This document shows, one piece after another, positions 1 through 64,000 of a stretch of 64,000 bases of DNA. Below the pieces are notes generated by a model that was not told the DNA's origin, ran no database searches, and worked only from the letters and a program-made list of their open reading frames with translations. The DNA is taken from NCBI GenBank assembly GCA_964344235.1, contig CAYFMJ010000001.1, forward strand, positions 288,001-352,000, written 5' to 3'. The DNA is from an uncultured Methanosarcinales archaeon (lineage in GTDB: Archaea > Nanobdellota > Nanobdellia > Woesearchaeales > GW2011-AR9). The translations under genes were made by a program, and so were the position numbers. Numbering within the stretch: the stretch's first letter is position 1; each line of letters opens with the position of its first letter.

Positions 1-2
1 CA

Positions 3-1643
3 TTAGGAAATGATCGATGGCAATTAACGGTAGCGGAACAACACCAACCATATTTCGTTGATTGGGTAGCACAGTTTGGCCCGAACTGGTTCTCTGTGCC
101 GTTGTTCTTAACATTGTTTATTGTTGGGTCAGTTATTTTATTTCATGCAATGGTGCGGCGTAATAAGAATAGTTCTTTGTTAACGGGCGCGTATGTGTTA
201 TTTATCTTAGCATTTATCTTAAGTAGACACTCTGCAGGTAGCATATTTAATGGGGAAAGTACGATTTCAAAAGTTGTATACTTAGGAAGTTTAGCTGTGT
301 TTGCATTGCTGGCAGTGATATTTTACTTTAAGTCGTTCTATAAAAACCAAGAAGAGTACGAAAAGATTTTAGCATGGGAGAAGAAGTTTATTTTTGTATT
401 AGTGTGGTTCTTAATTATGGTAATTGCAGCTCGTGGAGCTGTTCGGTTGTTGTTTATTTTCGCCCCAATTACAGCATTAATGGCGGCGTATGCAGTTGTA
501 CGTTTAGGGGAGATGGCGTGGAATGTTAAGACGCAGGTGTGGAAGTATGTTGCGTTGACCGTTTTAGTGTTGGTTGTATTTAGTCCGTTTGCATTTCCTG
601 CACAGGGAATTGTTCCGCAATTTACTGAAACGACGTCATCACAAGCAAAGTTTTCCGGTCCATCGTATAACCAACAGTGGCAGGTAACTGGAAGTTGGGT
701 ACGAGAGAATGTTCCTGAAGATGCGGTGTTTGGTCATTGGTGGGATTATGGGTATTGGGTGCAGAATGGTTTTGGAAAAGCTACAGTATTAGATGGAGCG
801 AATAAAATTAAATATTGGAATTATTTGATGGGAAGACATGTTTTAACAGCACAAACACAGGAAGAAGCTCTTGAATTTTTGAAAGTACATGACACGACAC
901 ACTACTTGATTGTTTCTGACGAGATTGGGAAATATACAGCGTACTCAAGCATTGGTTCTGACGAGAATTTTGACCGGTTTAGTTGGATTAATGTCTTTGG
1001 GTTGAATCCACAGGGAACGCAGGAGACTCGTGATAAAACAATTCTCATGTACCAAGGGGGTTATGCTCTTGATGATGATTTTGTCTGGGAGGGAAAAGTA
1101 TATCCTCGCCAAGGTGCAGGAATTGGAGCAGTGTTCTTACCGATGCAGCAGGTTGAACAGGTTGTTAATGGTGAAGCCGTTCTTACGGGGACGTTTGAGC
1201 AGCCAATGATTGCATTGGTTCATGGGAATGAAAGAGTTGATTTACCTCTAGAATGTATTTATGTTAATGGGCAGATGATCTACTTTGAGCAGCCAGGATA
1301 TAACGGTTGTTTCAGACTCATGCCAACTTTAGCAGGTGATGGGAGTGTGGAGAATCCAATTGGCGCAGGTTTATTTGTTTCTGAGGAAGGTGTTAAAGCA
1401 CTGTGGACGAATTTGTATATTTTCGAAGGAAATAACCCTCGCTACGATACGTCAGCATTTGAGTTGATATATGGGGAAGATGGAGTTTATGCACCTTTGT
1501 CGTTGTATCAGAGTAGGATTGTTGGACCTCAGAAGATTTGGCAAATTAATTATCCTGCAGGGTTTACGGTTGATGAAGAGACAACTGCGAAGTATCTTGG
1601 TGGGAATGAATTATTGCCAGGTTATTTCTATGATGTTAATTAG
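3..1643 (+). CDS. aglB: Oligosaccharyltransferase AglB/STT3, C-terminal part (5' end lies outside the window)
   Basis: The frame is open from nt 3 (LGNDRWQLTVAEQHQPYF, containing the EL5 T/SxxE motif TVAE). TM helices follow, then HWWDYGYW (WWDYG motif) and TVLDGAN. The ORF-track start at 96 is an internal GTG. Confidence 0.9.
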   Translation, partial: LGNDRWQLTVAEQHQPYFVDWVAQFGPNWFSVPLFLTLFIVGSVILFHAMVRRNKNSSLLTGAYVLFILAFILSRHSAGSIFNGESTISKVVYLGSLAVFALLAVIFYFKSFYKNQEEYEKILAWEKKFIFVLVWFLIMVIAARGAVRLLFIFAPITALMAAYAVVRLGEMAWNVKTQVWKYVALTVLVLVVFSPFAFPAQGIVPQFTETTSSQAKFSGPSYNQQWQVTGSWVRENVPEDAVFGHWWDYGYWVQNGFGKATVLDGANKIKYWNYLMGRHVLTAQTQEEALEFLKVHDTTHYLIVSDEIGKYTAYSSIGSDENFDRFSWINVFGLNPQGTQETRDKTILMYQGGYALDDDFVWEGKVYPRQGAGIGAVFLPMQQVEQVVNGEAVLTGTFEQPMIALVHGNERVDLPLECIYVNGQMIYFEQPGYNGCFRLMPTLAGDGSVENPIGAGLFVSEEGVKALWTNLYIFEGNNPRYDTSAFELIYGEDGVYAPLSLYQSRIVGPQKIWQINYPAGFTVDEETTAKYLGGNELLPGYFYDVN

Positions 1644-1658
1644 AGTTTATTGAGAGAA

Positions 1659-2366
1659 TTATGTTGTTTTCTTCTTCCCTACCACAATTACGTTAAAACA
1701 CCAGTTGGGGAAGACTTGAAATGGTTTGAGAAGAAAGTATAGCCATCCGGTGTACTGGGGAAAGAGTTGTGTGAGTTGGAACAAAACAGGTATGGTTGCT
1801 GAGAGTCCGTGTTTCGCTTCGATTGTTTGATGCTTTTCCAGCATTCTATAATATTCCCAAATCGGCCTATCGCCGGGATGGTAGGAAACTTTGGCAGTGC
1901 GTAATAATCTCCCGAGAAACATGAATGAAAATCGTGATGACAAATGGGCAAGATTAGGAATACTCCAAATCATTTTTCCAGATGGTCTAAGGATACGTGT
2001 CAGTTCTTTGACAAGTGTTTCTTGTTGGTCTAATTGGAAATGTTCTATTACATCCAGGCATAGGATTATATCGAAGCTGTTATCTTCAAAGGAATTGTTG
2101 AGGATATCATCTTGCTTCACGTATTCTGAGCCATAAAATGCGTCAATACCAATTATGTCGTAGCCTTTGTCTTTGAAGTGTTGAACGAGTAACCCCTGAC
2201 CGCAACCAGCGTCAAGAATTTTTGTGTCTTTTGGCAGTGTGTTAAGAAATGATGTGATGTATTTCATCTTCGCGACGAATGTGTGGCGGTAAGACCATTT
2301 CTTGAACGTCCATTGTGGGTTGATTTTCTTGAGGTGTTCCCCCGAGTAAAGTTTTTCGTAGTTCAT
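1659..2366 (-). CDS. Class I SAM-dependent methyltransferase
   Basis: ILDAGCGQG motif I; FDIILCLDVIEH; LRPSGKMIWSIPN. Confidence 0.85.
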   Translation of the reverse strand: MNYEKLYSGEHLKKINPQWTFKKWSYRHTFVAKMKYITSFLNTLPKDTKILDAGCGQGLLVQHFKDKGYDIIGIDAFYGSEYVKQDDILNNSFEDNSFDIILCLDVIEHFQLDQQETLVKELTRILRPSGKMIWSIPNLAHLSSRFSFMFLGRLLRTAKVSYHPGDRPIWEYYRMLEKHQTIEAKHGLSATIPVLFQLTQLFPQYTGWLYFLLKPFQVFPNWCFNVIVVGKKKTT

Positions 2367-2385
2367 TGTGTTTGTAGAATAAAAT

Positions 2386-4098
2386 TCACTTCTCCTCGCT
2401 TAATACGTTAATTTGCGTGCCGGGAAGAACACCTTTGTTTTGTTTGTGGATGGAGTAGTTTTTTCGAAGAAAGTTGTATATGTGCTTTCCGAGACGCGTT
2501 CCCATAGCGATACCTCGTAATTTTATGTACCGATCGTTATCTCGGGCAATCCAGTAGATTAGGGTGCCCAGTTTCTTGCCAAACCGATATTGTAAAAATG
2601 ATTTGTTGAACACTGCACGGCCTTTCTTTAATGCTTTCACCCGCTCTTTGAAACGGAATTCTCGTGTTTCATAGACTGGCTGGCCGATTTTTGTGGTGGT
2701 GTCTTTCAGGTACTCCTCTGGTTGCCGTAAGAAGCGGGCGCGTCCAGTTTTTTCTTGTTCTCGAATCCATTTATACACATCTGTTCCAGGATAGGGGATC
2801 ATGTTTGAGAACATTGCATAGTCGCAGGTTTTGAGGATTTTCTTCGCAAATTTCACGGAATCGAGCGCTCGTTCATAGGTTTCTTCAGGATGGCCAACAA
2901 TAAAGTTAACAGCATGTTTCAAGCCAACTTTCTTTGTTAGGGCAGATGTTTCTTCAATTTTTTTGAGTGTGGTTGCTTTCTTAATTGTTTTAAGAATGTA
3001 GGGGTTACCTGTCTCTAACCCATAGGAAACGAAGACGCAACCCGCTTGTTTCATTAATGTAAGGAGTTCTTCATCAACCCTGTCTGCTCGAATGCCGTTT
3101 GCACAGTTCCAGTCAAACCTCATGCCGCTATCGATAATCATGCGGCAGACTTGTTTTGCTCGCTTAATGTCCATGGTAAAGACATCATCAACGAATTCAA
3201 AGAACCTGTATCCTTTATCGTACCAATGCTTGATCTCCGCTAAAATGTGGTCTGGTCCTCGTGGCCGGAAGGCTTGTCCCATACTTACTTTTACGTCGCA
3301 AAATGTACAACTATACGGACAACCCCGTGAAGTTTCGATCGGGAGCCGCTTATCTACGTAGTGAATATACTTTGGAAGTTCAAATTTCTCATACGCAGGG
3401 TAGGGAAGTTCGTCCAGTTGCCAGTTTAATTTTCTAATTTGGTTTTCAATAATTTGCCCTTTGCCATCTCTCCAAATTAGACTTTTAATTTTGCCTAGTG
3501 GCCAGCCTGCACAAAGTTGGAAGAGAGGGATTTCTCCATCTCTTGTGATGCCGAAGTCAGCATTGGTTTTTTCCAGTGCTTCTCCTTTAACTGTTGAGAT
3601 GTGGGCTCCACCAAGAATTAATGGGAGTTTGGTTCTTGTTTTAATTTCATTAATGACTTTATAGGTTCGCACGAAGTCGAAGCTAAACATTGTTACGCCA
3701 ATAAGATCGGCTTTGAACTCTTCAGCTTTCTTTACAATGTCATCGATGTTGTAGCCAAGTTGTTGATCGATGACTGCGGTTTCAAAACCTTCGCGATCAA
3801 GATAGGCCATTAACATTGCTATCCCTAAATGGGGATTGAGTGCTTTTCCATACGCGGCAGAAACGTTAGTAACAACGAAGAGAATCCTGTTAAAACGGCG
3901 TTTGTACTCCGGACGTTTAACATCTTCTTCGTTCTGTGGAACGTATTGTGATTTGATTTTTTCTTGCGCTGCTTTGATTTTCTCAAGAATTGCTTCTTTT
4001 TCAGAATCTGGTTTGTTTGAACTAGGGATTCCGGTGAGGTTTTCTGTAGAAGAATCTTGTGGTACAGTTGCTGTTTCTGGAGGAGTCATGAGAATCAC
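2386..4098 (-). CDS. Cobalamin-binding radical SAM protein (class B methyltransferase-like)
   Basis: B12-binding region PHLGIAMLMAYL...LGGAHIS; radical SAM motif SRGCPYSCTFC; FVDDVF; YGLETG. Confidence 0.88.
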   Translation of the reverse strand: MILMTPPETATVPQDSSTENLTGIPSSNKPDSEKEAILEKIKAAQEKIKSQYVPQNEEDVKRPEYKRRFNRILFVVTNVSAAYGKALNPHLGIAMLMAYLDREGFETAVIDQQLGYNIDDIVKKAEEFKADLIGVTMFSFDFVRTYKVINEIKTRTKLPLILGGAHISTVKGEALEKTNADFGITRDGEIPLFQLCAGWPLGKIKSLIWRDGKGQIIENQIRKLNWQLDELPYPAYEKFELPKYIHYVDKRLPIETSRGCPYSCTFCDVKVSMGQAFRPRGPDHILAEIKHWYDKGYRFFEFVDDVFTMDIKRAKQVCRMIIDSGMRFDWNCANGIRADRVDEELLTLMKQAGCVFVSYGLETGNPYILKTIKKATTLKKIEETSALTKKVGLKHAVNFIVGHPEETYERALDSVKFAKKILKTCDYAMFSNMIPYPGTDVYKWIREQEKTGRARFLRQPEEYLKDTTTKIGQPVYETREFRFKERVKALKKGRAVFNKSFLQYRFGKKLGTLIYWIARDNDRYIKLRGIAMGTRLGKHIYNFLRKNYSIHKQNKGVLPGTQINVLSEEK

Positions 4099-4192
4099 AC
4101 CTATTGATTACGAATTATGGTTTAACCCACCTATTTTGTTGTGTGGAAGCTCGGTGTTTAGACCGTTTAAATAGTTTACGGATGTTTTTTTA

Positions 4193-4489
4193 ATGAAATG
4201 TGTTTTTGTGTGCAGAATGGAGAAGAAATATCGGCTTGTATATCGGAAGAGTGAATGTATTGGAGCAGGAGCGTGTGAAGCAGCGTACCCCGAAGCGTGG
4301 TTTTTTGATAAAGAAACAAGTATTGCGACATTGAAGTCGGAGAAGACGATAAGAACCGATGAGCGAGAGGAGTTGGAGTTTGGCCAGGAAGAGTTTGATA
4401 AATTCTTAGAATCAGCACAAGTGTGTCCTGTAATGATTATTGAGGTGTTTGATCAGGAGACGGGGAAGCGGGTTTTTCCTGAGGAGTAA
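4193..4489 (+). CDS. Single-cluster ferredoxin, [3Fe-4S]-type motif
   Basis: CIGAGAC...AQVCPV (second Cys replaced by Ala); small acidic protein. The start may be ATG 4217. Confidence 0.8.
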   Translation: MKCVFVCRMEKKYRLVYRKSECIGAGACEAAYPEAWFFDKETSIATLKSEKTIRTDEREELEFGQEEFDKFLESAQVCPVMIIEVFDQETGKRVFPEE

Positions 4490-5741
4490 CTGGTGGGTTG
4501 TTGTTTTGTATTCGTAATTTCTTAATTCCATAAATGTTTAGTGCGATTTTTATGATAATAGTGATCGCTGTAGCGATTGGAGCTCCAATGATGCCCCATG
4601 CTGAAATGAGTAAGACGTTGAGTAATGTGTTGATAATCAGTGAGATTGCGAAGTCTGCTACGAGAATTTTCATGTACAGTGGAGAGTATTCGTTTTCTCC
4701 CACAAAAATAGAGTTGAAGTAGGAGTAAAGAACAAGAAGTGTTGAGGAAATAACTAGCGCAATTGGTAAGTATGTTGCGGAGTAGCCTGCACCATATAAA
4801 ATCGGAACGAGGATGTAGCTTCCTGCCAAAACGAGAAGTGCGAATGGGATAAGTAATTTGAAGATTCTTTTAAGAGATTGTTTTAACCTATAATGATGAA
4901 TTGCAGCCATCGGCACAACGACCATCGGAAAGACATAGCCCAGTAATCGGATGGTGTTAGTGATAGAACCGTATGCTGAATACAAACCAAGACTGGTGAA
5001 ATCAACGAGGTATTTAATCGTGATGGCGTCAGCAAAGCGAAGTGAGTAGAAGCTTACCTGCATTAGGAATAATGAGAGGGCGAGGATGAAGAATTTCTTG
5101 AAAGGTGTTGATTGTTGTAATTGTGGTTTGGGAAAATGTTTGAGAATTTGTGGAATGCTGGCAACGGTTGCAATGAGGAGTGCTATGGAAAAGCTGATGA
5201 GAACATAGGTGAATGGGAAAAGATACAATGCAAGTAAGACGATGAATAGTATGACAAATATCCTGTTGAGTAATGAGTACATGGAAGCACTGACAAATTT
5301 CTGCCAACCACGTAGTATGTTGTAGGAGATGTAATGGAGTGTGTAGAACACTATGTAGAGAGTAAATGCGAGGTTGAAATATGGAAGTTGTGGGTTAAGA
5401 TGGGTATATGTAGTGATGGTTATGGTGATCAGGATGAAGAAAATCGTAAATGGAGTTAAGAGGGTGAGTGCGTGTCTCAGTGAATTTCGTAATCGATGTG
5501 GGTTTTTGATAATAATTTGAGTGATTGCATCAGGAATACCAAAGGAGGTGAATAAAAACACGAGGCTCACAAGGCTGAAGAAGTATGTGAAAATTCCTAA
5601 TTCTTCTTGTCCGTAGAGGCGGGCAATAAGAATTTTTATGAAGATGATGGTTAAGGCAATAAACCCATAGATGAAGAATGTTTTGAATAAATGGGCGCGT
5701 GTTTCGCCACCAAGAGTGAGTTTTTTAATTTTTTGAATCAT
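4437..5741 (-). CDS. Wzx/MATE-type oligosaccharide flippase
   Basis: About 12 hydrophobic segments; ARLYGQEELGIF; LGLYSAYGSI; WGIIGAPIAT. Confidence 0.82.
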   Translation of the reverse strand: MIQKIKKLTLGGETRAHLFKTFFIYGFIALTIIFIKILIARLYGQEELGIFTYFFSLVSLVFLFTSFGIPDAITQIIIKNPHRLRNSLRHALTLLTPFTIFFILITITITTYTHLNPQLPYFNLAFTLYIVFYTLHYISYNILRGWQKFVSASMYSLLNRIFVILFIVLLALYLFPFTYVLISFSIALLIATVASIPQILKHFPKPQLQQSTPFKKFFILALSLFLMQVSFYSLRFADAITIKYLVDFTSLGLYSAYGSITNTIRLLGYVFPMVVVPMAAIHHYRLKQSLKRIFKLLIPFALLVLAGSYILVPILYGAGYSATYLPIALVISSTLLVLYSYFNSIFVGENEYSPLYMKILVADFAISLIINTLLNVLLISAWGIIGAPIATAITIIIKIALNIYGIKKLRIQNNNPPVTPQEKPASPSPDQTPQ

Positions 5742-5755
5742 CTGTTGTTATTCTG

Positions 5756-6241
5756 TTATTCTCTTTTTGTTTTTCTAGTTTTTGTTTTTGCAAGGAATGA
5801 ATGGATTTCTTCATGAATAGTGTGGGGTGTGGGCGAGTATGAGGCAAAGTTGTGTGTCTCGGCTTTCTGAATACACTCAGCGAGTTGTTGTGGTGTGTCA
5901 CAATATAGTAGGCCGTCTGTTTCTTGTGCAATGGCTTGCAGAAACTCTACTTGGTGGCGCGGATCAGTTCTGTTTCTGTTGGGGATACCAATTAATTTCT
6001 TTCCCATTTTGAGAATTTCAAAGATACAACCGGGTCCACCGTGACTGATGATTACGTCTGCTTGCTGTTCATACTTTGTTAATGGTGCTTCAAACGTAAA
6101 CCAGTTGCAATGTTGTGGTTTGTATTCTCCATGGCCGAGTTGGATAAGAACGTCGTCTTTGATAACTCCCGTGGATTTTAATCTATCAATCTCTTTGACG
6201 AGTTCTTCAAATTTTCCGTTTCCTACTGTGACGAAGAGCAT
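5756..6241 (-). CDS. Alg13/PssE-like GT28 C-terminal (nucleotide-sugar-binding) subunit
   Basis: MLFVTVGN, VIISHGGPGCI, PNRNRTDPRHQVEF. Probable start ATG 6241 (ORF track 6283). Confidence 0.85.
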   Translation of the reverse strand: MLFVTVGNGKFEELVKEIDRLKSTGVIKDDVLIQLGHGEYKPQHCNWFTFEAPLTKYEQQADVIISHGGPGCIFEILKMGKKLIGIPNRNRTDPRHQVEFLQAIAQETDGLLYCDTPQQLAECIQKAETHNFASYSPTPHTIHEEIHSFLAKTKTRKTKRE

Positions 6242-6263
6242 TGTGTTGAATGTCTGATGGGGA

Positions 6264-6767
6264 TTATGACAACCTCCCTGCATGTTTGGCTTTTGGATAG
6301 ACTTTTTTCATACTTTCCCATTGAACGAGGAAGAGATCAGATACAGGGTAGACGAGTTTTCCAGTTTGTGATTTATGGTGGACCCGCACCCATGACTCAA
6401 TAAAGATTGTTTTGATACCCATAACTTTAGCAATCCAGAATAATGGGATGGCAGCGGAAGGGCCGGCACTAATAAACACATCTGGTTTTGCTTTTCGTAA
6501 GATATTGAAGCCTTGAATAGTTGTGGGGAACATGTTGAGGACGACTCTAAAGAGGGATTTATCTTTCATTAACCGTGGATTTTTAATGGTGTGAACTTTC
6601 CCGGGATGGTGGATTTTCTTTGCAGATGTTTGGTCATCATGGCCTACGAGGTATTGAAATTGGTGAGTTGGATCGAGATTTTTTGTTAGTTCCAGTATTT
6701 GTGAAGTGTGGCCGCCCATCCCTAGGTGAATAAGGAGGTTTTTACTGCTGTTTAGCGTGGTACTCAT
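6264..6767 (-). CDS. Alg14/PssD-like glycosyltransferase subunit
   Basis: LGMGGHTSQI, KPDVFISAGP, IFIESWVRV, DLFLVQWE. Probable start ATG 6767 (ORF track 6788). Confidence 0.85.
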   Translation of the reverse strand: MSTTLNSSKNLLIHLGMGGHTSQILELTKNLDPTHQFQYLVGHDDQTSAKKIHHPGKVHTIKNPRLMKDKSLFRVVLNMFPTTIQGFNILRKAKPDVFISAGPSAAIPLFWIAKVMGIKTIFIESWVRVHHKSQTGKLVYPVSDLFLVQWESMKKVYPKAKHAGRLS

Positions 6768-6831
6768 AAAATGGTCTCGGTTCGACAAGATTTATAAAGA
6801 TTTGGAAAAAGATTTTGGAAATGGTGGTTCT

Positions 6832-8583
6832 ATGTTGAGGGCGGCAAGGAAAACTCCGTTGGAAGAAGGAGAGTGTAGGACGATTAGCGCTACTTCTGGG
6901 AACGTTACTGAGAATGGATCCTTAACAGAGACACAGACCGTTTTTGGAGCTACAAGTGAACTTGAGGATGTTACGAAAGAAACCCCTCCCCTGGAAACAC
7001 AAAGAATAAAAGAGCATAAATTTAATTTTCCTAAAGGAAAGACAATTGATTTTTTAAAGGATAAGTATCACCTTATTCTGGTAGCAGTTTTAGTTTTGGT
7101 TCTGCTCACACGCTTGAAATATATTGGTCAAGAAAGTCTATGGAATGATGCAGCTGTTCACTTGTGGTACGTTATAAAAGTTACTAAAGAACCACTGTTT
7201 ATACTTAGTCATGAATATCTGCTTGGAGATTATGCAATCCCACAAACAATTATGACTCTTTTTTACTTTGTTGTTAAAGATGCTCTCACTGCGGGGAAGA
7301 TTGTTGCAGTTTTATATTCTTTAGTGGGAGTTGTCTTAATTTACCTTTTAGGCTCAGAACTTAAAAGTAAATTCGTTGGGGTCATGGCGGCTATCCTTTT
7401 AGCTTTTAATCATATCTTTTGGTTTTACAGCGTAAGGCCTTTGGGAGATTCACCGCTAATGGTTAGTACTATTTTTATCTTCTATTGCATGGTTCGGTTA
7501 GAAAAAGAAAAAACAATGATCTGGGGTTTTCTCACGGGGACCGCCTTCGTTCTCGCACTTTTCCATAAGGTCCAATCCTCTATTTTTATCCTTGGTCTTG
7601 TTCTTTACTATATTCTTTTTAAGCGTAAAGAAATGATTAGAAACAAGCCAACGCTTGTTTCTTGGTTGATACCCGTAGGGACAATTGTGGTGGGGCACCT
7701 TGTCGCTCAGATCTTTTACGGCCGAGATTTGCTTGGAAGATTATTCGGCTTAATGATTTATTTAAGAGGAATGCCTTTTGGATTTGAGGCTGCTGGTATG
7801 CTGGAATGGGTCTTTTCTTGGTATTTAATCCCGTTTGTTTTCTTGGGGGCTTTGTTCGTTGTTTTTTATAAATATAAGAGATTTTATCCGCTACTTGTTT
7901 TAGGGCTTTATTACTGGTTTTACTTTGAGGTTAATGTTGATAATACGCAAGACAGATATGTTTTACCTCTCCTTCCTATAGCAATATTGTTAGCAGTATT
8001 CGCGATAGAAGAGATCGCATCATACCTCTCGATGGTCTTCCCGAAGAAAGTGAAATCTATCCTAAAGCATGTGATTGTTATTGCTGTTGTTTTGCTCTTA
8101 GCTTTGAATTATTATCAAGTTGGTGATCCTTTGATTTATAATAAATCGTTTAGTTACACTGGCCATGCAGAAGCAGGTCAGTGGATGAAAGAGAATATTC
8201 CTGAGGAGACCCCGATTTTTGCTGGTTCGTATCGTTTTGTTCGTTTGTTTACTGAGCGTGAGTTTGGTGGGCCGGCGGAAGAATCTTTTGGAGGATCAAT
8301 TTGGAACCTACGGGCAGAAAAAGTATATGCATCAAATCGGACTGCCTTTGAGGAGGATCTTTTGCGTCTTTCTCAAGAGAGCGATGTCTATTTGGAAATT
8401 GACCACATTGAATACACTCAACCAAGTTGGTATTATCCATTGACTGAAGATAGCGTTAGCTACTTCGCTTCTCTTGGTTTTAACTTAGTGCATGTTGTCA
8501 ATGGAAAAGTGCTGACGAACGAGGGGGTTATGGAAACACCGATGATTTTTATCTTTAAAAAAGATAAAGTAGAGTTAGAATGA
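6832..8583 (+). CDS. GT-C fold membrane glycosyltransferase (ArnT/PMT-like)
   Basis: Multi-TM protein; SLWNDAA loop; QDRYVLPLLP; C-terminal soluble domain. Probable start ATG 6832 (ORF track 6757). Confidence 0.75.
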   Translation: MLRAARKTPLEEGECRTISATSGNVTENGSLTETQTVFGATSELEDVTKETPPLETQRIKEHKFNFPKGKTIDFLKDKYHLILVAVLVLVLLTRLKYIGQESLWNDAAVHLWYVIKVTKEPLFILSHEYLLGDYAIPQTIMTLFYFVVKDALTAGKIVAVLYSLVGVVLIYLLGSELKSKFVGVMAAILLAFNHIFWFYSVRPLGDSPLMVSTIFIFYCMVRLEKEKTMIWGFLTGTAFVLALFHKVQSSIFILGLVLYYILFKRKEMIRNKPTLVSWLIPVGTIVVGHLVAQIFYGRDLLGRLFGLMIYLRGMPFGFEAAGMLEWVFSWYLIPFVFLGALFVVFYKYKRFYPLLVLGLYYWFYFEVNVDNTQDRYVLPLLPIAILLAVFAIEEIASYLSMVFPKKVKSILKHVIVIAVVLLLALNYYQVGDPLIYNKSFSYTGHAEAGQWMKENIPEETPIFAGSYRFVRLFTEREFGGPAEESFGGSIWNLRAEKVYASNRTAFEEDLLRLSQESDVYLEIDHIEYTQPSWYYPLTEDSVSYFASLGFNLVHVVNGKVLTNEGVMETPMIFIFKKDKVELE

Positions 8584-9515
8584 ATCCCAGAAAGTATGCG
8601 ACAATTCAAGTAGATTTAGATGGCTTATGGACAAATTTAGCGTATTATGGTTATGACCACCCTGTGGAAGATGACCCTGTATTTGCCAGTTCAGTACCTC
8701 GTTTTATTGAATTGTTCAAAGAATTTGATGTTAAAGCAACATTTTTCTTGATAGGCAGGGATGGAGAGGTGCCTTGGAAAGCAGAATTGGTAAAAAAATT
8801 GGTCGAGGCAGGGCATGAAGTTGCTAACCATACTTACAATCACCCTTTTGGTTTACGAAAGTTGCCTCAACAAGAGCAAGTTACAGAGATTGAACGAGGA
8901 GAAGAAGTAATCAAAAAGATTACTGGGAAAAAACCTCGTGGATTTAAAGCTCCAGGGTATGACATGGACGCAGGAGTTTTGCGGTTATTAGCAGAGAAGG
9001 GGTATAGGTACGATTCTTCAATGATTCCAACGTTTGTATACCCGATGATTATGAAGATGATGCAACTCATTTCGGGTGGGGCAAAACGGACGCACGGGCC
9101 AAAGTGGAGTTGGGCGTTTGCTCCGAATACTGTCTATCGGCCGTCAGGTCATAAAGAGTCAAGACGAGGAAAGATGCCCCTGGTAGAGTTGCCGTGCACA
9201 GTTGTCCCGGGGTTGCGGTTACCGTACCATGCAACGTTTGCATTGCGGTTAGGTATGCCTTACTTTTCACCAGCATATGGGCTTACAAAGATGACTCGCG
9301 GGACGTTGAATTATGAATTTCACGCTGTTGATTTAGCAGATGATATTACTGATGATAGATTGACACACGTCAAGGGAATACCTCTTAGTAAAAGGATTGA
9401 ACGTTGTCGAGCGATCGTCAAAAAGATGGTAACTCACTATGATGTTGTTGTGTCTGAGGATTTAGTGCAGGAGGTTCAGCAAGGAAATGGTTTGCTCTCT
9501 ACTCGCAAAAGATGA
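8580..9515 (+). CDS. Polysaccharide deacetylase (NodB/CE4 fold; ArnD-like position)
   Basis: IQVDLD, KATFF, HEVANHTYNH, GFKAPG, YDSS, EFH motifs. Confidence 0.85.
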   Translation: MNPRKYATIQVDLDGLWTNLAYYGYDHPVEDDPVFASSVPRFIELFKEFDVKATFFLIGRDGEVPWKAELVKKLVEAGHEVANHTYNHPFGLRKLPQQEQVTEIERGEEVIKKITGKKPRGFKAPGYDMDAGVLRLLAEKGYRYDSSMIPTFVYPMIMKMMQLISGGAKRTHGPKWSWAFAPNTVYRPSGHKESRRGKMPLVELPCTVVPGLRLPYHATFALRLGMPYFSPAYGLTKMTRGTLNYEFHAVDLADDITDDRLTHVKGIPLSKRIERCRAIVKKMVTHYDVVVSEDLVQEVQQGNGLLSTRKR

Positions 9516-10542
9516 TGAGGAACAGTACGACCGGTATGTTAGTAATGTTTCCAACGCTGGTTTTGAATATACTTTGCGTTGGCGCGATATTCTTCAACGT
9601 CATTTTGGTTTTCGCTCGCGATGTATCATCGCTAAGGACGAAGAAGGTAAGATTGTAGGGGTTCTGCCATTATTCCAAGCTCGAGGCATATTTGGTAAGA
9701 AGCTCGTTTCTTCTCCATACGCGATTTATACGGGCATGTTGGCAGATAATGGAGTGGCGAGAGAAGAGATGATGCATTTTGCAAAACAGTTGTCGATTCA
9801 GGAACGTGTAAAATTTTGTGAGGTTCGTGAACAGTTTCAAGATGATTCCTATATTAAAAGAGGGTTTAGGGAAAACAGTACTGTGTTCAATTTCTCGCTT
9901 GCCTTATCTTCTGATGTCGATGCCGTCTGGAAGAAATTGCCTAAAGGGAGCGTGCGTTGGGGGGTCAAGAAAGCCCAAAAGAGTGGCTTGCAGTGGCGTT
10001 GTGGTATTAGTGAGCGGGAGCTGCAAGGTTTTTATGCTTTGTTTCTTCAGACACGCAAACTGCGGGGTGTTCCGGGATATCCTTATGCCTATTTCAAAGA
10101 AATTCTCTCGACATTTGGGGAGAATGCGAGAATTTACGTTACTTCATACGAGAATAAACCTGTTGCTACAATCTTCTTGATATATCACAAGAATGAAGTG
10201 CGATATGCTTTTGCAGGAGCAGTTCACGATAAAACAATCATGCAATTGCAACCGTACCATCTTATAATGTGGGAAGCAATTAAAGATGCGTGTAACAGAG
10301 GGTATACAACGTTTAACTTTGGTGGTGCTACACTGCAAACAAATGATGGCGGGTTGTATAATTTTAAGAAGAGATGGGCAGATACGGTTGGGAAAGCGTA
10401 TTCGTATTATTTCCTTCATACAATGAAAGAAGTTCCCTCAAGCGACACTGCATTTTTTGCTTTGGCCACGAAACTATGGAGGAAGCTGCCTCTGTCGGTT
10501 GTTGATACGTTAAGTCCTTTTGTGATACGGCAATTTGTTTAA
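9487..10542 (+). CDS. FemAB-like GNAT acyl/aminoacyltransferase
   Basis: GVLPLF, VRWGVKKAQKSGL, FNFGG, GLYNFKKRW. Confidence 0.8.
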   Translation: MVCSLLAKDDEEQYDRYVSNVSNAGFEYTLRWRDILQRHFGFRSRCIIAKDEEGKIVGVLPLFQARGIFGKKLVSSPYAIYTGMLADNGVAREEMMHFAKQLSIQERVKFCEVREQFQDDSYIKRGFRENSTVFNFSLALSSDVDAVWKKLPKGSVRWGVKKAQKSGLQWRCGISERELQGFYALFLQTRKLRGVPGYPYAYFKEILSTFGENARIYVTSYENKPVATIFLIYHKNEVRYAFAGAVHDKTIMQLQPYHLIMWEAIKDACNRGYTTFNFGGATLQTNDGGLYNFKKRWADTVGKAYSYYFLHTMKEVPSSDTAFFALATKLWRKLPLSVVDTLSPFVIRQFV

Positions 10543-10571
10543 GAGGAATATTTGGCGGATGATAAAGTCTA

Positions 10572-11621
10572 ATGAAATATACAATAACAATGTTAAGTGA
10601 GGAGGATCACGAGCTGTATGCGCAGTTTGTTAGTAGCTGCCCTGATGCCCTTTATGAACATTCTTTAGCTGTGAAAGATTTGGTTCAAAGATATTTTAAG
10701 TTTGAACCGAGATATATTGTGGCGAAGAATTCAGTTGGACAAATTGTTGGGGCTTTGCCGTTGTTTAAAGCGAAGAGTTTTGTGGAAGGAACACGCCTCG
10801 TTTCTATCCCATTTTTTCCATATGGCGGCGTGATTGGGGAGAGTGATGAATGTAAACGTTTGCTGTTAGAGGAAGCCAAGAAGTTGTCAAGTACAAGTAA
10901 GTTCTTGGAAATGCGTCAACATGGTGAACTCTCGGCGGAAGTTGCTCGAGGTTTTGTAAGACAAGCCCCGATTATTAATTTTTATCTTGACTTGAAAGAG
11001 TCCGAGGAGGAGATGTTACAATCGTTACATAAAAGTGTGCGATATGATATTCGAAAAGCACAGAAAAATAATTTGCAATTTTCTATGGGGGATACAACCA
11101 AGTTGCTCAATGATTTTTATGATGTGTATCTGAACACGCGGAAGAGAAGAGGTGTACCGGCGTGGCCAATGGGGCTCTTTAAAGAGGCATTGAAAACATG
11201 TGATACAAAAGTTGCGGTGACATACCATGAAGGAAAACCAATTGCTGGTTGCTTTTTATTTTTTGATAAAAAGACAATTGAATATGCTTTTGCGGGGACT
11301 GACTATCGGCACTCTGCGCTTTGTCCATATTATCTCTTACTGTGGGAGATTATTTGTTATGGAATCAAGCAAGGTTACACTGTTTTAGAGTTGGGTGGAA
11401 CGACTAAAGTTATGAATGAGGGGAATATGTATTCTTTCAAGAAACGGTGGAGTACGAAAACTGAAGAGATCCCTTACTACTTTTATGCACGTGAGGAGAA
11501 AAATATTCCTGTGTTACAGAATTCATTTAAAGTGTATACTCTCTATGGTAAAGTTTGGAGTTTACTGCCGAAGTGGTTGATAAAAAAAATAAGTCCGCCA
11601 ATTATACGGCAATTTAGTTGA
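10572..11621 (+). CDS. FemAB-like GNAT acyl/aminoacyltransferase (tandem paralog)
   Basis: GALPLF, VRYDIRKAQKNNL, LELGG, MYSFKKRW. Confidence 0.8.
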   Translation: MKYTITMLSEEDHELYAQFVSSCPDALYEHSLAVKDLVQRYFKFEPRYIVAKNSVGQIVGALPLFKAKSFVEGTRLVSIPFFPYGGVIGESDECKRLLLEEAKKLSSTSKFLEMRQHGELSAEVARGFVRQAPIINFYLDLKESEEEMLQSLHKSVRYDIRKAQKNNLQFSMGDTTKLLNDFYDVYLNTRKRRGVPAWPMGLFKEALKTCDTKVAVTYHEGKPIAGCFLFFDKKTIEYAFAGTDYRHSALCPYYLLLWEIICYGIKQGYTVLELGGTTKVMNEGNMYSFKKRWSTKTEEIPYYFYAREEKNIPVLQNSFKVYTLYGKVWSLLPKWLIKKISPPIIRQFS

Positions 11622-11644
11622 TGATGTGGGGAGTGAAGGTATAA

Positions 11645-12649
11645 ATGGTTTCCGTCAAACAAAAATTACAACAAACGTTATGTTCGTATCTTGGTGTTCG
11701 TCATGCAGTGCTATTTAGTTCTTGCAGGAATGCGTTGCATACATTATTAGTTTCATTACAGTTGGGGGGGGGAGAGGTTATCGTGCAGGATTTTATTTGT
11801 GATAGCTTAAATCAAGCGATTGAGAACGCAGACGGCACAGTTGTCGGTGTTCCGGTGGACGAAAAAACGTTTAACCTTTCTGCAGAAACGGTTGAACAAT
11901 ATATTACGCCAAAAACGAAGGCAGTTCTCTTCGTTCATACGTACGGGAATCCAACGGGTATTGCTGAGGTTGCAACACTTTGTCAAGATAAGGGTATTGT
12001 TTTGGTTGAGGATATTGCCCATGCTTTGGGCGCTGTTTGTCAGGGGAAAAAAGCAGGGACGTTTGGACAATATGCAGTGTATAGTTTTACAAAACAATTA
12101 GTTAGTGGTGGTGGTGGAGCAGTACTTACGAATGAAGATACGACAGCACTAGTTAAAGAACGTGATCGACATTCAACGAGTGCGCCCATTCTGGGTTACG
12201 TGAAACGCGTGATGGCTTCTCTCTATGAGACAAGAGCGTTTTTTCTTTCAAAGATTCTGATTGATGTCGCTCGAAAGAAAGCGGATTTGAAAATGACGAA
12301 TGCTCTTGATAGACATTATAGTTGTTCTTCGATTGAAGCATGGATGATTCTGCGGCAATTGAATGGCTTGGAGAGGTTGGTGGAGAAGAGACAGCGAAAT
12401 TATCGTTATTGGTCAACACTTGTGAAGACACAAGCGGTTATGAATGGTTGTGAATCTAGTTGCAATTATTTAACAATTATTTTTTCCAGCCGTAAAAATC
12501 GAGATAAGGCTGTGGCTCAAAGTCGTTTTTTACTTCCCCCCTGGCCTGGTTCAAATGTTTCTGAAAAGATTGCTTTTGTGCCTAATAATCCTGCTTTTAC
12601 ACAGAAAAAGTTACGAATAATCGCTGGAGCGAGTACAAAAGATTTATAA
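11645..12649 (+). CDS. Divergent, shortened DegT/DnrJ/ArnB-family PLP aminotransferase
   Basis: VHTYGNP, EDIAHALG, YSFTKQLVSGGGG (candidate Schiff-base Lys). Confidence 0.7.
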   Translation: MVSVKQKLQQTLCSYLGVRHAVLFSSCRNALHTLLVSLQLGGGEVIVQDFICDSLNQAIENADGTVVGVPVDEKTFNLSAETVEQYITPKTKAVLFVHTYGNPTGIAEVATLCQDKGIVLVEDIAHALGAVCQGKKAGTFGQYAVYSFTKQLVSGGGGAVLTNEDTTALVKERDRHSTSAPILGYVKRVMASLYETRAFFLSKILIDVARKKADLKMTNALDRHYSCSSIEAWMILRQLNGLERLVEKRQRNYRYWSTLVKTQAVMNGCESSCNYLTIIFSSRKNRDKAVAQSRFLLPPWPGSNVSEKIAFVPNNPAFTQKKLRIIAGASTKDL

Positions 12650-12657
12650 GGAACTCT

Positions 12658-13029
12658 TTGCGGATGAGAATTGAGATGAAAGATAATACAAAAGCGGTGC
12701 TTCTGGCTTTAGTTGTAACAGTTATTGTCTCTGTGTCTCAGATTCTCTTGAAATTTGGTAGTGAACAGTTTGAATTTTCATTGAATCAAATTACAAATTA
12801 TCCTCTTATTGTTGGAGGGGTGTTGTATGTTTTAGGAGCTTTTGTGTTGATTAAGGCGTTTCGTCTCGGTGAACTTTCTGTTGTGTATCCTGTTATGGCA
12901 TCAAGTTATATTTTAGTGACACTGTTATCTGTGCGTTATCTTGGTGAGATTATTACAACACAGAAGTGGGTTGGATTAGCTTTAATTACAATCGGAGTTG
13001 TATTTATTGGTAGGGGGGGTTCACAATGA
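12658..13029 (+). CDS. SMR/EamA small membrane protein (ArnE/ArnF-like)
   Basis: Four TM helices; QILLKFG, ELSVVYPVMASSYI, LGEIITTQKWVG. Confidence 0.78.
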   Translation: MRMRIEMKDNTKAVLLALVVTVIVSVSQILLKFGSEQFEFSLNQITNYPLIVGGVLYVLGAFVLIKAFRLGELSVVYPVMASSYILVTLLSVRYLGEIITTQKWVGLALITIGVVFIGRGGSQ

Positions 13030-13358
13030 GTTTAGTTACCGGGCTGTTCTTTTTGCTGATTTCTTCAATAATTGGCGCGTTTAGTACGCTTCTTTTTAAG
13101 ACTGGGTCTCGGTTTAAAATTAGCATTCGAAATAATCACCTCATTGGGGCAGTTGTCCTTGCGGCTTTTTCGTTTGTGTTTTACATTCTTGCGTTACAAC
13201 AAGCGCCGTTGACGTTCATTTATCTGACTGCTTCTATTAGTTATATTTGGGCGATAATCCTGGCTAAAAGTATTTTGAAAGAAAAGATTAACAGAAATAA
13301 AATCATTGGAGTATCCCTTATTATCATCGGTATTGTTGTTCTTAATTTCCCATTCTAA
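13026..13358 (+). CDS. SMR/EamA small membrane protein, second subunit (ArnE/ArnF-like)
   Basis: Four TM helices; LKEKINRNKIIG; overlaps the preceding SMR gene by 4 nt. Confidence 0.75.
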   Translation: MSLVTGLFFLLISSIIGAFSTLLFKTGSRFKISIRNNHLIGAVVLAAFSFVFYILALQQAPLTFIYLTASISYIWAIILAKSILKEKINRNKIIGVSLIIIGIVVLNFPF

Positions 13359-13407
13359 TGGTGTCCTGTTAAGGAAAATTTATAAATCACGTCTCAGAGA
13401 GGCAGAT

Positions 13408-14136
13408 ATGAAATTATCGATTGTTGTTCCGTGCTATAATGAGGAGGAAGGTGTTGAAAACCTCTCACAGAAGCTTGAACCGATTCTCCAGGAATTGCAA
13501 AAGGAGTGGCAGTTAGAACTTATTTTTGTTGATGATGGAAGCAAAGATAGAACGTACGACTTATTGCAGCAGTATTTTGGTGAGAAAGAGTATGTCAAAA
13601 TTGTGAAGCATGAAGTCAATAAGAATATTGGTGCTGCGATGCGAACGGGGTTTTCACATTCAACGGGAGATGTTATTGTGACTATGGATAGTGATTGCAC
13701 GTACGATCCGCAAGAAATCTTTGCGATGCTGGGCCTTATGAAGGATGGTGCTTCAATTGTTACGGCTTCACCATATCACCCTCAAGGGGGTGTGAGGAAT
13801 GTTCCTCTTTACAGAATTTTTCTGAGTAAAGCTATCACTCAAATTTATAGAACACTTACTGGCTCGAAGATTTACACGTTTACTGCTCTCTTTCGAGCCC
13901 ATACTCGTGATGTTGTAGATACGGTTGCTTTCCAAGCTGATGATTTCCTCGCTACTGCAGAAATGTTAATCAAAGCGTCAATAGCAGGTCATAAAATTCA
14001 AGAGCATCCCAGTGTTCTCAATGTAAGAGAATATGGTGTTTCTAAAATGAGATTGTTACAAGTGATTGGGAATCATGCAAAGTTTGTGGGAAAAGTTGCA
14101 TCGCTGCGCTTCCGTGGTAGTTTTAGAAAAAAGTAG
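13408..14136 (+). CDS. GT2 polyprenyl-phosphate glycosyltransferase (DPM1/ArnC-like)
   Basis: SIVVPCYNEE, FVDDGSKD, VTMDSDCTY, REYGVSKM. Probable start ATG 13408 (ORF track 13306). Confidence 0.85.
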   Translation: MKLSIVVPCYNEEEGVENLSQKLEPILQELQKEWQLELIFVDDGSKDRTYDLLQQYFGEKEYVKIVKHEVNKNIGAAMRTGFSHSTGDVIVTMDSDCTYDPQEIFAMLGLMKDGASIVTASPYHPQGGVRNVPLYRIFLSKAITQIYRTLTGSKIYTFTALFRAHTRDVVDTVAFQADDFLATAEMLIKASIAGHKIQEHPSVLNVREYGVSKMRLLQVIGNHAKFVGKVASLRFRGSFRKK

Positions 14137-14149
14137 AAGGTTTGGAGTT

Positions 14150-15250
14150 ATGAAAATAATTACGATTCTAGGAACAAGGCCAGAAATCACGAAACTTTCT
14201 CCCGTCTTACCGCTGCTTGATGAAGCATTTGATCATAAAGTCATCCATACTGGCCAGCATTATGACTATAAAATGGATGAGATTTTTTTTGAGGAATTGC
14301 AATTGCGGAAACCAGATTATATGTTGCATGTGGGGAGTGGGAGTCATGCTGAAATGACTGCAAAGATGTTAATTGAGATTGAAAAAATTCTTGTTGCAGA
14401 GAAGCCAGATTGGGTGATTGTGTTTGCCGATCCTAACACTCCGCTTGCAGGGGCGTTAGCAGCAGTGAAGTTACACATTCCTGTGATTCACATGGAAGCA
14501 GGGTGTCGTTCTTTTAACAAAAAGATGCCGGAAGAGATTAATCGAATTGTGTGTGACCATTGTGCAGACTTGTTGCTAGCTCCAGATGAAGTGGCTAGGG
14601 GCAACTTGTTACGAGAGGGTTTGCCTGAAGAGAAGATTGAGGTTGTTGGCAGTACAGCACTTGAAGCGGCGTTGCGGAATGTGGTAATTGCGCGTGAGAA
14701 GTCGAAGATTTTGGAAGAGCTGGGGCTGGTTGATGGCAAATATGCCCTTCTAACAATTCATCGAGCAGAGAATACTGATAATGCAGAAGTGTTGTGTGGT
14801 TTAGTGGGTGCAATGAATAAAATTGCTGAAAAAATTCCGATTGTATTTCCAATGCATCCCCGTTTTGTCAAAGCGTTGCAGCGTGAAGGGTTGCAGTTAT
14901 CAGAGAAGATTCACGCGATTGAGGCAGTTGGTTATGTAGACATGTTGATGTTGTTGGATAATGCATTATTTGTGATGACTGGGTCTGGCGGGTTACAGGA
15001 AGAAGCAGCAGCGTTAGATACGCCTTGTCTTGTGATTCGGAATGAAACAGAGTGGACGTATTTAACTGATGCAGGGAAAAATTTGTTGGTTAGTAATGAT
15101 GGTGGTAAAATAGTGAATGTGGTCACTGACCTGCTTGACCACCCTGAAAAGCTTACTAATATGAAGAATGTTCAATTAACTTTAAATACGGATGTTTCCC
15201 GAAATGTAGTTGATGCAATCAAAAGAAATTGTTCAACGAAAGACGCTTAA
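14150..15250 (+). CDS. wecB: Non-hydrolysing UDP-N-acetylglucosamine 2-epimerase (WecB/WbpI family)
   Basis: ILGTRPEITK, HTGQHYD, HMEAGCRSF, MPEEINR, HRAEN, SGGLQEEA. Start ATG 14150. Confidence 0.92.
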   Translation: MKIITILGTRPEITKLSPVLPLLDEAFDHKVIHTGQHYDYKMDEIFFEELQLRKPDYMLHVGSGSHAEMTAKMLIEIEKILVAEKPDWVIVFADPNTPLAGALAAVKLHIPVIHMEAGCRSFNKKMPEEINRIVCDHCADLLLAPDEVARGNLLREGLPEEKIEVVGSTALEAALRNVVIAREKSKILEELGLVDGKYALLTIHRAENTDNAEVLCGLVGAMNKIAEKIPIVFPMHPRFVKALQREGLQLSEKIHAIEAVGYVDMLMLLDNALFVMTGSGGLQEEAAALDTPCLVIRNETEWTYLTDAGKNLLVSNDGGKIVNVVTDLLDHPEKLTNMKNVQLTLNTDVSRNVVDAIKRNCSTKDA

Positions 15251-16205
15251 AGGTAAGAACGTTTTAGTGACTGGTGGTGCTGGCTTTGTTGGTGGGCATT
15301 TAGTTGATAGGCTCATTGAGGAAGAACCAGCTTCTATTGTTGTTGCGTCTAATTTCTTTTTAGGAAGCATTTCAAATTTAGATGATGCGCTGAAACGGTT
15401 TCCCGTTAAAATTGTACGGTGTGATGTTGCTGATTTTGAAGAGATTAAAGACGCAATCGTTGATAATGATATTGAAGTTGTGTTTAATTTAGCAGTCATA
15501 CCTCTGCCAACCTCGCTTGTAAAACCGGAATGGACTATTCGAAAAAATATTGAGATGACAATTAATATTTGCCAGTTGTTGCGGGAAAAGAAGTTTAAGA
15601 CGTTAATTCAATACTCCTCTTCCGAAGCATTTGGTTCAGCACAATACGTGCCGATGGACGGGAAACATCCACTTGACCCTGAAACGCCGTATGCAGCTTC
15701 CAAAGCAGCAACAGATCATATTGCGTTATCCTATCATCACACGTTTGGCTGTGACGTTGCTGTGGTGAGGCCGTTTAACCAATATGGGCCGCGGCAGAAT
15801 GTTAAGAAGTATGCAGGAATAATTCCATTAATGGTTGGCAAGATGGTGCGAGGCGAGGATGTGACGATTTTTGGTGATGGGGAACAAACGAGAGATTTTA
15901 TGTACGTGGGAGATACAGCAGATTTAACCATTGAAGTTTACAAAAACCCTGCAAGTCGAGGAAGAGTTATTAATGCAGGTAGTGGCCGGGAAGTTTCAAT
16001 CAAAACTGTTTTAACAAAGATGGCAGATATTTTAGAGTATACAAAACCGTTTGTGCATCTCGATGCACGACCCGGTGATGTGAGGAGACACTGTTCTGAT
16101 ATTTCTGAAGTTAGGGAAGTGCTAGGATGGGAGCCGAAAACTTCGTTTGAGGAAGGGCTTCGTAAAACGGTTGAATGGTACCGTGATCATCCTGAGGTTT
16201 TTTGA
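15210..16205 (+). CDS. NAD-dependent nucleotide-sugar epimerase/dehydratase (extended SDR)
   Basis: VTGGAGFVGGH, SSSEAFG, YAASK, RPFNQYGP, GDGEQTRDF. Confidence 0.88.
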   Translation: MMQSKEIVQRKTLKGKNVLVTGGAGFVGGHLVDRLIEEEPASIVVASNFFLGSISNLDDALKRFPVKIVRCDVADFEEIKDAIVDNDIEVVFNLAVIPLPTSLVKPEWTIRKNIEMTINICQLLREKKFKTLIQYSSSEAFGSAQYVPMDGKHPLDPETPYAASKAATDHIALSYHHTFGCDVAVVRPFNQYGPRQNVKKYAGIIPLMVGKMVRGEDVTIFGDGEQTRDFMYVGDTADLTIEVYKNPASRGRVINAGSGREVSIKTVLTKMADILEYTKPFVHLDARPGDVRRHCSDISEVREVLGWEPKTSFEEGLRKTVEWYRDHPEVF

Positions 16206-16750
16206 TGATTCATTCGACAGCAGATGTTTCTCCAGAAGCAGTGTTGGGGAAGAATGTAAAAGTGTGGCACCAATCGCAGGTACGGGAGAAAGTGATTATC
16301 GGTGATAATTGTATTTTAGCAAAGAATGTGTATGTTGATAAAGATGTAGTTATTGGCAAGAATTGTAAAATTCAAAATAATAGCTCTCTGTACCATGGGG
16401 CGTTGTTAGGAGATGGCGTATTTATTGGCCCACATTGTGTTTTGACAAATGACAGATATCCTCGCGCTGTTACAGTTGATGGGGATTTGAAACAGGATAC
16501 TGATTGGGAAGAAGGAAAAGTTGTGATTAAAGGGGGGGCGTCCTTGGGTGCGGGGGTTATTGTGTTGCCGGGAGTTACAATTGGAAAGTATGCACTCGTG
16601 GGAGCAGGGAGTGTTGTTGCGAAAGACGTTCCTGATTTTGGGTTAGTGTATGGTAACAGAGCGGAGTTACGGGGATTTGTGTGTAAGTGTGGGAAGAAGC
16701 TAGCTGTTGGTAAGATTGGCGGGGAGATGTGTGAGGAATGTTTAGAATAG
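16202..16750 (+). CDS. wbpD: Hexapeptide-repeat N-acetyltransferase (WbpD-like)
   Basis: IHSTADV, KIQNN, FIGPHCVLTNDRYPRA, GAGSVVAKDVP. Confidence 0.82.
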   Translation: MMIHSTADVSPEAVLGKNVKVWHQSQVREKVIIGDNCILAKNVYVDKDVVIGKNCKIQNNSSLYHGALLGDGVFIGPHCVLTNDRYPRAVTVDGDLKQDTDWEEGKVVIKGGASLGAGVIVLPGVTIGKYALVGAGSVVAKDVPDFGLVYGNRAELRGFVCKCGKKLAVGKIGGEMCEECLE

Positions 16751-16755
16751 TTGTG

Positions 16756-17688
16756 TTATATTCTCTCTAATTCTGGGATCATTTCTGTTGGATCAACCCC
16801 ATAGCTTTCTGCCATGCAGATGAATGTTGGAGAAACGGTGGCAGGGAATCTTGTGTGGTTATCAAGTAGATGTGCTATGCCTGCTGCATCTGCTGTTACC
16901 GAAGCACCTTGGGAATATTTCCCCGAGTGTATCCCCTGGCGCATTTGTTCTGCAGTAACGTCAATTTCTGCATAAGTCGTACGCGTAATATCTAAGTCGT
17001 GAATTGAACGAATAATGGCAGTAACTCTAACATCTTGTACTCTCGCACTTAAACTTGCCACTCCTGGAAACTCTAGGGAAAGCATTCTTTTAACATGGTC
17101 TTCGAATGTAGAGCTATCGGCTGTCACTTCATCAACGAAGAGAGAAGGGTCGCCGCTGATTCGTCCACCACTTGGGAAAGACCAACTGTTTGTGTAGCAA
17201 TCAACGTTGTTGGTTCTCACTCCGTATAAGAACTGCCTATCACTTGTTCTGATAAGTGTGCTCACTGCAAAAGCGGTTGCTAGCTCATTGCCATTTGGAA
17301 CTATTGCTCGTAGCGCTCTATCCGAGACTTTTCGATATCTGTAAGGGCGATGTTGCGCAGTCCATGTATCATCAATCCCATTCACGGGAGTCGTTCCATG
17401 GTGTTGTCTGTAGTCTGTCTTTCCAAGCCGTATTGCTGTTGTGTCGCTTTCTGGTTGGATTCCATTGAAATATACTAATGGGCCATTGAACAACGTTTTC
17501 CTTGCAACTTCTGCTTCTGCCTTTTTCTCTTTCCACACTCGCTCTATCCTCTTTTTTACTGCTGGTGTTGGGGTAAAATCTTCTCCTCGTTCAAATACTA
17601 GGTTTTCACCTAAGGTAAGGTCACTTGCGTCAAGTTCGGTGATCCAAGAACGTGAGCGATCTCGGGAGTCAAGATGGTATAGGGGCAT
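16756..17688 (-). CDS. Hypothetical protein, possible degenerate Nudix fold
   Basis: 310 aa ORF; FNGPLV, LGKTDYRQH, YGVRTNNV, WSFPSGG resemble Nudix-like proteins, but there is no canonical Nudix box. Confidence 0.45.
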   Translation of the reverse strand: MPLYHLDSRDRSRSWITELDASDLTLGENLVFERGEDFTPTPAVKKRIERVWKEKKAEAEVARKTLFNGPLVYFNGIQPESDTTAIRLGKTDYRQHHGTTPVNGIDDTWTAQHRPYRYRKVSDRALRAIVPNGNELATAFAVSTLIRTSDRQFLYGVRTNNVDCYTNSWSFPSGGRISGDPSLFVDEVTADSSTFEDHVKRMLSLEFPGVASLSARVQDVRVTAIIRSIHDLDITRTTYAEIDVTAEQMRQGIHSGKYSQGASVTADAAGIAHLLDNHTRFPATVSPTFICMAESYGVDPTEMIPELERI

Positions 17689-17790
17689 TTTTGCTATTTT
17701 TTTGTAAATAGAATAAAAATCTTATGTATTAATTCCTCTTTCATTAAAAGTTGCATAAGTTATTTAAACTGATTTGTTCTCGGAGTTGCT

Positions 17791-18189
17791 ATGTCAACGT
17801 GGCGTGAGGATTTCGATGCGTGGAAGGCGTTTGCGGACGCTTATGGTTTACATTCTTTAGATGATCTCTCTGATAGATTTGGCATACCGATTCCAGAAAG
17901 TCCAAGTTTCTCTTTTGAAACCATTCCTGTGCCACTTTCTCCTGAAAATCAAGATACTCTCGCCGAAGAAGTTCAAAAGCTTTGGGATGTCGAATTTGCT
18001 CCTAATGGCTATGAGAATTCACCTCGTTATGGCGTTTTTGGCATTGATGATAACTTGTGGCTAATTACTGATGGGCTTAGATTTGAGGCATGGGCAACCG
18101 ACTATGCAACATCTCGCTTTGCAAATAGAGATGACAAAGAAGTACTTTGGGCTACATTGAATGAGAATCAAAGAAGTTATTTAGAATGA
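17791..18189 (+). CDS. Hypothetical acidic protein
   Basis: 132 aa ORF with a TATA-like TATTTAAA 23 nt upstream; no recognised motif. Confidence 0.5.
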   Translation: MSTWREDFDAWKAFADAYGLHSLDDLSDRFGIPIPESPSFSFETIPVPLSPENQDTLAEEVQKLWDVEFAPNGYENSPRYGVFGIDDNLWLITDGLRFEAWATDYATSRFANRDDKEVLWATLNENQRSYLE

Positions 18190-18195
18190 TTAAAG

Positions 18196-18657
18196 TTGCC
18201 AGGCATTATTGTAGTAACGAAAATCGCTGGTTCTGGGGGGCGAGATGATAAGTATTTACTCTCTTCACGAAAAGATGTTCGTGATGGTGTGGCTCGGAGG
18301 AGGGACCAATCTTTAGAATCACCACAAGGATTAATCCCATTGGGAGATTATGCAAACCCTGTCCACACACATGCTCTTAATTTATTGTGTGATGAAGCGG
18401 AGATTAGTGAAGGAATGGTTGAAGGGTTATACTTTAATGGCCTTGTTGAGTCACCTGCGTATGGTGATTTTGCTTTAGTGTTCACTGCAGAAGTTGACCC
18501 CGCAGCGCACGTTGTTGCTGCAACAGAGGAAGCGACTGATTTACATTATAATCGTCAATGGTTCTCGGCAGATGAAATCAATGAGATGCAACCAAATGTA
18601 ATTAATCCTGCAGTCTATAATGCGTTGAAAGTAGCGGGTGTTGTGCGGGAAGATTAA
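18196..18657 (+). CDS. Hypothetical protein, possible degenerate Nudix fold
   Basis: YLLSSRK, ALVFTAEV and QWFSADEI resemble Nudix strands; no GX5EX7REUXEE box. Confidence 0.42.
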   Translation: MPGIIVVTKIAGSGGRDDKYLLSSRKDVRDGVARRRDQSLESPQGLIPLGDYANPVHTHALNLLCDEAEISEGMVEGLYFNGLVESPAYGDFALVFTAEVDPAAHVVAATEEATDLHYNRQWFSADEINEMQPNVINPAVYNALKVAGVVRED

Positions 18658-18706
18658 AATTACTGTTCCCTAACTTTTATAAACGAATTTCTTGCTTTTT
18701 TAGGTA

Positions 18707-19774
18707 ATGATTCCAATGGCGAAGCCTCTCTTAGGTGAAGAGGAAAAGGCGGCAGTTTTGAGGGTATTAGAGTCTGGACAACTTGCGCAAGGTAGTGTTG
18801 TTAAAGAATTTGAAGAAGCGTTTGCAGCGTTTATTGGTGTGAAACATGCTATTGCTACAGGCAATGGTACAGCGGCACTACATACAGCATTAATGGCGCA
18901 TGATATCAGTCCGGGAGATGAGGTAATTACGACGCCGTTTACGTTTATTGCAACTGCCAATGCTATCAAAATGGTTGGTGCGACCCCTGTGTTTGTTGAT
19001 ATTGAAGAAGACTCATTTAATCTTAATCCGGAGCTTGTTGCTGGTGCGATTACGGAAAGAACTAAAGCGGTGCTTGCTGTTCATTTATTTGGAAAAGCTG
19101 CAAGAGTTGACCGTTTACGTGAAGTGTGTAGGGAGAATGGTTTGGTATTGCTAGAAGATGCGTGCCAGGCGCACGGGGCGACACATAATGGCGCGAACGT
19201 GGGTTCATTTGGTACAAGCTGTTTTTCATTTTATCCCACAAAAAATATGACTACTGGAGAAGGTGGCATGGTTACAACGAATAATGACGTTGTAGCAGAG
19301 AAAGCACGGTGGTTAATTGATCATGGGGCTGTAGAAAAGTATACTCATCCAATGTTTGGTTATAATTATCGTATGACGAATATTGCAGCAGCGATTGGCA
19401 TTGAACAGTTAAAGAAGTTGCATGAATTTAATGCAGCACGGCGTGGGAATGCGCTGCGGCTGAATGAAGGTCTTGCTGGAGTCCCTGGTCTTGTGTTACC
19501 AGTAGTTGAAGAGGGACATGTGTTCCACCAATATACTGTACGAGTTAACGATAGAGATGCTGTTGCAGAGTTGCTTAAAGAGAAAGGTGTTGGCTCGGCT
19601 GTGTATTATCCTATTCCAATTCATAAACAGGGTGCGTATGCAGTCTGGAACAATGTTTCGTTCCCGGCTGCGGAGAAAGCAGCAGCAGAGGTGTTATCTT
19701 TGCCCGTTCATCCAAGTGTGACCCGGGGGGAGATTGACAGAGTTATTTTAGCGATGCGTGAGGTATTGCGATGA
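18707..19774 (+). CDS. wbpE: DegT/DnrJ aminotransferase (WbpE-like)
   Basis: MIPMAKPLLG, NGTAALH, EDACQAHGA, SFYPTKNMTTGEGG, GYNYRM. Confidence 0.88.
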   Translation: MIPMAKPLLGEEEKAAVLRVLESGQLAQGSVVKEFEEAFAAFIGVKHAIATGNGTAALHTALMAHDISPGDEVITTPFTFIATANAIKMVGATPVFVDIEEDSFNLNPELVAGAITERTKAVLAVHLFGKAARVDRLREVCRENGLVLLEDACQAHGATHNGANVGSFGTSCFSFYPTKNMTTGEGGMVTTNNDVVAEKARWLIDHGAVEKYTHPMFGYNYRMTNIAAAIGIEQLKKLHEFNAARRGNALRLNEGLAGVPGLVLPVVEEGHVFHQYTVRVNDRDAVAELLKEKGVGSAVYYPIPIHKQGAYAVWNNVSFPAAEKAAAEVLSLPVHPSVTRGEIDRVILAMREVLR

Positions 19775-20751
19775 TTGAGAAGAAAAGAATAGCAGTAATT
19801 GGTCTAGGGAATATGGGGAAGCATCATGCTCGGAACTATACGCTTGTTCATGGTGTTGAGTTAGTAGCGGTTTGTGACCTTAATAGAACATTAGCTGATA
19901 CAACAGCAGCGAAGTTTGGCTGTAAAGCATATTACGATTATAGGCAGATGTTAGACCTGGAGACGATTGATGCAGTCAGTATTGTTGTGCCAACGTTATT
20001 TCATAAAGAAGTTGCATTGTACTGTTTAGAGAAAGGGATTGATATTTTAGTAGAGAAGCCGATAGCGGCTACTGTAGAGGATGCACAAGAAATTATTGCT
20101 AAAGCACAGGAGAATGGGCGGATTTTACAAGTGGGTCATGTGGAGCGATTTAATCCTGCCGTGCAGAAGCTGAAGCAGGTTATTGAAAGTGGCAAGTTGG
20201 GAGAAGTAACGTCGGTCATTGCTCGGCGGGTGGGGGCAGTTCCGGTACAAGTGAGGGATGCTAACGTTGTTATTGATTTAGCGGTTCATGATATTGATGT
20301 GATTAATTACATTTATGGGGGCTTTCCAGAGAATATTTTGGGGAATATGGGAAAAGCAATGGTTGAGCAGCGAGAGGATTATGCAGAAATCTTCTTAAAG
20401 TACGGAAATCGATCTGGCTATATTCAGGTGAATTGGATAACTCCTGTTAAGATTCGGAATCTCACCGTAACTGGGAGTCGAGGTTATGCAGAGCTGAACT
20501 ATATTACGCAGGAACTTATCGTGCATGAAAGTAATTATACTAAAGAAGTTGTTGATGAGTATGGCGATTATGTCGTAAAGTTTGGTGTGCCAGATAAAAC
20601 ACATATCGGTGTTGAAGTTGCAGAACCTCTCCTTTTAGAGTTAGACCACTTTGTTAGCTGTGTGCGGGATCGAAAAGAGCCTCTTGTTACAGGAGAGATG
20701 GGATTGCAGGCGCTACGGGTGGCTCTTGAGGTTATGAAGAATAATGGATAA
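19771..20751 (+). CDS. wbpB: Gfo/Idh/MocA oxidoreductase (WbpB-like UDP-GlcNAcA 3-dehydrogenase)
   Basis: IGLGNMGKHH, VEKPIA, VGHVERFNPA, DLAVHDID. Confidence 0.82.
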   Translation: MIEKKRIAVIGLGNMGKHHARNYTLVHGVELVAVCDLNRTLADTTAAKFGCKAYYDYRQMLDLETIDAVSIVVPTLFHKEVALYCLEKGIDILVEKPIAATVEDAQEIIAKAQENGRILQVGHVERFNPAVQKLKQVIESGKLGEVTSVIARRVGAVPVQVRDANVVIDLAVHDIDVINYIYGGFPENILGNMGKAMVEQREDYAEIFLKYGNRSGYIQVNWITPVKIRNLTVTGSRGYAELNYITQELIVHESNYTKEVVDEYGDYVVKFGVPDKTHIGVEVAEPLLLELDHFVSCVRDRKEPLVTGEMGLQALRVALEVMKNNG

Positions 20752-22414
20752 AAAAATTATTTTTCTTGTAATCCTGGGAATTCTTGTGTTCGGTTTTAGG
20801 GCTGTTAATCTAAACGAAGCCATTTATGACGATGAAGCTAACTTTGCGTATTCCTTAACAGTAATGGATGAATGGGGGTTTAATCATGATTTTCCATCTC
20901 CACAGTTGTTTAATGTTTTGTATAAACCGTTTATCGCTTTGTTTGGGTTGCAGACGTGGGTGTTTCGTTTGTTGCCTTGGCTTTTTGGTATATTAAATAC
21001 AGTTTTTGTATACTTTTTTGCCAGAAGAAATTGGGGCAAATCAGTTGCTTTTTGGTCGACACTTTTGATGTTAGTAAGTTTTTATCCAACCCTCGCATCC
21101 CTACAGTTTGATGTTGAAGGAAGTTTAGTAATGTCTGCTATTCTGTTATTATTCTTTTCGTATATCGAATCTGAAAGCGCTTATTGTGTGAGAAAAAAGC
21201 GATTTTGGCAAATTCTAGCAGGCGTGGGCCTGGGTATTGCTGTGATTTCAAAGTATAATTCTGTGTATATTGTTTTGCCTTTGTTCATATATGTTCTTAT
21301 GCGGAACAAGTGGCGCCTTAAAAATACGTTTAAGTGTCTCTTTTTGGTATATTTCTCAGGTTTTATTCTCTTTGTTGCTCAACTCCTTTTTGCTATTATG
21401 ATTGTGCCACAAGAGGCTGCGAATGCAATACCGTTTTTTTCTTGGTCAACTGGATTTGGTGCGGCATATCGTCCAGCTGGTGTCTCCTTTTTAGGGTTAC
21501 TTATGTTTTCACTGTGGGGCACGTCGCTTTTGCTCGGCTTCTATCTACTTTCATTTTGGCAACGAAGAAAGAAAACATTATTCTTTTTTTTGTGGGTTAC
21601 AGGAGCTCTCTTGTTTTACACATTGTTTTTAACGTATGGTTCAATGGATCGCTACTTTATGAACACAATTCCAGCAATGGCGATATTGGGTGGAATCTAT
21701 ATCTCGAGTCTCACCCTAAAACGAAAACACCTTTTCTTTGGAAGTGTCATCTGTTTCTTCTTTCTTATCATGCTCTTTTTGATAAACTCTTTTCCCATAC
21801 ACTATATTTCACGTTTTCCAAATCTCTATCTACAAGAACTTACGCTTTTTAACTTGAATTTTCTCTTTTCATACACCTCTGCGTCTGGGCCAACGTTTGG
21901 CGTTAATTTTGCAACAATTTTTCTTTCATTTGTGTTGGCGTTTTATTTTCTCGTGTTTTATTTATGGTATCGTCGAAAGAATAGGGCTCTTGCAAAATAT
22001 TGCTTCACAGTATTTCTTTTTGTGTCTATTGCTTTTAATCTCTTTCTCGTCTCGGAATATTTATTTCACCCTACCGGTGTTGCAGTAAGTGATGCCAAAA
22101 AAGAAATGATCTCATATGCACAACAGAATGAGCTGCCTTTTCCAATATATTCAAACGATGAGGGAATACAATGGTATTTTGATCATTACTATTGGCATAA
22201 TAAAGAGAACGTTGTGAGTTTCCCCGACAATGAAATTGGAGATGACCCTCGGTCAGCTATCGAAAGCATCAAAGAAAGAGCTGGGACAATTCTTTTGCTG
22301 CATTGGCCACCACTCCATGAAAAAAGCCCTGCGTGGGCGGTTGTTTCGTTGTGCACACAGAAAGAGGAATTTTTTTCAAAAGGACGATTGATTGGAGAGG
22401 TTTACACCTGTTAA
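20744..22414 (+). CDS. GT-C fold membrane glycosyltransferase (ArnT/PMT-like)
   Basis: IYDDEANF (DE loop motif), GIAVISKY, DRYF; many TM helices. Confidence 0.75.
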   Translation: MDKKIIFLVILGILVFGFRAVNLNEAIYDDEANFAYSLTVMDEWGFNHDFPSPQLFNVLYKPFIALFGLQTWVFRLLPWLFGILNTVFVYFFARRNWGKSVAFWSTLLMLVSFYPTLASLQFDVEGSLVMSAILLLFFSYIESESAYCVRKKRFWQILAGVGLGIAVISKYNSVYIVLPLFIYVLMRNKWRLKNTFKCLFLVYFSGFILFVAQLLFAIMIVPQEAANAIPFFSWSTGFGAAYRPAGVSFLGLLMFSLWGTSLLLGFYLLSFWQRRKKTLFFFLWVTGALLFYTLFLTYGSMDRYFMNTIPAMAILGGIYISSLTLKRKHLFFGSVICFFFLIMLFLINSFPIHYISRFPNLYLQELTLFNLNFLFSYTSASGPTFGVNFATIFLSFVLAFYFLVFYLWYRRKNRALAKYCFTVFLFVSIAFNLFLVSEYLFHPTGVAVSDAKKEMISYAQQNELPFPIYSNDEGIQWYFDHYYWHNKENVVSFPDNEIGDDPRSAIESIKERAGTILLLHWPPLHEKSPAWAVVSLCTQKEEFFSKGRLIGEVYTC

Positions 22415-22462
22415 GGATTTTAATATTAAATTGGCGACTCAGAACTGGGAAACCAAATTCAT

Positions 22463-23380
22463 TTAAAATTTATTTTTTAAGAATTTTAGGTCAACTTCTT
22501 CACGCCAGAATAAATTTCTTGCTTTGGCAAATGTGTTAAGGTTCTGCAGGTATAGACTCTGTTTTTGTGGGTCTTTAAACTCGTTCTCTAAGTTTGCTAT
22601 TTCTTCTAGTTCAACTTTAATTGTATCTTTATAGTCTTGATTTGTAAGGTGTTTTAGCATTGACTTATATTGTTGCTTTTTTAGATTAATCCCATATGAA
22701 ATATATTTTGCATTAAAGCTTGTTTTCATTCCAGCAATATTACTATCATATTGGCGATAATAAGTATAGCTATTTTTGAGGAGTTTTGCTTTATGACCCT
22801 GTGCTAAGAGAGAGGAAAAAATCCACCAATCAGTTACTACTAAGTTTGAAGTTATTGGAAATATTTTTTCAAGAAGATTAGCCCTTATTGCAGTGTTATT
22901 TAGGCCACAAAGGTTTTTTTTAATGTTATCCACAAATGAAATCGTATCTGACTTAAGTTTTTCTTGATACCAAGGTCCACTTTTTTGTTTTCCATTTTCA
23001 TATGTTGGAATGAGATCAGTAAATACAATTTCATCTGTTTGGAGAGCTTCTCTTGTTTTAGCTACTCGGTCTTTGTCAAAATAATCATCAGTATCGGTGA
23101 AAATAATCACTTTAACATTTTCCTTTTTAACTTTCTCTTGGAGTGAAGGGATAATGTATTGCCAAAGAGTGGGACCTTTCGCTCCCGGGTTTGGAACTGG
23201 AAGAATTTGAACTTTTATTTTAGAGTTTATTCGTGCAGTGACCTCTTCTGTGTTAGGATAATTATTGTCAAAAAGCCAAAGTTCGAAGTTAGTATCGGTT
23301 TGGTCATTAATGGCTTTTCTGTATTGGGGCCAAAATGGGCGCATTATGGGATACAGAACGCCAACAACTATTAATTTCAT
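22463..23380 (-). CDS. GT2-like glycosyltransferase
   Basis: QTDTNFELWLFDN, IIFTDTDDYF (DxD), YYRQYDSN. Confidence 0.68.
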   Translation of the reverse strand: MKLIVVGVLYPIMRPFWPQYRKAINDQTDTNFELWLFDNNYPNTEEVTARINSKIKVQILPVPNPGAKGPTLWQYIIPSLQEKVKKENVKVIIFTDTDDYFDKDRVAKTREALQTDEIVFTDLIPTYENGKQKSGPWYQEKLKSDTISFVDNIKKNLCGLNNTAIRANLLEKIFPITSNLVVTDWWIFSSLLAQGHKAKLLKNSYTYYRQYDSNIAGMKTSFNAKYISYGINLKKQQYKSMLKHLTNQDYKDTIKVELEEIANLENEFKDPQKQSLYLQNLNTFAKARNLFWREEVDLKFLKNKF

Positions 23381-24072
23381 TTTCTCTTTCTCTCGTCTTT
23401 AAAATTGACTGGCTTTTGATAACGAAATAATCTAGCATTGGGCATTACCATTACAGAGTTATCTTCAACGTCGGTTTGAATAATTGCTCCCGCTCCCGTT
23501 AGAACATTGTTCCCAATCTTTCTTTTTTCGATAATGCGAGTGCCCATACCAAAGAAGTTATAGTTACCAATAGTAACATTTCCACCAATGATTACACTCG
23601 TACAGAAATTACAGAAACTTCCAATATACGTGTCGTGTCCAATGACACAATAGCGGTTGAAGTAGTTAAAATCTCCAATTTCAATATCTGTTGTAAGGTT
23701 CGTTCCAACATTTATAATATTTCCCTCTCCGAACTTTACTCCTTCGGCGTCATACAAAACTGAGGGATGAATTAAGTTTGGAAATGTAATGGAACACTGA
23801 TTATACTGTTTAATCTTTTGTACAATTGTGGCCGTGGTTCGAGGTGTTCCGTTGGCGACGGCGATACAAATCTCGCTTTTACCCCGGAGGGCAGCATCGA
23901 GTGATGGAAATACTGGTAAGCCGTACACTTTTCTTCCTTTAAATTTCTTAGAGTTGTCAACAAATCCTAAGAGGTTGTAACCACCAATCTGTTTAATAAG
24001 CCAGGCAATGTGACGCCCTTGGCCTCCTGCACAGTAAACGATAATATCTAATGGGGGAACGGTCTCGACCAT
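23377..24072 (-). CDS. NeuD/PglD-family hexapeptide sugar acyltransferase
   Basis: CAGGQGR, LLGFVD, NLIHPS, IGHDTYIG, hexapeptide repeats. Confidence 0.85.
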   Translation of the reverse strand: MVETVPPLDIIVYCAGGQGRHIAWLIKQIGGYNLLGFVDNSKKFKGRKVYGLPVFPSLDAALRGKSEICIAVANGTPRTTATIVQKIKQYNQCSITFPNLIHPSVLYDAEGVKFGEGNIINVGTNLTTDIEIGDFNYFNRYCVIGHDTYIGSFCNFCTSVIIGGNVTIGNYNFFGMGTRIIEKRKIGNNVLTGAGAIIQTDVEDNSVMVMPNARLFRYQKPVNFKDERKRK

Positions 24073-24166
24073 GTGCTAGTTGAGGATATTCTCTTTTTAA
24101 TTCTTATGAAAAATATGTTGTTTATTTCTACACAACCTTCTATGGAGTTGCTATCTTCTTAGAAAA

Positions 24167-24445
24167 TTAGACTTTTTTTGTAAGAATAAAGAGGTTATCT
24201 TTGATAGGCCTGAAGCCTTTTTGCTTTAAGAAAATGATAATTGATTTAATTGAAGTTAGTCTCGAGACTTCTGCTGGCGGAATGTTTTCTTGTAAGATCT
24301 TTTCAAGGCTGGTAATAATATCAAAGTGAGCAATGGAGTCCCATTGAGTATGAGTATCGCATGACGTCTCTATGGTGATCTGGCTAGAAGTAAGGTGTAA
24401 CACTTTCTGAAATAACTGTTTTAAATTAATCGAGCTTATTACCAT
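24167..24445 (-). CDS. Acyl carrier protein
   Basis: QWDSIAH (phosphopantetheine Ser motif); about 92 aa from ATG 24445, preceded by GGTGA; overlaps the end of the adenylation enzyme. Confidence 0.8.
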   Translation of the reverse strand: MVISSINLKQLFQKVLHLTSSQITIETSCDTHTQWDSIAHFDIITSLEKILQENIPPAEVSRLTSIKSIIIFLKQKGFRPIKDNLFILTKKV

Positions 24446-25958
24446 TGTATTCACCTGCAAGAAACAGTTCACGTACTTTGTTTCGTAAAATCTTCCCCCC
24501 TCCCCCGAGAGGGAAATCATCGATGCTATATATCTCCTCTGGACATTTGTAACTGGCTAAACTATTATGACAAAATTGAACTACACTTTGAGGCTGCCCC
24601 TGCTTGCTCGATTCTTTAATTTTAACAAGCCCGATTATTTTTTGATTTCTTATCGGATCTGGGATGGCAATGGTCACTGCATTCTCAACTGTGGGGTATG
24701 CATAAAGACATTCATCGACCTCTCTAAGGGAAACGTTTTTTCCCCCGACAATTGCAATGTCCTTCTTTCTTCCTTTTAAAAAAAGGAATTCTTCCTCATC
24801 TACATAACCTAAATCTCCCGTGTCAAACCAGCTATCTTTGATGACTCTGTTAGTGTTTTCTATATCATCAAGGTACCCTGGCATTAAGCCTTCACAGCGC
24901 ACCCAAATTTCACCTTCTTGTTTGGGTTGTGTAATGACATTTCCTTGCGTGTCTCGTATTTGATATTCCGTCATAACCGGTTTGCCGACAGACCCTTTCT
25001 TACGCTTCTTTCGCCCATTAACAAACAGCTGACCAGCGGTCTCACTCATCCCGAGAGAGTCAATCATTGGAAGGTAATAAATTGCTTCAAACTTTTCTTG
25101 TACTGAAGCAGGCAGAGGCGCAGAAGATGTACGAACGAAATCCATGGAGGATATATCAAACTCTTCTTTTTGTATTTCTGAGGCGACAATGATAGAATAA
25201 TGTGTTGGGGTAGCGTTCATCCATGTAGTTTTATATTGGTCCATTAAGTTGAACGTAGTAAAAGGAGTGAACATGCCTTGTTGGTAAACTGCACTACCAC
25301 CTGTTCTTATAACAGACCAGATTGTAAAGATTTGTCCATTTGTACCAGAAAAAGGAGTTAGTGCGAGCAAACGATCTTTTGGTTTTAGTTCTAAAGAAAT
25401 TTCCAAAGATTTTGCTCCCCAAAGAACATTTTTATGGGTTGATATGATCCCCTTCGGGCTTCCAGTACTTCCAGAAGTATAAAGACAAATGGCGGGGTCA
25501 TCTTCCTCTATAACTCGATCGCTCTTTGATGTAATACCAGATGAAATGGCTTTATCAATGGGGGCGATAAGCACCTGTGTCATTGAGTTCTTAACTTTTT
25601 GGGCGAATGAAATATGTTTGGGGTGAACAAGCAAGCAGTCTGCTCGGTATTTTTTGATTAGTTCTTCTTTTTCATCGTCAAGTAATTTTTCATCAGCCCA
25701 TAGAACTAATGAACCGTGTGTGATCGCTCCAAAGTAAGCTAAGTAACCAGCTTTAGAGCGCGGTGATAGAATTAAAAGACGACTCTTTTTTGGAATATTG
25801 TTTCTGTCTAAATAGTTTGCTATAACATTAGATTTCTCAAAGAGCTCTCTATAACTAATTTCTTCGTTATCTTCTGGAAAAATCGCACAAATTTTATTTT
25901 GATACTTTTGGGCTTGTATCTTCACTAATGCAGGGAGTGAGCGAATTGACATAATCAT
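24426..25958 (-). CDS. AMP-forming acyl-CoA/acyl-ACP synthetase (class I adenylate-forming enzyme)
   Basis: YTSGSTGSPKG, LGMSET, WFDTGDLG, GRKKD, GGKILR. Confidence 0.9.
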   Translation of the reverse strand: MIMSIRSLPALVKIQAQKYQNKICAIFPEDNEEISYRELFEKSNVIANYLDRNNIPKKSRLLILSPRSKAGYLAYFGAITHGSLVLWADEKLLDDEKEELIKKYRADCLLVHPKHISFAQKVKNSMTQVLIAPIDKAISSGITSKSDRVIEEDDPAICLYTSGSTGSPKGIISTHKNVLWGAKSLEISLELKPKDRLLALTPFSGTNGQIFTIWSVIRTGGSAVYQQGMFTPFTTFNLMDQYKTTWMNATPTHYSIIVASEIQKEEFDISSMDFVRTSSAPLPASVQEKFEAIYYLPMIDSLGMSETAGQLFVNGRKKRKKGSVGKPVMTEYQIRDTQGNVITQPKQEGEIWVRCEGLMPGYLDDIENTNRVIKDSWFDTGDLGYVDEEEFLFLKGRKKDIAIVGGKNVSLREVDECLYAYPTVENAVTIAIPDPIRNQKIIGLVKIKESSKQGQPQSVVQFCHNSLASYKCPEEIYSIDDFPLGGGGKILRNKVRELFLAGEYNGNKLD

Positions 25959-26040
25959 TTGAAAAGTTTAGTTTTTTTAAATCTTTAGAAACTCTTTTTG
26001 TGAAGACGAGTCTTTATTGGGCACCTTGTTTTAAGATCTT

Positions 26041-26424
26041 TTACTTTCTTACGTACTTCTTGGAAACTATTGCAAATGCAAGCGCATATTCTGGAGTATG
26101 TGATAAAGAGACCTTTACCTGAAAACGATTTTGTATTTCGGGATAATGGATGAATACATTTGGTGAGCCATCTTCTTTTTTTTTTACTTCAATACATTTG
26201 AGGTCACCTTTAAAATCAATCTTTAGAACAAGGCCCATCAAAGCTTTAAAAACTGCTTCTTTGGTTGCAAAACGGGCTGCTAGATGTTGAGCTGGGTCTG
26301 TTTTTGAAAAGCAATAATCAAGCTCAGCCTGCCAGAATATTTTTGTGAGAAAGTTTTTATTTGATAATTTCTCTTTAAATCTGGAGATTGCACAAATATC
26401 TGTTCCAATAGCGAGGACTTCCAT
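26041..26424 (-). CDS. acpS: Holo-ACP synthase (AcpS-type phosphopantetheinyl transferase)
   Basis: IGTDI, LAARFATKEAVFKAL, DGSP, VSLSHT. Confidence 0.92.
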   Translation of the reverse strand: MEVLAIGTDICAISRFKEKLSNKNFLTKIFWQAELDYCFSKTDPAQHLAARFATKEAVFKALMGLVLKIDFKGDLKCIEVKKKEDGSPNVFIHYPEIQNRFQVKVSLSHTPEYALAFAIVSKKYVRK

Positions 26425-26448
26425 ATTTCATGTTTTTTTAAGACAAAT

Positions 26449-26475
26449 TTATGTAACTTATGTAACTTATATAAA
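26449..26475. repeat. 9-bp direct repeat TTATGTAAC x2 plus a degenerate third copy (TTATATAAA)
   Basis: Read directly at 26449-26457, 26458-26466 and 26467-26475, in the divergent acpS/hydrolase intergenic region. Confidence 0.6.
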
Positions 26476-26650
26476 TTCTATTTTACTAAAATTATATGTT
26501 GTTTTTATTGTTGACCTAGAATGTTTCACAACGCTTAAATATAAATGTGTTGGGTAATCTCAAGACACGTATTGTATTATTATAGTGGGTTGTTAAGGGA
26601 AGTTTTTGCTGTGTTTGTGTGGATAGTAATAAAGCTTGTAGCAATAAAAA

Positions 26651-27433
26651 ATGGAACAAGAAATCTATTTTCCAACATCAACATCCGATTTGTTATTTGG
26701 AAAGCTTCAATGTCCAGAAGTTGGTGATTTTGGGCCAAAAAGGCGAAAGCTTGTTATTCTATCTCACGGTTATGGTTCGCATTTAGATGCTCGGACAACG
26801 CAAATTGGTGTCGTTGGTGCTCTCTATAAGCGGGGAATTGATACTTTTAGATTTTCGTTCTGGGGAAGCAGCCATTCTGCAGGCAATTTTGAGAAGAATA
26901 CCCTTACGCAATATATCTCTGACCTTGAGGCTGCAGTGCGTTATGCGCGAGAAGTTCTGGGATATCACCACATAAGTTTGTATGGCTTTAGTTGTGGAGG
27001 TACTATTTCGCTCCATGTTGCAGCCAAAGATCCTACTATCGAAAAGGTTGCAGTTGTCGCTCCAGTTCTTGATTATCCTGCACAAAGAAGACGTAGACTT
27101 GGTGATCTTGTAATGAAGCACTGGGAGGAGAGTGGAAAGTTAGAGTTTCCCAATTATGGTGAGGAAAAACATGTTCATTATTACTTCATAGAAGATGCTT
27201 ACCAGCATATTCTCTTAGATGAAGAAGCGACGGTTAATAGGTTGTTAGAAATCTCCCAACCAGTATTACTTCTCCATGGGACGGCGGATTCAGAAGTCCC
27301 CTTTTCGCAAAGTCTTCGTGCTCACGAATCCTTGCCTTCTTCGGAAGTTAGATTATTTGAGGACGATGATCATTGGCTTAGAGCGAATCGTCAGGAGGTT
27401 GATGGGTACATTGCAGAATGGTTGTCTCAGTGA
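26651..27433 (+). CDS. Alpha/beta hydrolase (esterase/thioesterase-like)
   Basis: SHGYGS oxyanion motif, GFSCGG nucleophile elbow, HGTADSEVP, DDDH. Confidence 0.85.
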   Translation: MEQEIYFPTSTSDLLFGKLQCPEVGDFGPKRRKLVILSHGYGSHLDARTTQIGVVGALYKRGIDTFRFSFWGSSHSAGNFEKNTLTQYISDLEAAVRYAREVLGYHHISLYGFSCGGTISLHVAAKDPTIEKVAVVAPVLDYPAQRRRRLGDLVMKHWEESGKLEFPNYGEEKHVHYYFIEDAYQHILLDEEATVNRLLEISQPVLLLHGTADSEVPFSQSLRAHESLPSSEVRLFEDDDHWLRANRQEVDGYIAEWLSQ

Positions 27434-27436
27434 ACC

Positions 27437-27997
27437 TTATCCTTGTTTCTTAATCTTTCTAATATCTATATAATCTATCCCTAAATTCTTAGCAGCATTC
27501 TCATCAGATGTTGAATTTCCGATAAAAAGAATTTTTGGGATTGCAGTGTCGAAATATCTTCTAATTATCAAAAACCCTTCTGAGTTTGGTTTTGTAAAAT
27601 TAACTTGGTCTTTACCAACAATTAATCCAATTCTTTTTCCAATGGCGAATTTTTGCAAGACTTCTCTGATAACTGAAGACTGATTTGATGACCAGACCAC
27701 CTGTGGCCCAAGGAATTCTTTCATGATACTCTTGCACTTCTCATTTTCTTTAAAACCATTAACTCCTTGCGATTCGAACTGGTAGGCGATTTCATTAAAC
27801 TCTTTCTTCCCTACTTCTCCTAATCTTTCATACACAGTGCTTGCACCACCCGAGTAACTCGTGAAATCAATATCCATGTTGTGTTTCTCTAAGAAATGGT
27901 TATGTAATGCCGACCGAAGAGCGGCCCAATCAACATCTAATTTTCCGATTGTGCCATCAAAGTCCAAGATCAGCAAGTCATATCGTTGGAAATCCAT
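27437..27997 (-). CDS. HAD-superfamily phosphatase
   Basis: LDFDGTI, WSSN, KPNSEG, FIGNSTSD. Confidence 0.82.
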   Translation of the reverse strand: MDFQRYDLLILDFDGTIGKLDVDWAALRSALHNHFLEKHNMDIDFTSYSGGASTVYERLGEVGKKEFNEIAYQFESQGVNGFKENEKCKSIMKEFLGPQVVWSSNQSSVIREVLQKFAIGKRIGLIVGKDQVNFTKPNSEGFLIIRRYFDTAIPKILFIGNSTSDENAAKNLGIDYIDIRKIKKQG

Positions 27998-29009
27998 TTT
28001 CTTGGTATGTTTTTATTGCGTTCTTTAAATGTGTTATCTTTCGTTGCAATCCAGGAAGCAATTCATCAATAAAATCACTATTGAGCGAATAGTTTAATAA
28101 ATCTTCCACCCATATACGGATTGCGACAATGGGGATACATTCTTTTTCTTGTGCTGTTAAAGGTAATTCTTGGTTGTATGTTTCAATGTAGTGGGTTGCT
28201 CTTTCTTGATTAAATGGTATGATGTTGCCTTCTGCGTTCCTCGTTGAGAAACACCACATCGCGTAAACTACATCTCTGATATGAGGAATATACATCATCT
28301 CGTCTGGGTCAAGCAGTGCACTTACCTCGCCTTTTTGATAAATAACGTTTCCTGGCCAGATGTCTTTATGCGCAACGATTTTTGGTAAAGCAGGGTATTG
28401 TTTTTTATCAACCAATGCTATTTGTTGCTCAACAAGCGGGAGCACTTCTTGTACTCGCTGACGAAACATGCTTGCTGTAGCGCTTTTTGCTTTCTTGCGT
28501 ACTTCTTGTAACGTTACCTGTAACCGTTCCCGGCGGAGGAAAATGCTTCTTGTCTCTTTTATGTGCATAACATTGGTGGGTGCCATCGTAGTGAGTGTGC
28601 GGTTTAGTGTTGCATGGAACTTTGCCATGCTTTGGACTTCAGGTATTATGCTTTGAAATGAACTGCCTTCAATAAAAGGGTAGAGAACGTAATAGTTCTC
28701 ATTATACTTGACATAGATAGTATTTTCATTTGTTGTTAGATAGCTGACGAGTGGAATATTCTCGTTCATTACATGCTGCATGAAATGTTGCAAGCCTTTA
28801 AAGTAGTGTTCTGGAGTGCATAATGCAAAATATTCTTTAGGGATTTCTTTCAGCACGAATTTTGTTGTTCCCTCTGTTAAAAGATGAAGCGAACTTTTTG
28901 CATTAAATTTTATGTGAGTTGATGAACTAAGATTTTTTAGGTTTTTAGAATATGATCTGTTGATGTTTTGTAGCAAATTTTGGGATATCATTGTTTTTGA
29001 TTTATACAA
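27978..29009 (-). CDS. APH/type II homoserine kinase-like phosphotransferase
   Basis: FVLKE, AHKDIWPGNV (Brenner-like motif), LLDPD. Confidence 0.78.
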   Translation of the reverse strand: MYKSKTMISQNLLQNINRSYSKNLKNLSSSTHIKFNAKSSLHLLTEGTTKFVLKEIPKEYFALCTPEHYFKGLQHFMQHVMNENIPLVSYLTTNENTIYVKYNENYYVLYPFIEGSSFQSIIPEVQSMAKFHATLNRTLTTMAPTNVMHIKETRSIFLRRERLQVTLQEVRKKAKSATASMFRQRVQEVLPLVEQQIALVDKKQYPALPKIVAHKDIWPGNVIYQKGEVSALLDPDEMMYIPHIRDVVYAMWCFSTRNAEGNIIPFNQERATHYIETYNQELPLTAQEKECIPIVAIRIWVEDLLNYSLNSDFIDELLPGLQRKITHLKNAIKTYQENGFPTI

Positions 29010-29063
29010 TAATTACACTTTTAAATAATTCTTTCCCTGTTTCTTGACTTTCTTTTCATAATC

Positions 29064-29071
29064 TATTTAAA
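29064..29071 (+). promoter_or_regulatory. Archaeal TATA-like box upstream of neuB
   Basis: TATTTAAA ending 23 nt before ATG 29095. Confidence 0.5.
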
Positions 29072-29094
29072 CCGTTCTTTCTCGTTTTTGCAGA

Positions 29095-30141
29095 ATGGAC
29101 TCAGAGATATATCAGCGGTTGACAAATGAGACGAAACCTTTTGTTCTGGCGGAAATTGGTTCAAATCACATGGCCAGTATGGAGACTGCTAAAGAGCTTA
29201 TTGATGCAGCGGTTGAAGCTGGCTGTGATGGTGTTAAGTTTCAATCACTTGGTTGGAATGATTGGAATTCGAAAACGGTTTTTCAAAAAAGACGTAACTA
29301 TACTGCTCCTGGCTTGCTAGTGGTTGGGCTAGAGGCCACTAATAAGTTACTTGAACTCTCAAAAGAGCAACATCACGAATTAAAAAGGTATTGTGATGAG
29401 AAAGGCATTCTTTTTTCTTCAACTCCCGCAACTAACGCCCAAATAGATATGCTTGTTGATGAGCTGAAAGTTCCATTCTTAAAAATTGCTTCAATGGATT
29501 TAACAAACCACGATTTCCTACGCTATGCTGCATCGAAGGGCGTTCCGATTGTTCTTTCAACGGGGATGGCACTACTTCATGAAATTGCCGAGGCTGTTGA
29601 AGTAATTAAGGGAACCGGTAATGATCAATTGATTCTTCTACATTGTGTGGCAACATATCCTACCCCTCACGATTGGGTTGATCTCCAAAACATCTCCATG
29701 TTAAAAGATACTTTTGGTTTTCCAATTGGCTTTTCAGATCACACTTTGACAGCGGATATCCCAATTGCATCAGTGGCGTTGGGTGCTTGTTTTATTGAGA
29801 AACATTTTATGTTAGAAGGGCAGGAGTGTCGTGAAAAGAAAGTATCCATTACTCCCTCACAAATGAAGCGATTGGTAGAAGGGGCACATAATGTTGGTAT
29901 GGCAATGGGAACGTATCATAGACGCTTAACTGAGCAGGAAGTAATACGAAGAGGATGGATGCGTCGAGGGATTTTGGTTCGAAAAGATTTACCTGCAGGA
30001 CATATTCTTACGAGGGAAGATTTAGTCTTTAAGAGACCAAGTGGTAAGATCCCCGCCAAGGATTGGAAGTATGTTGTTGGGAGAAAGCTTAAGGAGGCAA
30101 GGGAAGCAGATGATGTTCTTGGTTTAGAGGATTTTGAGTGA
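29095..30141 (+). CDS. neuB: Nonulosonic acid (N-acylneuraminate-type) synthase with SAF domain
   Basis: AEIGSNH, VKFQ, KIASMD, LSTGM, LHCVATYP, GFSDHT, IEKHF, FKRP. Confidence 0.92.
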   Translation: MDSEIYQRLTNETKPFVLAEIGSNHMASMETAKELIDAAVEAGCDGVKFQSLGWNDWNSKTVFQKRRNYTAPGLLVVGLEATNKLLELSKEQHHELKRYCDEKGILFSSTPATNAQIDMLVDELKVPFLKIASMDLTNHDFLRYAASKGVPIVLSTGMALLHEIAEAVEVIKGTGNDQLILLHCVATYPTPHDWVDLQNISMLKDTFGFPIGFSDHTLTADIPIASVALGACFIEKHFMLEGQECREKKVSITPSQMKRLVEGAHNVGMAMGTYHRRLTEQEVIRRGWMRRGILVRKDLPAGHILTREDLVFKRPSGKIPAKDWKYVVGRKLKEAREADDVLGLEDFE

Positions 30142-30279
30142 GAAAGGTAAGAATTATCCTTAAGACATTGCCCAACAATCTCTATGTTCTGTGACAAGTC
30201 TCTAAAAAATCCCGAGTGATGTTACGTTGTTCTATAGTTCCACAACGCTTATTAGTTTTCCTTTATCAGGTGGCAGATT

Positions 30280-31386
30280 ATGAATATACTTGTTACTGGA
30301 ACGCACAGAGAAGCGACAAACACCCTCACTCCTGTTGTAAAAGAATTGGTGCGAAGGGGTCATGATGTGACGGTTTATGCAACAGGGAATGAGCGGGAAG
30401 CGGCAGGATTTAATGGACTTGAATATGAACAGCAGATCCCTACTTCTGATCAATACATAGTGTTAGTTCAAGGTTATGATCTTGTTGTCGCAGGCGTGTC
30501 AGGGCCACAAACTCCAGATGGATATGTCATTCGCGCCGCAAGGGATAGAGGAATACCTGTTGTTGGTGTTGTTGGGCAGAATCGAGTGTTTAATGTTCGT
30601 TTTGGTACTGTTGATGATTTACCTGATCATATTACTGTTCCAGGGGAAGATTCATACGATTTAGTGAGGGAAGCTGTCGGTGAATGTCTGGCAACGGAAA
30701 TAATCCGAAGAGCGGTTCCGGTTGGCTTTCCAGCGTTTGATCATTACGCAGCAACGCGTGAGCGTTTTACTTCTAAACGGCGAGAAGCATTTGTTGCTGA
30801 ACTTGAATTGGAAGGGCCGTTTGTTTTTTACCCCTCTGCAAATTTAGACCCAAACACCGACTACATGCGGAGATCGACACGAGATCCTGTTGACAAACGG
30901 CAACGGTTTGAGTATGCTCTACGGCTTACTGAAGAAACATTTAGAGTGGCGTCAGACTTAGGTTTGCATATGGTTGTAAAGCCTCATCCTGGTGAGCAGA
31001 CAAGACCCAGACACACTTTAGGGCTTGCGGAACGATTTGGCGTTACATATTTGAGCTACGATCGGTGTGGGACCCAGGATTTACTCCTTGCATCTGCTGT
31101 AGTAGTTGCAGGAGAGAGCGGCTGTTTAAATGAAGGGTGCCTCTTTGATAGAAATACAGGGGCGTTGTTTCCTGGATTGGATGAGGATGTTGTACCCCAA
31201 TTCTCTGCGACGAAAACGGGAGCGATTCCTTACACTTTCGAATGGGAGGGTATTGGAAGGATCCTTACTGAGCTTACTTCCTCAGATGAAGATGTACAAC
31301 GGAGACTTGCTGATCAAAGAAAAAGGTTTTCTGTTGATGGAAAAGGCGCACAGCGTGTTGCAGATTTAGTTGAGAGAGTGCTCTGA
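30280..31386 (+). CDS. GT-B-fold protein of unknown function (epimerase/transferase-like)
   Basis: MNILVTG...ELVRRGHDVTVY, VGFPAFD, VKPHPGE, DGKGAQRVADL (similar to the DGxAxxRI tail of UDP-GlcNAc 2-epimerase-like folds). Confidence 0.55.
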   Translation: MNILVTGTHREATNTLTPVVKELVRRGHDVTVYATGNEREAAGFNGLEYEQQIPTSDQYIVLVQGYDLVVAGVSGPQTPDGYVIRAARDRGIPVVGVVGQNRVFNVRFGTVDDLPDHITVPGEDSYDLVREAVGECLATEIIRRAVPVGFPAFDHYAATRERFTSKRREAFVAELELEGPFVFYPSANLDPNTDYMRRSTRDPVDKRQRFEYALRLTEETFRVASDLGLHMVVKPHPGEQTRPRHTLGLAERFGVTYLSYDRCGTQDLLLASAVVVAGESGCLNEGCLFDRNTGALFPGLDEDVVPQFSATKTGAIPYTFEWEGIGRILTELTSSDEDVQRRLADQRKRFSVDGKGAQRVADLVERVL

Positions 31387-31414
31387 GCAAGTTGAGTATT
31401 CCTTGGGGTGTTCT

Positions 31415-32488
31415 TTAGGGGCGAGTTGGTATTACTGGTTGCCCTGTTTTTGATCTGAAAATATCTGTATGCCCAACATAGTCTATCTTTCCTGTCTTTA
31501 TCATTTGGAAAGCAAGATCTTTGAATCTAGCACTCCACTCTCTACGAAATCCTTCTGCTCCATAGTAGTTCGCAGCAGAGCCTACGGTGTGAGCTACACG
31601 TAAAAGAAGTTCTAATTGCTGTGTTAGCGGACCTTCATGGTTGTACGTTCCTCCCTCACTTTGATGGCCCCTTCGTAACGCTTCTTGTCCAGCAATCAAT
31701 GTTTCATTGTCAAAATAGCTAGTGAACAGTGAATGGACGAGGTACATTTCTTGTTCCACCGGTCCTGCTTGACTCCATTCAACATCGGGAAAACTGGGAT
31801 TACCTGCACTGTCAACGAGAATATTTCTTGGATGTAAATCAGCTATTGTGAACACGGGGGTGATATGGCTTTCAACTTCTACTATACTCGCAAGGCTTCT
31901 CTCGAGAAAACGATTTACTTCTTCTACTTCCCTTTCAGTGTATGCTGGGGATTGTGTCAATCTGGCTAATCGATAAACAATAAATTGTTTTGCTCTTGCT
32001 GTGAACTGTGGGGGGCCTTGCACACCTTCGGGATTGATGTCACCAAATTTTTCGTATGTTTTGCGGTGGGCTTTTGCTAATTCCATCCCTAGTCTTTCTA
32101 AAGAGGCAAGAAAAACGCCTAATGAATAATCGTGTTCTCTCAAATATTGATCCCATGTCTTTCCAGTGAGTTTTTCTGCAACAAGGAATCGTTCATCGTC
32201 AACTTTGAAAGGACCTCTCATTTTTGGAGTACGAATCCCTAATTCATTCCTGAGAAAGTTACACAGATAGCCTTCTCTCTCTAGGGAAATTACTCCCCCG
32301 TAATGTGAATCTCTTTTCACCCTGTGCTTGTCTAATTTTGTAGCTCTTTCAAATCGTACGACAACTTCTTCACCGGAATCTAACGTTACCTCAAAGTTAT
32401 CATGAGATCGACCTTCAGAAATTGCGGTAATGGTGTCAACAGAATGTCCTGCTTGTTCAAGTAGTCTCTGAGCACGTTGTTGGTCCAT
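31415..32488 (-). CDS. APH-family phosphotransferase
   Basis: EGRSHDNF, VVVRF, IADLHPRNILVD, FPDVE. Confidence 0.72.
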   Translation of the reverse strand: MDQQRAQRLLEQAGHSVDTITAISEGRSHDNFEVTLDSGEEVVVRFERATKLDKHRVKRDSHYGGVISLEREGYLCNFLRNELGIRTPKMRGPFKVDDERFLVAEKLTGKTWDQYLREHDYSLGVFLASLERLGMELAKAHRKTYEKFGDINPEGVQGPPQFTARAKQFIVYRLARLTQSPAYTEREVEEVNRFLERSLASIVEVESHITPVFTIADLHPRNILVDSAGNPSFPDVEWSQAGPVEQEMYLVHSLFTSYFDNETLIAGQEALRRGHQSEGGTYNHEGPLTQQLELLLRVAHTVGSAANYYGAEGFRREWSARFKDLAFQMIKTGKIDYVGHTDIFRSKTGQPVIPTRP

Positions 32489-33180
32489 TATCCTCTTTTC
32501 CGCATTAAGAATTCTGTTATGTCAAAGTCGTGTTGTGTATCAATGTCGGTTGAATGCTCAACCGGCATAATATAAGGGTACGTTTTATCCGGGTACTCTC
32601 CACTTTCATCAAAAAGAACAGATGGTTTGAACACAAACATATTCCCATTGTGAAGGTACACTTTGTCGTTGTCTTGTCGGTTCCCGAAGACTCCCTTTCT
32701 GTTGCTCCTAGGTCTTATAGTTCCATCGTCTTGAATTATCTTAATTCTGTTAGGGTGGACATCAGTTTCACACACTCCTATGACAGCATTTGCATTGTTT
32801 TTGAGAAAAATCTCAATGGCATTGTCAATATCCTGGGCTGTCCGCAAGGGTGAAGTTGGCTGTAAAATAACAACAATGTCTGGGTTGTACCCTGTCTCTT
32901 TCTGTAATCGGTCAATTGTGTAACGGTAGGCATCTGTTGCATCTGCATCATCTGTTGCTAATTCAGCTGGCCGCATAAATGGAATTTCGATGTCATAATG
33001 AGAACAAACTTGAGAGATCTCATTACTGTCAGTTGATAAAACCAGTTTGTTGATAAACTTTGATTTATTCGCTGCTTCAATAGAATAGGCAACCAGCGGT
33101 TTGCCATTTAGGGGCTTAATGTTCTTTCCAGGAAGGCCTTTTGATCCTCCGCGAGCTGGAATAATTGCTAAAATATTCAT
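32488..33180 (-). CDS. neuA: Acylneuraminate cytidylyltransferase (CMP-nonulosonate synthetase)
   Basis: IIPARGGSKGLPGKN, LSTDS, LQPTSPLR, DIDTQHDF. Confidence 0.92.
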   Translation of the reverse strand: MNILAIIPARGGSKGLPGKNIKPLNGKPLVAYSIEAANKSKFINKLVLSTDSNEISQVCSHYDIEIPFMRPAELATDDADATDAYRYTIDRLQKETGYNPDIVVILQPTSPLRTAQDIDNAIEIFLKNNANAVIGVCETDVHPNRIKIIQDDGTIRPRSNRKGVFGNRQDNDKVYLHNGNMFVFKPSVLFDESGEYPDKTYPYIMPVEHSTDIDTQHDFDITEFLMRKRG

Positions 33181-33277
33181 TCTGTTATCACTATTTATGT
33201 TTATTATAAAGCTTTTGGAAGATTAATTCTTTCTATATTACAACTCCATAATTCTTATAAATTAATCCTTAACCACA

Positions 33278-35458
33278 ATGATTAAAAAGATGGATAAACC
33301 AGCAATCATAGGTGGAAGAAAAGAGTTTGAAGAGTTTTTACCGATAGTAAGACCTTCTTTACCAACACTCTCTCAGATAAGCGTTCAAGTAGAAGAAGTT
33401 CTGGCGAGCGGCATGGTGACGAATTTTTCGAAGTATACTCAACAGCTGGAACGTGAGTGTGGAAATTATCTAAACGTTAATTTTAGTCTTTCTCAACCAA
33501 ACGCCACCACTGGATTACTGTTACTCTGTAAAGTGTTAGGTCTTACGGGAGAAGTTATTGTACCAAGTTTTACTTTCTCAGCGACTGTTCATGCACTGAT
33601 TTGGAATGGCCTTACACCAGTTTTTGTTGATATTGACCCTGAAACGTTTAACATTGATCCAAAACTCGTGGAAGAAAAGATAACAGACAAGACCTCTGCC
33701 ATTTTAGGAGTACACATTTTTGGTAATCCCTGTGACGTTAAGGAATTAGAAGAAATAGCGAGGAAACATGATTTAAAATTACTCTTCGATGCTGCTCATG
33801 CCTTTGGTTCGGAGTATCAAGGAAAGAAAATCGGAGGCTGTGGTGATGCAGAAGTTTTTAGTATGAGCGGAACTAAATTATTAGTGACTGGAGAGGGAGG
33901 TTTAATTACCACTACAGATAAAGATTTGTCTGACAAGCTTAGGTTAGCAAGGAACTATGGGGATCCGGGAAATTATAATTGTGTTTTTGTTGGTTTTAAT
34001 GGAAAAATGTCTGAGTTTTCAGCGATTATTGGCTTGCAGTCTCTGAAAGATATTTCTGGTCAAGTTAGGAATAGAAATATTATTAGAAATATTTTCGAAC
34101 AAGAGTTACGAAGTGTTCCGGGAATTAGTTTTCAGAAGATAAGAGAAGGAAATATCACATCAGTGAAAGACTTTTCAATTATAGTTGATAAGAATGAATT
34201 TGGCATCAGTAGAGATCAATTGGCTAAGTGTTTAGCAGCGGAGAACATTCATTCCAAAAAATATTTTTATCCTCCAATTCATTTTATGGATGCTTATAGA
34301 GAGTTTCATGAACAGTATTATGGGAAACTACCACACACGGAAAAAGTCTCCTGGAACATTCTTTGTTTGCCGATCCATAGTACTATGTCGGAAGAGCAGG
34401 TAAAGAAGATATGCAATGCAATTAGGAGAATTCAGCATTTTCATCAAGAAATTGTTCAGGAAGCGGAAGATATTAGTTCAGTGTTGATAACAGGGGGCGC
34501 AGGGTATGTGGGAGTTGTCTTAGCAAGGCAGTTGTTAGAGCAAGGGTATAAAGTTAAAATTCTGGACCAGCTTATTTTTGGTAAAGAGCCTTTACAAGAG
34601 ATTGAAGGACATCCAAACTTTAGCTTGGAAGTTGGTGTGGTTGAGGATAAATATGTGGTAGAAAAGAGTTTAGAGGGGATTGATGCAGTTATTCATTTGT
34701 CTGGTTTATCCAATGATCCTTCTTGTGAGTTAAACTCTGATTTGACGAAGAAATCAAATATAGATGCAACGAAAGTTCTTTTACAGTTTGCAAAAGCAAA
34801 AGGCGTAAAGAGATTTATCAATGCTTCTTCATGTAGTGTGTATGGTTTTACAAATGGTGTTTTGGTGGATGAACAAAGTCCGCCAAACCCTCTGACTGCT
34901 TATGCAAAATCGAAAGTAAAAAGTGAGGAGTTAGTTCTCGCTGAGTCAGAGGAAGATTTTGTGACAGTTTGTTTACGAAAATCAACGATTTATGGCCCTT
35001 CACCAAGAATGAGGTTTGATCTTGTTATTAACACAATGACGGGAATGGGAATGAGTGAGGGCAAGATTGTTATCAATGGTGGTGAACAATGGCGCCCTTT
35101 CTTGCATGTTGAAGATGCAGCGAGTGCGTATCTGTTTATGTTACAAGCACCTAAAGAACAAATCAATGGGCAAGTGTTCAACGTAGGGAGTAACTACCAA
35201 AACATTAAAATTATAGATTTGGCGCATAGAATTGCTGCTGTTCTTCCTGGCGTAAAGGTTGAGCAGAGTCACTCTCCCGATAAAAGGAGTTATTTAGTTA
35301 GTTTTGATAAAATCAGTGCACTTGGCTGGAAAGCTACATTTGATATCGAAGATGGAGTTCATGGTGTGAAAAAACTATTTGATGAAGGAAAAGTGAAGAA
35401 TTTTCGCGATTTAAATTATTTTAACATAAAGAGAATGATTTCCTATTTGAATGTTTAG
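33278..35458 (+). CDS. Fusion protein: DegT-family aminotransferase plus NAD-dependent epimerase/dehydratase
   Basis: N-terminal DAAHAFG, MSGTKLLVTGEGG, GFNGKMSE; C-terminal ITGGAGYVG, ASSCSVYG, YAKSK; one 726 aa ORF. Confidence 0.88.
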   Translation: MIKKMDKPAIIGGRKEFEEFLPIVRPSLPTLSQISVQVEEVLASGMVTNFSKYTQQLERECGNYLNVNFSLSQPNATTGLLLLCKVLGLTGEVIVPSFTFSATVHALIWNGLTPVFVDIDPETFNIDPKLVEEKITDKTSAILGVHIFGNPCDVKELEEIARKHDLKLLFDAAHAFGSEYQGKKIGGCGDAEVFSMSGTKLLVTGEGGLITTTDKDLSDKLRLARNYGDPGNYNCVFVGFNGKMSEFSAIIGLQSLKDISGQVRNRNIIRNIFEQELRSVPGISFQKIREGNITSVKDFSIIVDKNEFGISRDQLAKCLAAENIHSKKYFYPPIHFMDAYREFHEQYYGKLPHTEKVSWNILCLPIHSTMSEEQVKKICNAIRRIQHFHQEIVQEAEDISSVLITGGAGYVGVVLARQLLEQGYKVKILDQLIFGKEPLQEIEGHPNFSLEVGVVEDKYVVEKSLEGIDAVIHLSGLSNDPSCELNSDLTKKSNIDATKVLLQFAKAKGVKRFINASSCSVYGFTNGVLVDEQSPPNPLTAYAKSKVKSEELVLAESEEDFVTVCLRKSTIYGPSPRMRFDLVINTMTGMGMSEGKIVINGGEQWRPFLHVEDAASAYLFMLQAPKEQINGQVFNVGSNYQNIKIIDLAHRIAAVLPGVKVEQSHSPDKRSYLVSFDKISALGWKATFDIEDGVHGVKKLFDEGKVKNFRDLNYFNIKRMISYLNV

Positions 35459-36090
35459 AATTTCTTTGCAACCACTAAGATGTCTGATGCTGCTAGTTTA
35501 AAAATGTTCCATTCAGGAAGTAATAGCCCTAATGAAACAATTTCAGGACTCCGTTTTTCAAAATGAGTAACATTGAATGAAGCTCTCTTCAGCAAATTGC
35601 AAATCTCTTGCGTACCAAAGCCAAGACAATGTTCTGGTCTTTCTGCTTTCACGTACTTCTTTTCATTAATAATCGAAGCAAAATTTTTGACAATATTTTC
35701 AGAATTGGGTACAATGATGATTGCCCCTCCATCTTCTTTAAGCACTCGGCCTATCTCCTGCAAGGCTAGCATGGGGGTATCAAGGTGCTCTAAGACCATT
35801 GAAAAAATAACTTTGTTGAAAAAGCCGTCCGGGAATGGTAGCTTTTCTCTCGTAATATCAACAACAATGGTTTGTGGTGTAAATTTATTGATGTCAATTG
35901 GGTAGTACTGCTTAGGATCGTTTAGTGTAAGATATTGTAACTGTAGATTGGTGCAAGCACCGATATCAAGAACGTTGTCAGTTGGTTTAATAAAAGTAGC
36001 GATATATTGCCTTCTTCTCACTGCCGATTTTCTTTGTTTTTTCTGTACATTAGCGTGTTGATATGAGTGAAACCTATTGTGTTTTTTCAT
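35455..36090 (-). CDS. Class I SAM-dependent methyltransferase
   Basis: VLDIGAC, LPFPDGFF, VLEHL, IIIVPN. Confidence 0.8.
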   Translation of the reverse strand: MKKHNRFHSYQHANVQKKQRKSAVRRRQYIATFIKPTDNVLDIGACTNLQLQYLTLNDPKQYYPIDINKFTPQTIVVDITREKLPFPDGFFNKVIFSMVLEHLDTPMLALQEIGRVLKEDGGAIIIVPNSENIVKNFASIINEKKYVKAERPEHCLGFGTQEICNLLKRASFNVTHFEKRSPEIVSLGLLLPEWNIFKLAASDILVVAKKF

Positions 36091-36223
36091 TTATTCTTGT
36101 GTAAGCTCGTCCTTTTTTTAAGTTTGTGGAAGTTAGCTGGAAAGAATAGAATCTTTAATTAAATGAAAAGTTACACATAAACTTAATATAGTGGGCGTAA
36201 CTACAGAGAAAGAGTAAAAGGAA

Positions 36224-37150
36224 ATGACAAAAACAATGAGAGACCAACTTCGTGCTGATGGTGAATTGGCGTTGGCAGGCCTTGTTCATCCAGAGATTAT
36301 TCGTGGTGACCCTGCGTCTTGTACAGCAGAATTTAGCAAATTAATTGTTAATCTTTGCCTCCGTGTGGAAGATGATGATTATGTACGACGTATTACAGAA
36401 GACGATGTTGATCGAGTGATGCTTCATGCAGATTCCCAGATTGGAAGACCAGAAGCCCACCGTTCTCACATTATCACAACAGGGTATTTGTTCCAAAGTC
36501 TCACAGCAGCTCTTCTTGATACACATCCAGACTTAGATTTACCCCATCCGGATATTGCGCGTGCTATGGGTTGGCTACACGATCTTAATATGATGTTTAG
36601 TAGTTATCAACGAGGAGGTCAATTGTCGAAGGAATTAGATTTGTTTTTCTTAGGTGCTATGAATGGCTGGACACGGATAGCAGATCATATGGCGATGCAT
36701 AGTGCTTATTTTGAGATTGGACAGCTTCTTACTGGGGAGTATCAATTTCCAGAAAAAAATGAAGCGTATGAAGGTATGCGGGAAGTTCTAAGGGGAGGGG
36801 GCCCATTATCACTTACTGCTATCACAGAGCGGTTTAGAGGATATCATCGAGGTACTGATAACATGCCGCTACTCGCCTTAACAGTGGTTGATTATATGGA
36901 ACGTGGTTTAAGAACCTTTGATCCTACGAAGATAGAAGCGGACTTTGCTGCACGATCGGAGGATGTTCTTTGGCGCTACCATGGGAAACATGTAGAAGCA
37001 GAAATGGCGCCACCGCCTCTTGGCGTTGCGTTAATGTCGGGGGGATTAACGAGAATAAAAGGGTACAAAGACATAGTTAGAAAACTTCTTTCTGATGATA
37101 TTGAAGCAATTGATAGGTTACGAGAAACAACTCATCTGTTTAAGAAATGA
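36224..37150 (+). CDS. Hypothetical HD-domain-like protein
   Basis: HRSH...GWLHDL...VVDY; own TATA-like box near 36182-36190. Confidence 0.55.
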   Translation: MTKTMRDQLRADGELALAGLVHPEIIRGDPASCTAEFSKLIVNLCLRVEDDDYVRRITEDDVDRVMLHADSQIGRPEAHRSHIITTGYLFQSLTAALLDTHPDLDLPHPDIARAMGWLHDLNMMFSSYQRGGQLSKELDLFFLGAMNGWTRIADHMAMHSAYFEIGQLLTGEYQFPEKNEAYEGMREVLRGGGPLSLTAITERFRGYHRGTDNMPLLALTVVDYMERGLRTFDPTKIEADFAARSEDVLWRYHGKHVEAEMAPPPLGVALMSGGLTRIKGYKDIVRKLLSDDIEAIDRLRETTHLFKK

Positions 37151-37255
37151 TCTTCTGTTCAATAGAATTCCTGAATTTTTGTTACTTTTAAACAATAATC
37201 CATAAACTTAATAAAGAAATTTGGTGCTTTTGATTGAGTCAAGGTGGAATGATAT

Positions 37256-38557
37256 ATGAAAAAAGTATATGTCGCAATGAGTGCAGACTTCTTACACGAA
37301 GGTCATATGAACATCCTAGACGAAGCTCGGAAATTAGGAGAAGTAACAATAGGATTATTGACAGATGAGGCTGTAGCTACATATAAAAGAATGCCCCTTT
37401 TGAGTTATGAACAACGGAAGAGAATTTTTCGAAATATTGTTGGCGTTTGTGATGTTATACCACAGCATACTTTAGATTATGAAGAAAATATTCGTCAGTT
37501 GAAGCCAGACTTTGTTGTTCATAGTGATGATTGGAAAACGGGAATACAGAAGCCGATCCGGGAAAAGGTAGTTGCCACTTTACAAGAATGGGGAGGAATA
37601 CTGATTGAACCAAGATATACTGAAGGGATTTCCTCTTCGAAAATGGTTGGTCAAATTCGGGAGAGGGGCACTACTCCTGATGTACGAAGAAATATGCTGC
37701 GTCGATTGTTAGCAGCAAAACCATTAGTAAGAGTTCTAGAAGCTCATAATGGTCTCACTGGGTTGATTGTTGAAAAAACAAAAATACAGAATCACTTAGG
37801 ACATATTAAAGATTTTGACGGAATGTGGTTAAGCAGTTTGACGCATTCTACCTCTAAGGGAAAACCAGATATTCAATACGTTGATATTACATCCACTGGT
37901 CAGACCATTAGTGAAATTTTTGAAGTTTCTACCAAACCACTAATTGTTGATGCGGATAATGGTGGGCTTATCGAACATTTTCGTTTTACTGTGAGAACGC
38001 TGGAAAGGCTTGGTGTATCTGCAGTTATTATTGAAGATAAAGTGGGAGCAAAACGGAACTCGTTATTTGGAACTGATGTTAAGCAGACACAAGATAGTAT
38101 TAAAGGCTTTTCAGAAAAGATTTCGGAGGGTAAGAAATCTCTAGTTTCTGATGATTTTATGATTATTGCTAGGATTGAAAGTTTCATTTTGAAGAAGGGT
38201 CTGGAGGACGCTCTAACCCGGGCAAGAGCGTACATAGAAGCAGGAGCAGATGCTATTATGATTCATAGTAAAGAGAATTCACCGTCGGAGATTCTTTCTT
38301 TCTGTGAAGAGTATAAAAGGTTTAGCACGAGAGTTCCATTGGTTGCTGTCCCATCTTCGTATAGTGAGATTACTGAGGAGCAATTAATAGAAGCAGGGGT
38401 GAATGTTGTGATCTATGCAAATCACTTACTAAGAAGTGCGTATCCAGCAATGGTTAGGGCGGCGGAGTCTATATTACAACATGGGCGCTGTCATGAAGCG
38501 AGCAAGAACTGTATGGAAATTAAAGAAATTCTCAAATTGATACCTAATGGAGAGTAG
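37256..38557 (+). CDS. pepM: Cytidylyltransferase-phosphoenolpyruvate mutase fusion (AepX/Fom1 architecture)
   Basis: N-terminal MSADFLHEGH, HSDDW, YTEGISS; C-terminal EAHNGLTG, MWLSSL, VDADNGG, IIEDKVGAKRNSL (PepM EDKxxxKxNS signature), ARIES, YANHLLRS. Confidence 0.93.
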   Translation: MKKVYVAMSADFLHEGHMNILDEARKLGEVTIGLLTDEAVATYKRMPLLSYEQRKRIFRNIVGVCDVIPQHTLDYEENIRQLKPDFVVHSDDWKTGIQKPIREKVVATLQEWGGILIEPRYTEGISSSKMVGQIRERGTTPDVRRNMLRRLLAAKPLVRVLEAHNGLTGLIVEKTKIQNHLGHIKDFDGMWLSSLTHSTSKGKPDIQYVDITSTGQTISEIFEVSTKPLIVDADNGGLIEHFRFTVRTLERLGVSAVIIEDKVGAKRNSLFGTDVKQTQDSIKGFSEKISEGKKSLVSDDFMIIARIESFILKKGLEDALTRARAYIEAGADAIMIHSKENSPSEILSFCEEYKRFSTRVPLVAVPSSYSEITEEQLIEAGVNVVIYANHLLRSAYPAMVRAAESILQHGRCHEASKNCMEIKEILKLIPNGE

Positions 38558-38585
38558 AGTACCAATATAGTGGACTAATTTAGAG

Positions 38586-38604
38586 TTCAAAGGTGGCCTT
38601 TGAA
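38586..38604 (+). terminator. Possible hairpin between pepM and the Fe-ADH gene
   Basis: TTCAAAGG-TGG-CCTTTGAA, a perfect 8-bp inverted repeat; function unproven. Confidence 0.3.
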
Positions 38605-38624
38605 ACAATCACTTTTACATATGA

Positions 38625-38632
38625 TTTATAAA
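38625..38632 (+). promoter_or_regulatory. Archaeal TATA-like box upstream of the Fe-ADH gene
   Basis: TTTATAAA ending 22 nt before ATG 38655. Confidence 0.45.
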
Positions 38633-38654
38633 GAGGAATACGTGTCGAACCATT

Positions 38655-39794
38655 ATGCAACAAGAATATTTTGGTATGGGAAGTATTACGTTTTTGAAGG
38701 AAATATTAGAGCGAGAAAACCCGAGTAAAATATTTTTAGTGCGGGGGAAACAGGCGTATGTTTCTTCAGGTGTGCAAAAAAAATTGGAACCCTTTCTTTT
38801 TGATTATGAGGTGGTTCACTTCTCAGATTTCTCTGTGAACCCAAGAATTGAAGATGTGGAGAAAGGAATAGAACTTTATAAAAAAGAAAAGTGCGATTTT
38901 GTCATTGCTGTTGGCGGAGGAAGTGTTATTGATATGGCGAAGTCAATAAACGTACTTTCTGTGCAACCAGAGGAACCTCCAAAATATATCCTTAAGGAGT
39001 TGCCAATAGAGATGAAAGGAAACCCATTAATTGCTATTCCTACAACATCAGGGACTGGAACTGAAGCAACTCAGTTTGCTGTTGTATATATTGGCAAAAA
39101 GAAATATTCACTCGCCCATAAAGAAATCCTTCTACCAAGTTATGTGATTCTGGATCCATCATTAACCTCTTCTCTGCCGGCTAAGGTGACAGCTTCAACA
39201 GCCATGGATGCATTGGCTCAAGCTATTGAAGCACACTGGTCAGTTCATTCTACCAGAGAATCAAAGATATTTTCGCGAGGCGCTATTTCACTTATTTTAG
39301 ATAATGTTCACGCTGCTGTTAATAGTCCAACAGAAGAAGCGAGAATAGCGATGATGAAAGGTTCAAATTTAGCGGGAAAAGCCATAAATATCGCCAAAAC
39401 AACAGCATGCCATGCTGTTTCTTACCCAATCACCTCTTACTTTAATATTCCACATGGCCATGCAGTTGCGTTGACTTTGGGCGAGATGTTTGTATTCAAT
39501 GCACAAATAGTAGAAGACCAATGCTCTGACAAAAGGGGAGTGGGTTATGTTAAAGATACAATGTATGAACTGATTCAACTTTTCAAAGTGGAAACTGCTC
39601 AAGAAGTTCGTATTAGAATAGAACAATTAATGGATTCTATACAACTGGAACGGAATTTGTCAAAGTTACATATTACAACAGAAGATCACTTTAATCTCAT
39701 CATTCAAAATGGATTTAATCCGGAAAGGGTTAAAAATAATCCTCGGCTCTTAACAGAACAGAATTTAAGAAGCATGTTAACACGCATAAAGTAA
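38655..39794 (+). CDS. Iron-containing alcohol dehydrogenase, phosphonoacetaldehyde reductase/HEP dehydrogenase-like
   Basis: GGGSVIDMAK, PTTSGTGTEAT, DALAQAIEAHWS, TTACHAVSYPIT, PHGHAVA; adjacent to pepM. Confidence 0.85.
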   Translation: MQQEYFGMGSITFLKEILERENPSKIFLVRGKQAYVSSGVQKKLEPFLFDYEVVHFSDFSVNPRIEDVEKGIELYKKEKCDFVIAVGGGSVIDMAKSINVLSVQPEEPPKYILKELPIEMKGNPLIAIPTTSGTGTEATQFAVVYIGKKKYSLAHKEILLPSYVILDPSLTSSLPAKVTASTAMDALAQAIEAHWSVHSTRESKIFSRGAISLILDNVHAAVNSPTEEARIAMMKGSNLAGKAINIAKTTACHAVSYPITSYFNIPHGHAVALTLGEMFVFNAQIVEDQCSDKRGVGYVKDTMYELIQLFKVETAQEVRIRIEQLMDSIQLERNLSKLHITTEDHFNLIIQNGFNPERVKNNPRLLTEQNLRSMLTRIK

Positions 39795-39855
39795 TATCGA
39801 GTTGTCCATAAGATTATTCCATAAGTCTTAAGAAGGAGATTTTGACCATGCGAGT

Positions 39856-41343
39856 ATGGTTAATTATGGTTCAAAGCTTCTAAAAGGGGCCGGTATTATT
39901 TTCTTTATGAGTTTACTGAGTGCTGGTTTGGGGTATGGAATACGAATTATTCTTGCTAAGAATTTAAGTACTGCAGATTTTGGCCTTTTTTTTGCTGTTT
40001 ATAACATAGTGTTGATGCTTGGTTGGATGAAAGGGTTTAGTTTTACGTCTGTTGTTCAAAAGTTTATACCTGGGTTTAAAGCTAAAGGAGATTATACGAA
40101 AATAAAATCAATGTTTATATTTGTCCTTATCTTTACTTCATTAACGAGCTTACTGCTTGTCATCTTAATTTACTTATTCCCGGAACACCTTATTAACAGC
40201 TACTTTAAGAGTAATGTAGCAAAGTCATTGCTTTGGATAATTACTCTTTTTTATATTATTGATGACTTCTCAAAGCTTGTTGCGGGATACTTCCTTTCTG
40301 TACATTTGCCGTTTCTTTACTCCCTGCGGGATTTATTAGTCCGATTATCCCTTTTTCTGCTTTTGTTTGTTGTTACTATTAATACTTTTTCTGTGGCCTG
40401 GCTCTATGTTGTAGCAGCAGCACTCGCACTTGTTGTTAATCTGTTACTTTTTATACGATATTTTCCTTTTCAGTATAAAACTTCAATCACAAAAGATCTA
40501 GTGCGGAAATTATTTAGCTTTAGCACTCCTCTTATTATACGGGATTTTTTTGGCGTCTTTTTGAGTAGGGTGGACAACCTTTTTCTTGTCTATTTCAGGC
40601 CTTTGACAGAAGTTGCTATCTATAACACTATTTTGCCAACGGCAGAGCTCTTATTGTTTATTTCTCGACCTTTTGCAAAGGTCTTGTTTCCCCTGTCCTC
40701 AGAATTGTGGTTTATGCAAGATAAAAGAAGGCTGAGGAGTCTTCTAGGTATAACCCACAAATATTTGCTGTTACTTTTAATTCCACTCGCACTCTTTGTT
40801 GGTTATCTATCAACTTTTATTTTAAGTCAATTTTTTGGCTCAGTGTATGTAGAAGGATCTTTTGGATTAAGGATATTAATTGTTGGAATCCTATTTTCTA
40901 GCTTGAATCTTGTGGGTTATGCTGTTCTAAAAGGCATCGGAAAGACCAAAGAAGTGGCAGTAATTCATATATTTATAAATAGTCTTAATGTTATTCTTAA
41001 TATAATCTTAATACCCTTATTTGGATCATTGAATCAAGGTTATTTTGGGGCTATAATTGCAACAACATGCAGTTTCTTTGTTGCCTTTTTACTTTTGACA
41101 TACTTCTTACATAAATTTTTGCACTATAGACTTTCTCTAGCTATCCTTTTATTTATCGTTACAAGTGGTTTTGCTTCTTTGCTTATTATGCATGTCATTG
41201 TAACACCGATTTCATCTTTGTATGTGCAATTAGCTGTTTTTATTGTTGGTTTCTCCCTGCTGTATCTCGTATTTATCTTTGTGTTGAAAATCACTTCAAA
41301 GCAAGAGATTGTTACTTTATTGAAGATGTTGAGGTCATCTTAG
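39856..41343 (+). CDS. Wzx-type oligosaccharide flippase
   Basis: AKNLSTADFGLF, RVDNLFL, VAIYN; 12-14 TM helices. Confidence 0.85.
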   Translation: MVNYGSKLLKGAGIIFFMSLLSAGLGYGIRIILAKNLSTADFGLFFAVYNIVLMLGWMKGFSFTSVVQKFIPGFKAKGDYTKIKSMFIFVLIFTSLTSLLLVILIYLFPEHLINSYFKSNVAKSLLWIITLFYIIDDFSKLVAGYFLSVHLPFLYSLRDLLVRLSLFLLLFVVTINTFSVAWLYVVAAALALVVNLLLFIRYFPFQYKTSITKDLVRKLFSFSTPLIIRDFFGVFLSRVDNLFLVYFRPLTEVAIYNTILPTAELLLFISRPFAKVLFPLSSELWFMQDKRRLRSLLGITHKYLLLLLIPLALFVGYLSTFILSQFFGSVYVEGSFGLRILIVGILFSSLNLVGYAVLKGIGKTKEVAVIHIFINSLNVILNIILIPLFGSLNQGYFGAIIATTCSFFVAFLLLTYFLHKFLHYRLSLAILLFIVTSGFASLLIMHVIVTPISSLYVQLAVFIVGFSLLYLVFIFVLKITSKQEIVTLLKMLRSS

Positions 41344-41383
41344 TTTCTTAATATTTATAAATAGCTGACATTTTTTTTGGAGG

Positions 41384-42799
41384 ATGAAAAAGAACACATT
41401 AAATGGTCGAAAGTTTGTTTTTTTCTCTGGGTCGTCGGGGCGTGACAAGATGATGATAAAAATAGCGAAACAGCTTGCTTCACGAAATGGTGTGAAAACT
41501 CACTTCCTGACGTTTACACCTGGCCAAACAGTTGATTATTTTGTTTCAGAGGGAATTAAGAGCGATTGTGTTACATCTGTTCTTCACCTCCCTAATCCTG
41601 CTGTGAAGCCAGACATGGCTTTCTTGAAGTCTAAGGAGATAGAATATGGGGTTCAGTTCTTTGACATCTGGCAAATTGCTGCGGCTAGAAGCAAAAAACG
41701 CCATAACATAAAGTCCACTAAGGTGCTGGCCCAAATGGAATTCTTTGTTCGAGAGCTTGAACACTTTATTAAAAAGGTTAAGCCCGATTATCTTGTTGTT
41801 TCTGGGGTTTCATCGTATGTTACCCTCCTTGCATACAAAATTTTTATGAAGAAGGGACTTCCTGTATTAGAGATAACAAACCCACGTATTCCTAATCGGT
41901 TTGCAATTGATGATAAACTGAAATCCGAGTGGCCCTTGCTTGTGAAGAAATACGAAGAAATAAAAAACACCTCTTTGAAGCCGCGGCAGAGGAAAGAAGC
42001 GCTGGACTTCATGCAGTCTTTCTATGTGAAACCTTTAAAGTCAGATAACCAGACTACAGAGAACCAGGACTTCTCACAAAGATTTGCGAGATACTTTAGA
42101 CACATAAAAACATTGTATTATAGACGCCGCCTTCCAGCATTAAGGGTTTTTTGGACTCCTATTAAAGATTTTTTCTTAAAGAATTCTTCACGGTTTGAAC
42201 TTCCAGTAGATGGAGAAAAATTTGTCTTTCACCCTTTACAAATCCAACCAGAGGTTTCTACTCTCCTTAAGGGCAAGTGGTATGTTAATCAAGTAGCCTT
42301 GATTGAAAATATCGCCAAAAGCCTTCCTTGCGATTACAAGCTTTATGTTAAAGAACATGTTAAAAATTATTCCCAGCGCCCCCCAAACTTTCATCGTGAT
42401 ATTAAGCGATTCCCTAATGTTCGTTTGATTGCCCCTTCCGCTGACACTATTTGGTTAGCCAAAAAATGTTCGCTGGTTACGACGATTACTGGAACGATTG
42501 GTTGGGAAGCAATCTTGTTACGCAAGCCGGTTTTAACGTTTGGACAGGTCTTTTATAACCAGTTTGAAGAAGTCGTGTCTGTTGTGGATATTAAACAGCT
42601 TCCCAACATTATAAAAAGCAAACTTGATACTGTTGTTGATCTTGAGAAAACACTGCAATTTGTTAGTGCAGTACAACAGTCAACGTTTCCGGGAATAAGA
42701 GCTCTTCCAACTGACTGTCGAGATCGCTCATTAAAAGATGAGAATATCTTAGCGCTCACTCAAGGGTTAGAACAATATATTTATGCAATGAACCTTTGA
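41384..42799 (+). CDS. KpsS/capsule-synthesis-family protein (ulosonic acid transferase-like)
   Basis: FHPLQIQPEVST, YVKEH, TITGTIGWEA, PVLTFG. Confidence 0.7.
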   Translation: MKKNTLNGRKFVFFSGSSGRDKMMIKIAKQLASRNGVKTHFLTFTPGQTVDYFVSEGIKSDCVTSVLHLPNPAVKPDMAFLKSKEIEYGVQFFDIWQIAAARSKKRHNIKSTKVLAQMEFFVRELEHFIKKVKPDYLVVSGVSSYVTLLAYKIFMKKGLPVLEITNPRIPNRFAIDDKLKSEWPLLVKKYEEIKNTSLKPRQRKEALDFMQSFYVKPLKSDNQTTENQDFSQRFARYFRHIKTLYYRRRLPALRVFWTPIKDFFLKNSSRFELPVDGEKFVFHPLQIQPEVSTLLKGKWYVNQVALIENIAKSLPCDYKLYVKEHVKNYSQRPPNFHRDIKRFPNVRLIAPSADTIWLAKKCSLVTTITGTIGWEAILLRKPVLTFGQVFYNQFEEVVSVVDIKQLPNIIKSKLDTVVDLEKTLQFVSAVQQSTFPGIRALPTDCRDRSLKDENILALTQGLEQYIYAMNL

Positions 42800-42837
42800 T
42801 AGTGATTTGTATCGCTCTGTAGTTCTGTTGGTGATTT

Positions 42838-44544
42838 CTAGTCTTTGCCAAGTGTTTGGCGTAAATAACTTTTTGTTTCAATCAACAGCTTCTTTGGGTC
42901 TTTTAAGTAATGGGTCTTTTTAGCGTAGATTAAAGAGAGACCTTTGAGAAACCAGCCAGGAGGTTTTTTTATGAACGTTAGATTATAGTCTAAATAGGTA
43001 GTTGTTGTTGATGTAAGCTTACTTGCGATCTTCATGAGATCTCTCCTCCCTGCACCAAAAGGGTTATCTAAGGGAATCATTGTGAGATCATACGGTTTAT
43101 TGCAAAGTTGAGAACAGTTTTTCATGAAATCATCAAAATGGATGGTGGTGAAGTGGATGTCCACTTGGTCCGTAGATCGGCCAACATCTTGATGTTCAAA
43201 CGCCCATTTTTTGGAGAAGGAACTCTCTCGAACGTTAACGTTATAGTGCGTTATCTTTCCTTTTGGCTCAAACCCCCCGTATGTGGTTTTATAGTTGTTC
43301 ATTATCTTCTTATTAATCACCACATCTAACTCATAGTGTGAAAAAGTAGCATCGAGTGCTTTGATTACCATGGAAATAAAAGTGCTATTCGCAGAGCCTA
43401 ATAACAATATTCGCTTAATATTTTGAATTTTCTTTATTGAGAAATGCTTCGCAATTTCTCGCTGAAACTTATTTGTTAGGTATGTTGTGTGGTATGTAAC
43501 GAGGTCCTTTTCCTGCTGCTGCAATTCTTTTCGGAAAAAATCCAGTTCTACGGCATGCTCTGGCGAGGCAATGAGGTTGGTTTGCTCGTCGGGATCACGA
43601 GAAAGATCATAGAATTCTTCACTCTGCTCGTCAAATCGAAAAATATATTTATACTTCTCTGTCTGCAAGGCTGTAGCCCGTTCTTTCTGGAAAATATATC
43701 GTATGTCGCTGCGGAATAGTTTTTTTGTATAAGGAGCATCATGTTCAATAAGTGGCAGTAAACTCATCCCTCGAAATCCAAATTCACTGTGAGGAATATT
43801 TACAATATCTAGAATAGTTGGTGTTATGTCAAGGGGACTCACTAGGGTTTTTATTCTCTTTCTCGGACAAGAAGGATATTTCAAAAAAAGGTGTTGTAAA
43901 ATATTTGAATTGGTAAGAATAAGGTCATGGCGCTTCATGATTTTTTTTCGCTCATTGTCATTCCAACCATGGTCTGGGCAGAATAAAAAAAGACAATCAT
44001 CATACAACCCTTCTTTCTTTAACCTCTCAATCAGAAGTCGTACGTATTTTGCAGTATTCTCTTGGTTGTTGTAGTTTAGAAGGAGAAAGAACGGTTCTTG
44101 TAGCTTTCTTTCTAACAGGTGATCCAACAGTTTGTTGATGTCCTGGCTTTTCCAATTATCATCATTTCTGATTCCATCGGGCAGCTCCTTTTGGTCTAGT
44201 GAAAGAACCGCTTGTTTTAATCTCTTCCGAACTTCAGCGGAGTGTGTTGTTGCATATACTGTGTAACCATTTTTTTTAAGAATTCTACTAATGGAAGGAA
44301 AGTAATCATGGTCAAAGCTAAAATCCGCGTTAGTTCTACTGAGATGGATACCAGGCTGGCTAGTCATTAACGAGCTTTGTGACATCAAAGTGCTTGCAGT
44401 TGTGTCTACGACGTTTTCAAAGTACACTCCCTCTGAAGAGATTTCATCAATAATTTTATATTTCCCAAAACGATCCTTTCCAGGATAGTTGCGTATTGCT
44501 TCTCCAAGAATCCAGATTACATTTAGCTTTTTTTTAGAAGACAT
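42838..44544 (-). CDS. Alkaline-phosphatase-superfamily (sulfatase-like) protein with an extra C-terminal domain
   Basis: WILGEAIR, TASTLMSQSSLMTS, PDHG, DITPTILD, YDLSRDPDE. Confidence 0.72.
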   Translation of the reverse strand: MSSKKKLNVIWILGEAIRNYPGKDRFGKYKIIDEISSEGVYFENVVDTTASTLMSQSSLMTSQPGIHLSRTNADFSFDHDYFPSISRILKKNGYTVYATTHSAEVRKRLKQAVLSLDQKELPDGIRNDDNWKSQDINKLLDHLLERKLQEPFFLLLNYNNQENTAKYVRLLIERLKKEGLYDDCLFLFCPDHGWNDNERKKIMKRHDLILTNSNILQHLFLKYPSCPRKRIKTLVSPLDITPTILDIVNIPHSEFGFRGMSLLPLIEHDAPYTKKLFRSDIRYIFQKERATALQTEKYKYIFRFDEQSEEFYDLSRDPDEQTNLIASPEHAVELDFFRKELQQQEKDLVTYHTTYLTNKFQREIAKHFSIKKIQNIKRILLLGSANSTFISMVIKALDATFSHYELDVVINKKIMNNYKTTYGGFEPKGKITHYNVNVRESSFSKKWAFEHQDVGRSTDQVDIHFTTIHFDDFMKNCSQLCNKPYDLTMIPLDNPFGAGRRDLMKIASKLTSTTTTYLDYNLTFIKKPPGWFLKGLSLIYAKKTHYLKDPKKLLIETKSYLRQTLGKD

Positions 44545-44612
44545 GTTTACCTTATCTTTTCATTTTTCTGTTTTGCTTGCGTTTATAAGTTTTATTAAGT
44601 TACATACCAGTG

Positions 44613-46094
44613 TTACTGTTGCTTTTTCAGCGACTCACTTGTACTATACTCTTTTCCTCCATCTTCTTTCACACCATACTTTTTCAGAAGGTAATTATAG
44701 AGGAAATAAATAGTGGCGTCTTGGTCCTCGATCGGAAAGCTTGAAATGACCATTCCCTGTAATCGATGATTACCACATCGTTCTGCATGCCTCTGTGTTG
44801 GGGTGAAGATTTCCTTTGTTTTTAGTAGTGAAGAAGGCCAAAAGCGAAAATCGGTGTCATAGAATAGTAAGTCCGGTGCTTGGTCTAAGTGTTTACCTCT
44901 GTATACTTCCTCTTTTTTCTTTACTTCATGTTTGAAGCACCATCCCTGTTCGCGCTGTAACACTTCATATACTTTGTTCCTTACTCTCTCAAAATCTTCC
45001 TTAGCAACACTTCCTGCTTTGAAATCACTTGTATTGATATAAACGCCATTTTCCATTGCAAAAGCAACAGTATTCTCCCAGTCAATGAGTTTTTTGTTAA
45101 CAGCATCGTTCCATTGCAACGCACCCACTTCGGAGGGAATCAGTCTTGATACATTAGTGCCTTTCAGCAACGCATATGCTAACTTTTTGATTTTGAATTT
45201 CATGAGTAAGGTATCAATTTTGTTGGAATCTAACTTTAGTGTGCTTAAGACAGAAGAGATAAACGTGCTATTTTTTTTCAACTTGAGAAAGTCATTTCTC
45301 ACTAACCATTCGTTAAGGTGGAATTTCCCATGCAACGCACCACCGCCGTGGTCGCTTAAGATGATGATTTCGCCATCATGGCCTGTGACGAGTTTTCCAA
45401 CTTCATGATCGACGAGTTCATAATAGTCATAAAATGCTTTTTCATATTCTTCATTCTCTTCATAGATTGGGCTATCGTGGTAGACATACCTGGCCATAAG
45501 GTGTTGTACGGCGTCAGTGCCGTTTTCAACAACAACAACAACGTCTGGTTTTAGTTCTTTGAGTAACTTTTTCACAACTTTAAAACGAACTTCTGTTGCG
45601 CTTCTGATTTGCTGTATTAACTCATTCATGCTATTCCAGTTGTAGGTAAGTTGGTACTTAGGTAATTCCTCTTTAATCATCTCACGAATCTCTTTTGGGT
45701 AGATGAAGGAATCACTGTCCATGGAAGGTGTGTATACACCCGTTAGAATAAAGCCGTTAAAAGGGCGCGCAGGATATGTTCCTGGAACGTTTATAATTCC
45801 GCAACGGGCATCTACTTTCTCCCAAAAAGGAACAAAATTGTAATGTTTAACAGGGACTTTCGCGTAATCTTTTACTGTATGACAACCAAATAAACCAATC
45901 TCTCCTGGATTACTGCCGCTGACAATGCAAGACCACGCAGGAACAGAATTCGGTGGAATGACGCTTTTTACTTCTTTCAAAGAACCTGCTTTTATTATTT
46001 TTTCAATGTTAGGAATTTTCTTTTTTTTAATAAGTGCTTCAATTAAATTTTTACTTACTCCATCTAATCCAATGACAATTGTCTGTTTATTCAT
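44613..46094 (-). CDS. Nucleotide pyrophosphatase/phosphodiesterase-family protein
   Basis: IGLDG, SVIPPNSVPAW, DAVQH, LSDHG, APDL, GNH. Confidence 0.8.
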   Translation of the reverse strand: MNKQTIVIGLDGVSKNLIEALIKKKKIPNIEKIIKAGSLKEVKSVIPPNSVPAWSCIVSGSNPGEIGLFGCHTVKDYAKVPVKHYNFVPFWEKVDARCGIINVPGTYPARPFNGFILTGVYTPSMDSDSFIYPKEIREMIKEELPKYQLTYNWNSMNELIQQIRSATEVRFKVVKKLLKELKPDVVVVVENGTDAVQHLMARYVYHDSPIYEENEEYEKAFYDYYELVDHEVGKLVTGHDGEIIILSDHGGGALHGKFHLNEWLVRNDFLKLKKNSTFISSVLSTLKLDSNKIDTLLMKFKIKKLAYALLKGTNVSRLIPSEVGALQWNDAVNKKLIDWENTVAFAMENGVYINTSDFKAGSVAKEDFERVRNKVYEVLQREQGWCFKHEVKKKEEVYRGKHLDQAPDLLFYDTDFRFWPSSLLKTKEIFTPTQRHAERCGNHRLQGMVISSFPIEDQDATIYFLYNYLLKKYGVKEDGGKEYSTSESLKKQQ

Positions 46095-46207
46095 CTCTGC
46101 CGGGCTTTGAATTTTGTTTATAAAGATTATGAATAAAGAATGAAAAAAAGAAAGATTTATATACGAAATGTCTCAGAAATAATAAATTAGTAAAACGAGA
46201 GGTATCA

Positions 46208-47917
46208 ATGGTTGAAAGTCAAAATGAGGAAATGTTAGGGACAGTGAAAACTTCTGGTTCGACGCCGAGCGGTGATAGTAGCCCTACAGTTCCTACAGTA
46301 AATGTTGCAGTGAACGCCCCTACAATTGATGGTGGCGTTCAAACACCCATTGCTCCTGCGGCGTCAAACGGAACTTCATTTGCAAATAATAGTGCTTCTG
46401 CAACAACTGAGAATGAAAAATTTAGAGTGCTCTTAATCCACGCAAATTCTTCTATGGATACCTTAATTCCACCCAACTTGGCAACTCTATCTGCTTATTT
46501 GAAACAAGCGGGGAATGAAGTGAAACTATTTGATACAACGTTTTACAATACCCGTGGATTTACCGGTGATGATTCTCGAGTTAGAACCCTGCAGGTCAAA
46601 GAAACTAAGTTTGCTGATTTAGGAATTCACTTTGAGACGACGGATATGGTGGAAGATTTCATAAAAATAGTTGAGGAATACCAACCTAATCTTGTTGGAT
46701 TATCTGCCGTTGAGTTGACATTCCAAATGGGGATGAATTTGATCAACGCTATGAAAGAGATCAGACCAGATATCCCGGTTATTGTAGGAGGCTCACATGC
46801 TATTACATCGCCTGAGGCAGTTGCTGCGGAGAAAAATGTTGATCTTATTTCAATCGGAGAAGCTGAAAAATCCTTTGTAGAGTTATGCACTAAATTACAG
46901 AACGGCGAAGATTATACTCAAATTCTGAACATGTGGGTTAAAAAGGATGGCCAAATTTACAAAAATAAGTTGGGAAATCTGATTGCAATGGATGATCTTC
47001 CTCGCCAAGATTGGGAAATTTTTGATAAACGAAGAATCTACAAACCAATGTCGGGGACTATTGGCAGAACTGGTTGTTTTGAGCTTACGCGCGGCTGTGT
47101 TTTCTCTTGCACTTTTTGTATCAATGAATTCTTAAATAAGACGCACAAACATCGAAGTTATCGAGAGAAAAGTATCCCTAAATTTATCGAGGAAGTGCAA
47201 TATTTCAAAGAGAAATATGGGATTGAATATGTTTATATTCTCGCAGAGATGTTTCTTCCAACTTCTAAAGAGAGAGTACGAGAGTTTTCCCGCCTGTGGA
47301 AAGAGAAGGTTGGTCTTCCATTTTGGTGTCAGGTAAGGGTTGAGGGCGTTGATGAGGAAAATGCTAGACTGCTTGAAGAAGCGGGTTGTGTATCAATCTC
47401 GGCTGGTATTGAGAGCGGTAATGAAGAATTTAGAAGAAATGTTATTCATAGAATGATGAGTAATGAAAAAATAATTGAAGCGTTTAGAATTCTCAAGAGC
47501 ACAAAAATGCAAATTTCGGGCAATAGCATCATTGGGTTCCCTGGAGAAACTCGCGAACAAATATTTGATACTATTGAGCTTAATAGAAAATTAGATTTGG
47601 ATAATATTATGATTCATGTCTTTAATCCTTATCGAGGTACAACTTTGTATGATGTTAGCGTTGAAAGAGGGTACATTACTCCCAACCACATGGCGGGTGA
47701 TTACAGGGCAGATTTTACATTAAACATGCCACACATTACAAAGGAAGAAATCCTTGGACTACAAAGAACTTTTAACATGTACGTCAAATTTCCAAGAGAA
47801 ATGTGGCCCGAAATAAAAATTGCGGAAAGGATGGATGAAGAAGGGAACAAGAAATTTGCAGAACTGAGTAAAAAGTTTAAAGAAGAATTCTTTGCAAAAC
47901 CATTAATGATGCATTAA
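46208..47917 (+). CDS. Cobalamin-binding radical SAM protein (class B methyltransferase-like)
   Basis: PPNLATLSAYL, VGGSHA, TRGCVFSCTFC, GIESG, IIGFPGET. Confidence 0.88.
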   Translation: MVESQNEEMLGTVKTSGSTPSGDSSPTVPTVNVAVNAPTIDGGVQTPIAPAASNGTSFANNSASATTENEKFRVLLIHANSSMDTLIPPNLATLSAYLKQAGNEVKLFDTTFYNTRGFTGDDSRVRTLQVKETKFADLGIHFETTDMVEDFIKIVEEYQPNLVGLSAVELTFQMGMNLINAMKEIRPDIPVIVGGSHAITSPEAVAAEKNVDLISIGEAEKSFVELCTKLQNGEDYTQILNMWVKKDGQIYKNKLGNLIAMDDLPRQDWEIFDKRRIYKPMSGTIGRTGCFELTRGCVFSCTFCINEFLNKTHKHRSYREKSIPKFIEEVQYFKEKYGIEYVYILAEMFLPTSKERVREFSRLWKEKVGLPFWCQVRVEGVDEENARLLEEAGCVSISAGIESGNEEFRRNVIHRMMSNEKIIEAFRILKSTKMQISGNSIIGFPGETREQIFDTIELNRKLDLDNIMIHVFNPYRGTTLYDVSVERGYITPNHMAGDYRADFTLNMPHITKEEILGLQRTFNMYVKFPREMWPEIKIAERMDEEGNKKFAELSKKFKEEFFAKPLMMH

Positions 47918-48567
47918 TAGGCTGGGCTGAAATCAAGTTCGTCATCCTGGATATAGGCAATCTTTTTTTGCAGTGCAATATATGCTTTCTGCAGCTCCCG
48001 ACCTAGATAGGCGGCGTGGTCATATCGAGAAAGAAGGTTTTCTTTAATGGCAGTTTGGTAAATCTCAAGTGGTTTCGTGCCAATGATTTTCACACTGACT
48101 TTGTTGACTGTAGGACAAAACCCCACATGAATCTCCTTCTTCTGATGATCTACTTTGATTAAAAAATAGCCTTTTTGATCCATCATAAATTCTTTGCGAT
48201 CATCATATTGAGCGTGGATTACTCTTAATGCGGTGGTATCAACCTCTGTTTTCACAACTTTTGTATTATCCTCTTTGTTGATTACCTGGATGGCATTTAC
48301 GGGACAAGCCTCAGCAGCGGCAATAAGCTTTTGGGCCTCTTGGGGTGTACAGACAAGACTTCTAACACTATTCTGGTTTTCCTGATGACCTTTGACAAGT
48401 TCTGCCGTGTTTTCTTTTATGAAAAAATTATTTGGGTCAATCCGTTGACAAACCCCGTTAGCAACACATTTTTTCTGATCTAATAGTACTTGAAAGGATT
48501 TAGCTTTTTCTTCTGAGGTTTGATGTTTATTCTGTTCTGTTGATTGTTGTTCTGTCATGTAAAACAC
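47914..48567 (-). CDS. Ferredoxin-DUF4346 fusion protein
   Basis: N-terminal CVANGVC...EACPVNAI; C-terminal DQKGYFLIKVD...DHAAYLGRELQKA...YIQD, which I recognise as the DUF4346 motif. Confidence 0.8.
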   Translation of the reverse strand: MFYMTEQQSTEQNKHQTSEEKAKSFQVLLDQKKCVANGVCQRIDPNNFFIKENTAELVKGHQENQNSVRSLVCTPQEAQKLIAAAEACPVNAIQVINKEDNTKVVKTEVDTTALRVIHAQYDDRKEFMMDQKGYFLIKVDHQKKEIHVGFCPTVNKVSVKIIGTKPLEIYQTAIKENLLSRYDHAAYLGRELQKAYIALQKKIAYIQDDELDFSPAY

Positions 48568-48695
48568 GGAAGCTACTTTCTTTATAAATATTCTGAATAT
48601 CTTGGTTGGAGGCGTGTTCCGACAGTGGCCTTAATATCTTCCTTCACTAATCGAAGCCCTACAATAGATCATGAGAACTTAGTTACGCCGGGTCA

Positions 48696-48731
48696 TGTAG
48701 TACTCTGTACTACAGTGGCACTACAATGGCA
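48696..48731. repeat. Hairpin plus 11-bp tandem repeat in a long intergenic region
   Basis: TGTAGTAC-TCT-GTACTACA (48696-48714) overlaps CTACAGTGGCA/CTACAATGGCA (48710-48731). Confidence 0.5.
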
Positions 48732-48911
48732 CATAACAGAAATGGGATATTTTTGGAATGTTCCGATAACCATTGATTTTTGTTAGAGATGATTATTTAG
48801 CACTCAGCCAGGTGTTCCACAATATTTATAAGACCAATTATTTTTTTGAGCGTAAAATGAGCTTGGTGCTCTTTTGGTTGGAGAAAGCTATGTGTTGGTG
48901 GTTAATGTATT

Positions 48912-49676
48912 ATGAAAGCTCTTATCTTAAATTCAGGAGTGGGCAATAGAATTGCTGATGTGGTTAGTGGTAAGCCTAAGTGTTTGATTGAAATTGGCCC
49001 CGGAACAACGATCCTGAGTCAGCAGATCCAGCATCTTCTTGATGCAAACATTAATGAATGTATCGTGACTACAGGTCCTTTTGTTGAAGATATCAAGAAT
49101 CATATCCGACAGAAATTCCCTCAGATGAATGTCCAATATGTACATAACCCCCTTTACAGAACGACTAATTATATTTATTCGTTGTACTTAGCTCGAAAGT
49201 TTATTGATGACGATATTCTATTGCTCCACGGGGATTTAGTATTCGAACCAGAGGTTCTTACACGATTACTTCAGGATTCTGCTCCTAATGCCATCCCTGT
49301 TGACACATCTGTGCCGCCGCCGGAGAAAGATTTCAAAGGCCGAATTGAGCAAGGGTGCATCAAAGAGGTAGGAGTTAATACATCTGGGTCGGATTGCTAT
49401 TTTGTTGCACCTCTCTATAAGTTTTCTCAACAATCTTTCCTTGATTGGCTGGTACAGATCGAGCAATTCATTTTTGAGGGCGAGCATACCGTTCATGCCG
49501 AGAATGCGCTGAACCAAATTATGGATGCACTCCAGGTTAAGGCTGTGCCTATTAATGGAATATTTTGTTCTGAGATTGATACAAAAGAAGATATGGATTC
49601 TGTGTGCACGTATTGGCGGAGGAGGAGCAAGAGAAACGATTATTCTCTTTTGGGTGAGAGCTTAACAAGCACCTAA
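48912..49676 (+). CDS. LicC/PntC-like nucleotidyltransferase (phosphocholine/phosphonate cytidylyltransferase family)
   Basis: ILNSGVGNR, PKCLI, TTNYIYSL, HGDLVF, EIDTKED. Confidence 0.82.
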   Translation: MKALILNSGVGNRIADVVSGKPKCLIEIGPGTTILSQQIQHLLDANINECIVTTGPFVEDIKNHIRQKFPQMNVQYVHNPLYRTTNYIYSLYLARKFIDDDILLLHGDLVFEPEVLTRLLQDSAPNAIPVDTSVPPPEKDFKGRIEQGCIKEVGVNTSGSDCYFVAPLYKFSQQSFLDWLVQIEQFIFEGEHTVHAENALNQIMDALQVKAVPINGIFCSEIDTKEDMDSVCTYWRRRSKRNDYSLLGESLTST

Positions 49677-50776
49677 TTTAGCTGATATTGTTTAACGATT
49701 TCTTTACCGAGGTTATGTTGAATAAATCCTATGGCATGAGAATTACCTTCTTCTGCGACTCTTTGTTGTAACTTTTTGTTGGATAATAGTAATAAGATCT
49801 TAGTAGATAGGTCTCTGTGACTCCTATTCTTAAAAATAATGCAGTGTCCCCCTGCGGCTTCTCTGAGAGCCCCCCCGCTAGAAACGACTAAAGGAAGTCT
49901 CGAGAGTTGTCCCTCAACAACAACGTTTCCAAACCCTTCGTCTTTGGAAGGAACAACCATGATTTCTGAGGAGGCTAGAAGGTCCCATTTATCTTGTCCG
50001 GTCTTCCGGCCATGGAATGTGACAGTGTTTTTCAAGTTTAGCGTTTTTGTTATGCTCTGCATTTTTTGTAGGTAATCCTTTGAGCCAGAACCAATAATGT
50101 GGAGAGAGACGTTAGGATAATCTTTTTTTACTAAGTAAATTGCGTTAAGTAATATATCGACGCCTTTCTGAGAACTGATGCGACCGAGAAAAACGATTGA
50201 ATCTTTTATTTTCTCGCGCTTCGTTTTATGAATTGGGGTAAAATTGTTGTAGAGTGTAACTTTCTTTCTCTTAAGGATTATTGAGAACGAAGCTTTGTTT
50301 TTGAGATAATCTGAAATGAAAAATACTTTGTTGAAGAATGGTAAAAACGGTTGCATAAATATCAGGTAGAAAGTGCCCAGGATTTTTGCAACAGGTGGCC
50401 CTTCCAGGAATGTATTGTGGAACGTTACGTATGTTGGTATTTTTCTGTGCTTCCCAATAAGTAATGTTAGTTCTGGGAGCAATGAAGAGTAATGGTGGCT
50501 ATGAAAAACGTCTGCGTCAATGAGACGCAATTCTTTGATAAAACCACGTAAGATGCGGGATGTATTATTTATTCCCCATAGTGTTGGCAATTCGATGACT
50601 TTAATACCCCGCCAATGATATTCAACACGATTTTTCTGTTCTCCTCCGCAGATGAGGGTTACTTCGTGCCCTAGCTCTGCTTGTGCTACCAAACCCCAGC
50701 GGTTGGCGAAACATTCTACCTCTGGTTTGTCTCGCTGAATATACATGTTGTTAATATACGTGTGGACGATTTTCAT
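49673..50776 (-). CDS. GT4 glycosyltransferase
   Basis: FLGRISSQKG, PSKDEGFGNVVVEG. Confidence 0.88.
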   Translation of the reverse strand: MKIVHTYINNMYIQRDKPEVECFANRWGLVAQAELGHEVTLICGGEQKNRVEYHWRGIKVIELPTLWGINNTSRILRGFIKELRLIDADVFHSHHYSSLLPELTLLIGKHRKIPTYVTFHNTFLEGPPVAKILGTFYLIFMQPFLPFFNKVFFISDYLKNKASFSIILKRKKVTLYNNFTPIHKTKREKIKDSIVFLGRISSQKGVDILLNAIYLVKKDYPNVSLHIIGSGSKDYLQKMQSITKTLNLKNTVTFHGRKTGQDKWDLLASSEIMVVPSKDEGFGNVVVEGQLSRLPLVVSSGGALREAAGGHCIIFKNRSHRDLSTKILLLLSNKKLQQRVAEEGNSHAIGFIQHNLGKEIVKQYQLN

Positions 50777-51831
50777 TTTGCTGTTATTGTATGAATGAGT
50801 TCTGCTACTTTTGCCCCTAATACTTTTGAGTGGAACTGTTGATTGTAGGTTTTCCGAGCCTGCCGTTCAATTGTTTTGAGGAGGGGTTTATTTTCTTTTA
50901 GCAACTCTATTTTCTCTGCAAGTTCCTTCCCGTCGGAAAAATTACAGAAGATAATATCTTTCTTATCAGTAAGAAATTCTTTACAGGCTTTTGCTTCGCC
51001 AGTGATAACTGCTTTCGCCATTGCTAAACCCTCTATGACTTTGAACGCGACAACTCTCTGCATTTTAGCAACGGCACCGTCGAATTGACCTAATAAAACA
51101 TCTGCATTCTTTATTTTTTGAGGGATCATTTGGTAAGTACAGGGACCTTCAAACACTACGTTGTTTAAATCGTTCTGTTCTTTTAGCTGCTGAGCTGGTT
51201 TCAATAATGGCCCGGTTCCGACAAACCGGAATTCAATATCTTTCTTTTCTTTGAGAATTTTTGCAGCGTCTAGAATGTATTGTATACCATGCCCAGCAAT
51301 GAATGAACCATGGAATAGCACTCTGAATTTTTCTTTTTCTTTTTGACCTCTCTGGTCTCTCTCTTGCGGGAAAAAGAGGGTATCGTCAGCCCCCAAAGGA
51401 ACGCACGTAAACTTATTCGTAGGAATATTGAATGTTTCTGAAAAGTACTTTCCATGTTCTTCCGTATCAATGATTGTCCTACTTGAGAATTTGCAGGGGA
51501 TTTTGTCAGTGAACCATAACAATTTTGCTCGTAATGATTTCTTTGGCACACATTTTTTCGATTCTACGAGAGCTTCATAATTGGAGATAAAGCAGTCGTG
51601 AATGATGGGTTTAAAACAGAAAAGCCTTGCGAGAAACCAGACAATAATACCTTTTGTGATAAGAGCGTCGTAATCGTTTTTAAGAATGCGCCAACAGAGT
51701 TTAATATATTTTAATGAACTTGAAGGGGTGTAAAGGATGACGTTTACGCTGTTAGCTTTCAACCCTTCGTATAGGGATTGCCCACGACCGTAATTAGAAA
51801 AGTCATGGTCGGCAACTATTAGGACTTTCAT
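50773..51831 (-). CDS. GT4 glycosyltransferase
   Basis: FHGSFIAGHG, FKVIEGLAMAKAVIT. Confidence 0.85.
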   Translation of the reverse strand: MKVLIVADHDFSNYGRGQSLYEGLKANSVNVILYTPSSSLKYIKLCWRILKNDYDALITKGIIVWFLARLFCFKPIIHDCFISNYEALVESKKCVPKKSLRAKLLWFTDKIPCKFSSRTIIDTEEHGKYFSETFNIPTNKFTCVPLGADDTLFFPQERDQRGQKEKEKFRVLFHGSFIAGHGIQYILDAAKILKEKKDIEFRFVGTGPLLKPAQQLKEQNDLNNVVFEGPCTYQMIPQKIKNADVLLGQFDGAVAKMQRVVAFKVIEGLAMAKAVITGEAKACKEFLTDKKDIIFCNFSDGKELAEKIELLKENKPLLKTIERQARKTYNQQFHSKVLGAKVAELIHTITAK

Positions 51832-51864
51832 TTGTTTGTGCTAACCCCGCTTATTGCAGAGAAA

Positions 51865-52857
51865 TTAAGTCTCATGATTTGGACGGAACTTATTCGCTTG
51901 AAGCATTTCTTTGTAGTCGTCAATAATCTCTTGTACAATTTCTCTAAAACTGTACTCTGGTTGCCAATTGACATGTGACTGAATCTTTGAAATGTCTGGA
52001 ATTTTGTTCCAAGCTTCTTCGTAGTCTTTCCCATAAATTTCTTTCGGGTCAACTTGGACGATTTCAGATGATGATCCTGTCATTTCTTTTACGATTTGGG
52101 CAACTTCAAGAATTGAATGTTCATTGTCGGGGTTACCAATGTTATACACTTCTCCTGAAACATCAGAGTTCATGACTGCAACAAAACCATTCACAATGTC
52201 TTTTACATGAGTAAATGTTCGGCGTTGTTGCCCACCGCTGAAGACTGTGATTGGTTTGTTTGTTAATGCTGCGTACACAAAGCGAGGTAATACAAAACCA
52301 GCTTTTGCACTTTGCCCAACGCCAACGATATTGAATGGCCTAATAACAGTATAATTTAAATCGTTAGCTTTTGCAAAATTGTGTAAACAAATTTCTGTTA
52401 ATAGCTTACTAACGCCATATTCTAACCGAGTTGTTATCTTAGAAGGAACGACACTGTGAAGGTCTTCTCGTTGTGCTGTATTCCCTGGATCTTTTCCATA
52501 AACTTCAGAAGTGGAAATGAAAATAACTTTACAGCCAGTTCTGGAAGCGTGCTTAGCGATTTTAAGAGTTTCATTTAAGATGATTGAACCCATCTTACCT
52601 GCATATTTTAGGACCCCTGCCGGGCCAACGGGACTTGCTAAGTGGTAAATTTCATCATATTTCTTTGAGAGGGGAAATTCTTCAACAGAACAAATATGAA
52701 TTTCATTAATTTTGGGTGATTTAAGGTCTTCTGGTGTTAAGGAGTTGTTAGAAAGGTTGTCAACGATTTCAATACTGCAATCTTCATGTTGTATTAGGTG
52801 CTCAATCAAATGAGAACCAATAAACCCTAAGCCTCCTGTGATAAGAATTTTTTTCAT
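51865..52857 (-). CDS. NAD-dependent epimerase, UDP-glucuronate decarboxylase (UXS/ArnA-DH)-like
   Basis: TGGLGFIG, IYHLASP, STSEVYG, YGVSK, RPFNIVG, RTFTHVKD. Probable start 52857. Confidence 0.8.
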   Translation of the reverse strand: MKKILITGGLGFIGSHLIEHLIQHEDCSIEIVDNLSNNSLTPEDLKSPKINEIHICSVEEFPLSKKYDEIYHLASPVGPAGVLKYAGKMGSIILNETLKIAKHASRTGCKVIFISTSEVYGKDPGNTAQREDLHSVVPSKITTRLEYGVSKLLTEICLHNFAKANDLNYTVIRPFNIVGVGQSAKAGFVLPRFVYAALTNKPITVFSGGQQRRTFTHVKDIVNGFVAVMNSDVSGEVYNIGNPDNEHSILEVAQIVKEMTGSSSEIVQVDPKEIYGKDYEEAWNKIPDISKIQSHVNWQPEYSFREIVQEIIDDYKEMLQANKFRPNHET

Positions 52858-52974
52858 AGCAAACACCGAATAGTAGCTGCTTTTTGAATTTGGCTCATAT
52901 ATAAAGGTTGCTAAGGAGTGTTCACAATTATTTGGGTTGAGCTTCTAATTGCATAAAGCTGTCAAGAGATCTCA

Positions 52975-53649
52975 TTAAACTTCTTCACTAGAGAGATCTT
53001 TCACACACAAGATTTGCGAAGCTGCGTGGGGTTTATGTTTTGTGAACTTTTGTGTGATATCTGAAATAAGTAACCAAAAGTATTGTGGTTTGAAGCGGAT
53101 ATTTGCTCTTTCTCCACGGAGAGATTTTAGACCGTGGATGCCAGTAACTTGGAAACCTAAATTCTTCATTTCTTCTACTTCCCACCCTGATTTATGTTCT
53201 TGCCAAGGGTTTCCTTCACAGGCTTCCTGTGGCATGAAACCATTGGGTGTAAAGATGATTACTTTTTTCCGTGCTATTTTCTCCATCATTTTTATGAGTT
53301 GTAAGCCTTCTTCTTTCTCAAAGTGTTCGATGACGTCAGATGCCAAAACGCAGTCAAATGAGTTTTCAGGAAAGTGTTCGCCGATATCCATGATGTTAAT
53401 TTTCACGTATTTGTCGTGGATGTTATTGGCTTTACTTTTATCAATACTAGGTTGGAAGAGGTCGACCCCAACACACTCTAGATTATTTGAGAAGTTTCTA
53501 ATAGGGGAGTTTGAACCACAACCAACATCAAGTAAACTCTTACTTTTCCCCACACTAGCTTCTAGCTCTTTCCGGTAGTCTGGGAACACCTTTACGTATA
53601 CTTTGTCGTACACCCATTTTGCGATTTTGTATGGTTTCACGGATATCAA
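52975..53649 (-). CDS. Class I SAM-dependent methyltransferase
   Basis: LLDVGCG, FDCVLASDVIEH, TPNG, EHKSGW. Confidence 0.85.
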   Translation of the reverse strand: MISVKPYKIAKWVYDKVYVKVFPDYRKELEASVGKSKSLLDVGCGSNSPIRNFSNNLECVGVDLFQPSIDKSKANNIHDKYVKINIMDIGEHFPENSFDCVLASDVIEHFEKEEGLQLIKMMEKIARKKVIIFTPNGFMPQEACEGNPWQEHKSGWEVEEMKNLGFQVTGIHGLKSLRGERANIRFKPQYFWLLISDITQKFTKHKPHAASQILCVKDLSSEEV

Positions 53650-53695
53650 AATAAAGGGTTATCTATTTAAGCTTTTGGCAATACTGGTTGTGATA

Positions 53696-54862
53696 TTATG
53701 CCGTATCAATTGTGTTTTGGTATAAGTTTTTGTATAATGCAGCAACCCTATCCCAAGTAAATTGTTTGATCTTTTCTTTACCATTCCATTGTTGGGTAGA
53801 GTGGAGAATGGTTTTTGTTGCGTTGTAATAGCCCTCGGTGTCGTACATCTCTACTAAGATGCCCTCTTTACCCTTTTCTATTAAATCGGGTGTGCAGCCT
53901 TCGTTCGTTGCTACAACTGGGATGCCGGTAGCCATTGCTTCCATGACAACACCGGGAAGGCCTTCCCCTTCTGAAGGAAGAATGAGGAGAGTAGCAAGCT
54001 GCATGAAATCAGCGAAGTCAGTTCTGCCACCAGTGAGGATTATTTTGTCTCTAAATTGTTCTGGGACAAGTTGTTTGAATGTATTCTGTCCATGAGCATC
54101 TCCTACAAGAAGGACTTTGATTTTTTCTTTTTCTTCAAGTAAGCGTTGTCCTACGTCAATCACTGTTTTAATGCCTTTTCTTTCAGTGAGCATGCCAACG
54201 TAGAGAATAATTTTTTCATTTGTTATATTAAATTCTTGCTTGAGTTTTTGTAGTGTTTCTTCAGAAGCGTTTCCTAATCTTGACGCGTGGATGCCCGTTG
54301 GTAGGACATGAAGTTTTTTTCCAGAGAAACCAACTTGCTTGCCGAAGGGAACCATGGCATGTCCATATGTCGTGAGCTTGTGCGGAATTTTGAAGAGGAA
54401 GCGAGCGATAAGTTGTGAGTAAAGTTTAAACCCTGGAACAAGCCACCATGGTTCTTTCGGTTTGTAGGAATAGCCCACGAACCCGTCGGTAGTGAGAATG
54501 GTTTTGTTCTTTCTTGCTTTGTTGAACGATGCATGTAGTAAAGCTCTGACGCTTAATGGGTAGTAATATTCCCAAATGTGGATGATGTCGTTTTCCTGAT
54601 AGATTTTTTTGATAGCTTTGTTGAGTTGTTGGAATTTGGGGAACGAATAACGAAGAGAAGGGATGTACGTTGAGTCAATTGGTATCGTTTTAATGTTGGG
54701 GTTGTTCTCAATGAGTTTGTTGGCACGCCAGTTCTTTGTGTGTTCCCCATGACTTTTGGGATAGAGGATTGTGATGCTGTGGCCCTGTTTTGAGAGAAGT
54801 GTGGCTAGCTCAGCGATAGGCCTGCGCATATTGTCGGTTGGGTTAATGTAGCAAATATTCAT
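53696..54862 (-). CDS. GT4 glycosyltransferase
   Basis: YVGMLTERKG, PSEGEGLPGVVMEAMA. Probable start 54862. Confidence 0.9.
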   Translation of the reverse strand: MNICYINPTDNMRRPIAELATLLSKQGHSITILYPKSHGEHTKNWRANKLIENNPNIKTIPIDSTYIPSLRYSFPKFQQLNKAIKKIYQENDIIHIWEYYYPLSVRALLHASFNKARKNKTILTTDGFVGYSYKPKEPWWLVPGFKLYSQLIARFLFKIPHKLTTYGHAMVPFGKQVGFSGKKLHVLPTGIHASRLGNASEETLQKLKQEFNITNEKIILYVGMLTERKGIKTVIDVGQRLLEEKEKIKVLLVGDAHGQNTFKQLVPEQFRDKIILTGGRTDFADFMQLATLLILPSEGEGLPGVVMEAMATGIPVVATNEGCTPDLIEKGKEGILVEMYDTEGYYNATKTILHSTQQWNGKEKIKQFTWDRVAALYKNLYQNTIDTA

Positions 54863-54884
54863 TGATACACCTCTTTTTAACAAC

Positions 54885-54896
54885 TTATTTAAATAA
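54885..54896. promoter_or_regulatory. Palindromic TATA-like element between divergent genes
   Basis: TTATTTAAATAA, a perfect 12-bp palindrome, about 20-25 nt from both probable starts (54862 and 54915). Confidence 0.5.
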
Positions 54897-54899
54897 ACT

Positions 54900-55946
54900 G
54901 TGGAACGAGTTAATATGTTATTGAGTCAGCAAAGAATTGCGGCGAGAATTAGTGATTTGTTTACATTTTCTTCTACTGAATCAGTGCTTAATGGGTATGT
55001 AGCTCATAAAAATAGGTATTGGGTTGGCTCGGCACGGGAAGGATTGCGGCAAGTATTGTTAGGGATTCGCGGGAAGCGGGTAGGCATACCAGCGTATACG
55101 TGCCATGTTGTTCTTGATGCGGTTAGGAGAGCTGGTTGTGAGCCGGTGTTTTATGATTCTGGTGTTATTGTTTCTGTTGAGGATATTGCTACGGTTATTA
55201 AAGACGTTGATGTGCTTGTGGTGTGTTATAATTTTGGATTTGTTTCAGATGTTGATAAGATTGTAGAGTTATGTCGGGAGCATGATGTGGTAGTGGTAGA
55301 AGATTGTGCGCAAGCATTCGGTGTACATGTTGGGGGTTTTGGAGAGTATGCAGTGTATTCGTTTGGGTTAAGTAAGAATATTGGTTTCTGTGGGGGAATG
55401 GTTGCGAGTAAGGGGGGGATGGGTGAGATACATTTACCAAAGTATCCTTTGGGAAAGTTGTTATCCGTTATTGGGAAGGTTGCTGCGGCGCCGTTGTTAT
55501 TTAACAAATACGTGTATCCACTGATAAGAAGATTTTTGCAGAGAGAGTTGCATAAAGGTCAGGAATCGTTGTCGTATGCGTGTTCTCCATATGCGAAGAA
55601 CGTCGTGTTGAAGCAGATGGGGCGGTATAAAGAAGTTATGGCGTTGCGGCGGAGTAACTTTGAGCATTGTGTAAAAGAATTGCAGGGTGTTGTTGATTTC
55701 GTTTCTGCTCCCAGTTCTGGGTTATATTTTGTGTTGTTGGTTGATAATAGTGTGGAGTTGAAGAGGAAGTTGCTCGCTCGAGGAGTTGAGGTTGGTGAGA
55801 TGTATACATTCCAATGTTTTGATACAAATAAGAAGAAAGCAGCTGCTGCAGAAAAGCAAGTATTAACGTTTGCATTATATCGGCCACTTGTGGAAGTTCA
55901 GGCGATAATTGGCGCGATTAAAGGAGTTTGTGCTGATGGAAATTAG
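54900..55946 (+). CDS. Divergent DegT/DnrJ/ArnB-family PLP aminotransferase
   Basis: GSAREGL, PAYTCHVV, EDCAQAFG, YSFGLSKN. The start may be ATG 54915. Confidence 0.7.
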   Translation: MERVNMLLSQQRIAARISDLFTFSSTESVLNGYVAHKNRYWVGSAREGLRQVLLGIRGKRVGIPAYTCHVVLDAVRRAGCEPVFYDSGVIVSVEDIATVIKDVDVLVVCYNFGFVSDVDKIVELCREHDVVVVEDCAQAFGVHVGGFGEYAVYSFGLSKNIGFCGGMVASKGGMGEIHLPKYPLGKLLSVIGKVAAAPLLFNKYVYPLIRRFLQRELHKGQESLSYACSPYAKNVVLKQMGRYKEVMALRRSNFEHCVKELQGVVDFVSAPSSGLYFVLLVDNSVELKRKLLARGVEVGEMYTFQCFDTNKKKAAAAEKQVLTFALYRPLVEVQAIIGAIKGVCADGN

Positions 55947-56961
55947 AGAGATTAGTGTTGAGACGGAAGAGTATCGTGATTTTTTGAAAAGGTATGATCA
56001 TTGGTTATTTCACACATTTCATTTTAAGAAGTTTATTGAAACCGCGTTTGGTTGTGTGTATCGGTTTATTGCAGCAGTTGAGGGGGATGCTGTGAAAACA
56101 GTGTTGCCGATTGTTGAAGTAAAGAGTAGATTGTTTGGGAATAAAGTTATTTCAACAGCGTATATTGAGTATGGTGGTTTTGCAGGAGATGAAGATTTTG
56201 TTAAAGACATTTTGAAATATTTGCAGATGAACTATAAAAAAAATAATCAGTACCTGGAGATAAGAGGGAGTGCGGCATTTGATGAAATTTTGTCAAAGAA
56301 GTTGCAGAAAGCGGATTTGTATAAGCGATTTGTGTTGAAGTTAGGTGGGGTTGAAGATGTATGGAACGGTATTCAGAAGTCTAAGAGGAAAGCGATTAAG
56401 AAATCGTTGAAGGGTGTTGAAGTTAAAGAGTTGTCGGCTTCTGATGTCGGTGATTTTTACCAGTTGTATCTACGAAATATGCGAAGGTTTGGTAGTCCGC
56501 CGTATTCTAAGAACTATTTTGAAACTTTTTTTGAAGGTATTGTGGAACATAACTTGGGAAGAATATATGGGGCGTATTGCAATGGAACACTCGCTGCAGC
56601 GTTACTTGGGTTTCATTATGGTGATCGAGTACATATTTTAATTGCAGTGTCTGATCCAACATATCAGGAACATAGGCCAAATGACGCAGTGCATTGGAAG
56701 TTTATTGAATGGGCGTGTGAGAGTGGTTACACGTGGTTTGATTTTGGGAGAGTTAGAGAAGAGTCAGGACAGTTTGAATACAAACGGAAATGGGGGGGAG
56801 AATTGTTAGAGTTACCATCATACTTTGCGTTGTGGAATACGAAAAAGATTCCAATTGTTGATCCAAAGAAACATGGAATGTTAACTGAGGCGTGGAAGAA
56901 AATGCCTTTGTGGTTGACTCGGTTGATTGGTATGAAATTGAGGAAAGGACTGGGTATTTAG
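55936..56961 (+). CDS. FemAB-like GNAT acyl/aminoacyltransferase
   Basis: VLPIVEV, KRKAIKK, FDFGR, FEYKRKWG. Probable start ATG 55936. Confidence 0.8.
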   Translation: MEIREISVETEEYRDFLKRYDHWLFHTFHFKKFIETAFGCVYRFIAAVEGDAVKTVLPIVEVKSRLFGNKVISTAYIEYGGFAGDEDFVKDILKYLQMNYKKNNQYLEIRGSAAFDEILSKKLQKADLYKRFVLKLGGVEDVWNGIQKSKRKAIKKSLKGVEVKELSASDVGDFYQLYLRNMRRFGSPPYSKNYFETFFEGIVEHNLGRIYGAYCNGTLAAALLGFHYGDRVHILIAVSDPTYQEHRPNDAVHWKFIEWACESGYTWFDFGRVREESGQFEYKRKWGGELLELPSYFALWNTKKIPIVDPKKHGMLTEAWKKMPLWLTRLIGMKLRKGLGI

Positions 56962-56964
56962 TTT

Positions 56965-57702
56965 CTAATCCTTACTTCTTTTAATCCACTCTTCACAGCT
57001 AACCCATTGACAGTTAGAGCGTTTGATATAATTCTCAAAGATGCTCCATGCTTTGGTTCCGGTGTTTCTGTGAAGTGCTTTGCTAATAAGTGTGTTTGCT
57101 GCTGAGAGTTCTGTTTTTTCTAAGAATTCCCAAGGGTGGAGGTAGAACATATAGGGTTTAGGGAATAATTTGGAAACGGGATGAAATAATTTGAGGTAGG
57201 ATAAACCAGAATTTATTGTTGGGGGGATGAATGTCGTCATTGGAAATTGATATACGTTATTTTTCACAAATGGTTGCTTTGGAAGATTTTTATTTCTATA
57301 CCGTTTGGGGAAATAACGCGCAAGAGAGGCATCATACTGATAACCGTGTTGTGCTAAGAGTTCATGATGATTCTTGGTTGTAATAAATCTTGGAGCACGG
57401 AAGCCTTTACACTCAATGCCATGTTGAGCGAATGCTTCTTTGGATGTTTTGATTTCAGATAATGCATTCTCCTCGGTTAACGAGGCATGAGTATGGGAAT
57501 GTGATGCGATTTCATGTTTCTTAGCAATTTCTTTGATTTCTTTTGAGTATCTTTCCAATAAACTTGATACCACAAAGAACGTTGCTTTAATGTTATATTT
57601 ATCAAAGAGTTGGAGAAGTTTTGGCACGATGGTTGTCATGCTTTTACATTCATTACTGCCTAAATCTGGTTCCAAATCCACTGTCATGATGCGTGTTCTC
57701 AT
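56965..57702 (-). CDS. Polysaccharide deacetylase (CE4 fold)
   Basis: TVDLE, KATFFV, HEIASHSHTH, GFRAPR, YDAS, FYLHPWE. Confidence 0.88.
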   Translation of the reverse strand: MRTRIMTVDLEPDLGSNECKSMTTIVPKLLQLFDKYNIKATFFVVSSLLERYSKEIKEIAKKHEIASHSHTHASLTEENALSEIKTSKEAFAQHGIECKGFRAPRFITTKNHHELLAQHGYQYDASLARYFPKRYRNKNLPKQPFVKNNVYQFPMTTFIPPTINSGLSYLKLFHPVSKLFPKPYMFYLHPWEFLEKTELSAANTLISKALHRNTGTKAWSIFENYIKRSNCQWVSCEEWIKRSKD

Positions 57703-59570
57703 AGTAGCTCGTTAAGTTTGATATTTTTCTGTGGTAGATCTTCAGCGTCAATGAACATCCTATGCCATAGTTCAAAATTGATAAATGTGAATAGCTGTTT
57801 GCCGTATAAAAGTTTTGAGGAATTGTAATTCTGCCAGATTTTTTGAATGTGGTGATAATTGAAATAGCCACGTTTCTTTACGGATGAAAGGGTAAAGAGC
57901 TGTTCAGTGAGGTCTTTCAATTCTTCTTTATACCATCTATCAAGTGGCATGAGGAATGGATGTTTTTTGTTATTGTTTTTTGGAAGAAGTTTACTCATCG
58001 CTTGTTTTAGGATGATTTTATCTTTCTTGAACTTTGGATCGAGCGTTGTTGCGTGTTCAACTATATTGTGGTCCAAAAATGGCACACGACCTTCAATAGA
58101 GTGAGACATAGTCATTCTATCATTAATGTGAAGCACATAATTTGGTAACCATGTTTTGGAGTCGTAATAGAGCATACGGTTAATAATGGGTTTGCGACTT
58201 TTTTGCCAATGTTGTTGTAGTTGTTTGTTTTCAAGTTTTTGAAGATGTAACTGCTTCTGGTCATTATTACTGAGAATGGAAGTAAATTGTTGATATTGTT
58301 GAAGTTCTGTTTGTTTTTTTGCAAATAAATCAATGAATTTCTCTTTGCCTTTTTCTCCAATTGAGGAGGGATAGTTGAAGAGTTTGTCTAAGACCGGGAT
58401 GGGAATTGCTTTTGCAAGTGGTTGGGGAATAAATTTGAGTTTCTGTGCTTGCAACATTTTTTGGTATTGTACGTAACCGCCATAGATTTCATCAGCTCCC
58501 TCCCCGGAGAGAACAACTTTGACTTTTTTGGATGCTAATTCTGAGAGTTTGAATTGTGGAATCACAACAGGATCACCATGGGGCATGTCTAAGTGCCAGA
58601 GGATTGTTGGCAGAAGTTCTGAGATGTTGTTGTTGTTGTTGATTTCATGATGGTCTGTGTTGAAGTGGTCTGCGATAACTCTTGCTTTATGCAGTTCATC
58701 AGCTTCGCTGTTCTCAAATCCTACCGAGAACGTTTTGACGGGTTCTTGTTTAATCTGAGAAGCAAGTGCAGTAATGGCAGAGGAATCTAAACCGCCAGAG
58801 AGGTATACACCAACGGGAACATCTGCTACAAGACGTTTCTTGACAGATTCGTGTAGTAAGTCATGGACTTCCTTGGTGGCGTTATTGTTTTGTTTGATGT
58901 TTGGGAGAGGAATGTTCCAGAACTGACTGATTGTTAATCGGTTTTCTTTAAGAATCATATAATGGCCTGGGAGCAGCTTCTTGATGTTTTGGAATAATGT
59001 TTCTTCCCCTGGAATGTAACGGATATTGAGGTAATTGAATGTAGCATTCTTGTTAACCTCTCGTTTAACTTCCGAGTGTTGTAGAATAGCTTTAATTTCT
59101 GATGCGAAAAGAAATTGTTTTGTTTTAGGGTTCCAGTAATAGTATAGTGGTTTAATGCCTAACCGGTCACGAGCAAGAAACAGTGTTTTGTTTTTGGAAT
59201 CCCAGATGGCGAATGCGAATTGACCATTTAACTTTGAAACGATATCTTTTCCCCATTTACTATAACCATGTAAGATAACTTCTGTATCTGTTTTTGAATT
59301 AAATTTGTAACCCTCTTTTTCGAGGATTTTTCTGAGTTCTTTGAAGTTGTAGATCTCTCCATTAAATGTAATGTGTACTGTGTTTTCATCACTGCTCATT
59401 GGTTGTGTGCCTGCTTCAGAAAGGTCGATAATGGACAATCTTCTGTGGCCAAGACTAATGTTTTCGTCAATAAAATGTCCAGAAGCGTCAGGACCACGGT
59501 GTATTAGGGAAGAGGTCATACGCTTCGCTAGTTCAGAATCGTCCCAATTAAAGCCAATAATTCCACACAT
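57699..59570 (-). CDS. asnB: Asparagine synthetase B-like glutamine amidotransferase (probably glycan amidation)
   Basis: MCGI (Ntn Cys), HRGPD, GHRRLSIID, NGEIYN, SGGLDSS, SGEGADE, RVPFLD. Confidence 0.9.
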   Translation of the reverse strand: MCGIIGFNWDDSELAKRMTSSLIHRGPDASGHFIDENISLGHRRLSIIDLSEAGTQPMSSDENTVHITFNGEIYNFKELRKILEKEGYKFNSKTDTEVILHGYSKWGKDIVSKLNGQFAFAIWDSKNKTLFLARDRLGIKPLYYYWNPKTKQFLFASEIKAILQHSEVKREVNKNATFNYLNIRYIPGEETLFQNIKKLLPGHYMILKENRLTISQFWNIPLPNIKQNNNATKEVHDLLHESVKKRLVADVPVGVYLSGGLDSSAITALASQIKQEPVKTFSVGFENSEADELHKARVIADHFNTDHHEINNNNNISELLPTILWHLDMPHGDPVVIPQFKLSELASKKVKVVLSGEGADEIYGGYVQYQKMLQAQKLKFIPQPLAKAIPIPVLDKLFNYPSSIGEKGKEKFIDLFAKKQTELQQYQQFTSILSNNDQKQLHLQKLENKQLQQHWQKSRKPIINRMLYYDSKTWLPNYVLHINDRMTMSHSIEGRVPFLDHNIVEHATTLDPKFKKDKIILKQAMSKLLPKNNNKKHPFLMPLDRWYKEELKDLTEQLFTLSSVKKRGYFNYHHIQKIWQNYNSSKLLYGKQLFTFINFELWHRMFIDAEDLPQKNIKLNELL

Positions 59571-59572
59571 TT

Positions 59573-60520
59573 TTATTGCTTAAGTTCTCGCTTTTTCATT
59601 CGATAGAGGATATTCTCTTGCAGTTTTCTATTTCTGTCAAGCATATCTGCAATAAGTCCTAAGATGATGAAAAGAACTCCAATGATGATTAAGAAAACGT
59701 TTGCATAGACGACAATCAAGAAAGGGTCAACCCGCCCAATGATTGTCCAGCGAATGAATAGAATTAAGCTGCTTAGAAAACCTAAGCTCACCATCATTGC
59801 TCCTGGTAGGCCGAAGAATTTGAATGGTTCGTAGTCACGCATGCTTCGAATAATGATGAGTGTGACATTCAACCCGTAGGAAAAAACGTTTTTAACAACT
59901 CGCGATTTGCCTTTACGTTCTCCAATGACTTTACATGGAATCTCTACGATCCGAAAGCCTTTCTTTACTAAATCAATAAACACTTCCTGTGTGTAGGTGA
60001 ATTTGCTAAATAAAACAAGGTTAAGAGCAGCTTCCTGCGAATACGCACGAAAACCACATTGAGTGTCATAATATTTCTTTTTAAGAAACTTGTTGAGAAT
60101 ATTTGCAAATAAACGGTTGCCAAAGATTTTGATTTTAGGCATGTCTGGGATGAGCTTTTTATCTTTGAACCTGGAACAGGTAACCATGTCTGCTTTGTTT
60201 TGAATGATTGGTTGGAGAATTCTTGGGATGTCTTTAGCATCAAATTGTCCATCGGCATCAATATTAACTATGATGTCAGCACCCATTTTGAGGGCTTCAT
60301 TGATGCCGTCTTGAAACGTTATGCCTAAACCGTGATTTGTTTTGTGAGAAAGTATTCTATCTGCTCCCGCTCCTTGAGATACTTTAACGGTGTTGTCACG
60401 GGACCCGTCATTGACGACAAGTACTTCTACCTCATCTGCACAATCACGGGGAATGGATTGAATAACGTGGCCTATTGTTTTCTCTTCATTGTACGCAGGT
60501 ATCATCACAATGACTTTCAT
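59573..60520 (-). CDS. GT2 polyprenyl-phosphate glycosyltransferase with C-terminal TM helices
   Basis: IPAYNEE, VNDGSRD, NIDADGQ, DTQCGFRAY. Confidence 0.88.
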   Translation of the reverse strand: MKVIVMIPAYNEEKTIGHVIQSIPRDCADEVEVLVVNDGSRDNTVKVSQGAGADRILSHKTNHGLGITFQDGINEALKMGADIIVNIDADGQFDAKDIPRILQPIIQNKADMVTCSRFKDKKLIPDMPKIKIFGNRLFANILNKFLKKKYYDTQCGFRAYSQEAALNLVLFSKFTYTQEVFIDLVKKGFRIVEIPCKVIGERKGKSRVVKNVFSYGLNVTLIIIRSMRDYEPFKFFGLPGAMMVSLGFLSSLILFIRWTIIGRVDPFLIVVYANVFLIIIGVLFIILGLIADMLDRNRKLQENILYRMKKRELKQ

Positions 60521-60521
60521 G

Positions 60522-61520
60522 TTAGATTAGTATGGCTGCTGCAACACATACAAGCTGGAAGGCATGTAATGTGTAGACTACTTTCCTCTCTGTTGTTTTA
60601 ATGTTAAGTTTGTTGAGAATTCTTACTGTGAGGTTTTCTAACCCATAGTTTTTATTATGTCTTGGAACGAGTGTGTTGTCTTCTTTAACAATGGCAAAAC
60701 TTTCTTTCTGGAATTTCCCTCTGAGTTTGAGGAAGAATTCAATGATGTAAGGAATGAATAGGATCAGAAATGCTTTTTCCATGTTTGCAAGGATTGCAAT
60801 AATAGCAATGAGAGCACCAACACTGTACGTAAAGGTGTCTCCTGGAAAGATTTTTGCAGGATATTTGTTGAATATGAGGAATCCCAACAGAGCAAAGACC
60901 ATAATTAATGCGATCACTGAGAGCCAAGCTAGGTTGTGGATGTAACTTAGATAGCTGAGAGTGGCCAGGATAATAATTCCCTGACCAGCTTCTAGACCGT
61001 TATATCCTGCAAGCATATTAAACCCATTTGTTCCTACTGCGATGATTGTAGGGATTATAATGAGGGGGTAGAGAAGGCCAAGACTAACCTGTCCTATGAA
61101 AGGTATCGTCATAATGTTAGAACCTGCATTAATCGCCATAATAGGAGCTGCAACAAGTAGTGTTAGTAGTGGTTTTTGCCATTGTCGTAATCCAATTTTC
61201 CACCCTAGAATATCATCAATAATACCAACCATACCTGCGATGAGAATAGCTGCTAGTAAAGCGAGGATTTCCGTGATGTTGGTGTTGGCTTGCAGGAAGA
61301 AAACACGCATAGCAATATAGCCCATCACACCAATGATGAACGTGAGAAGAACGGTGATCCCTCCCATTTCAGCAACTTCTTTCGGCTGTAGCTTGTGGAT
61401 GTCTTTCCCTACCAAGTTAGCTCGTTTCGCCATCTTGATCCATGATGGGATGAATAACCAAGTGAGGATAAAAACAGCTACAAACAAGGGGATGAACTGG
61501 TTTACTATGACTGAATACAT
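60522..61520 (-). CDS. aglH: UDP-GlcNAc:polyprenyl-phosphate GlcNAc-1-phosphotransferase (AglH/Alg7, GT4-MraY family)
   Basis: VAEMGG, GIIDD, NGFNMLAGYNGLE, KIFPGDTF, IEFFLKLR. Confidence 0.85.
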   Translation of the reverse strand: MYSVIVNQFIPLFVAVFILTWLFIPSWIKMAKRANLVGKDIHKLQPKEVAEMGGITVLLTFIIGVMGYIAMRVFFLQANTNITEILALLAAILIAGMVGIIDDILGWKIGLRQWQKPLLTLLVAAPIMAINAGSNIMTIPFIGQVSLGLLYPLIIIPTIIAVGTNGFNMLAGYNGLEAGQGIIILATLSYLSYIHNLAWLSVIALIMVFALLGFLIFNKYPAKIFPGDTFTYSVGALIAIIAILANMEKAFLILFIPYIIEFFLKLRGKFQKESFAIVKEDNTLVPRHNKNYGLENLTVRILNKLNIKTTERKVVYTLHAFQLVCVAAAILI

Positions 61521-61613
61521 TCTTTTTCTCCCTGAAAGTTGTTTTAAATAGTTTTTGGATTTGGGGTCGTTTTTAAGGAAGATTTTAAAAGGGAATTGGG
61601 TTCACTACGCTTT

Positions 61614-62078
61614 ATGACTGTTTGTGAAATGTGTGGTCGTTCTGGTGCTTTATCAAACTCATTAGTTGAGGGCGTTGAGTTGAAAGTGTGTGGAAATTGT
61701 GCAAAGTATGGTAAAGCTGCTGCTCTGAGAACAGTTCCCCGGAATGGATATAAGCGATCTTTTCAACGGAAAGAGGAACCAGCGTTTCGAATTGTCCGGG
61801 GATGTGCAAATGTTTTGCGCTCTGCGCGGGAGAAACAAGGACTAAGCCAGAAAGAGTTTGCGTCTTCTATAGGGGAGCGGGAAAGTGTTGTTGCGAAATG
61901 GGAATCTGGTAGCATGAAACCCCGTGTAGGCGTTGCAAGGAGATTAGAAAAGAGGTTTGGGGTTGTGTTAGTTGAGAGTGATGAGAATAAGAACGTTAAT
62001 GTTTCTGCAGATTCTGCGAAGAAAAAGAGCGATGTGTTTACGTTAGGGGATTTTATTAAAGTGAGAAAGAGGAAGTAG
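61614..62078 (+). CDS. mbf1: Archaeal multiprotein bridging factor 1 (Zn ribbon plus HTH)
   Basis: MTVCEMCG...VCGNCAKYG, then AREKQGLSQKEFA...WESG. Start ATG 61614. Confidence 0.9.
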   Translation: MTVCEMCGRSGALSNSLVEGVELKVCGNCAKYGKAAALRTVPRNGYKRSFQRKEEPAFRIVRGCANVLRSAREKQGLSQKEFASSIGERESVVAKWESGSMKPRVGVARRLEKRFGVVLVESDENKNVNVSADSAKKKSDVFTLGDFIKVRKRK

Positions 62079-62083
62079 AGTTC

Positions 62084-62533
62084 TTAGATTAACAGTACAA
62101 TCCAATATGTGAGGAAGGCAAGTGCTATGCCACCGAGTAAATCAGTCCAATCGTGTTTTTTAAGATAAATTCTGGAGTACGTTGTAACAAGAGCAGTGAT
62201 TGTGAAGAGGACTGTTAACAGTGTGTTGTTGAAGAATTGGATAAAGAGGATTGCCATGAATACAATACGGGTGGTGTGCCAGCTTGGGAACGAAGAAGCA
62301 TCGAGTTTTTGGATGTATGTGACATGCTCATGTTTCTGTGGACGGTCTTTGAAATAGAATGTTCTGATGATGATAACAACGAGAAGGCTGAAGAAAAACC
62401 CAATTAGTAAATCAATGGCAACTGTGGTTTGATTGAAGAGGTAGAAAAGAGCGGTGATGAGAAAATAAAACGGTGCACCACCAAATGTTGTGATGTCTCG
62501 AAACATTTCATACGTTGTGTTTGTTTTTACCAT
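62084..62533 (-). CDS. PAP2-family polyprenyl-phosphate phosphatase
   Basis: FKDRP, SFPSWH, SRIYLKKHDWTD. Confidence 0.85.
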   Translation of the reverse strand: MVKTNTTYEMFRDITTFGGAPFYFLITALFYLFNQTTVAIDLLIGFFFSLLVVIIIRTFYFKDRPQKHEHVTYIQKLDASSFPSWHTTRIVFMAILFIQFFNNTLLTVLFTITALVTTYSRIYLKKHDWTDLLGGIALAFLTYWIVLLI

Positions 62534-62534
62534 G

Positions 62535-63389
62535 TTACATATAGATTAGTGTTGCTGTTGTGATAATCCAGAGAAGCGTACCAATAAGTATTGGTTTGTC
62601 TTTAATAATTGTTTCGGGTTTGTACACTATTTCAAAACCCTCTTTTAGGAGAGCGTAGGTACGGAATATTGTAAAGAGTGCGAAGGGAAGAGTGTAAAGC
62701 AAATTGTTGAATGGGCTGAGGAATGAGTATAATGTGTATGACAGGATGAGCAGAGTAATGGAAACAGTCATTAGTGTGTTTGTTAATTCGCTTGTGTATT
62801 CTTTGAGAACTTCTTTTGTATGTGTTGCTTTCTCTTTTAGCTTCGTAACGTCAGTATGTCTCTTGCTTACGGACAGGAATAATGAGAGGAAGAACGGTAC
62901 GAGAACTAGCCAGGGGGATATGACAACATCAATAGCAAATGCACCGGCAATCGCTCGAATCACAAAGAGCGTGGCAATGGTTATAACATCAGCAAGGAAG
63001 ATTTTTTTGAGAAAAAATGTGTATAACTGGGTTAGCAAAAAGAGTGTGAATGCTGCGTAGAGGAAGTATGGAGTAATGGTCCAGGCAATAAACAAGCCAA
63101 TTGCTAGTAAGAATGTTAAGAGGATAATGGCACTTCCTGTTTTGATTGTTCCAGCAGCAAGTGGTCGATATTTCTTAATTGGATGTAAGCGATCTTTTGC
63201 AACGTCACGTAGGTCGTTGATAATATATCCGGCGCTTGAGATGAATGATAATGAAATGAACGCAAGAAGAGTTGTGACAAGAAACTCGGTGTTAAGAATA
63301 TTTGCTGAGAAAAAAATAGCGAGAAAGACAACGAGGTTTTTGTACCATTGTTGTACACGGATGAGTTTAATGTAATTTTGAAATGTCAT
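62535..63389 (-). CDS. UbiA-family protein, decaprenyl-phosphate phosphoribosyltransferase-like
   Basis: LIRVQQWYKN, YIINDLRDVAKDRLHPIKKYRPLAAG, ADVITIA, RAIAGA, SKR. Confidence 0.8.
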   Translation of the reverse strand: MTFQNYIKLIRVQQWYKNLVVFLAIFFSANILNTEFLVTTLLAFISLSFISSAGYIINDLRDVAKDRLHPIKKYRPLAAGTIKTGSAIILLTFLLAIGLFIAWTITPYFLYAAFTLFLLTQLYTFFLKKIFLADVITIATLFVIRAIAGAFAIDVVISPWLVLVPFFLSLFLSVSKRHTDVTKLKEKATHTKEVLKEYTSELTNTLMTVSITLLILSYTLYSFLSPFNNLLYTLPFALFTIFRTYALLKEGFEIVYKPETIIKDKPILIGTLLWIITTATLIYM

Positions 63390-64000
63390 TGCGTTGGTTT
63401 ATCTGTTGGTAGGTAAATTGTATAGATACAGGGGGGCTCATCTTTTTTAAATGTATGTTGTGTCTGAAACACTTGTGTGTTCTCTTCAGCAATTGTGTTG
63501 AGGAGCGCGGCCTTCCGTGTGTGGCAATCTGCATCTTCAGGGGCACAATGAAAGTCACAGCTGTTCACAACGGCAATGCCATAGTTATTCTTTTCTCGTT
63601 CATAGATTGCTTCACCATAATCCATCCCTGATAGAAGGATTGGCTTGTTATCAAAATACGAAATGACGAAAGGATGCGAGGAAAGGATTGGTCCAGTGAT
63701 GTTATTGTCTGTAATGATTTGTTGGACTTCTTTGTGTAATGTAGGGGGATTGTTGAAGTCAATATTCCCTGGTACGAAGCTTAGGGTAAGAATTATGCAC
63801 ACTGCCACGAGGCCAGACGGGTGGATGAATGGTTTCTTTTGTTTTTTGAAGTAATGATGGAGTTTAATGACACTATATCCAATAAACATTGCGACAAATG
63901 GAAGTGCCCCAATCATGTAGCGCAGTTCTTTTCGTGGGACTGTGATAAAGTAGAGAATAATGATAATTGTCATTAGCACAGGTAGGATTTTATGTTGGTC
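63386..64000 (-). CDS. C-terminal part of a GT-C-type membrane protein (5' end lies outside the window)
   Basis: PRKELRYMIGALPF (xxRY motif after a TM helix), then a soluble C-terminal domain. The ORF-track start at 63979 is probably internal. Confidence 0.6.
   Translation of the reverse strand, partial: DQHKILPVLMTIIIILYFITVPRKELRYMIGALPFVAMFIGYSVIKLHHYFKKQKKPFIHPSGLVAVCIILTLSFVPGNIDFNNPPTLHKEVQQIITDNNITGPILSSHPFVISYFDNKPILLSGMDYGEAIYEREKNNYGIAVVNSCDFHCAPEDADCHTRKAALLNTIAEENTQVFQTQHTFKKDEPPCIYTIYLPTDKPTQ

Follow-up and report, generated by a model that had tools for sequence, protein, structure and literature searches.

The locus considered here raises a question about the fate of phosphonopyruvate. 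In the window, meaning the whole stretch of 64,000 nucleotides that was analysed (C1:288001-352000, on contig C1 of genome G000), a pepM gene is followed directly by a gene for an Fe-ADH, with no gene for a phosphonopyruvate decarboxylase (Ppd) between them. For thermodynamic coupling, Ppd would be needed in the cell, but adjacency of its gene would not. Ppd is found in about 83% of ppm neighbourhoods, and the approximately 17% without it have been regarded as 'pre-Ppd' candidates for new chemistry; Ppd-independent branch points include reduction by VlpB, transamination by PalB, and condensation by FrbC (Li and Horsman, 2022, PMC8942020). The initial annotation proposed either that ppd lies elsewhere or was lost, or that phosphonopyruvate is the direct substrate of the Fe-ADH or of a local PLP enzyme, which would lead to a non-canonical head group. 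The analysis presented here makes it highly probable that the locus belongs to the canonical route from PEP through phosphonopyruvate, phosphonoacetaldehyde, and 2-hydroxyethylphosphonate (HEP) to CMP-HEP, with ppd displaced in trans. The features that bear on this question are the following (positions are those of the window unless a contig is named).

36224-37150, plus strand: unk308, a conserved cluster protein of 308 aa with no Pfam or NCBIfam match
37256-38557, plus strand: CyTase-PEP mutase fusion (Fom1-type), 433 aa, PF01467 (about residues 4-136) and PF13714 (about residues 148-431)
38558-38654, plus strand: spacer of 97 nt, the ppd slot in relatives, holding an inverted repeat, a T-run, and the TATA box of the ADH
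38655-39794, plus strand: group III Fe-ADH, predicted phosphonoacetaldehyde reductase, 379 aa, PF00465 and PF25137
39856-41343: flippase, predicted glycan export
41384-42799, plus strand: KpsS-like Capsule_synth protein, PF05159
46208-47917, plus strand: B12-binding radical SAM enzyme (B12-rSAM) of Fom3-like architecture, PF02310 and PF04055
48912-49676, plus strand: second nucleotidyltransferase (NTP_transf_3, LicC/PntC type), PF12804
G000:C3:25871-26998 (L002:9872-10999), minus strand: ppd, 375 aa, TIGR03297, PF02776 and PF02775

The gene at the head of this question encodes the only pepM match in the genome. Its PEP mutase domain scores 391 bits on TIGR02320 (cut-off 319.55) and carries the motif EDKXXXXXNS in the form EDKVGAKRNS. 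The N-terminal CyTase domain, in which PF01467 covers residues 11-130, matches the CyTase structure of Fom1 (5X3D) over residues 4-136 (133 ungapped positions, 177 bits, E = 1e-51). Fusion to PF01467 is seen in 23.6% of Ppm proteins (Rice et al., PMC6697681), and Fom1 is described as cytidylylating HEP (Cho et al., 2017, as cited in PMC6697681). The fused domain is thus very close to the HEP-specific Fom1 domain and is predicted to share its preference for HEP.

The spacer downstream of this gene is much as the initial annotation had described it. With the last base of pepM at 38557 and the first of the ADH ORF at 38655, the 97-nt separation is borne out; the 8-bp hairpin is present as TTCAAAGG (38586-38593) and CCTTTGAA (38597-38604) around a loop of 3 nt; and the TATA-like box is found as TTTATAAA at 38625-38632, beginning 30 nt ahead of the ADH ATG. 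The hairpin was rejected as a signal and is no more than would be expected by chance, because the spacer (MFE -14.9 kcal/mol) does not fold better than shuffled sequence (z = -0.16). The TATA-like box is at the usual promoter position of this genome. When TATA-like hexamers were surveyed relative to the ATG of 708 genome ORFs of at least 200 aa, they peaked sharply at -32 to -27 from the start codon, being present there in 36% of ORFs vs 8% for a control window; a peak at this position points to an archaeon whose transcripts are mostly leaderless. Since TTTATAAA sits at the genome-wide peak, the ADH appears to have a canonical promoter of its own. The pepM gene has no TATA-like box at the -30 position and instead has GGTGG 14 nt upstream.

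The absence of ppd from the window, also claimed by the initial annotation, is confirmed. When the HMMs TIGR03297, PF02775, and PF02776 were run against all six frames of the whole genome, no ThDP enzyme turned up in C1:288001-352000, and Pfam scans found none among the ORFs at 22463-57702 of the window. The same six-frame searches did, however, find exactly one protein with TPP_enzyme_N/C domains in the 1.19 Mb of the genome, on contig C3. This is the whole-genome search that the initial annotation had proposed, and a Ppd outside the window is the first of the two results that, taken together, it had named as speaking against direct use of phosphonopyruvate. Its other suggestion, a ppd gene elsewhere, is borne out: the C3 protein is full-length and scores 482.9 bits on the equivalog model TIGR03297 (cut-off 312.5), while falling below the cut-offs of the sulfopyruvate decarboxylase models (114 vs 221.5 and 80 vs 148 bits). 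Its cofactor motif, GDG-X25-NN, starts at residue 259 (GDGALIMHMGALSSVGQMQPHNFKHIVFNN) and fits the pattern GDG-X(24-27)-NN. It retains 99 of the 101 columns that are invariant in 11 Ppds of the family, with leave-one-out comparison giving the same number for every member, and in the Ppd tree it sits on a terminal branch of 0.21, shorter than the median of 0.27. The sequence TTTAAA lies 30 nt ahead of its ATG, again at the promoter position of the genome. Judged by its family membership, the C3 gene is a bona fide Ppd, a predicted phosphonopyruvate decarboxylase, and its conservation indicates that it is under constraint.

This ppd gene is far from the cluster. Neither gene is close to the end of its contig: for pepM the nearer end of C1 is 86 kb away, and for ppd the nearer end of C3 is 26 kb away, so the two are at least ~112 kb apart, a lower bound in this 37-contig MAG. 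The ppd gene is not co-transcribed with the pepM cluster, which counts against the canonical route. Its neighbours encode DUF1801 and DUF1428 proteins and rare unknown ORFs with no phosphonate link, among them a 380-aa ORF present in only 3 of 114 family genomes. An integration site was considered at this position and rejected, there being no tRNA gene within 20 kb of ppd and the perfect 53-nt direct repeat nearby flanking a different ORF. A recombination scar was likewise sought by blastn-short of the ppd flanks against the pepM-ADH region, which returned chance 11-13-mers only.

Placing ppd on another contig requires that C3 belong to the same genome. G000 is estimated to be 96% complete with 0.6% contamination, and C3, at 95.5 kb its third-largest contig, carries core genes such as Nre, purD, and a fragment of adenylosuccinate lyase. 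C3 and C1 show a tetranucleotide correlation of 0.985, and GC contents are similar (C3 38.6%, C1 40.1%, ppd 39.8%). Close paralogues in the rest of the bin exist for only 1 of 71 long C3 ORFs, that of a tyrosine recombinase. By these measures C3 looks like the same organism as C1. It could be argued that C3 was binned from a different but related organism and that the real genome has no ppd: the genome is a fragmented MAG, ppd sits within rare accessory ORFs near the tyrosine recombinase, and part of that stretch has a GC content of 33-34%. Against this stand the size of C3 and its core genes, the composition it shares with C1, its near lack of redundancy to the rest of the bin, and the low estimated contamination, and we regard such an artefact as extremely unlikely.

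If Ppd supplies phosphonoacetaldehyde, the neighbouring Fe-ADH would be expected to resemble the reductases that accompany Ppd in other genomes. The G000 ADH is 47-59% identical to near-ppd ADHs of eight relatives (G023, G019, G003, G099, G078, G072, G095, and G081), in all of which the ADH gene lies within one or two genes of ppd, and in seven of which it is directly adjacent (G003 is the exception). G023 shows the order CyT-PepM, Ppd, ADH, with identities to the G000 proteins of 60%, 58%, and 58%, respectively. An ML tree places the G000 ADH on a median-length branch in a polytomy with the ppd-adjacent ADHs, nearest to that of G019 (59%) and outside the clade of G015, G132, and G133, three relatives in which no ppd was found. 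In a collection of 5.8 billion proteins its best matches have 58-62% identity; all five sampled metagenome or genome contexts of these nearest homologues (P0003, P0007, P0006, P0035, and P0100) hold CyT-PepM, Ppd, and ADH within 1-3 genes, and several homologues are named phosphonoacetaldehyde reductase by NCBI. The protein scores below the cut-off of the curated Phn_Fe-ADH equivalog TIGR03405 (168 vs 423.7 bits) and is part of a separate DPANN/CPR branch of Fe-ADHs.

At the residue level, the metal ligands D185, H253, and H267 of the ADH do not vary, 117 of 118 family members have Gln at the second ligand position, and 86 of the 91 columns invariant in the eight ppd-adjacent ADHs are retained. 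Two substitutions, S136T and Y194H, affect positions that are conserved otherwise and set this ADH apart from all of the 118 homologues, and the rarer variant H140Q is common to only 4 others. By alignment to E. coli FucO, residues 140 and 194 are presumably close to the pocket for nucleotide and substrate, which is no more than a lead; the three substitutions do not show an altered substrate. The enzyme is best read as an ordinary member of a family whose members adjoin ppd, with phosphonoacetaldehyde as the predicted substrate. With family members adjoining ppd and the fused CyTase being Fom1-like, the idea that this Fe-ADH acts on phosphonopyruvate finds no support. Nor does the idea of a local PLP enzyme doing so: those of the window are DegT-type sugar aminotransferases with weak cross-hits to Aminotran_5 and Aminotran_1_2.

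Other exits for phosphonopyruvate or phosphonoacetaldehyde were also sought. HMGL-like PF00682, the family of FrbC/Pms-type condensation, has no match at E <= 0.01 in the whole genome (96% complete). No VlpB-type 2-Hacid_dh (PF02826) reaches the cut-off in the window, where the best match, at 19768-19995, scores 15.9 vs 25.1 bits; two real copies lie far from the cluster, on C2 and at C1:11665. The AEP transaminase model (PhnW/AepZ, TIGR03301) finds nothing in the whole genome above its cut-off, with a best score of 39.2 vs 360.8 bits. HMGL-like, 2-Hacid_dh, Aminotran_5, Aminotran_1_2, and AEPT proteins were accordingly rejected as consumers of either compound, there being nothing relevant in the cluster. 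Because the genome has a single pepM, PepM is the only substrate source for Ppd, and because the other exits sought were not found, the Fe-ADH is the only candidate among the families covered for consuming phosphonoacetaldehyde.

Gene presence, family membership, integrity, co-occurrence, and orthologous contexts thus point to a route in which the chemical steps, and co-expression of the two loci, are predicted. The PEP mutase domain of the Fom1-like fusion would convert PEP to phosphonopyruvate, and the C3 Ppd, acting in trans, would convert this irreversibly to phosphonoacetaldehyde. The Fe-ADH adjoining pepM would then yield HEP, and the fused N-terminal CyTase would produce CMP-HEP. A Fom3-like methylation by the B12-rSAM may follow, and the product would be placed on a surface glycan, with export by the flippase.

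A survey of 114 species-level genomes from this family supports the pairing of PepM and Ppd, as a pattern and not as a statistical test, since related genomes do not count as independent. Relatives carry Nanoarchaeota/DPANN labels in public records. The distribution is as follows.

PepM found: 22 genomes
Ppd found: 20 genomes
Both found: 19 genomes
PepM only: 3 genomes (G015, G132, and G133)
Ppd only: 1 genome (G081)
Neither found: 91 genomes

Ppd is therefore present in 19 of 22 PepM-positive genomes, and PepM in 19 of 20 Ppd-positive genomes. Orthologues of the C3 Ppd, with 54-68% identity, adjoin pepM in relatives, and the two genes are no more than 5 kb apart in 14 of the 19 genomes with both. 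In three others (G030, G106, and G112) one of the two abuts a contig end, and they are truly apart only in G000 and G009. In G009, where pepM, ppd, and the ADH gene are all dispersed, 58 kb separate pepM from ppd on a single contig of 780 kb, and ppd lies among housekeeping genes (DEAD helicase, ScpA, and LonB). As the ppd contexts of G000 and G009 have no gene in common besides ppd itself, its displacement must have occurred more than once.

Partial sets of the genes are also seen. In G015 (91% complete), G132 (91%), and G133 (90%), CyT-PepM is followed directly by the ADH, with the B12-rSAM next in G015 and G133. A search of these three genomes revealed neither Ppd nor another ThDP enzyme of the decarboxylase type, giving only weak TPP_enzyme_C matches (29-33 bits) in frames of about 325 aa that, from their size, are read as oxidoreductase beta-subunit-like. 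The G015 cluster holds a methyltransferase, glycosyltransferases, CDP-OH_P_transf, a KpsS-like protein, and one unknown 346-aa ORF, and no alternative phosphonopyruvate-consuming enzyme was found in it. Missing contigs are the simplest explanation for the ppd-less genomes, because the loci of G132 and G133 end at contig breaks; it remains a puzzle that ppd was found in none of the three relatives with this pepM-ADH arrangement, despite their completeness of 90-91%. Conversely, G081 has a ppd-ADH pair without pepM, beside a Toprim-domain gene that is probably the primase gene dnaG. Partial sets of this kind suggest that the kit is decaying or being rapidly reshuffled within the family. In G099, G095, and G019, an ORF of about 460 aa with cupin and HTH domains directly follows pepM. 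This is the architecture of the HEP dioxygenases HepD and MpnS, and these ORFs again point to HEP as the intermediate in the gene kit.

Several further genes of the G000 locus recur with pepM, ppd, and ADH elsewhere. In G019, G099, and G072 a homologue of unk308 is encoded in the interval from pepM to ppd, and in G009 one is found upstream of pepM; the protein is rare, with only 36 representative clusters among 1.84 billion proteins. Its AF2 model is confident (pLDDT 97.3), and the top structural matches are almost all of the HD superfamily (best Z 8.3), with H82, H119-D120, H159, and D223 invariant. Foldseek found nothing in the PDB at E <= 0.001, the one lead from a profile search of the PDB was the HD region of SAMHD1 at E ~0.05, and the Atlas gave weak leads only. 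From the model and the invariant residues, unk308 looks like a putative divergent HD-domain metal-dependent phosphohydrolase. Orthologues of the B12-rSAM (74-76% identity) adjoin the ADH in G019 and G133, and a B12-rSAM gene is directly upstream of pepM in the sampled contexts L054, L061, and L063; the enzyme is a candidate C-methyltransferase acting on CMP-HEP. The second nucleotidyltransferase has a 44% identical homologue between ppd and ADH in G003 and occupies the same position in L054, L061, and L063. A Capsule_synth protein is present in four of the five sampled contexts (L054, L061, L062, and L063). In two of them it directly follows the ADH, in a third it is four genes downstream, and in the remaining one it lies just ahead of pepM.

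Close parallels to this gene set are the HEP-type phosphonoglycan clusters of DPANN/CPR genomes (those same four contexts), which have the same gene kit and ADHs that are 58-62% identical. Three of the five sampled contexts share the order LicD, B12-rSAM, CyT-PepM, an unknown protein of about 300 aa (in one of the three), Ppd, NTP_transf_3, ADH, and KpsS-like protein. G000 has homologues of every member of this kit except LicD, and ppd is missing from the cluster only. Unlike in those clusters, unk308 precedes pepM in G000, the ADH directly follows it, and the radical SAM and NTP_transf genes are 6-9 kb downstream.

The early fosfomycin pathway of Streptomyces comprises the CyTase-PepM fusion Fom1, the Ppd Fom2, the Fe-ADH FomC, and the B12-rSAM Fom3. 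G000 resembles it in the two-domain Fom1 architecture, in having an Fe-ADH and a B12-rSAM in the same locus, and in having a Ppd in the genome. It differs in the distance of ppd from the cluster, in its archaeal (DPANN) host, and in that no Fom4/HppE epoxidase or FomD was seen. Its locus, unlike the fosfomycin cluster, lies among glycan-synthesis genes (the flippase, the KpsS-like protein, and glycosyltransferases), so its product is presumably a glycan decoration rather than an antibiotic. An archaeal precedent for the route from PepM through Ppd and an Fe-ADH to HEP is the methylphosphonate cluster of Nitrosopumilus maritimus, with PepM, Ppd, the Fe-ADH Pdh, and MpnS (cited in PMC8942020). 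The G000 window differs in having a B12-rSAM and no HepD/MpnS-like cupin gene. From the VlpB, PalB, and FrbC systems G000 differs in that none of these three enzyme families is found in the cluster, and Ppd is present in trans.

These comparisons bear on two other explanations. It is very unlikely, in our assessment, that the Fe-ADH or another cluster enzyme uses phosphonopyruvate itself, for example to give phosphonolactate, with the C3 ppd a leftover. Such a route would fit the adjacency of pepM and ADH without an intervening ppd in G000 and in the three relatives that appear to have no decarboxylase-type ThDP enzyme, and it could draw on the unique S136T and Y194H of the G000 ADH and on the score of that protein below the TIGR03405 cut-off. 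Yet the G000 ppd is intact, conserved, and equipped with a promoter in a streamlined genome, where it has no other known use. In the tree, the G000 ADH stands outside the group formed by ADHs of ppd-less genomes, and its family is otherwise always beside ppd. The known phosphonopyruvate reductases (VlpB) have a different fold, that of 2-Hacid_dh (PMC8942020), and the CyTase of the locus is Fom1-like, and hence of HEP type. A broader version of this idea, in which a Ppd-independent variant of the Fom1/FomC/Fom3 type exists in the family and G000 is transitional, its ppd both displaced and dispensable, is improbable; if true, the Fe-ADH or an unrecognised cluster protein would consume phosphonopyruvate directly.

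The scattering of the genes could also mean that the cluster is being dismantled in a reduced genome, that it makes no phosphonate, and that its dispersed genes are heading to loss. The partial sets of G081 (ppd and ADH) and of G015, G132, and G133 (pepM and ADH), along with the dispersal of all three genes in G009, are what such decay would leave behind. In G000, however, all of the genes are full-length and free of stops, the catalytic motifs of Ppd and PepM are retained, the branches are not unusually long, and both displaced units have canonical promoters. We therefore give decay only a slim chance, and the canonical route with ppd in trans remains by far the preferred reading.

A classification by neighbourhood only would put this locus under 'pre-Ppd other', while the whole-genome search makes it a canonical HEP-type cluster. 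The case illustrates a known weakness in neighbourhood-based phosphonate mining, and a false lead is removed, as no new phosphonopyruvate-consuming chemistry is needed at this locus. For the biology of these organisms, the finding shows that DPANN archaea commonly carry HEP-type phosphonoglycan kits and that these kits are mobile.

Partial versions of the gene set occur in relatives of the host archaeon, in two forms:

L030 (G015:C13), L038 (G132:C86) and L039 (G133:C41): CyT-PepM fusion gene, then Fe-ADH directly, without ppd
L040 (G081:C3), 9081-11413: ADH-ppd gene pair, adjoining a Toprim-domain gene

The direct succession of CyT-PepM and Fe-ADH is found in three related genomes, and in two of them (G015 and G133) B12-rSAM is the next gene. 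Genome-wide searches of all three (90-91% complete) found neither ppd, the gene for phosphonopyruvate decarboxylase, nor any other decarboxylase-type ThDP enzyme. G081 is the mirror image of the window, having ADH and ppd but no PEP mutase that could be found in its genome (94% complete); the Toprim-domain gene beside the pair is probably that for primase DnaG. Inspection of Fe-ADH residues 136, 140, 189 and 194 showed that Gln replaces the canonical second metal-ligand His in 117 of the 118 members of the phosphonate-linked clade, among which the G000 enzyme (window 38655-39794) alone carries S136T and Y194H.

In G000 itself, ppd lies on another contig, C3, within locus L002, where its surroundings include a repeat:

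L002:7050-7102 and 8095-8147 (G000:C3:23049 and 24094): perfect 53-nt direct repeat containing the palindrome CCCCTACATAAAGTAGGGG

No further copies were found elsewhere in the G000 genome. Between the two copies, 1.7 kb from ppd, is a 258-aa ORF of unknown function. A tyrosine recombinase with a 52% identical paralogue on C15 lies 7 kb from ppd. Genome-wide, TATA-like hexamers show a sharp peak at -32 to -27 relative to the start codon, where 36% of the 708 long ORFs have one (vs 8% in a control window), which implies that transcription in this archaeon is mostly leaderless.

Two further window genes accompany the cluster:

36224-37150, plus strand: 308-aa conserved protein, upstream of pepM
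47914-48567, minus strand: ferredoxin-PterinBD(DUF4346) protein, convergent with B12-rSAM and overlapping its 3' end

The 308-aa protein matched no Pfam or NCBIfam profile and belongs to a very small family, for which a search of 1.84 billion proteins yielded 36 representative clusters; H82, H119-D120, H159 and D223 are invariant. Homologues recur in phosphonate clusters, mostly between pepM and ppd. Nearly all structural matches of its AF2 model (pLDDT 97) were HD-superfamily phosphohydrolases (best Z 8.3), and its substrate may be a CMP-phosphonate or pyrophosphate. In a related cluster (L054:9176-13212), ADH is followed by genes for 5-formyl-THF cyclo-ligase, SHMT and a FolC-like ligase. 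It is possible that the radical SAM methylase has a dedicated one-carbon or corrinoid supply.

Three relatives encode an ORF of ~460 aa, a cupin with an internal HTH, directly after pepM:

L042:9786-11174 (G099)
L046:10955-12322 (G095)
L028:3868-5271 (G019)

The same architecture is that of 2-hydroxyethylphosphonate dioxygenases (HepD and MpnS, for example), so methyl- or hydroxymethylphosphonate may be produced by some of the DPANN relatives.
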